Assembly: GCF_020745735.1 (NCBI RefSeq)
Contig: NW_026867443.1
Span: 310,001 to 361,685 of the forward strand
DNA: 51,685 bases
Source of the DNA: Hemiscyllium ocellatum
Taxonomy: Eukaryota
Direction of reading: 5' to 3'
Position numbers and translations under genes: made by a program. Of this stretch, positions 1-51,685 are shown piece after piece; positions within the stretch are counted from its first letter, which is position 1; each line of letters opens with the position of its first letter. The notes beneath the pieces were generated by a model. The model saw only the letters and a program-made list of their open reading frames with translations. It was not told where the DNA came from and searched no databases.

Positions 1-740
1 TCTTAGCAGGACTTATACACTTATTGGTCAGGTTCTCGGGAGTGTTGCTGAACAAAGACACCTTGGAGTGCATGTTCATAGTTCCTTGAATGTAGAGTCA
101 TAGGTAGGTAGGATAATGAAGAAGACATTTGGTATGCTTTCCTTTATTGGTTAGAGAATTGAGTATGGGTGTTGGGAGGTCTCCTAAACCACTTTTGGAG
201 TATTGTGTTCAATTCTGGTCTCCTTCCTATCGGAAAGATGTTGTGAAACTGGAAAAGGTTCAGAAAAGATTTACAAGGATGTTACCAGGATGGGAGGATT
301 GAAGCTATACAGAGAGGTTAAATAGGCTAGGGATGTTTTCCCTTGAGTGAGGGGTGACCTTACAGAGGTTTACAAAATCTTGAGGGACGTGGATAGGGCA
401 AAGAGACCAAGTCTTTTCCCTGGGGTGGTGGAGTCCAGTAAGAGAGGGCATGGGTTTAGGGTAAGAGAGGAAAGATATAAAAGAGAATTGAGGAGCAACT
501 TTTTCACGCACAGGGTGGTGTGAGTGTAGAATGGGGCTGCCAGAGGAAGTGGTAGATGCTGGTAAAATTGCAACATTTAAAAGGCATCTGGATGGGTATA
601 TGAATAGGAAGGGTTTGGAGGGATCTGGGCCAGGTGTTGGCAGGTGGGACTAGATTGGGTTGGGATGTCTGGTCGGCATGGACAAGTTGGACCGAAGGGT
701 CTGTTTCCATGCTGTGCATCTCTATGACTCTATGACTCTA
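1..740 (+). mobile_element. CR1-type LINE, 3' fragment (RT C-terminus, 3' UTR, tail)
   Basis: Degenerate CR1 ORF2 C-terminal sequence (RPLLEYCVQFWSP-type and FFTQRVV-type motifs) ending in TCTATGACTCTATGACTCTA tail at about 720-740. Confidence 0.85.
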
Positions 741-803
741 GGAGGAGGCTGTTCAGCTCCTTGTGTCAGTACTAGCTGTTTACTAACCTCACTCACAATG
801 AAC

Positions 804-1199
804 ATCTCCATTGAATTCTGGATTAGTGGTGCTGGAAGAGCACAGCCATTCAGCCAGCATCCGATGAGCAGGGCAGACGAAATGACCTGGAGTTGCAATG
901 GGAAAGGGACTCCCTGAGATTCGTGTAGAGAGAAGCTCTTCAACCATGTCGTGAAACAAACTCGCTCCCACAGCCACATTTGCTTGTACTCTATGCTACT
1001 TTCTCCCCACTCCCACCCTCCTCTAGCTTATCTCTCCACGCTTCAGGCTCACTGCCTTTATTCCTGATGAAGGGCTTTAGCCCGAAACGTCGATTTCCCT
1101 GCTCCTCGGATGCCGCCTGAACTGCTGTGCTCTTCCAGCACCACTCACCCAGAATCTGGTTTCCAACATCTGCAGTCATTGTTTTTATCTCCATTGAAT
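804..1199 (+). mobile_element. Penelope-like element terminal fragments with inverted termini and 13-bp target-site duplication
   Basis: ATCTCCATTGAAT at 804-816 and 1187-1199; 815-873 is the reverse complement of 1097-1155 (52/59 by hand); same terminal sequence ends the GIY-YIG element at 25095-26455. Confidence 0.75.
1057..1095 (+). ncRNA. Putative minimal hammerhead ribozyme core in Penelope-like terminus
   Basis: CTGATGA(1064-1070)-A-GGGC-TTTA-GCCC-GAAA-C-GTC; matches hammerhead core boxes, stem II and palindromic ACGT stem III, with one extra A. Confidence 0.55.
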
Positions 1200-2005
1200 G
1201 TCTATTGTGGGGAAGTAATTGAATCTGGTTTAGAGACAGAATGTCTGACAAATGTGAACAGACCAGACTAAGTCAGCATGGATTTAAAAGGGTCAGACAT
1301 CTTTAACTGGTTACATGTTTTAACGAGGTCACTAATGTGTGAGATAAGGGAATGTGTTGTTTATATGTACGTCCAGTTGACATTCAAGGAAGTTCCACAC
1401 AAGTGTTATAATGTTATAGTTGGAACAAAGAGATGACAGATAAACATATTCTGGATCTTTCTGCACAAATGAATTCTCAAATAAACCTCAGACATGTTGG
1501 TGAACTTGGAGTTTTATCAGAGGAAGGAGCTGAAGGAAATCAGTTATTGGAAGAAAATAGTTCTGGGAAAATTAGAGTGTCTTATATCAGCAGGGCCAAA
1601 TAATCTATTTTCAGGAGTGCTTCAGGAAGTGGTTACAAAATATGAGAAACATTGATGGTTATCTGTTTGTTGACTGTAGAATAAGTCCTACAAAATGGAG
1701 GGAGTTAATTTAACACGTGTATTGATAAAGAGAGAGAGAGGGGGAAAATAAGAAATTTTAGACCAATTAGCCAGAAGTCAGCAGTGGAGAAAATGCTCAA
1801 GTTCATTATAAAATATTTTATGGCTTAGCACTTTGAAAACAGTGGCAGAACTGGACAGAGTCGGCATGAATTGTCGAAAGGGAAACCATGCTTAAAAAAT
1901 CGACTGGAATTGTTTGAGGATGTAGTGAGTAGATTTGATAAGGGGGGGGGGCCGTGGATATGGTTTGTTTGGACTGTGTAAGGGGAGTAGATCGGTGGTT
2001 CTGTG
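1200..2005 (+). mobile_element. Highly decayed CR1 RT fragments
   Basis: Remnants of YRPISL, QHGF and KPCLKNRLELFEDV-type motifs without a continuous frame. Confidence 0.55.
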
Positions 2006-2009
2006 GTCA

Positions 2010-5000
2010 AAAACAAGACTCACGAATAGCATGTTGCCTCCCAGTTGTACGGGTCAGGGATGTCTCAGATCGGCTGCAGCAAATTCTGAAGGGGGAGGTG
2101 AACAGCTAGCTGTGATGGTGCATGAAGGCACCGATGATATTGGTAATAAATGGAATGAGGTCCGACAAGAAGAATTTAGGGAGTGAGGAACCATATTAAA
2201 ATGTAGGATCTCAGAGGTAGTAATCTCAGGATTGCTCCCAGTGCCATGTGCTAGTCAGAGTCGAAATGAAAATATAGGCAGGATGAATGCGTGGCTTGAG
2301 AGATGGTGCAGGAGGGAGGGGTTCAGATTTTTGGGACATTGGGACTGGTTCCTGGGGAGGTGGGACAATTACAAATCGAGCCGTCTACACCTGGGCAGGA
2401 CTGGAACCAGTGTCCTGTGGGATGTGTTTGATCACACTCTTGGGGTGGGTTCAAAATAGTGTAGAGGGATGGGAACCAAATGAGGAAGTTAGTGGGAAAT
2501 AAGGAGGGAGTAACTAAAGCCTGTCAGAACCTAGATATTGAAGTCAGCGTGACTTAGGTTAAGAGTAGGTAGGGAACAGATGTTGAACGCAAAGGGACAG
2601 ATGGTCTGAGGTGCATTTGTTTTAATGTGAGAAGTATAGTAGGTAAGGCAGAGGAATTTAGGGCTTGGATTAGTATCTGGGAGTATGATGTTATTCCTAT
2701 TACTGAGACTTGGTTGAGGGAAGGGCAAGATTGGCAACTAAATATCCCAGGATACAGATGTATCAGATGGGTTCGAGAGGGAGGTAAAAGGGATGGAGGA
2801 GTTGCATTACAGGTCAGAGAGGATATCACAGGTGTGCTGAAGGAGGGCACTATGGAGGACTCGAGCAGTGGGGCAATTTGGGCAGAGCTCAGAAACAGGA
2901 AGGGTGCAGTAACAATGTTGGTGCTATCCTACAAGCCTCCTAACAGTGAATGTGAGATAGAGGTACAAATATGTAAACAGATAATGGAAAGATATAGGAG
3001 TAACAAGGTGGTGGCAATGGAGATTTTAATTAACCCAACATTGACTGGGATTCACTTAATGTTCGAGGTTAAGATGGAGCAGAATTTGTAAGGAGCATCC
3101 AGGAGGATTTTACAGAGTGATGTGGAAATAGTCTAACTCAGGAAGGGGCCATACCGGACCTGGTGTTGGGGAATGAGCCTGGCCAGGTGGTTGAAATTTC
3201 AGTAGGGGATTATTTTGGTAACAGTGACCACAATTCTGTAAGTTTTAGAATGCTCATGGACAAAGACCAGAGTGGTCTTAAACGAAGAGGGTGAAAGTGG
3301 AGGAATGCCAACAATAGCAAAATTTGGCAGGAGCTGGGGAATGTGGATTGGGAGCAGCTGTTTAAAGGGAAATCCACATTTGATATGTGGGAGGCTTTTA
3401 AAGAAAGGTTGACTAGAGTCAGGACAGACATGTCCCTGTGAAAATAAAGGATTGAAATGGCAGAATTAGGGAACTCTGGATGACAGATGAAATTGAAACT
3501 AGCTAAGAGGAAAAAGGATGCATACATAAGGTCTAGGTGGCTGAAAACAGGCAAAGCTTTGGAAGAATATCGGGAAAGTAGGACCAATCTGAAGTGAGGA
3601 ATTAGAAGGGCTAAAAGGGGTCACGAAATCATTAACAAACAGGATTAAGGAAAATCCCAAAGCCTTTTATTCATACATAAGGAGTTAATGGATGACTAGA
3701 GAAAGGGTTGGCCCACTCAAGGACAAAGGAGGAATGTTATGTGTGGAGTCGGAGAAAATTGATGAGATTCTTAATGAGTGCTTTACGTCGGTATTCACCA
3801 AGGAGAGGGAAATGACAGTTGTTGAAGTTGGGGATAGATGTTTGATTACTCAGAGTCAAGTCAGTTTAAGGAGGGAGGAAGTGTTGGGTATTTTAAAAGG
3901 CATCAAGGTGGACAAGTCCCCAGGTTGGGATGGGATAGACCCTAGCTTACTGAGGGAAACGAGAGGGGAAATAGTTGGGTCCTTAACAGATATCTTCGTA
4001 GCAACCTTGAACATGGATGAGGTCCCAGAGGACTGGAGAATTGCTCATGGTTAAGAAGGGTAGCCAGTATAATCCAGGTAACTATCAACCAGTGAGCCTG
4101 ATGTAGTGGTAGGGAAGCTGCTGAAGAAGATACTGAGGGGTAAGATCTATTTACATTTGGAAGAAAATTGACTTATCAGTTATGGGCAGCATGAAGTTGT
4201 GCAGGGAATGTCATGTCTTACCAACTTTATAGAAGTTTTTGAAGAAGTGATGAATTGATTGATGAGGGAAGGGCTGTGGATGTCATACACATGAATTTGA
4301 GGAATGCGTTTGATAAAGTTCCCCATGGCAGCCTGATAAAGAAATTAAAGTCGCATGGGGTCCAGAGTGTACTCACTAGATGGATAGAGAACAGGCTGGG
4401 CAACAGGAGACAGAGAGTAGTAGTGGAAGGAGTTTCTCAAAATGGAGAACAGGAATCCGTGCTGGTACCGCTCTTGTTTTGGAAAGACATAAATGATCTG
4501 GAGGAAGGTATAGGTGATCTGATTAACAAGTTTGCAGATGACATTAATATTGGTGGAGTAGCAGATAGTGAAGGGGACTGTCAGAGAATGTAGCAGAATA
4601 TAGACAGATTGGAGAGTTGGGCAGAGAAACGACGGATGGAGTTCAATCCGAGCAAATGTGATCTGATGAATTTAGGAAGATCCAAATCTGGAGTAAACTG
4701 TACGGTGAATGGAACACCCTGGGAAAATTGATGGCAAGAGAGACCTGGGTGTTCAGGCCCATTGTACTCTGGAGGTGGCAACACAGGTTGATAGAGTGGT
4801 CAAGAAGACATATGGCATACTTTCCTTCATTAACGTGGTATTCAGTACAAGAGTTGGCAAGTCCTGTTAGAATTATATCAGATTTTGGCTTGGCCACATT
4901 TGGAATACTGCCCACAGTTCTGGTTGCCACATTTACAGAAGGATGTAGATGCTTTGTAGAGTGTGCAGAGGAGGTTCACCAGGATTGCCTGGGATGGAGG

Positions 5001-5447
5001 GTGCTAGCTATGAAGAGAGGTTGAGTAGTATAGGATTATTTTCATTAGAAAGTCAAACATTGAGGGGGGACCTGATTGATGTCTACAAAATCATGAGAGG
5101 TGTAGAAAGGGTGAATAGCAAGAAACATTTTCCCAGAGTGGGGGACTCAATTACTCTGGGTCATGAGTTCAAAGTGAGAGTGGAAACATTTAAGGGAGAT
5201 ATGTATGGAAAGTTCTTCACACAGAGAGTGATTGGTCCTGGAACACGTTGCCAGTGGAGGTGGTAGAGGCAGGCACAATAGCATCATTTAAGATATATCT
5301 AGATAGATACATGGATGGGCACAGAGCAAAGGGAGACAGACCATTGGAAAATTGATGACAGGTTTAGATGGAGGATATGGACCAGTGCAGGCTAGTAGGG
5401 CCGAAGGGCCAGTTCTTGTGCTGTAATTTTCATTGTTCTTTGTTCTT
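2010..5447 (+). mobile_element. Near full-length decayed CR1 LINE (ORF1 esterase-like remnant, APE endonuclease, RT, 3' UTR)
   Basis: ORF fragments: NAWLERWCRREGFRFLGHW (ORF1), DVIPITETWL and LNIPGY (APE), DKSPGWDGIDP, NAFDKVPH, INKFADD (RT); many stops and frameshifts. Confidence 0.9.
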
Positions 5448-5449
5448 TG

Positions 5450-6725
5450 AACTGAGGAAGTTCAAAGGAACAGAGTGATCTTGGGTGCTTCTCCACTGAT
5501 CCCTGAATATGGCAAGACAGGTTAACAGAGCAGTTATGAAGGCACAGGGGACACCTGCCTTTGTTATGTCAGGTATTGGTTGTAAAAACAGGAGGATATG
5601 GTGCAGTTAAGCAGAACATTGGTGAGGCCACAGCTGGAGTACTGTGTGCAGTTCAGGTCACCACACTGTAGGAAGGATGTGATTGCACTGGATGGGGTGC
5701 AGAGGGGAATCACCAGGATGTTGTGTGGGATGGAACCTCTCAGTGATGAAGAGAAATTGGATCAGCTCGGGTTGTTTTCTTCAGAGCAGAGAAGGTGGAG
5801 GGGGGACCTGGTAGAGGTGTATAAGGTTATGAGGGGAATGGACAGGGTGGAGAGAAAGCAGCTGTTCTCCTTCATGGGAGGGTCAATAACAAGTTGGCTC
5901 ACATTCAGTGTGAAAGATTGGAGGTTTCAAGATGTTTTGAGGAAAATGTTTTTCATCCAGAGGATGGTGTGCATCTGGAATGCACAGCCTGGGAGGGGAG
6001 TTGAGGTGGGAAACCTCACAAACTTTAAAATGTACTTGGGTGAGCAGTTGAAATGTCATAACATTCAAGCTGTGGGCCTCATGTTGGAAAGTGGGACTGG
6101 TATAGGTTTAGTGTAGTTTGGCTGGTACACAGTTAATGGGCTGAAGGGCCTCCTCTGTGTGATTTTATGATTCTGTTGTGTGCAGTTTTGGTTTCCTTAT
6201 CTGAGGAAGGATGTTCTGGCTGTGGAGGGAGGGCAGCGAAGGTTTACCAGACTGATTGCTGGGAGGACAGCACTTAGATCTGATGAGGAACTGGATCAGT
6301 TAGGATTATATTCATTGGCGCTTAGAAGATTGAGAGGAATCACATTGAAACCTTGAAAATCCGAACAGGACAAGACCAGAACAACACAGGGAGGATGTTC
6401 CTGATGACTGGAGATTCCAGAACTACGAGTTATAGTTTAAAGAAAAGAGAAATGTTATTTCAGACTGAGCTGAGGAGACATTTCTTTAGCCAGAGACTGG
6501 GAAGCTAGTGGGATATTCTGTCACAGAAAGCAGTTGAGCCCAAAACATTCAATATTTTCAAGAGAGGATAAGTATATTCTTAGGACTAAAGGGGTTAAAG
6601 TTTATGGAGATAAAATGGGAGCGGGAACTAAATTGGATGATCAGCCATGGTCAGATTGAATGGCAGAGCCAACTTGAAGGGCTGAATGGCTTCCTCTTGC
6701 TCCTAGTTCCTCTGTTTCTATGTTT
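5450..6725 (+). mobile_element. Two consecutive CR1 3' fragments
   Basis: LVRPQLEYCVQF and RGDLVEVYKVMRG motifs; tail-like ends near 6170 and 6720. Confidence 0.75.
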
Positions 6726-6769
6726 GAGAGATTGTTCATAAACATGGAAACATATGGAATTATAGAGTC

Positions 6770-7320
6770 TTAGAGCCATCGAGTCCTACAGCACAGAGAC
6801 AGGCCCTTTGGTCCACACTGGGCCATGCTGACCAAAATGTCCATCCATGCTAACCCCATTTCCCTGCACTTGTCCCATATCCTTCAAATGTTTCCCTATC
6901 TATCTATTTGTCCAAATGTCTTTTAAATGTTGTTAATGTAGCCACCTCAATCACTTCAGCTGGCATCTCATTCCACGTGCGTGCCACCCTCTGTGTAAAA
7001 ATGTTGCCCCTCAGGTTCCCTTTTATTCATTCCTCTCTAACACTAAACTGATGCCCTCTCATCCTCGATTCCCCAACCCTATCCATGTCTCTCATGATCT
7101 TATACACTTCTAAAAGTTCCCCCACCAGTCTCCTGTGTTCCATGAAATAAGTCCTAACTTGCCTAAACTCTCCCTATAATCAGATTGTTGAGTCCAGGCA
7201 ACATCCTTGTAAATTTCTTGAGTACTCTTTCTGGTTTAGTAATATCCTTCCTATAACAAGATGTCCAAACTGAATACAATATTCCAAGTGCGACCTCACT
7301 GACATCCTGTACAAGATGAG
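6770..7320 (-). mobile_element. CR1 3' fragment
   Basis: Reverse strand shows RKDITKPERVLKKFTRMLPGL and a CR1-type 3' UTR. Confidence 0.75.
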
Positions 7321-7472
7321 AGATTAGATTCCCTACAGTGTGGAAACAGATCTTCGGCCCAACCAATCCACACCGACCCTCTGAAGAGTAACCCACCTAG
7401 ACCCATTTCCTCTGACTAATGTACCTCAGACTATGGCCAATTTAACATGGCCAATTCACCTGACCTGCACAT
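7321..7472 (-). mobile_element. HE1/V-SINE-like SINE, 3' part
   Basis: Colinear with the 3' part of the complete copy at 18165-18797. Confidence 0.7.
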
Positions 7473-7849
7473 CAAACTTACTAATCATGCCTTACAGATT
7501 CTCATCCAAATCATTAATATTGATAACAAACAGTAATGGGGCCAGCACTGAGCCCTGAGGCACTCCACTCAACACAGGCCTCCAGTCTGACAAGCATCCT
7601 TCCAATATCACCCTCTGCTTCCTATCATCAAGACAGTGATAGAAAAGTATTTGTCTTTGGTTCGGAATTAGTTTGGAGGTAGGAGACAGAGAAGAGGGAT
7701 AACGTGTGTGCTCTCCAATGAACAAGATGTGAATAGTGGTGTCCCCAGGGATTTGTGCAGGGGCCTCAGTATTTCACGATATTTCTCAATGACTTGGATG
7801 AAGGAATAGAGAGCCAATTATCCAAGATTGCTGACCACACGGAGTGAGG

Positions 7850-8290
7850 CAGCTTGGAGGAGGTTACAGAGATAGGGAGAGTGGAGGGCAGAGAGGGATT
7901 TGAGAACAAGGATGAGAATTTGAAAATCGAGGTGTTGCTCGACCAGGAGCCAATATAGGCACGGGGTGCAGGGGTTGTGGGAACGGGGCTTGGTGCAAGC
8001 TCGGATACGGGCTGCAGAATTTTGGATGAGGTGAAGGATACAGAGGGCAGTGGCTGTGATGTGCATCAGCCATTGGAATGGTCATGTTTGGAGCCCCATA
8101 AACATGGCTGAGATTTTCAGTGGCTGATCTTTGTGATATGAAAGATATGGGGCTGAGATCATTCTCAAACATGAGACCCAGTTTGTAAAGAGTCTAGTTG
8201 AGCAGCAGATAGTGCTCAGGGAGAGGGATGGAGCGTATACCAGGATCTGAAGAGGATGGCTTTGATCTTCCCAATATGTTTCACAATGAG
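7850..8290 (-). mobile_element. L2-type LINE RT/3' fragment
   Basis: Reverse translation LHLIQNSAARI...LYWLLVEQHLDFQILILVLKSL...YLCNLLQ is typical of L2 ORF2 C-terminus. Confidence 0.6.
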
Positions 8291-8789
8291 CTTGGCTCCT
8301 CAGTCCTGACTGCTCTTAGCTGCTGTGATTGTCACTGATCGGACACTTATTATTAGAGATTCTGACCACAGCAGAAAGCCCCAGTGTAAAAAATAACTGC
8401 AAAGACTGTCAGATCGCAAGGTTGAAACTTCACAAAAAAGAGGAAGTGAAAGAAGGAGCTCGGAGCAGCTGGGTGTTTGTTACTGAGACGGGAGAAAACT
8501 GTGAACCACCTGCACTCCCTGGAATCTGACAGCACAGGAGGCTGGTTCTAGGATTTATTTTTTTGCAGAAACAGCACAGTTTTGGAAAAGGTGTCAGTCA
8601 TTCTCTCACAAGCACACACGCCTGCACTCGGAGATCAGAAACAGAATCCAGCAGCAGCTCTGTCTCCAAGCTGTGAAACCTGCACAGAATTGATCCCTCA
8701 TTCAGTTTATAACTGGCAGGATAGACCAAGCAGGAGAGGCAACACAGTGGTGTGTACAGTCGGAAGGGAGTTGCCCTGAGAGTCCTCAC

Positions 8790-9240
8790 CATTAACTATG
8801 GAACCCATGAAGCCTCATGACAGCAGGTCAAACATGGGGAAGGAAACCTCCTGCTGATTACCACATAGCACCGCCCTCCGCTCCAACCTCAACTGAGCAG
8901 TCAGTCCTCCTCCATGTTGAACAACACTTGGTGGGAGCACTGAAGGAGGGAATGATGCAGGATATATCCTGAGTAAGGGATTTCAAAGCCCACCATCAAG
9001 AGCTGCTCAGAAGCATCACTACTGAGCAAACTGGTCACGCTCCACCTGATTCAGCTGCTCGACTGGACCTGGGGCAGTTGGTGAGGGAACCAACAAGAGG
9101 GAAAAACATACTCACTATCACCCTCACCAAGCTGCCTGCTGCTGGTGTATCTGTCCATAACAGTATCAGTAAGAGTGACCATCGCACAGTCTGTGTGGAG
9201 ACAAAATCCTATCTTGCCTTTGAGATTATCTTACATTCTG
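8790..9240 (+). mobile_element. CR1/L2-group LINE endonuclease fragment
   Basis: VREPTRGKNIL...ISKSDHRTV (APE C-terminal PT..SDH motifs) and upstream GNLLLITT remnant. Confidence 0.65.
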
Positions 9241-10538
9241 TTGGGCAAGAGATATGGAATGTCAGAAAGAACTTTGATTTTAGCAGAAATTGGCAAAGTC
9301 TTGGAAATTAGTGCCCATTCAGGTGAGACAGGTGAAGAGACTCAGTGATTGCAATGGCAGATTGGATGGGCTCTTGATGGAAATAAACCTGCAAGGCTCT
9401 GAGGGTCGAGTAGGGGAGGGGGTGGGACTGACTGGATTGCTCCATGAAATGACAGCATTTCCCTGACAGGCTGAATGTTCTCCCCCTGTGCTGGAAATAG
9501 GTCTCACTCAATGAGGGGTTCACAATTAGAGAGTTTGGATGCAGTAAATACAGGACAAATTGTTTCTTCAGGCAGGAGGGTCAGTAACCAGAGGGCACAC
9601 ATTTCAGAAAGAGTCTAAAGTACAAGAGAGAAGATAGGAACATTTTTTATCCAGCGAGTTCATGGTGACTGTCTGCAAGGTGAGTGGAAGTGGATTCAAC
9701 AGCAACTTTCAAAAGGGCATTTGGAGAAATAGCTGAAAAGGAAATAATTGCAGTTATACAGGAAGGGCTGGGGAAATGGGACTCATTGTACTCATTTGAC
9801 TAACAGTCACAATCAGCCCAGTGACCTCTGTCTGTGCTGTATGAGAGCTGACACACACTCAGACTCACCTTTACACAAAGACTGGGAGAAACAGACAACC
9901 CAGTTTACAGAAGAGCGTTTTCTCAAGGGAAACTCTCTTGAACCAACTCAAGGAACAGGCCAGACTAGATTTACTGATGAGGAATAATTCAGCAAATCAA
10001 TGGCAAGGGAACAGTGAACCAAAGTGATGGGATTGAACAGTATATTCAATAGCACAACCATTGAGAGGGGGAGGGATCAAGGGCAGGAGGTCTGAGAGCA
10101 TGCTGTAGGGGTCTGAAGGCTCTGCTGTCAATGGTGGGATGGAGCAAGCAGCAATGAGCAGGAGACCAGAGACAGAAGATGGAAGGGGGAGGGAGGGAAT
10201 GTGAGTCTGCAGCAGGACACAGACGGTGGGAGGGGGGAGGCCATAGAGTCAATTGGCTGGCAGTGAGGACAGGGGTCATTCTGGAATGACAGATGGATAA
10301 GACAGGGAAGAGCCCACTCCATATCAGACAAGTTGGAGTTTATGGAATATGGCTTTAGGAAGCTGGGAGAGGACATTGGAATCATAGAGTTAGGGGGCAG
10401 GACGAGCAGGAATTAGGGTTTCTGTGGTCAAGGGGCCGAGGTAATGCAGAGACAATGTTGTTGAGATTGAAATAAGAGACCTACGTGATGGAGAGGATGT
10501 CGGATTTGTAGCTCAGGTGCTGGACAGTCCTGAGGGAA

Positions 10539-10666
10539 GGAGGACCATGTTTACTAGTCTCTTCTAGAGTATCCAAAGGGAAGGAGGTCCCTGTTTATTG
10601 GTGTCTATTGGAGGTTCCAGTGGAAAGAGGTCCATGTTTACTGGTTCTATGGGAAAGTGTCCCAAG
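10539..10666. repeat. 44-bp minisatellite, left block (about 3 units)
   Basis: Units start at 10539, 10583, 10626 with core GGAGGTCCATGTTTACTGGTCT. Confidence 0.85.
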
Positions 10667-10678
10667 TATATATCACCA

Positions 10679-11830
10679 AAGAGTCATAGAGGTTTACAGC
10701 ATGGGATCAGGCCGTTCAGCTCAACTCATCCATGCCGACCAAGTATCCAAAACTGAACTAGTCCCATTTGCATGTGTTTGGCCCAATTCTCTCTAAATCC
10801 TTCCTATCCATGTTCCTGTAAGAATGACCTTGAAATGTAGTAATTGTACTCACCTCTACGAATTCTTTAGTCAGCTCATTACACATACACACTAACCTCT
10901 GTGTGAAAATGTTGCCCCTCAGTTTCCTACTAATTCTTTCCCCTCCCAACTTAAACCTACTCCTTCTAGTACTGGACTCTCCTACCCTGGGGAAAAGACT
11001 TTGACTATTCACCTTATCTATGACCCTCATGATTCTATAAACCTCTATAAGGTCACCCCTCAATCTCCTGCATTCCCTGGAAAAACATCTTGGCCTATTC
11101 ATCCTCATCTTGTAATTCAAATCCTCCAATCTTGATAACATCCCTGTTAATCTTTCATTTATTCAAACCACTGTCATAACTTCCTCCCTATAGCAGGGTA
11201 AGCAGAAATGTACTGTGTCCAAATGTGGCCTTACCAATGCCTTGTACAGCTGTAACATGATGTCCCAGCTCCTGTACTCCCTGCTTTGACCAGTGAAGGT
11301 GAGCGTGCCAAATACCTTCTTCATCACCCTGTCTACCTGTGAGACCACTTCCAAGGAACTATGTACCTGTACCCCTCGTCTCTCTGTTCAACAACACTCC
11401 CCATGGCTCTACAATTAATTGTGTAATTTCTGCCCTGGTTTGTCTTCCCAAAATGCAACTCCTTCCATTTATCAAAATTTCCATCTGGATTTGTTGACGC
11501 ACTGGCCCAGTTGATCAAGATGACATTGCACTCTTGGATAACCTTCTACCCTGTCCACTATGCCAACAATTATAACGTCAGCCACAAACTTACTGACCAT
11601 TCCTGCTATTTTCTCATCCAAATTGTTTACATCAATGATGAACAACAGTGGATCCATGATCGATTCTTGTGACAGACAGTTGGTCACTGGCCTCCAGTCT
11701 GAAGAACAACCCTCTCTCACCAGCCTCAGCCTCCTATCATCAGGCCAATTTCATATCCAATTGGCGAGCTGTCCCTGGATCCTATGTGAAATAATCTTAC
11801 TAAGCAGTCTACCATAGGGAACCTTGTATT
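10679..11830 (-). mobile_element. CR1 3' fragment (about 1.15 kb) interrupting the minisatellite
   Basis: Reverse-strand SKFVADV, LVRPHLD, RGDLIEVYRIM motifs; tail CTATGACTC at the left end. Confidence 0.9.
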
Positions 11831-11915
11831 AACTCATTGTAGACAGAGTGTACTACTCTATCTTTACCTATCTTCTTGCTCCTTCTTCAAAAACTCAACC
11901 ATCTACTCATCTCCA

Positions 11916-12198
11916 TTGGAAGTTCCAGTGATTTGGAGGCCCATATTTACTGGTCTGTCTTGGAGGATCCAGTCAGAAGGAGATCCATGTTTACTGGTCT
12001 GTGTTGGAGGTTCCAGCAGGAAGGAGGTCCATGTTTACTGGTCTTTACTAGACGATCCAGTCCGAAAGAGGTACATGTTTACTGGTCTCCTTTGGAGAGT
12101 CCAGTCAGAAGGAGACCAATGTTGACTGGTCTCTAGTGGAGGCTCCTGCAGGAAGGAGGCCCATGTTTACTGGACTCTGTAGGAGAGTCCAGTGCATC
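11916..12198. repeat. 44-bp minisatellite, right block (6 units plus partial)
   Basis: Units start at 11935, 11979, 12023, 12067, 12111, 12155 (exact 44-bp period). Confidence 0.9.
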
Positions 12199-12659
12199 AT
12201 GGACTCCAAGGTGAGTGTGGGGTTCATTTCCTTTCTGTTGTAACTGTGTAATGGTTCAACCCGTATCCCAGTAAAACACCCTGACTCAGAGACTGATCAT
12301 GGAAAGGGAAGGAGAGGGGTAGGAGAGGGGAAGGGATTGGAAAATGTTGTGAATGGACATGCTGGATCAGGGGGTCAGAGCCTGTCCTGTCCCTCCAGCT
12401 CACACTGATGGCCTGAGGATCTCCTCTCTCTGCTGGGCCTTCATGGAATGAGCTTTGTGTCCAAACCAGTCCCCAGTGAGAACAGGCCAACAGCACAGAA
12501 CTGCCCTTCATTTGACAAGAATCGAGGCATCTTTCTGAGAGAGGCCAAATCCAGGTCAATGCGGAAAATGGGGCCTTACTCCAGGAGAAAACATGCTTCT
12601 GGGGTCAAGGGTTAGCATCCATGAGTGGGGCAGAGAGAGGGAGATTCATCCTGAATTCA

Positions 12660-12743
12660 ACTGCCACAACCTGGGACACTGAGAAAGAGAGAGAAGTGAG
12701 TCAGAGACAAAGGGTGAGTGTCTGTACGTGTGTGTGTGTATGT

Positions 12744-12782
<39 letters not shown>

Positions 12783-13120
12783 TGAGAGACATGAGTATGA
12801 TTAAAAACAGAATGACAGAGAGGGAGGGAGTACGATTGTAGATTTGGGAATACAGAGAGGGAGGGAGTGAGACAGAGGGAGGTATGGAGAGGAGAGATAA
12901 CAGAGGATCGAAATTGAAGCGAGAGAGGGAAGGAGTTATGGAGACAGTGAGAGATGGAAAAATAAAGATTATGAGATGGAGTGAGAAAGCATAAGTGAAT
13001 TGGGGAGAGTGGCTATGAGACAGAGTGAGAGAGAGCGAGAACATGAAAGAGATTAATAGTAGGAGAGAGAGGGATAGAGAGAAAGAAGTGGCAGATGTGA
13101 GACAGAGAGAGAGAGGTGGA
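12660..13120. repeat. (GT)n/(GA)n microsatellite and GA-rich low-complexity tract
   Basis: Pure AG run at about 12747-12779 inside a purine-rich stretch. Confidence 0.85.
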
Positions 13121-13124
13121 TAGG

Positions 13125-14035
13125 TCCTGGTCACCACATTCTGAGAAGGATGTGATTGTACTTGAGAGGGTGCAGAGATTTACCAAGATGCTGCCTGGGA
13201 TGGAGGGTCAGCTGTGGGGAAATCTTGGAAAGGTTGGGATTGTTTCCTTGGAGCAGTGAAGGCTGAGAGGGGACATGATAGAGGGGGATAAGATTATTTG
13301 GGGCAGTGATACTGTGGGTAAGAAGGCACTTTATATATCAGTAAAGGACTCAATAACCTGTGTCCCAGGTAACACAGACATGGACACATAGAAACTCGGA
13401 ACTGGAGTAGGCCTTTTGGCCCTTTGAGTCTGCTCTGTCATTCAGTATGATCATGGCTGATCCTCTCTCTCAAAACCATATTCCTGCTTTCTCCCTATTC
13501 CCTTCATGCTGTTAAAATGCAAAACAATTATCTCTCTCTTTTTCTTGAATTTATTCAGTTCCTTGGGTTCCACAGTTGTCCTACCCTTTGAGTGAAGAAA
13601 TGTTTCCTCATCTCAGTCCAAAATGGTCTACCCTGTATCCCCCTGAGACTGGGTCCCCTGATTCCAGACTTCCCAGCCAGGGGAAACCTCCTCCTGTCCA
13701 GCCCTGTTAGAATTTTAAACATCTCAATCAGATTCCCTCTCATCTTTCTAAACTTGAGTGAGTCCAGGCCCAGTCAAATTGGAGTGATAGGAGAATTGAG
13801 GAGAACTGTTTTCACCCAGAGGGTGGTGGGAGTCTGGAACTCACTGCCTGAAAGGCTGGTTGAGTCACAAACTCTCGTGACATTGGAGCAGTGTTTAGAT
13901 ATTCCCTTGTGTTGCTGTAGCCTCCAGGGTGATGGGCCAAGAGCTGGAGGATGGGATTAGTGTCATTAGATCTTTGTTTACTCACATGGACACAATGGGC
14001 CAAATGGCCTCATTCAATGTTGTTCACATCAATGA
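13125..14035. mobile_element. Three short CR1 3' fragments (+, -, +)
   Basis: Repeated RGDLIE/FTQRVV-type motifs on alternating strands. Confidence 0.7.
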
Positions 14036-14121
14036 TTCTCAGAGAGAGAGAGAGAGAGCGAGAGAGGGAGAGAGAGAAGAGGAAGTGTGAGGGGCTGACG
14101 TGGCTCTCTCTGCCTGATGCC

Positions 14122-14171
14122 ATTTACATAGGAACACCCAGTCAGACTCTCACAGGCTGCAGCTTTATAAA
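14122..14171 (+). promoter_or_regulatory. Ig light-chain V promoter: octamer variant and TATA box
   Basis: ATTTACAT at 14122-14129 (1 mismatch to ATTTGCAT) and TTTATAAA at 14164-14171, 61 bp before the leader ATG; the standard IgL promoter layout. Confidence 0.7.
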
Positions 14172-14231
14172 GCAGAGCCCAGTGAAGGGAGAGTTTATCA
14201 GGAACCAGGCACAGGGACAGGAGCACACACC

Positions 14232-14280
14232 ATGATTTCACACATCCAGCTGATCTGGCCCCCGGCATTCTGTGTCGCAG
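14232..14280 (+). pseudogene. IGKV: Ig kappa leader exon (MISHIQLIWPPAFCVA-G) of the pseudo-V
   Basis: ATG at 14232, signal-peptide-like 16 codons plus 1 nt, phase-1 donor G|GTACAA at 14281; intron 14281-14466 ends CCTCAG. Confidence 0.9.
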
Positions 14281-14466
14281 GTACAAATCTCTCTCCTTCC
14301 ACCTTGAATCTTCAGCTGCTCTCCATTCCACTCCAATTCCACTGACTTGTGATTGAAGGGAAAATGCTGAAACCAGAAGAATGCTCTTTGTCTCCAACAA
14401 TCTCTCATTTGACAGGCTCTTTCTGTGACAGTTCTGACTTCACTGTGATTCTCTCTGACCCCTCAG

Positions 14467-14762
14467 TTATCAGTGGGGACATCATCATGACCGAGTCTCC
14501 CCCGGTGCTGTTAATGGGACTGGGCCAGACTGCAACCACCACCTGGATGACCAGTCAAAGCATTAGCAGCTACCTTGCTTGGTACCAGCAGTGAGAAGGT
14601 CTGAAACCCTCTCTCCTTATCTATGATGCAACAAATCGATTCACAGGAGTCTCCGATCGATTCACCGGCAGTGGATCAGGGACCAGTTTCACCCTGACAA
14701 TCAGCAACGTTCAGAATGAAGATGTCGCTGACTATTACTGTCAGCAGTATAGCAGCAGCCTT
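14467..14762 (+). pseudogene. IGKV: Ig kappa-type (shark type III/NS4-like) V exon, pseudogene
   Basis: Reads [100 protein letters not shown] at 14592-14594; TGG at 14544-14546 where the first Cys belongs. Confidence 0.95.
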
Positions 14763-14790
14763 TACAGTGATACAGTGCCATACAAAATCC
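14763..14790 (+). promoter_or_regulatory. V recombination signal sequence, 12-bp spacer, defective heptamer
   Basis: TACAGTG (14763-14769) + 12 nt ATACAGTGCCAT + ACAAAATCC (14782-14790); the essential first C is T. Confidence 0.9.
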
Positions 14791-15234
14791 TCAACACGCA
14801 CAACACCACCTTCTGTACTGACACATCCAACAGTTATATGAAATGTATAATAATGGACAAACAGTCCCATCTCCTGCACTGACACATCCATAGTTATATA
14901 TAAAGTAAATTGAACAAATTACCCCATGCTGGGTTTGTCACTGTCCACTACACACTCCAGTCCCTGTGGTGTCCACCGCTCACTGAAGGCCTCAAGTTTC
15001 CCTCTTACACTCCATGGCCACATGTGAAGAACAGCTGCAAAATTTAACAATGAAAACTAAATTTCACAAACCCCCGAGAGTAGCTGGACACAACCCCGGA
15101 AGACAGAGAAAGATAGGCACATGAATGAGGGAGAGACAGAGAGGGGTAGGGAGTGAATGAGATTGACCAAGAATAGACAGAGACAGAGAGAGACAGGGAG
15201 AGGTTGAGAGTGACAGGGGAAAGCAGAGAGCTGA

Positions 15235-15273
15235 GGTTTTTGTACAGCCTCTGCACTGGGAGCTCTCACTGTG
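15235..15273 (-). promoter_or_regulatory. J recombination signal sequence, 23-bp spacer, perfect consensus
   Basis: + strand GGTTTTTGT (15235-15243) + 23 nt + CACTGTG (15267-15273). V-12/J-23 is the kappa arrangement. Confidence 0.95.
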
Positions 15274-15308
15274 GTACACGTTCGGTAAAGGAACCAAACT
15301 CAAACTGA
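15274..15308 (+). CDS. IGKJ: Ig kappa J segment (YTFGKGTKLKL), unrearranged
   Basis: FGxG motif directly after the RSS; the only in-frame phase-1 donor is A|GCAAGT at 15309. Confidence 0.95.
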
Positions 15309-15759
15309 GCAAGTAAACCTCAATTGTCCGTTATTAACCCTGTCAATACTGAAATACACTTTCTAAAATACAGTTACTGACTTGTTGAAGGTGTTAATGG
15401 GGAGCTGCAGTGAATGAAATGGTTGATTGAGGAGCACTGTGTCGAACAGGGTGTCCAGCTGTACTTCTTTAGTTCCATTGCCCCACTTAAGCAGCAAGAC
15501 AGAAGTCAGTCAGTTTTACTCACTGTGTGGAGGAGCTCTGTCCATTTGCAGCCTGTGGTCCCATTCCTGCAGCATGGAGTGAAATCAGTGAGTAACCTCC
15601 TGCCAGTCTCAGTGTGACAGACACGGGCAGATTTTGATGTGAGCTCTGGCTCCCTGTCTCAGTCTCTGATCTCACTGACCTCAGCAGCAGCAGCACAGTG
15701 AGACACCAAGCTCCCACCTCCCCCAGCTTTAACTCTGCTCAATCACACAATCACAGAAT

Positions 15760-17790
15760 TGTTACAGTGCACAAGGTGGCCATTCCACGCATCCTGTCTG
15801 GACCGTCTCTCTGAATGAGCAATTGACTGAGTGTCATTCTCCTGCCTTCTCCCTGTCACTCTGCACATTGTTCCTTTTCAAATAACAGCCTCATCCCTTC
15901 GGAATGTTTTAATTGAAGCTGCCTCCACCACACACTCAGGCAGTGCATTCCACACCTTAACACTCACTGGCTGAAAATGTTGCTCCCCATCTCACTTTTG
16001 TTACTTTTCCCAATTACTTTCAATCTGTGGTCTCTTGGTCTGAATCCTTTCTTAATTGGGAACATTTTCTCCCTATTTACTCTGTCCAGGCCCTTCCTGA
16101 TTTTGAATTCCTTGAACAAATCTCCTCTCAGCCTTCTCCAAAGAAGACAGTCCCAAATTCTCCAATCAAACTTCATAACTGATGTTCCTCATCCCTGGAA
16201 TGATCTTTGGGAACAATTTTTGCCATCGCTACAAAACATTCACCTCCTTCCAGAATTCTTCACATTATCTATGTCCCTCATGATTTTCCAAACCTCTACA
16301 AGGTCACTCCTCAGAACCTTCCGCTTCAGGGTAAGAAGTCTCAGCTTTTCCAGCCGCTCATAGTCATGGAGTCATACAGTGTGGAAACAGACCTTTCAGT
16401 CCAACTTGTCCATGCTAACCAAATATCCTAAACTGACCTCACCTCATTTGCCAGCATTTGGCTTACATCTCTCGAAACCCAACCTGTTCATGTACCCATC
16501 CCAATGTGTTTTAAATGCTGTAACTGTATCTGCCTCCAACGTTTTCTCTGGCAGCTCAATCCAGACACGCACCACCCTCTGTGTGACAAGTTACCCTTCA
16601 GGTCCCTTTTGAATCTTTTGCCTCTCACCGTAAAATTATGTCCTCTTGTTTTGGAATCCCTTTCCCACGGAAAAGACCTTGGATATACACCCAGTCCATG
16701 ACCATCATGGTTTTATAAACATCTATAACGTCACCCCGAGGCCTTAGATGCTGCAGGGAATATAGCCCCAGTTTCTTCAGCCTTTCCCTGTCGCTCGAAC
16801 CCTCCAAATCCTGGCCACATCCTTGTAAATCTTTTCTGCAGCTTTTTAAGTTTAACAACATCCTTACTATCTCATGATAATAGGATTGTTCACATCATTC
16901 CCAAAGTAGCCTCACCAATCTCCTGTACTGCTGCAACTTGATGTTCCAACTCCTGGACTCAATGCAGTGATGAACAAAAGCAAGCAAACCAAACACCTTC
17001 TTCATCACCCTGTCTACCTGTGACCCCACTTTCAAGGAATAATGTACCTGCATCTTCACCCCTAGGTCTGTTATTCAGCAACACTCCACAGGGCCCTCCC
17101 ATTAACTGTATAACTCCTGCCCTGGTTTGCCTTTCCAAAATGCAACATCTCACATTTATCTAAACTGAACTCCATTTGCCACTCTTCTGCCCATTGCCCC
17201 ATCTGATCAAGGTCCCGCTGTACCCTGAGATAATCTTCTTCACTATCCACTGTCCCACCAATTTTGGTGTCATTTACAAACTTACCATAACTCCTATATT
17301 CCCATCCAAATCATTTCTTTAAATGATGAAAAGCATTTGTGGACTCAGCACCAATCTTTGCGGCACACAGCTGTTCACAGATCTCCACTCTGAAAAGCAA
17401 CCTTTTACCACCACTCTCTGTCTCCAATCTTCAAGCCAATTTTTTGACTCCAATGGCTCGCTCCCCCTGGATCCCATGTGGTCTAGCCTTACTAACCAGT
17501 CTATCATGTGGAACCTTGTCAAACACTTTACTCTGAAGCCCATATTGACAATGTCTACTGTTCTGTCTTCATCAATCCTTTTTGTCAACTCCTGAATCAA
17601 ATTCAGGAGACGTGATTTCCTATGCACAAAGCCACACTGATTATCCAAACGATGTAAATCCTGTCCCACAGAATCCACTCCAACATCTTACCCAGCACTG
17701 ACATCAGGCTCACTGGTCTATCGTTCCCTTGCTTTTCCTTACAGCCTTTCTGAAATAAGGGCATAATCTTAGCCAATCTCTCTGTTTTTC
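15760..17790 (-). mobile_element. Stacked CR1 3' fragments in the J-C intron
   Basis: Reverse-strand RRLRGDLFKEFK, RPRGDVIDVYK, RQRVVVKGCFSEW motifs; tail-like sequence near 16360. Confidence 0.8.
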
Positions 17791-18164
17791 CAGCACCTTA
17801 TCCATGGTTGCCGATGATACATATATCTCAGCAAGGGTCCCAAAAGTCTCTTCCCCAGTTGCCACAATGTTCTGGGATACACCTGATCAGGTCCTAGGGT
17901 TTATCTGTGTTTTAAGATCTTTAGTGTCTCCTCATTTATACGTGTTCTCTTTTCAAGACATCACTGTTTTTCTAAATTCCTTACCTTCCCCACAATATAT
18001 ACTGACCTAAAATATTTGTTCAGGATCTCACCCATCTCTTGTGTCTTACCAAAATACAGCACTCACATTTATCTGAATTAAATTCCATCTGCCATTCCTC
18101 AGCCCACTGGCCCAGTTGGTCAAGATTCCATTGTATTCTTAGACAGCCTTCTTCACTGCCAATG

Positions 18165-18797
18165 ATTAGATTAGATTCTCCACAGTGTGGAAACAGGCCC
18201 TTCGGCCCAACAAGTCCACACCGATCCTCCGAAGAGTAACCCACCCAGACCCATTTCCCTCTCAGTAATGCATCAAACACTATGTTTGATGCATTACTGA
18301 GAGGGAAATCTCAGTCGATTCCCTTGAACTCAGCACCGCCCTCCTAACCTGCAATCTTCTTCCTGACCTCTCTGCCCCCACCCCACTCCGGCCTATCACC
18401 CACACCTTGACCTCCTTCCACCTATCACATCTCCATCGCCCCTCCCCCTAGTCCCTCCTCCCTACCTTTTATCTTAGCCTGCCTGGCACCCTCTCCTCAT
18501 TCCTGATGAAGGGCTCTGGCCCGAAACTTCGAATTTCCTGTTCCTTGGATGCTGCCTGACCTGCTGTGCTTTAACCAGCAACACATTTTCAGCATCAAAC
18601 ACTATGGGCAATTTAGCATGGCCAATTCACCTGACCTGCACATCTGTGGATTGTGGAAGGAAACCAGAGCACCCGGAGGAGAAACACGCAGACACAGGGA
18701 GAATGCGCAAACTCCACACAGACAGTCACCCAAGGTTGGAATCGAACCTGGGGCCCTGGTACTATAAAGCTGCAGTGCTAACCACTGAGCCACCCTG
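18165..18797 (-). mobile_element. HE1/V-SINE-like tRNA-derived SINE, interrupted by a 307-bp insertion
   Basis: Reverse strand: A box TGGCTCAGTGG, B box GGTTCGATTCC, V-domain-like GTGGAGTTTGC..TTCTCCC..GGGTGCTC; insertion at 18285-18591. Confidence 0.9.
18310..18590 (+). mobile_element. Penelope-like 3' terminal fragment with hammerhead-like core
   Basis: Pyrimidine-rich segment then CTGATGAAGGGCTCTGGCCCGAAAC (18503-18527) and GATGCTGCCTGACCTGCTGTGC terminus. Confidence 0.8.
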
Positions 18798-19059
18798 CTG
18801 ACCCCAACCCCTTAGCCACCACTAAGCCACCAATGCCACCTGAAAATTCACCAAAACACACTCTTGCCACTCTGGTCACTATATTCAGAAATTAAAGACC
18901 CCCCCTCCCCCATTTATAACGGCTCTATCATATTTGCAGGTCTCTGTAAATTCCTTGCATTTGTATTCCTCCACATCCTTCCCACTGGGTGGTGACTTAT
19001 TGACTGCTCTGAGGATTCTGTGATCCTTGGTGTTCCTCTCTGATATTCGCCCCTGGCTC

Positions 19060-20160
19060 CCACAGCCCTGCCAAGTTAGTTTAAACTCTCTCTAACAGTA
19101 GTAAACCACCTCACAAAAATCTAAAGCCCTCCCTCATGGATCCTCTTTCCAGCCCAGCAATCACCTGTGTTCACCTCCTGATTCTATTCTCACTTGTGTG
19201 GGGTGCTGCAAATGTGTTGCTGGAAAAGCGCAGCAGGTCAGGCAGCATCCAAGGAGCAGGAGAGTCGACGTTTCGGGCCTGATTCCTTCTTCACTTGCGT
19301 GGGGCACTGGGAATAATCTGGAGATTCCTACTTTTGAGTTCCTGCTACTAATTAGCAGTAGGAACTCAAAAGTAGGAAGCTCCAGATTACTTAAAAGTAG
19401 GAAGCTCCAAAACTTCTGACTGGAGGACCACATCTCTTTTCTCCCTCTGTCACTGGGACCAATGAGGACCACAACTGCTGCCTGTTCCCCCTCTCCCCTC
19501 AGGGTTCTCTGCAGCCGCTCAGTGATATCCTTAACCCTGGCACTAGGGAGACAACACAACATCCTGAATTCCCATCTGCAGCTGCAGAAACATCTATCGA
19601 CTGCCCTCACTCTCCAATCTCCTCTCACTATCACTCTTCCAGTCTTCCTTGTGCCCCCCTGTACAGCTGCCCCCCCGCCCCCCCCCCCCCCCCCCCCGTG
19701 GTGCCAGGGACTTCGTCCTGGCTACACTCCCCAGCTGAACCATCATTCTCATCAGGATTCTGAACTGAATCCTGGTTGGAGAGTGGGATACACTCAGGGG
19801 ATTCCTGTACTAGCTGCCTGGCCCTTTTGGACTGTCTGCTGCTCCCCCATTCCCTCTCTCCCTGCATACTCTGAAGTGGCGGAGTGACCACATCTAGAAA
19901 CGTTTCTCCACGGAGCTCTCAGCCTCACGGACGCTCCACACTGACACCAGCTGCTGGTCCACCTCCAAACCCCGGAGCTCCAACTGCTGTCACTGACCAC
20001 ACTTCCTGTACTCATGGAATTCCAGGAGCTGGGAAACATTCTGAAGTTCTCACATGGATGCACACTCTCTCCACTCTTGGATTATCTCTTTGCAAAGTTG
20101 TGATGACAAACAGCTACATCAGGGCTCAGAGTCCAGTGTTCAGTGGGTTCAGTGTTCCAG
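19060..20160 (-). mobile_element. CR1 5' region (ORF1 esterase-like), rearranged
   Basis: Reverse ORF CCLPSARVKDITERLQRTLRGEGEQAAVVVLIG homologous to 2030-2130; contains a poly-C run at about 19670-19697. Confidence 0.75.
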
Positions 20161-20189
20161 GGTTTTGGAGAAACTCTCCAGAAAACTTT

Positions 20190-22220
20190 GAGAAATAGGA
20201 GCAGAAATCAGCCATTCAGCCCATGGAATCTGCTCTGCCATTTGACCTTGGCAGATATGCTTCTCACCCCATTCTCCTGCCTGCTCCACAGGAACTTTCC
20301 ATCCCCTTAACAATCATGAACCTATCTACCTCTATCTTAAATACACTCAGTGACTTGGCCTCCCTGCCCTCTGTAACAATGAGTTCCATAGATCCACCAC
20401 CCTCTGGCTGAAGAAATCCCTCCTCATCTCAGCTCGGAAGGGTCGGCCCTTCATTCTGAGGCTGTGCTGCGGTTACCTCGTCTCTCCTGTATTTGGAAAC
20501 ATCTTCTCCCCATCCACTCTATCCAGGTCTATCTGTATTCTGCAAATTTCAATAAGATCCCTACTCATCCTTCTAAACTCCATTGAGTACAGACACAGAG
20601 TCCTTAACCGTGCCTCATATGACAAGCCCTCCATCCCCAGGATCATTCTTGTAAACCCCTCCAGTGCCAGCACATCGTTTCAAAGAATATGGATCCTAAA
20701 TCTGCTCACAATATTCCAAATTCAGACTGACCAGAGCCTTACACAGCCTCAGCAGTACATCTCTGCTCTTGTATTCTGGCCCTATTGAAATGAGTGCTAA
20801 CATTTCATTAGCCTTCCCAAGCACAAACTGGACCTGCCTGTTAACCTGAAGAGAAACCTGAATGAGGTTTGTGCTTTAGATTTCCAAAGGCTTTCCTCAT
20901 TTAGAAAATACCTCCACACCCTGACTCCATTGATTCCTGAAATATCATCAAAAATGTCTCCACAATCTCCTCGGTGATCTCCTTCAGAACACATTGGTGT
21001 AATTCATCTAGTCTGGGTGAGTTATCCACACTCAGACATTTCAGCTTCCCCAGTACCTCCTCCTTAGTAATGGCCACTGCTCTCACCTCTGTCCCCTGAC
21101 AGTCTTGAAGTTCTGGGACACTGCTGGTGTTTTCCATTGTGCAGACTGATGTAATGTATGTATTCAATTCCTCTGCTTTTTCTTCATTTCCTATTATTCT
21201 TTTTCCAATGTCTATTTCTGTTTCCCTCTTCCTTTTTATATATCTGATGAAATTCTTGCAATATTCTTTTATATTACTGGCTCGCTTTCCCCCACATTTC
21301 ACCTTCTGTACCCTGAATGTTTTTTTTGTTATCCTCTACAGGTTTTTAAAGACTTCCTAATCCTCTGGCCTCCCACTATTTTCCACCACATTGTGTGCTT
21401 TTTCTTTTGCTTTTATGCTGTCCTTGACCTCCCTCATCAGCCATGGTTACATTGTCCTCCCCTTAGTGTGTTTCTTCTTTTTTGGGATAAATTCCTACTC
21501 TGCTTCCTGAATTACCCCCAGAAACTCTGCTGTTTGCTGCCACACCATCTTACCTGCTCAGCTCCCCTTCCAATCAACTCTGACCAGCTCCTTCCTCACG
21601 TCTTTGTCGTTCCCTTTACTCAATTGAAATACTGTTCCATCTGATTGCAGCATCTGCCTCTCAAACTGCAGGGGGAATTCTATCGTATTATGGTCACTTA
21701 TCCAGAGGGACACTTTCATCTTCAGCTCACTGACCAAGTTTGCCTCATTACACATCACTGAATCCAGAACTGCCTGTTCCAAACCGCAAGCTGTTTCAAA
21801 AACCATCTCATAGACATTCCATGAAATCTTTTTGTTGAGACGTGCTATCCAGGCCACTTATCCATTGAAGTCTGCCCTGACCTTTTTTTTATGACTTTTC
21901 TGTCTCCTGATTGATTTCCTTCCCCACACGCTGTTTACTGCTTGGAGACCTGAACTTGCATCAGATTCTTTATTTCTTGGGTTCCTCAACACTCCCCACA
22001 CAGATTCTACACCTTCTGACTGTACAACAAGCTTATTGTGTATATCTTGTGCATTTAAGTAGAACACCCTCAGTCCTACATTGACTGCCCTCCTTCTCAT
22101 CATTGTCCTCTTATCTGCTGTGCTTGACATTTGATTCCTGATTCCTTCCATGCTCTCAGTCCTATTACATCTTCTAGAATCTTAGCTAACCTCTCCTAAG
22201 CCCTCCTCCACTTTAACTAG
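20190..22220 (-). mobile_element. CR1 ORF2 with internal deletions
   Basis: Reverse-strand EAVLDSVMCNE, SDHNTIEF, KAEELNTYITSV, DNSPRLDELH, RRMSRDLIE motifs. Confidence 0.8.
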
Positions 22221-22689
22221 TTTAAATTTCTTGGAAACTCAATTTACCTCGATTTGGAGCATCACTTTGTCTCCCTGACTCGGAATGCTTCGTGAACTTA
22301 GACACAAAATCTTTAAGTTTGATCTATTATTGATTTTCCCTGCACATTTATGGTTCATTTGATGTTCAAAAATTCCATCCCTTCCTTTTATTTACTTGTA
22401 ACAATCAATCCCATCACTAACCAGCAATCCTACCTTCTCCTTTATCTTCTATTTTCTCAGTTTCCATTCAACTGAACCAAATTACTTTCTCTTTGGGTTG
22501 AGTTCAGGCCTATATTTATCATTGAGCCAACATCATTATTGCTCTTTGATGTCATTGCTTCCAGTGGGATCTTGCTGTGCAGAAATTGGCTGCCCCTTTC
22601 CTGAAATTGCAACAGTGACTGGTTTTCAAGCAAAGTGTAACTGTCTTTGGGAGAGCCTGAGGTGCTGAGGGCTTGATTGAAACACAATT

Positions 22690-23440
22690 AGTGTCAGGGA
22701 GATGCACAGCATGGAAACAGACTCTTCGATCTGACTCATCCATGTCAACCACAGTGACATAGAGTCATAGTGTCAGAGAGATGTACAGCACAGAAATAGA
22801 TCCTTCTGTGTAACTCGTCTATGCCGACCAGTTAACCTAAATTAATCTAGTCCCATTTGTCAGTATTTGGCCCATATCCTTCCAAACCCTTCCTATTCAT
22901 ATACTCACCCAAATGCCTTTTAAATGTTATCATACCAGCCTCCACCACTTCCTCTGGCAGCTCATTCCAAAAATGTACCACTCTCTGCAGTAAAACATTA
23001 AGCCTTAGTTCCCGTTTAAATCATTCCCCTGATACTTTCCACCTATGCCCCCTAGTTCTGGACTCCTTCACTCTGACCAAAATATCTTCTCTATTCACTT
23101 GATCAATGTCCCTCATTATGTTAGAAACCTCGATATGGTCACCCCTCAGCCTCCAGCCATCCAGGGAAAATAGCCTCAGCCTATTCAGCCTCTCCCGATC
23201 GCTCCAACCCTCCTACTTGGCACATCCTTGGAAATATTTTCTGAATCATTTCAAGGTTCCCAACATTTTTCCTACAGCAGGGAGGCCAGAATTCCACACA
23301 GTATTCCAAAAGGGGCCAAACTAATGTCCTGTACAGGTGCATCAGCTCCTAACTCCAAAACTCAATGCGTTGCCCAATAAAGGAAATCATGCTAAATGAC
23401 TTTGTCACCCGCTTACCTACCTGCAACTCCACTTTCAAGG
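22690..23440 (-). mobile_element. CR1 3' fragments
   Basis: CTATGACTCT-type tails and CR1 3' UTR on the reverse strand. Confidence 0.75.
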
Positions 23441-23534
23441 AACTAATCTTTTTTGGGTTGAACTGAGAGTCTTTTGGTTGTGCTATTTTAATCACCCTTC
23501 TTGCTTTCACTCGCAACTAAAAATAAGATAAAGG

Positions 23535-23872
23535 AGGTGATGATTTAATGGTACTATTGCTGAGCTGTTCATCCAGAGATCCAGATTAATGTTCTGGGGG
23601 CCAGAGTTAGAATCCTGCTGCAGCAGATGGTGGAATGTGAATTCCATAAAACAATCTACAATTAAGTGTCGAATGATGACCATGAAACAATTATTGATTG
23701 TCAGGAAAAAGCCATCTGATTCCCTGATGTCCTTGAGGGAAGGAAGCTGCCATCCTTACCATGTGACTCCAGACCCACAGCAATGTGGTTGACTCTAAAC
23801 TGCCCTCTGGGTGATGAGGGATGGGCAATAAATGCTGATCCTAGCAGTGACACTCACATCCAAGAAGCAATT
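23535..23872 (+). mobile_element. tRNA-derived SINE with LINE-derived 3' tail
   Basis: Decayed tRNA-like head; tail AGGGATGGGCAATAAATGCTG..CAGTGACAC..CACATCC shared with 34545-34670 and 50030-50110. Confidence 0.65.
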
Positions 23873-24010
23873 TGAACAATGCCTGTTTATTTCTGGGCTT
23901 TGTTAGGTATTGGCTACAAATGTTCAAATGGATTGTTTTGCCAGTGAATGTTCAGAGAGTTAAAATCAGTTTGAATAAAAGGGATTAAAATTGTTTCTCT
24001 TGTCTTTCAG

Positions 24011-24339
24011 GCCGTGAGAACTCTCAGCCCAAGCTGACCCTGCTGCCCCCCTCCCTGGAGCAGGTCAATGCCAAGGGCACTGCCACCCTGGTGTGTCTTG
24101 CCAATCACTTCTATCCCGATGAGCTGGAGGTGCAGTGGAAGAAGGATGGTGCAGTCATTTCGGACGGGGTTCAGACCAGCAACTACCTGCGAGCTTTGGA
24201 CAGCACCTACAGTGTCAGCAGCCTGCTGACCCTCTCTGGGTCTGACTGGGAGTCCGACGCTCGCTTCTCCTGTGCCCTCACCCACGTGACCCTCCCCTCT
24301 CCCCTCAGCAAGAGCATCAGGAGATCAGAATGCATGTAG
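24011..24339 (+). CDS. IGKC: Ig kappa constant exon, copy 1 (intact)
   Basis: Acceptor TCTTTCAG|GC (phase 1); RENSQPKLTLLPPSLEQVNAKGTATLVCLANHFYPDELEVQWKKDG...YSVSSLLTL...FSCALTHVTLPSPLSKSIRRSECM*; canonical C, W, C and penultimate interchain Cys present. Confidence 0.97.
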
Positions 24340-24865
24340 TGTGTTCAAGACAGTCCACAGAGGAGACACAACTTTAAATAGAACAGGGCTGAGCTGGCAG
24401 GACAAAGGTCATTGTCAGAACTGAATTTCAACTCTCTTCCTTCTCAGGACCAGCTCAGAGACATTTCTGAGGTTCAGGGGTTAAGGCAGGTCATTGGGAC
24501 AGAGTAGATAGAGATTTACGCTGTGTCAAACCCCATGCTGTCCCTGTTCTGGGAGTGTTTGGCGGGGGCAGAGTTGACTTGTGATGCCAAGTAAAATCTC
24601 TTGAAGTTGCTAAAGACTGTCAGCTGTACAAAACAATGTGAACCTCAGAAGTCTCTGTTTCAGTAAACCAGATCTCCTTCCTGCTCAGCCGCCAGTTCCA
24701 ATTTAAGGTTTTGTCACTGTTTAAAGGGACAGGATTCTCGTGCTATTGAGAAAATCTCCACAAGTGTTTTCCTCAAGCTCCAATGTGGCTGTGAATTTGT
24801 GCAGCTTCCTCTGTCTGGGCTGTTAATTGCAGTCTGTTTTCTGTCAATGTCAATCTGGAAAAGGG

Positions 24866-24871
24866 AATAAA
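24866..24871 (+). terminator. Polyadenylation signal of C copy 1
   Basis: AATAAA about 530 nt after the stop, conserved at the same place after copy 2. Confidence 0.7.
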
Positions 24872-25094
24872 GATGAAGAAGATTCAGTCTCTGTCTCTGT
24901 GCGCTTTAGAAATTGACCACTCCATTCAGCTGATTGGCTGCATTTCAGCATGGCATTGTCACAATTGGCTCATTGGCCTGTCAATCAATGACACATCCGT
25001 TGTAGAGGATACTGACAGCCAATCATCAATCACTTTCAAATGATCCCTTTGATCTGGAATCACTTGAGGTTACAAGATTCCAAACAGATTTCCA

Positions 25095-26455
25095 TTAATG
25101 ACCACCTGGACCATCTCTGACACCTCCCTCCCCTTCCTGGACCACTCCATCTTCATTAATGATGACCGACTTGACACTGACATTTTATACAAATCTACTG
25201 ACACCAAGGATTACACCTCATCCCAACCTACCTCTTGCAAAAATGTCATCCCATATTCCCAATTCCTCCGCCTCCACCATATCTGCTCCTAGGAGGACCT
25301 GTTCCACCAAAGAACACACCAGATGGCCTCCTTATTTAGAGACTGCAATTTCTCTTCCCACGGGTTCAAAGATGCGCTCCAACGCAGTTTGTCCACATCC
25401 CACCCCTCCAACTGTAACAAGGACAGAATCCCCCTGGTGCTCACCTTCCACCCTACCAACCTTCGCATAAACCACATCATCCGATGACATTTCCGCCACC
25501 TCCAAACGGACTCCACCACCAGGGATATATTTCCTCCCCACCCATTCCTGCTTTCCGCAAAGACCGTTCCATCCGTGACTACCTGGTCAGGTCCACGTCC
25601 CCCAACAACCCACCCTCCCTTCCTGGCACCCTCCCCTGCCACCGCAGGAATTGCAAAACCTGCGACCACACCTCCTCCCTCATCTCCATCTAAGGCCCCA
25701 AAAGAGCCTTCCACATCCATCAAATTTTTATCTGCACATCCACCAATATCATTTATTGTATCCGTTGCACCCGATGCAGTCTCCTCTATATTGGGGAGAC
25801 TGGACGCCTCCTTGAATAGTACTTTAGGGAACATCTCAGGGACAAGCACACCAATCAACCCCACTGCCCTGTGGCCCAACATTTCAACTCCCCCTCCCAC
25901 CTTGTCGAGGACATGCAAGTCCTAGGCCTCCTCCACCACTGCTCTCTCACCACCTGACGCCTGGAGGAAGAACGCCTCATCTTCCACCTCCAAACACTTC
26001 AATCCCATGGCATCAATGTGGATTTCACCAGCTTCCTCATTTCACCTTCCCACACCTCACCCCAGCTCCAACGTTCCAGCCTCAGCACCATCCTCATGAC
26101 CTGTCCTACCTGCTTATCTACCTTTCCACCTGTCCACTCCACCCTCCTCTCTGACCTATCATCTCCATCCCCACCTGAATTCACCTATTGTACTCTTTGC
26201 TACCTTCCCCCACCCTCCTCTCTGACCTATCACCTCGGTCCCCACCCCATTCACCTATTATACTCTATGCTACTTTCTCCCCAACCCCCTCATATTTATC
26301 TCTCCACTCTGCACCACCCTACTTCTATTCCTGATGAAGGGATTTTGCCCGAAACATTGATTTTCCTTCTCCATGGATGCTGCCTGACCTGCTGTGCTTT
26401 TCCAGCACCACTCTGATCTAGCCTCTGGTTTCCAGCATCTGCGGTCCTTGTTTTT
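25095..26455 (+). mobile_element. Penelope-like element: RT C-terminus, GIY-YIG endonuclease, 3' terminus (decayed)
   Basis: LPFLD..ILYKSTD..IPYSQFLRLHHICS; PLVLTFHP; CKTC; IIYCIRCTRCSLLYIGET; RLEEERLIF; degenerate hammerhead core at 26331-26354. Confidence 0.9.
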
Positions 26456-27989
26456 ACCGAGAAACAGAAAGCTGTTAGGACTCAATAATTACAATCTTCG
26501 ACATTCCCTCTTCACTCTGTGGTCCACGCTCAGGTGCTGGGATTGCACTCTGCACTCTTTGCTGCATGCTGAGTTGTACCTGAAGTGATCTTAGGCCAAC
26601 CACTAACACTGCAGGCTGTGTGTCCCTCTAAGTGCGAGTATACTACATAATGATGCCTGTAGGTGCCACTCTGAGTATGTGTGTGATATTCAAACGAGTC
26701 AATCTAGAAGGAAATGAACAGCAGAGTTTGTTTTCTCTGTTGAATAAATTCACCTTGTTTGCTCCTCTGGGCAACTGAATAAGGGGCGAGGCTTGTGTCT
26801 TATAATAAACCTATTTGATTATAACCTGGTGTCGTATGATTTTTGACCTTGTCCTCTGATCACTTTCAGGTTATTCCCACGAGCACTGCATGTTCTTGCT
26901 TCTCCAGGCCAAGAGGCGGCGATCTTGACAATGGATTTGACAATGGTCTCCATCAGAGAGGACCCACAAATCAGGGACAGCGATCAGAGATTACAGGACC
27001 CGCTCTTGCTCCTCAGTCCCAGACCCGAGCACAACGGGCCCCCTGGGGTCCCGTTGTTGTGTCCCGGGCCCTGTACATAATACAAATGGGGCAACTGATC
27101 CTTCTGATTTTTCCCAACCTCACCAGGTCTCCACAGTCACTGAGATTATTTAAAGGCAGCCTTTGCCAATGAAGGACCCTGACTGATGGGAAACAGACTG
27201 AAATGGGTCAATAATACAGTATTAGGGAGTTACAGATGCAGATTGCAAAATAGAAATCTGATGCTGTGGCTCTAACAGAAATCGGGCGGGACTGGGAATT
27301 CCTGGATACAAGGTGTTCAGTAAAGATAGGAAAGAAGGAAAACTACGGGAAGTGGTGGGATTGTTCTGGAACCAGACAGGACTGACCAACCTTAGGCCCT
27401 GAGATATGATGGAGATGAAGGGTGAACTCTACTGGGCTTTAACTCACTGATACCAGAGTAAAACAGGGATTACCCATTTCACAAGAGAGTAAGTGGAACT
27501 AACAAACCAGGTGCATGTGAAACACCCACCCCATCCCTGAGAGAGGGGAACAGGAACAGGGACATTCTCAGACAGAAAGGTTGTTAAAAACGGTATCACC
27601 TCGAGAGTGAAGGGTGGGGTGGAGACAGTGACAGCGATTCCCCCCAGAGAGTGGGGAAAGTAACACTGACACATTTAAGACTGTATTATCACAAGAGAGA
27701 ATTCAAACAGCCACCCACTCTGTCACACGGTGTTGAAGATGCACTGTCCTCATCATAACACGTTTGAAAACTTCTTCATAACATGTAACGGGAGAGAAAC
27801 ATTGAAAACTGTATTATCACGAGTGAGGATCCATTTAATTCTTGGACCATGATGTTAAATGATCCCAGCTGTAAACAACACTGGTGTATTTACATCATTA
27901 CCTTATTAAACAATATTAAAACCTTGGTCAAACATTTTCCTGCAGACAGTGTATTTAAAATATCAAGAGACTTCCCACTTTGTTGGTTT

Positions 27990-30900
27990 TTTTTAGATAT
28001 TTTTATTAGAAATTTAACATTTTTACAAATTTACAAAAATAAACAAAACTCTCAAATTTAAACATTGATGTACAATTAAATACACTAGTCAAAATTTAAC
28101 AAAGAAAAGAAAGAAAAAAAAAATAAAAACTCAACTTTCTATTAATCTAACCTATAACTAACCAGAGTGTATACTTAAGTCTCTGACATGCTCGGAATGT
28201 ATTAACATCAAACATAATAAAACCCGTATTCGTGCGGGATTCCTCTCCCAAGGGGCCCCGGAGCAGCCAGGTTTGTAATCTTCACTAAATAAAGGCCCTT
28301 GTTAGGATGGCCGAAATATCTGCATTTATGTAATTCAAAAAGGGCTGCCATATTTTATAAAATAATTCAGTCTTTCGGTGCACCATATTTGTAAGGAAGT
28401 CAAGGGGAATACATTCCATAATTAATCTGTGCCAATTTGAAAGTCCAGGGGAGCCCTCAGCCACCCAGTTCACCAAAATATTTTTCCTTGCACAGAAAGA
28501 GAGAATAGAAAATAGTCTCTTCCCGTGCGTATCCAGGGAGGAAAAGTTCGAAAAGCCCAAAAGGAGAGATATAGGGTCCACTCTAATTTCCGTTCCTAAA
28601 ATTTCTGTCACTTTAGTCCAATATCTACGGATCTTATGACAAGTCCATAGGCAATGTACAAGAGTGCCCACCTCTATTTTGCATTTGGGACACATTGGAG
28701 ATGCTCCTGCCTTAAATTTTGCCAAATGAGCCTTTGCTATATGGGCCCTATGAAGTATCTTCAGCTGGATAGCCTGGGTTCTGTTACAGATAGTAATTCT
28801 TCTAGCATTTTCCCAAATATCATTCCACGTTTCTTTAGAGATTTCTAGTCCCAAATCCTGATCCCATGTTTTAAGCAGATTGTCCATATCTCCCGACACT
28901 TCATCATGGAGTAAATGATAAATAGTACTGACGGATGATACCCCAAATGGTCGTAGGACATTACATTCTCTATCTGATTTATAAAGACTATCTATTAAAG
29001 TAGTCTTCTTCTGTATATAATCTCGAATTTGGAAGTATCGAAAGAGGTCTCCATTGGGTAATCCGAATTTCTGACGCAGCTGTTCAAAGGACATCAGGAC
29101 CCCATCTTTAAATAGGTCCCCTAAACATGGGATACCCTTGTATCTCCAGAGTTTAAAAGTGGCATCTGTAAACCCCGGTTGGAATCCCCATGCCCCTACT
29201 ATCAGTGCATGGGGGGATGTTTTATGTAAATTACCCTCATTTTGCCGCATTATATTCCAGGCCTTAATTGTGTTTAGTATTATGGTGTTTTTAAAGTGAT
29301 CTGTAATGATTTTCCTCTTGTCTGAAAATAAGAGGTTAATAAGTGGGTATTTTACTTGAGAGGCCGCGATGTCCAGCCAGATTGATTGTGGATCAGACAA
29401 GAGCCAATCAGCTATGTAACTTAATAGGGAACTTAACTGATATTTCCTAAAGTCTGGAAAGTCCAGTCCTCCCCTTGCCTGTGGAAGCTGTAGCTTCTTC
29501 AGCTTAATAAGGGGCCGTCTATGATTCCAGATAAAGGAACCCAGCCAGCCATATAATTTATGTAGGGGCAAAAAACATATCAATTCTTGTATGACCTTTA
29601 TGTGGATTAGAGTAGAAAGACAAATCTCTACCCTGTGGATGAAGACATCTCCATACATCTACCAATCCTAATTCTTTATTCAGATCCGCCAATTGTCTCG
29701 ATCTGGGAGATACTCCGGCAGCACTCTTGGGAATCCTATCTATTTCCGGATCCATAATACAATTAAAGTCTCCCCCTATAATTGTATGACGGGCACCAAA
29801 GGCCATCAATTTTGAAAAAGCTTCCGTTAGAAATTTAGAGGGGTGTGCCGGGGGGCAGTACAAATTTAGAATCCCATATTCCTCTCCATTTACGAGGGCT
29901 TTAATCAAAATATATCGTCCAGATTCGTCATTTATCTGATTTAGAATGTTGAAAGGGAAATTCTTCCGAACAAGAATAACAACTCCCCTGCTTTTTGAGC
30001 TAAAAGAAGAGAGAAAGGCCTGATCAAATCCACCCTGCCGTAATTTTAAGTGTTCTTTATCTGACAGGTGTGTCTCCTGTAGGAGAGCTATATCAACTCT
30101 TTCTTTCTTAAGATTTGATAATCTTTTCTTCCTTTTGACTGGAGAATTACTCCCCTTGACATTCCAGGTGCACCACTTAACCGACTGATCAACCACAATC
30201 ATCTGGGCAGATCCGAGACCCCTTGGGAGGGGAAATCCTATCTGGAACATCCCGAGCATGGAGCATATAGAATTTACAAAAATAAAGGTTCGCTAATACA
30301 CTCACAACAATATAATAAAAAATTATTTCTAAATAACAAAAATATAAAACATACCTAAATGGAGATTTTCCCCCTTGTTCCCAGGGAGCGTCACTTCCTC
30401 TCCAAAAGTCCATCTTATCCTCTCCCAACCAATGCCCCACCCTTGACCCGGGTGCTCCTCAATAAAATGAGGAGAATTCAAATATAATACAAAGCTAGAG
30501 TTAACAGTGAGCACCCTACCCCCATCCACACCAACACCTGGATATATTTTGGAATGTTAATACCATATATAAATATATAACTGTAAAATTACAATCTCAA
30601 CATTTGTATTATTATATCTCAATTAGATATAATAATACAAAATAACAGGGGAGAAACAACCCCGCTCCTAAAGACAGAGGTAAAATAGAATAAGGCAACC
30701 ACCTCCCCCCACCAACATTAACCAATCGCCCCAACATATATATACACACATACATACCCACATATATACATAAAGTAATGAAAGAAAACAAACCCAAGCG
30801 GGGGGGGGGGGCAGGGGGGGGGGGGGGCGGGGGAGAAAATCAATTCCCTCTCCCCGCCCCCCATGATAATATTAAACAATGAGGTTAAAAAAAAGAGAAA

Positions 30901-32009
30901 AAGAAAAAAGAAGGGGTGGATATAGACCAAAGTGGGGGGAAAGGCAAACCAACATCCACAATCTCTTACAGTTTATTTAAGAGAGTCCAAGAATTCCTTA
31001 GCCTTCTCTGGTGATCCGAAGTAAAACATGGATCCTTCGTGGTTAAAGCGTAGCGTCGCTGGATAGCGTAAGCAATACTGAATATTTAAGTCCCTTAAAC
31101 GCTTCTTCACCTCATCGAATGCCCTCCTCTTTCAGACCAGAGCTGGGGAAAAGTCCTGAAATAGCATGATCTTGGATCCTTTTGTAGATCATGGCTTGGG
31201 GATATTTTCCAAGGTTTCTTGAGGCTTCTAGGAGCATCTGCCTCTCTCTATAGCTCTGCAGCTGGAAGAGAACCGGGCGTGGGCGCTGGTTTGAGCCGGG
31301 CCCAAATATTGCGACCCGGTAGGCCCATTCCACCCTTACCTGGCCTGATCCAGCATGCAGATTTAAAAGCTGTGGCAGCCACTGCTCCAGGAATGCTCTA
31401 AGCTGGCCTCCCTCTTCCCGTTCGGGAAGGCCCAGCAACCGAATATTTTTTCAACGAGCTCGATTATCGAGGTCGTCAATATGATTTTCTAAGGTCCGGA
31501 CTCGCTGCTCGAGAGTCCGGACCTGATCCGCGGCCAATTGAGCTGCAGTCTCAGAGGTCGCGGCCTTTAACTCCGCCCCTCTGACTCGGCGCTCCAGTTC
31601 CTGGATGTCTCGGACGTGCTTCTGCAGCGCGGCCGAGAGTGATTCCCAGCGATTTCGGGACTCCTCGATAAAGGCATCGATCTTCGCGTCCAGCTTGGTA
31701 ATCATCTCCACAAGGCTTGTTACCGTCGGTAAGTCCCCCGGGGCTGCTGTGGACGCCTCTGCTGCAGCTGAAGAGGGAGAGGGTGGGGGAGGGGGTCCTG
31801 CTTGTTGAAAGCTGCGGGTTCCCTTCCCTTTGGTCATTTTTACTAAATATTTAACTATTTAAATGTAATATTAAGCAACTATTTAAAGTTAACAGTTATT
31901 ATGAATGATTTGGTGAGTGTGGTGGGGGTGGGTGACCCACTTTACCCAAGTCTTGGGAAGAGCACTATAGATTCAGACTTGCTGGCTCACCGCCATCTTG
32001 GATCCCCCC
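27990..32009 (-). mobile_element. L1-type LINE with both ends and TSD, RT domain deleted
   Basis: 5' CAAGATGGCGG at 31990-32000; ORF1 31837 to about 30965 (one stop, one frameshift); APE ORF to 29558; post-RT region with CCHC to 28285; AATAAA and short poly-A; CCCACTTTGTTGGTTT at 27974-27989 and 32007-32022. Confidence 0.95.
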
Positions 32010-32124
32010 ACTTTGTTGGTTTGATCAGTGACGTAGCAAGGAAGCAGCAGCTGCCCCATGAACTCCAACAAAAGAATGAGAACAGGCTCTTCATACGGAA
32101 CTGGCTCCCGAGAATCCAATTCAA

Positions 32125-32770
32125 CAGCAGGGATCAAAGAACAAGGAACAATACAGCACAGGAACAGGCCCTTCGGCCCTCCAAGCCTGTGCTGACACAT
32201 TGTGCCCTTCCTCACTGAAACTGTCTTCACCTGCAGGATTCATATCCCCCATTCCCGTCCTAATCATGCATTAGTGCAGGTATTTCTTGAATGCTTCTAT
32301 TGTGTCTGCTTCCACCCCCTCCTCTGGCAGTGTGTTCCAGGTACTCAACTCCCTTTGTGTGAAATACTTGCCTCCCACATCTCTTTTAAATTCCCCCACC
32401 TCTGCACCTTGAACCTCTGTTCCCTGATAATTGATCCCTCCAATCTGGAAAATAAACGCCTCATATTTTCCACTCTACCTATGCCGTTCACAACTTTACA
32501 AACTTTTATCAGGTCACGCCTCATTTTCCCCCATTCCAGTGAAAACAAACCCAGTCTATCCAACATTTCTTCAGAACTAAAATCCTTCATACCAGACAAT
32601 ATCCTGGTAAACGTTTTCTGCACCATCTTCAAAGCATCCACATCCTTCTGGTCGTGTGGTGACCAGAACTGTGCGCAATATTCCAAGTGTGGCCGAACTA
32701 AAGTTCGATAAAGCTGCACATAACTTGTTTATCCTTACACTCAATGCCCCTTCCAATGAAGGCAACCCGG
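32125..32770 (-). mobile_element. CR1 3' fragment
   Basis: Reverse ORF LYRTLVRPHLEYCAQFWSP...RRDLIKVCK. Confidence 0.8.
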
Positions 32771-34239
32771 TTTGTCAGATTGAAAGGCCGAGTGTCCTTC
32801 GGATGAGCGCTGGAATCAGCAACAAATTCAATTATACTCAAAGATCTAACAAACGGTTCTCAAAGCGTGTCCCAAACTGCAGAGAGCAGCACTTCAGGCT
32901 TCGCGTCCCCATTTCCATCCTTGCTTGTTGCACTTCCTCACTGTCCTGCAGAGGGCAGTGGTAAGCCATGAGTTTCTTGAAGAGGTTCTGACAGAGGGAC
33001 AAGGTCATGTCCTCGGCCTGAGCACAACTGCCTGACCTGCTGTGCTTTTCCAGCACCACGCTTTTCGACTCCGAGCAAACTATCCCTCAGGAGAATGAGC
33101 TGTGACACAAGAGGAAACGTGGGAGTGTTGGAAAGGCACCGGCAGCCTGGTCAGCCTGCAGAGGGGCAGAAACAGATTTGATGAATGAGCTGATATCCTC
33201 CCGAGCTGAGATGCTGACTCAGGCTTTCAGAGCCACACAGTTTACATTGTTACTGACCATGACTCCATGGGCAATGTTCCTGCCTCATCATCAAAATGGT
33301 CATCGGATTGAAAGCCACCTCAGAAATGAGAACACAGAATCCAGGCTGAGACTGTGGTGCACTGCTGAAAGTTGCACAGTCTCTGGCACCATCATTTGAG
33401 GTTCCACCACCACCACACCCCGACCATCCCCACCCCCACCTCAGGGGGCTCGGCAATATCCCATTCTGAAGAGATTCCCTCGGGTGTCCTGCTCACTATT
33501 CAACTAGTGCCACCAAAACAGATTTGTCTCGTCATTCGTTTACTGTCTGTGGGACCTTAACATCTTGTCCATGAACATGACTGCTCTGTGCTGACAGCTT
33601 TGAATATTCTGAGATGATTTTAAAAACTGCATCAACAAGAGTTCTTTCCTCATTTTCATGTAAAAGGGGAGCAGTGAGCAAGTGAAAATGCACACCGAAG
33701 GCAAACACTGAAGCTTCAGCCAAATGTTTTTTTGCGCCATGTTATCCTGCACCCTGGGCATTTCCTTCCAATGTCCGAGATGGTTATCAGACTGTGAGGG
33801 AGGCTGACAGATCACATGGAATCCTTCAGACAAAGTACACAAGGGCACAGTCCAGGCTTGCTGCAAACATTGGCCTTCCTTCTGTTGAAGGGCTGGGAGA
33901 TTCTCTGTGGCAGTTTCTCATGCACATCCTCCGTGGAATTATCACAGACTCTACTGAAAGGAATCAACCGACAGGGGAGAAGAAAATGGGAAGAAGGGTG
34001 GGCATCAAGATAGGTGGGCGTGTGTGGAAGATTCGGTGCCATTGAAATTCCCAACTGGGTATCACAAGGAAAACTCAAATCATTACTCAGATATAACTGG
34101 GAGAATCCTCACTGACATAAACAGGCTGAGTGTCAGAGACCGCGAGCCTCCGGTGCCTGACTCTCTCTGAGGCATTAGTCAAGGACTGTTCATGTGTCAA
34201 TAAAGGGACACTTGGTGACACGGGGTCATATTATAATCA

Positions 34240-34670
34240 ATGATCGGAGGTGTATAGATTAAAGATAAATGGCCGAAGGTTAAGAGGGAACATAAGGAAA
34301 CACATTTTCACCCAGAGGGTGGTGACAGTCTGGGACTCACTGCCTGGAGAGGTGGTTGAGGCAGAAACCCTCCCATAACATTGAAGTGTTTCAATGTGCA
34401 GCTGTGATGCCAAGGCATACAGGGCTACAGGCCAAGTGCTGGAGCATGGAATTAGAATAGTGAGGTGGATGTTTGACTGGCTTTGGCTCAATGGGGCAAA
34501 GCGCCTTGATCGTGTAGACCTGTTGTAGATGTCTGACTCTGCCAGGACTCCAGCAATGTGGCTGACCCTTACCTGCCATTTGAAAGGCCGAGCAAGCCAC
34601 TCAATTTCAGGGCAGTTAGGGATGGGGAACAAATGCTGGTCTTGCCAGTGACACCCACATCCCAGGAAAG
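34240..34670 (+). mobile_element. CR1 3' fragment followed by SINE 3' tail
   Basis: FTQRVVTVWDSLP motif; tail homologous to 23770-23870. Confidence 0.6.
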
Positions 34671-35099
34671 AATAGATGGATTCAGTGGTAACACCGTCAC
34701 CTGAACCTGCAGGTTTCAAGCCCCACTCCAGACACTGGAGCACTATCCTGAGGCTGGCAAAGACAAAGACGCCATCTGCTGGATGATCGGTTAAACCACT
34801 GCCCTCTCAGGTCGATGTGAATATAAGGGCTTTGTGACCATCTCAGGGAAACTCTCCCCAGTGTGCTGGCCAATGCTTCTCTTAAAACCAATGGTATTAA
34901 AACAGATACAAAACCAAATTACTGCAAATCTCAAATAGAAGCACGATGCTGGAGAAAGGGAACAGGTGCAGCCCCTGTGGGGAGAGGAGGAGTTAGCTTT
35001 TGGGTTCAGTGATGTTTTATCAAAATGGCAGCAAAATTATATTTTATTTAATTTTATGTTGTTTTATATTATTTTATTTAAATTTTGATGAAAAAAAGT

Positions 35100-35450
35100 T
35101 TAGCCTCCTTGATCAGCACCACATCCACACACATCCAGTCCCTCCACACCGACGCTCAGTAACAGCTGTGTGTACGATTTACAAGATGCACTGCAGAGAT
35201 TCACCAAAGATCCTTTGACAACAGCTTCCAAACCCACGACCACTTAAATCAAGGACAAGGGCAGCAAATACATGGGAACGGCACTGCAGCAAGATCCCCT
35301 CCAAGTCATTCACCAGTTTGATTTGGAAATATAACACTGTTCCTCCATCATCACTGGGTCAGAATCCTGGAATTCCATTCCTAAAGGCATTGTGGGTCTA
35401 CCTACCGCACACGGACTGCAGGGGTTCAAGAACTCATCTTAGCAGCACCT
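35100..35450 (+). mobile_element. LINE 3' fragment (CR1/L2 group)
   Basis: AVCTIYKMHC motif and 3' region with a decayed homologue at about 38840-39030. Confidence 0.5.
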
Positions 35451-35510
35451 TGTCCGTGACGATTAAAGATGGACAGTAAAACGGCTGGTAAAAGTACGAG
35501 TTGGCGTGCT

Positions 35511-49019: not shown

Positions 49020-50251
49020 GCGGGGCCTCAAGTTCAATTCCTGATCCTTTCCTCTCGATCCTATTGCTTGGTCTGGATACTTTAATAAAGTGTCCTGAGC
49101 CCCTACCTTCTTCAAACAGTTTAAATTTCTTGAAGCTTGATTTACCTTGGCTTGTGTGGGACCACTTTGTCTGCATTATTCTGAATGGGTCATGCATTAA
49201 GAGACAAAGCCTTTAAGTTTGTTCTAGTATTGAGCTTCCCTACACTTTTAAGTTTCCTTAGTACAATATGACATTTACAATATTCCAACCCTTCCTTTTA
49301 TTTCCTGGTAACAATCAATCCCGTCACTACCCAGTAATCCTCCCTTCTCCTTTAACTTACATTTTCTCATTCTCTATCCAACTCTTCCAGTTACTTTCTC
49401 TTTGAATCGTATTCAGGCTGATATTTATCCCTGAACAAACATCACTCAAAATGTTCCTTGGTTCATTGTTGCTTGTGGGATCTTGCTGTGCACAATCCAG
49501 CTTGCACATTTCCTATATGACAACAACAACCATATTTCAAACAAGCCCCACACTGTCTGCAAATGTCTTGAGGACAGCATGAATCTTTCTTTTCATTGGA
49601 TGAACTGGGAGTCTTTCAGATGTGAAAGATGCCGTTCCAATGTTGTACAGTCCTCCTCCTGACAAAGTTCCTGCTTTGTCCCTTTTTTTTTGAATGGGTC
49701 TCATACATTCCTTCATTCTCTTGTTCTTACGGTGATTATCAACATCACTGGGATTTCCTTGACTTCATTTGATGCATTTTATCCTGTCAGCTCTTTGCTT
49801 TCACCCCTGCATTTCGTCTTTCAGCCCAGTTTTACCAAGTCACTGCTCAGTTCAGTAAAATGGTTTGTTCCCAAATGAAAACTTTTACACTTGTTGCACG
49901 GTTCTCCATTCCCATCCCTACCCTCAGTCTCACTGAGTTCTGATCCCTGTCACTGAAATGCTTCCCCATTGATAGCCCTTCCAGCTGCCCACATTCATTC
50001 TCTAAGCAATGGTCCAAAACTGTCCCTTTTCTTTCACCATCACCTTCTCAGGGGCAATTAGGGATGGGTAATAAATGCTGGCCGTGCCAGTGACACATCC
50101 CAAGAAGCAATTTTTAAAAATCCCTGTCCTTTTATGGGGTTTGTTAGGTATTGGATACAAGTGTTCAAACGGATTGTTTTACCAGTGAATGTTCAGAGAG
50201 TTGAAATCAGTTTGAATGGCAGGGATTAAAATTGTTTCTCTTGCCTTTCAG

Positions 50252-50580
50252 GCCGTGAGAACTCTCAGCCCAAGCTGACCCTGCTGCCCCCCTCCCCGGA
50301 GCAGGTCAATGCCAAGGGCACTGCCACCCTGGTGTGCCTTGCCAATCACTTCTATCCTGATGAGCTGGAGGTGCAGTGGAAGAAGGACGGTGCAGTCATT
50401 TCGGACGGGGTTCAGACCAGCAACTACCTGCGAGCTTCGGACAGCACCTACAGTGTCAGCAGCCTGCTGACCCTCTCTGGGTCTGGTTGGGAGTCCGACG
50501 CTCACTTCTCTTGTGCCCTCACCCATGTGACCCTCCCCTCTTCCCTCAGCAAGAGCATCAGGAGATCAGAATGTGTATAG
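50252..50580 (+). CDS. IGKC: Ig kappa constant exon, copy 2 (intact, no V/J found upstream)
   Basis: Acceptor CCTTTCAG|GC; RENSQPKLTLLPPSPEQV...SECV*; 14 nt and 6 aa differences from copy 1 (hand count). Confidence 0.97.
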
Positions 50581-51092
50581 AATGTTCAAGACAGTCCACA
50601 GAGGAGACACAACTTTCAATAGAACTGGACTGAGCTGGTAGGTCAAAGGTCATTGTCAGCACTGAATTTCAATTCTCTTCCTTCTCAGGACTGGCTCAGA
50701 GACACTTCTGAGGTTCAAGGGTTAAGGCAGGTCATTGCGATCATCAAAAAGAAGCTTTACTCTGTATCAAACCCCATGCTATCCCTGTTTTGGGAGTGTT
50801 TGACTGGGGCAGTGATGTCCTGTGATGCCAACTCAAACCTCTCGAAAATGCTGAAGACTGTCAGCTGTACAAAACAATGTGAACCTCAGAAGTCTCTGCT
50901 TCAGTAAACCAGATCTCCTTCCTGCTCAGCTGCCAGTTCCAATTTCAGGTTTTGTCACTGTTTAAAGGGACAGGATTCTCATGTTATTGAGAAAATCTCC
51001 ACAAGTGTTTTCCTCAAGCTCCATTGTGGCTGTGAATTTGTGCAGCTTCCTCTGTCTGGGCTGCTTTCCGTCAATGTCAATCTAGAAAAGGG

Positions 51093-51098
51093 AATAAA
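51093..51098 (+). terminator. Polyadenylation signal of C copy 2
   Basis: AATAAA in the context GGGAATAAAGATGAAGAAGATT, identical to copy 1. Confidence 0.7.
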
Positions 51099-51139
51099 GA
51101 TGAAGAAGATTCCGTCTCTGTCTCGTGTGTGCTTTGGGA

Positions 51140-51316
51140 ATGGCCCGAGCTGAAGCCTACGGGAAAGGGTGTGTGAAGCGTTAACCTCCACCCTCAAGGC
51201 CTGGAGAAAGAGGGGAGAATCGTGGGGGCAATGGGGTCCCCGGAGCAGGTGGGCAATGCTACCATTGTGTCCAGAAGGGGCACTTACAGCAGGAATGCGG
51301 GGTAACAAGGAAATAA
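51140..51316 (+). mobile_element. Gag nucleocapsid-like fragment with CCHC zinc knuckle (ERV/LTR element remnant)
   Basis: Frame reads *PPPSRPGERGENRGGNGVPGAGGQ-CYHCVQKGHLQQEC-GVTRK*; knuckle codons at 51257-51298 fit C-x2-C-x3-G-H-x4-C. Confidence 0.55.
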
Positions 51317-51685
51317 TCCCCCAAAGATGGGAAAAGAAGGAAGGGGGACACGGGAACACAATAATCTGATGAAATTCCCATCAACCCTCACCCATCCCTT
51401 AGGCACAGCAAGATCACAAGCCAAGAAATTCAAATCAACTGTTTAGGAGCCAGAGCCACTGGGAACCCTGTATTGATGAATATGACCGCAGGATTTTGTT
51501 ACTCAGAATCACAATTCCACAGGGTTTGGGAAATAAATATTCTATAAATTAAACCTGGGTTTCTTTCCTCCTCCAATGAGATGGAATTGCGCCGTGTCCC
51601 TGGAGTCATCACAATGAGAATGTTCAGTCCGGGAGAGTCTGGGAATCACGGCTGGGGAGGGAAGTCAATGATAAACTGGTTCCAC

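Follow-up and report, generated by a model that had tools for sequence, protein, structure and literature searches.

A kappa light-chain constant exon without V or J, very probably an orphan mini-cluster tail, beside a dead cluster in Hemiscyllium ocellatum

We identified in a 51,685-nucleotide window of the Hemiscyllium ocellatum genome (the whole stretch analysed, positions 310,001 to 361,685 of contig NW_026867443.1; coordinates below are those of the window) a second kappa constant exon, C2, which is very probably the orphan tail of a kappa mini-cluster standing beside a dead cluster, rather than a further constant region belonging to the upstream unit. C2 does not detectably enter mature message. 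The tail would derive from a mini-cluster of the NS4/type III-like kind and would comprise the distal J-C intron, the C exon, the 3' untranslated region (UTR) and the poly-A signal. The C2 unit spans about 2.45 kb and carries no leader, V or J, nor the J-side part of the intron. A separate cluster (cluster 1), dead apart from its own C exon (C1), sits 26 kb upstream, and the gap between the clusters is filled by retroelement pieces and a putative copy of the last exon of CEP350. The C2 exon block may have been constrained until recently, or else refreshed by gene conversion in a large multi-copy array. The head could have been lost by deletion in place or by the copying of a unit that already lacked it. 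Such a decapitated cluster was one of two alternatives offered by an earlier note on this DNA, and it fits what we found, as only about 2.45 kb of the unit is present and neither outer flank is related to cluster 1. The C2 locus is ordinary decay in a very large kappa gene family.

The C2 exon (50252-50580, + strand) is one open frame of 109 codons that ends in a TAG stop at 50578-50580. A pyrimidine-rich tttcag acceptor precedes the exon start at 50252, in phase 1; the acceptor is identical in C1, and expressed messages use the same tttcag/GC boundary as C2. A Pfam search recognised a C1-set immunoglobulin domain (PF07654, E 4e-22) in the translation, which keeps Cys28, Trp42 and Cys88 and ends in SECV-stop, with the C-terminal Cys108 for the H-L disulphide in place. 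The length-windowed protein search with C2 returned four matches, and C2 is 79-88% identical to P0001-P0004, which include a Scyliorhinus torazame protein; against public shark kappa C protein sequences, both C1 and C2 show 79-83% identity. Two of the records, P0001 and P0002, are shark kappa light-chain fragments that stand under Aeromonas veronii and Salmonella enterica in NCBI, names that look like contamination or mislabelled records. Judged by its translation, its C1-set domain and its 94% amino acid identity to C1, the intact-looking C2 can be assigned to the light-chain C1-set exons of the shark kappa/NS4/type III family. Its 3'UTR (50581-51141, +) contains an AATAAA poly-A signal at 51093-51098 and has lost 14 bp at 51063/51064, a deletion private to C2; homology to copy 1 stops at about 51141. 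The earlier note had called C2 a second intact kappa C exon, and every detail that it gave of the exon (frame, acceptor, Cys and Trp residues, AATAAA) was correct.

Two pieces of J-C intron precede the exon. The proximal piece (50057-50251, +) is common to copy 1 and 12% diverged from it, and it starts inside a short repeat (50042-50144), within which the high-identity C block also begins. The distal-intron island (48689-49544, +), which an inserted repeat of about 250 bp (48767-49018) divides in two, is about 74% identical to copy-1 positions 22036-22633 and marks the upstream limit of the C2 unit. The earlier note had recognised that the distal intron is shared, but its start, given as about 49095, needs correction: the sharing starts at 48689 and is interrupted (48689-48767, 49018-49544 and 50057-50251). 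The short repeats at 48703-49011 and 50042-50144 reach a word depth of up to 2.6e5 in all RNA-type runs and are probably SINE-like elements.

Searches for the missing head of the unit were negative. The V of the window, the leader of that V and an intact V from catshark (P0004) served as tblastn queries; no V was found in 24340-50251, and the sole V found in the whole window is at 14232-14762. No second V emerged when all six-frame open reading frames of at least 20 codons were searched with a two-sequence V HMM with heuristics off, which found only 14232-14762. A scan of the window for FGxG/WGxG motifs gave one real J (15274-15308) and no second one. The only perfect recombination signal sequence (RSS) in the window is the 23-RSS of that J (J1), at 15235-15273. 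Loose RSS-like matches in 24340-50251 numbered three, against 1.1 +/- 1.1 expected from Markov simulations, and none of the three has V- or J-like coding beside it. We also considered as a V-upstream relic the segment at 34305-34506 (72% identical to 13809-14010, with an RSS-like match at 34827-34865) and rejected it, because it matches dispersed repeats in both orientations as well and no V-like coding follows it. Together, the tblastn, V HMM, J-motif and RSS scans confirm what had earlier been judged by eye, that no leader, V, J or RSS lies between 24340 and 50251. C2 is not a complete rearrangement-competent V-J-C mini-cluster, as it has upstream neither a leader and V with a 12-RSS nor a J with a 23-RSS. 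The nearest J is J1, which lies 35 kb upstream, has a GC donor and is separated from C2 by C1.

Cluster 1 is itself dead except for its C exon, as its V is a pseudogene and the donor of its J is GC. C1 (24011-24339, +) has an intact frame and the private residues L16, L63 and M109, polarised against the RNA majority letters. The V pseudogene (V1, 14232-14790, +) consists of a leader at 14232-14280, a 186-bp intron and a V exon at 14467-14762. At the position of Cys23 it reads TGG (Trp, 14544-14546), in FR2 it has an in-frame TGA (14592-14594), and its RSS (TACAGTG-12-ACAAAATCC, 14763-14790) begins with a TACAGTG heptamer (14763-14769). With the stop, no Cys23 and a bad heptamer, V1 is unable to encode a light chain. 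The intact catshark V (P0004) reads ...ITC... and WFQQREGQKP in the corresponding stretches and has Arg where V1 has the TGA; a CGA-to-TGA change from an Arg codon would fit. About 100 bp 5' of the V1 start codon, the octamer position (14122-14129) reads ATTTACAT, one base off ATTTGCAT, which could be a further defect or the family norm.

The J segment of cluster 1 (J1, 15235-15310, +) combines the perfect 23-RSS (15235-15273) and a coding part at 15274-15308 with a donor (15309-15310) that is GC, not GT, in the context A/GCAAGT. Its end at 15308, in phase 1, is set by the J end seen spliced in RNA (...CTGA) and by the ...FGKGTKLRL(S/T)RENSQP junctions of related proteins. Since the J exon ends in ...CTGA in phase 1, the anomaly of J1 is its GC donor, which on these letters would be weak or dead. 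A clash of phase between J1 and the C exons, which arises when the donor is read as ...AA/GT in phase 2, was dismissed on the same RNA-spliced J end and related-protein J-C junctions. Thus, the V-J-C...C layout of the earlier note holds for the second C exon but not for a working V-J, given the Cys23-to-Trp change, TGA and TACAGTG heptamer of V1 and the GC donor of J1.

The DNA between C1 and C2 contains many dispersed repeats, and the window has no N runs. A LINE fragment (28288-30292, -) includes an endonuclease domain (Pfam Exo_endo_phos, E 9e-14, 29561-30292) and a long open reading frame; its long open frames, of 457 and 244 codons, suggest a fairly young insertion that lengthened the distance from C1 to C2. 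A second reverse-transcriptase piece lies at 43104-43709 (-; Pfam RVT_1, E 1.8e-10). Read directly, the sequence at 40186-40350 (+) is an open frame of 54 codons with a stop, on the same strand as C1 and C2 and 9.9 kb upstream of C2. This frame is a putative copy of the last exon of CEP350, which would mark the interval as non-immunoglobulin filler.

The two C exons start exactly 26,241 bases apart. A comparison of 330 bases, running through the stop codon and the next base, shows 15 differences. Comparison of the translations confirmed the six amino acid differences reported earlier: exactly six residues change from C1 to C2 (L16P, L63S, D79G, R85H, P98S and M109V). Comparing the window with itself revealed only two islands shared by the copies. 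The first is distal intron (22036-22633 in copy 1; 48689-48767 plus 49018-49544 in copy 2) and is 26% diverged. The second (23814-24913 in copy 1; 50057-51141 in copy 2) spans proximal intron, exon and 3'UTR, which are 12%, 4.5% and 9.7% diverged, respectively; overall, the exon-plus-3'UTR block is about 10% diverged between the copies. The roughly 500 bp between the two islands are unrelated in copy 1 and copy 2. Within the 3'UTR, a patch at 50738-50761 has 15 differences in 24 bases from 24497-24520, the rest of the UTR being about 7% diverged, and may be a small replaced segment. The non-coding divergence of 26% in one island against about 10% in the other (p = 2e-12) is more than a single duplication followed by neutral drift suffices to explain; the two tiers call for subsequent gene conversion over a tract of about 1.1 kb, or for a constraint on exon and UTR throughout the family. 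Upstream of 48689 the self-comparison found no colinear match to cluster 1. The window ends 1.1 kb past C2, and the 545 bases past 51141 (51141-51685) match nothing anywhere in it. We therefore rejected a simple 26.6-kb tandem duplication, in view of this unmatched sequence and of the non-homologous middle of the intron. C1 and C2 are neighbours from a big family and not parent and child.

For RNA evidence, we compared four public sequencing runs of the likely source species with 48600-51685. We took run X15, which is unlabelled, as RNA-type, because its word depth is 1e5-1.6e6 over exon and UTR versus 3e2-4e3 over intron and because three contigs carry a J end spliced at 50252; X21 consists of raw single-cell RNA reads and X12 of RNA contigs. 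No public run contains either C block in full, the share never exceeding 0.5. Word shares in the best small runs were 0.35-0.37 for C1 and 0.40-0.43 for C2, and such similar partial shares indicate that neither is the dominant message. The exon changes private to C2 are D79G, R85H, P98S and five silent ones, and those private to C1 are P16L, S63L, V109M and three silent ones. Relative to the RNA majority letter, C2 has private letters at 50358, 50486/7, 50504, 50511, 50526, 50542 and 50577.

At every well-covered C2-private site the non-C2 letter was dominant in X15. Non-C2 words made up the entire depth at 50526 (71,440 of 71,440), 50617 (75,020 of 75,020) and 50946 (503,899 of 503,899), and 177,937 of 178,003 at 50542. 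The share of word depth with the C2-private letter was 0-0.04% at these four sites and 3-6% at 50358, 50577 and 50582. Consistent results came from the raw single-cell reads of X21, which were non-C2 in 11 of 11 cases at 50946, and from X12, whose single long RNA contig across the exon (440 nt) differs from C2 at 18 of 434 bases. Further, 15 contigs of X15 have the C1-like form at 51063/51064, with the 14 bases deleted from C2 still in place. In RNA, the acceptor is joined to a J end (...GGAACCAAGCTCAGACTGA) with two base differences from J1. The earlier note had proposed a search of RNA for C2-specific reads and their 5' partners; in the runs compared here, C2-private letters were missing or almost missing at the clearest sites, and the J seen is not J1.

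No C2-tagged message was seen in the three RNA-type data sets (contigs and about 2% of the raw run), a soft bound, because Logan contigs drop rare variants and the 2% of the raw run that was read holds about 11 informative reads; it leaves room for low-level or tissue-specific C2 transcripts. Within this soft bound, spliced mRNA lacks the private variants by which C2 would be known as an expressed light-chain constant gene. The C1-private letters, too, are below the 5% listing threshold in RNA and, with both sets of private letters scarce, neither exon feeds the bulk of the kappa message. RNA contigs also cover the C2 intron, at an identity of at least 95%, which places the C2 tail nearer to the tails of expressed clusters than to that of C1. 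Pre-mRNA of a paralogue is the simplest source of these contigs, and transcription through C2 could also supply them.

The open frame of C2 is unremarkable. About eight substitutions separate C2 from the expressed family consensus, and when the inferred consensus of expressed genes was given eight random substitutions (transition bias 3), frame and cysteines were kept in 67% of trials, that is, with a probability of about 0.67 of remaining intact by chance. Two weak signals count against a silent orphan. Of the eight changes on the C2 lineage, three alter the protein (P = 0.05 under random mutation), and the exon has diverged by 4.5% versus 9.7% in the 3'UTR (Fisher p = 0.006). Both signals would fit some selection on C2, and they fit a function that preceded the loss of the head, or conversion by working copies; they are too weak to argue for its present function.

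Among other accounts of the locus, an assembly artefact, with C2 an allelic copy of C1 joined as a tandem haplotig or mis-joined in a repetitive array, would be in keeping with the very large repetitive family and with public runs of which the best-matching behave as RNA, no DNA run being shown to span the region. We consider it highly improbable, because the copies have diverged by 4.5% (exon), about 10% (UTR) and 26% (distal intron), are set apart by a 14-bp indel and by private inserts in each copy, and have flanks on both sides that are neither homologous nor colinear; these differences are far past allelic divergence, and there are no N runs. The haplotig join that the earlier note had named as fatal to its own reading fails on the same grounds (copies 10-26% diverged, the indel and the non-homologous flanks), which also speak against a clean tandem duplicate. 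A variant of the orphan-tail explanation, differing from it only in history, would have C2 as a copy of an already headless duplicon that had spread in the genome and that consisted of the CEP350 last exon with a kappa C tail behind it; the V-less state would then be inherited, with conversion from working clusters keeping the exon block fresh. The putative CEP350 copy, 9.9 kb before C2 and with the same orientation, would suit this history, and so would the two tiers of divergence (26% versus about 10%, p = 2e-12), which fit a conversion tract of about 1.1 kb. However, retroelement pieces lie between C2 and the putative CEP350 copy, which may be neighbours without any relation, so that we regard this history as possible but rather unlikely.

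The earlier note had envisaged C2 as an alternative constant exon of the upstream unit, with J1 or VJ1 transcripts reading through the C1 poly-A site and splicing to C2. Such splicing would draw on the shared strand, the identical phase-1 acceptor, the open frame and the poly-A signal, and the protein changes are, as a hint, fewer than random mutation would give. Against it, V1 is dead (stop, no Cys23, bad heptamer), J1 has a GC donor, the J end found at the acceptor in RNA is not that of J1, C2-private letters are missing from RNA, and an intact C1 with its own poly-A signal and 26 kb of retroelement-rich DNA lie between; we hold it to be extremely unlikely. Could C2 serve otherwise, as a sterile or regulatory transcript, or by rearrangement between clusters that places a distant VJ, with its J donor, upstream of it? 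For teleosts, the geometry between clusters has been a topic of discussion (PMC3014032), and RNA contigs do match the C2 intron at 95% identity or more. Yet C2 has no J or RSS nearby that could take part, its private letters are absent from mature message and pre-mRNA of a paralogue explains the intron coverage, leaving this use with very little probability. Equally hard to credit is the retention of C2 as a spare constant exon, reached at low frequency by read-through splicing or inter-cluster rearrangement, in which case the lower exon divergence and the silent-change excess would reflect selection, not conversion; some shark kappa chains would then have a C region that their own mini-cluster does not encode. 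An orphan tail of a kappa mini-cluster is the reading that we retain.

The main importance of the locus is for annotation. In shark genomes with very many kappa mini-clusters, a gene cannot be deduced from an open C exon and its good signals, and a count of C exons puts the number of functional clusters too high. The locus is also a small example of how an array decays, by loss of the head, CpG-type stop mutations and mutations of RSS and donor, and it may show gene conversion keeping dead exons alive-looking. Were C2 used, the one-cluster, one-chain picture of cartilaginous-fish light chains would be broken; the evidence here points against this.

Cluster 1 resembles the nurse shark NS4 and horned shark type III genes. 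In NS4 the leader intron is 186 bp and the V-J spacer 502-524 bp (Lee, Fitch and Hsu 2000, PMC2193156); cluster 1 has a leader intron of 186 bp and a V-J spacer of 511 bp. As in NS4, the 12-RSS is on V and the 23-RSS on J, and the last base of J is an A in phase 1. NS4 pseudogenes with a TGA in FR2 and noncanonical RSS heptamers have been described (PMC2193156), and the TGA in FR2 and noncanonical heptamer of cluster 1 are defects of these known kinds. C2, in contrast to NS4 and type III clusters, has no V or J whatsoever, and the literature that we searched yielded no paper on headless C exons in shark light-chain arrays. The lambda locus has a J of its own for each C, whereas C2 has none and is therefore unreachable by rearrangement. 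In other respects, the multi-C lambda loci of mammals, with their tandem J-C pairs, and the (V-J-C)n clusters of teleosts, with pseudogene C exons (PMC2188323, PMC3014032), are comparable to the locus described here: several C exons lie on one strand, and some of them are non-functional.
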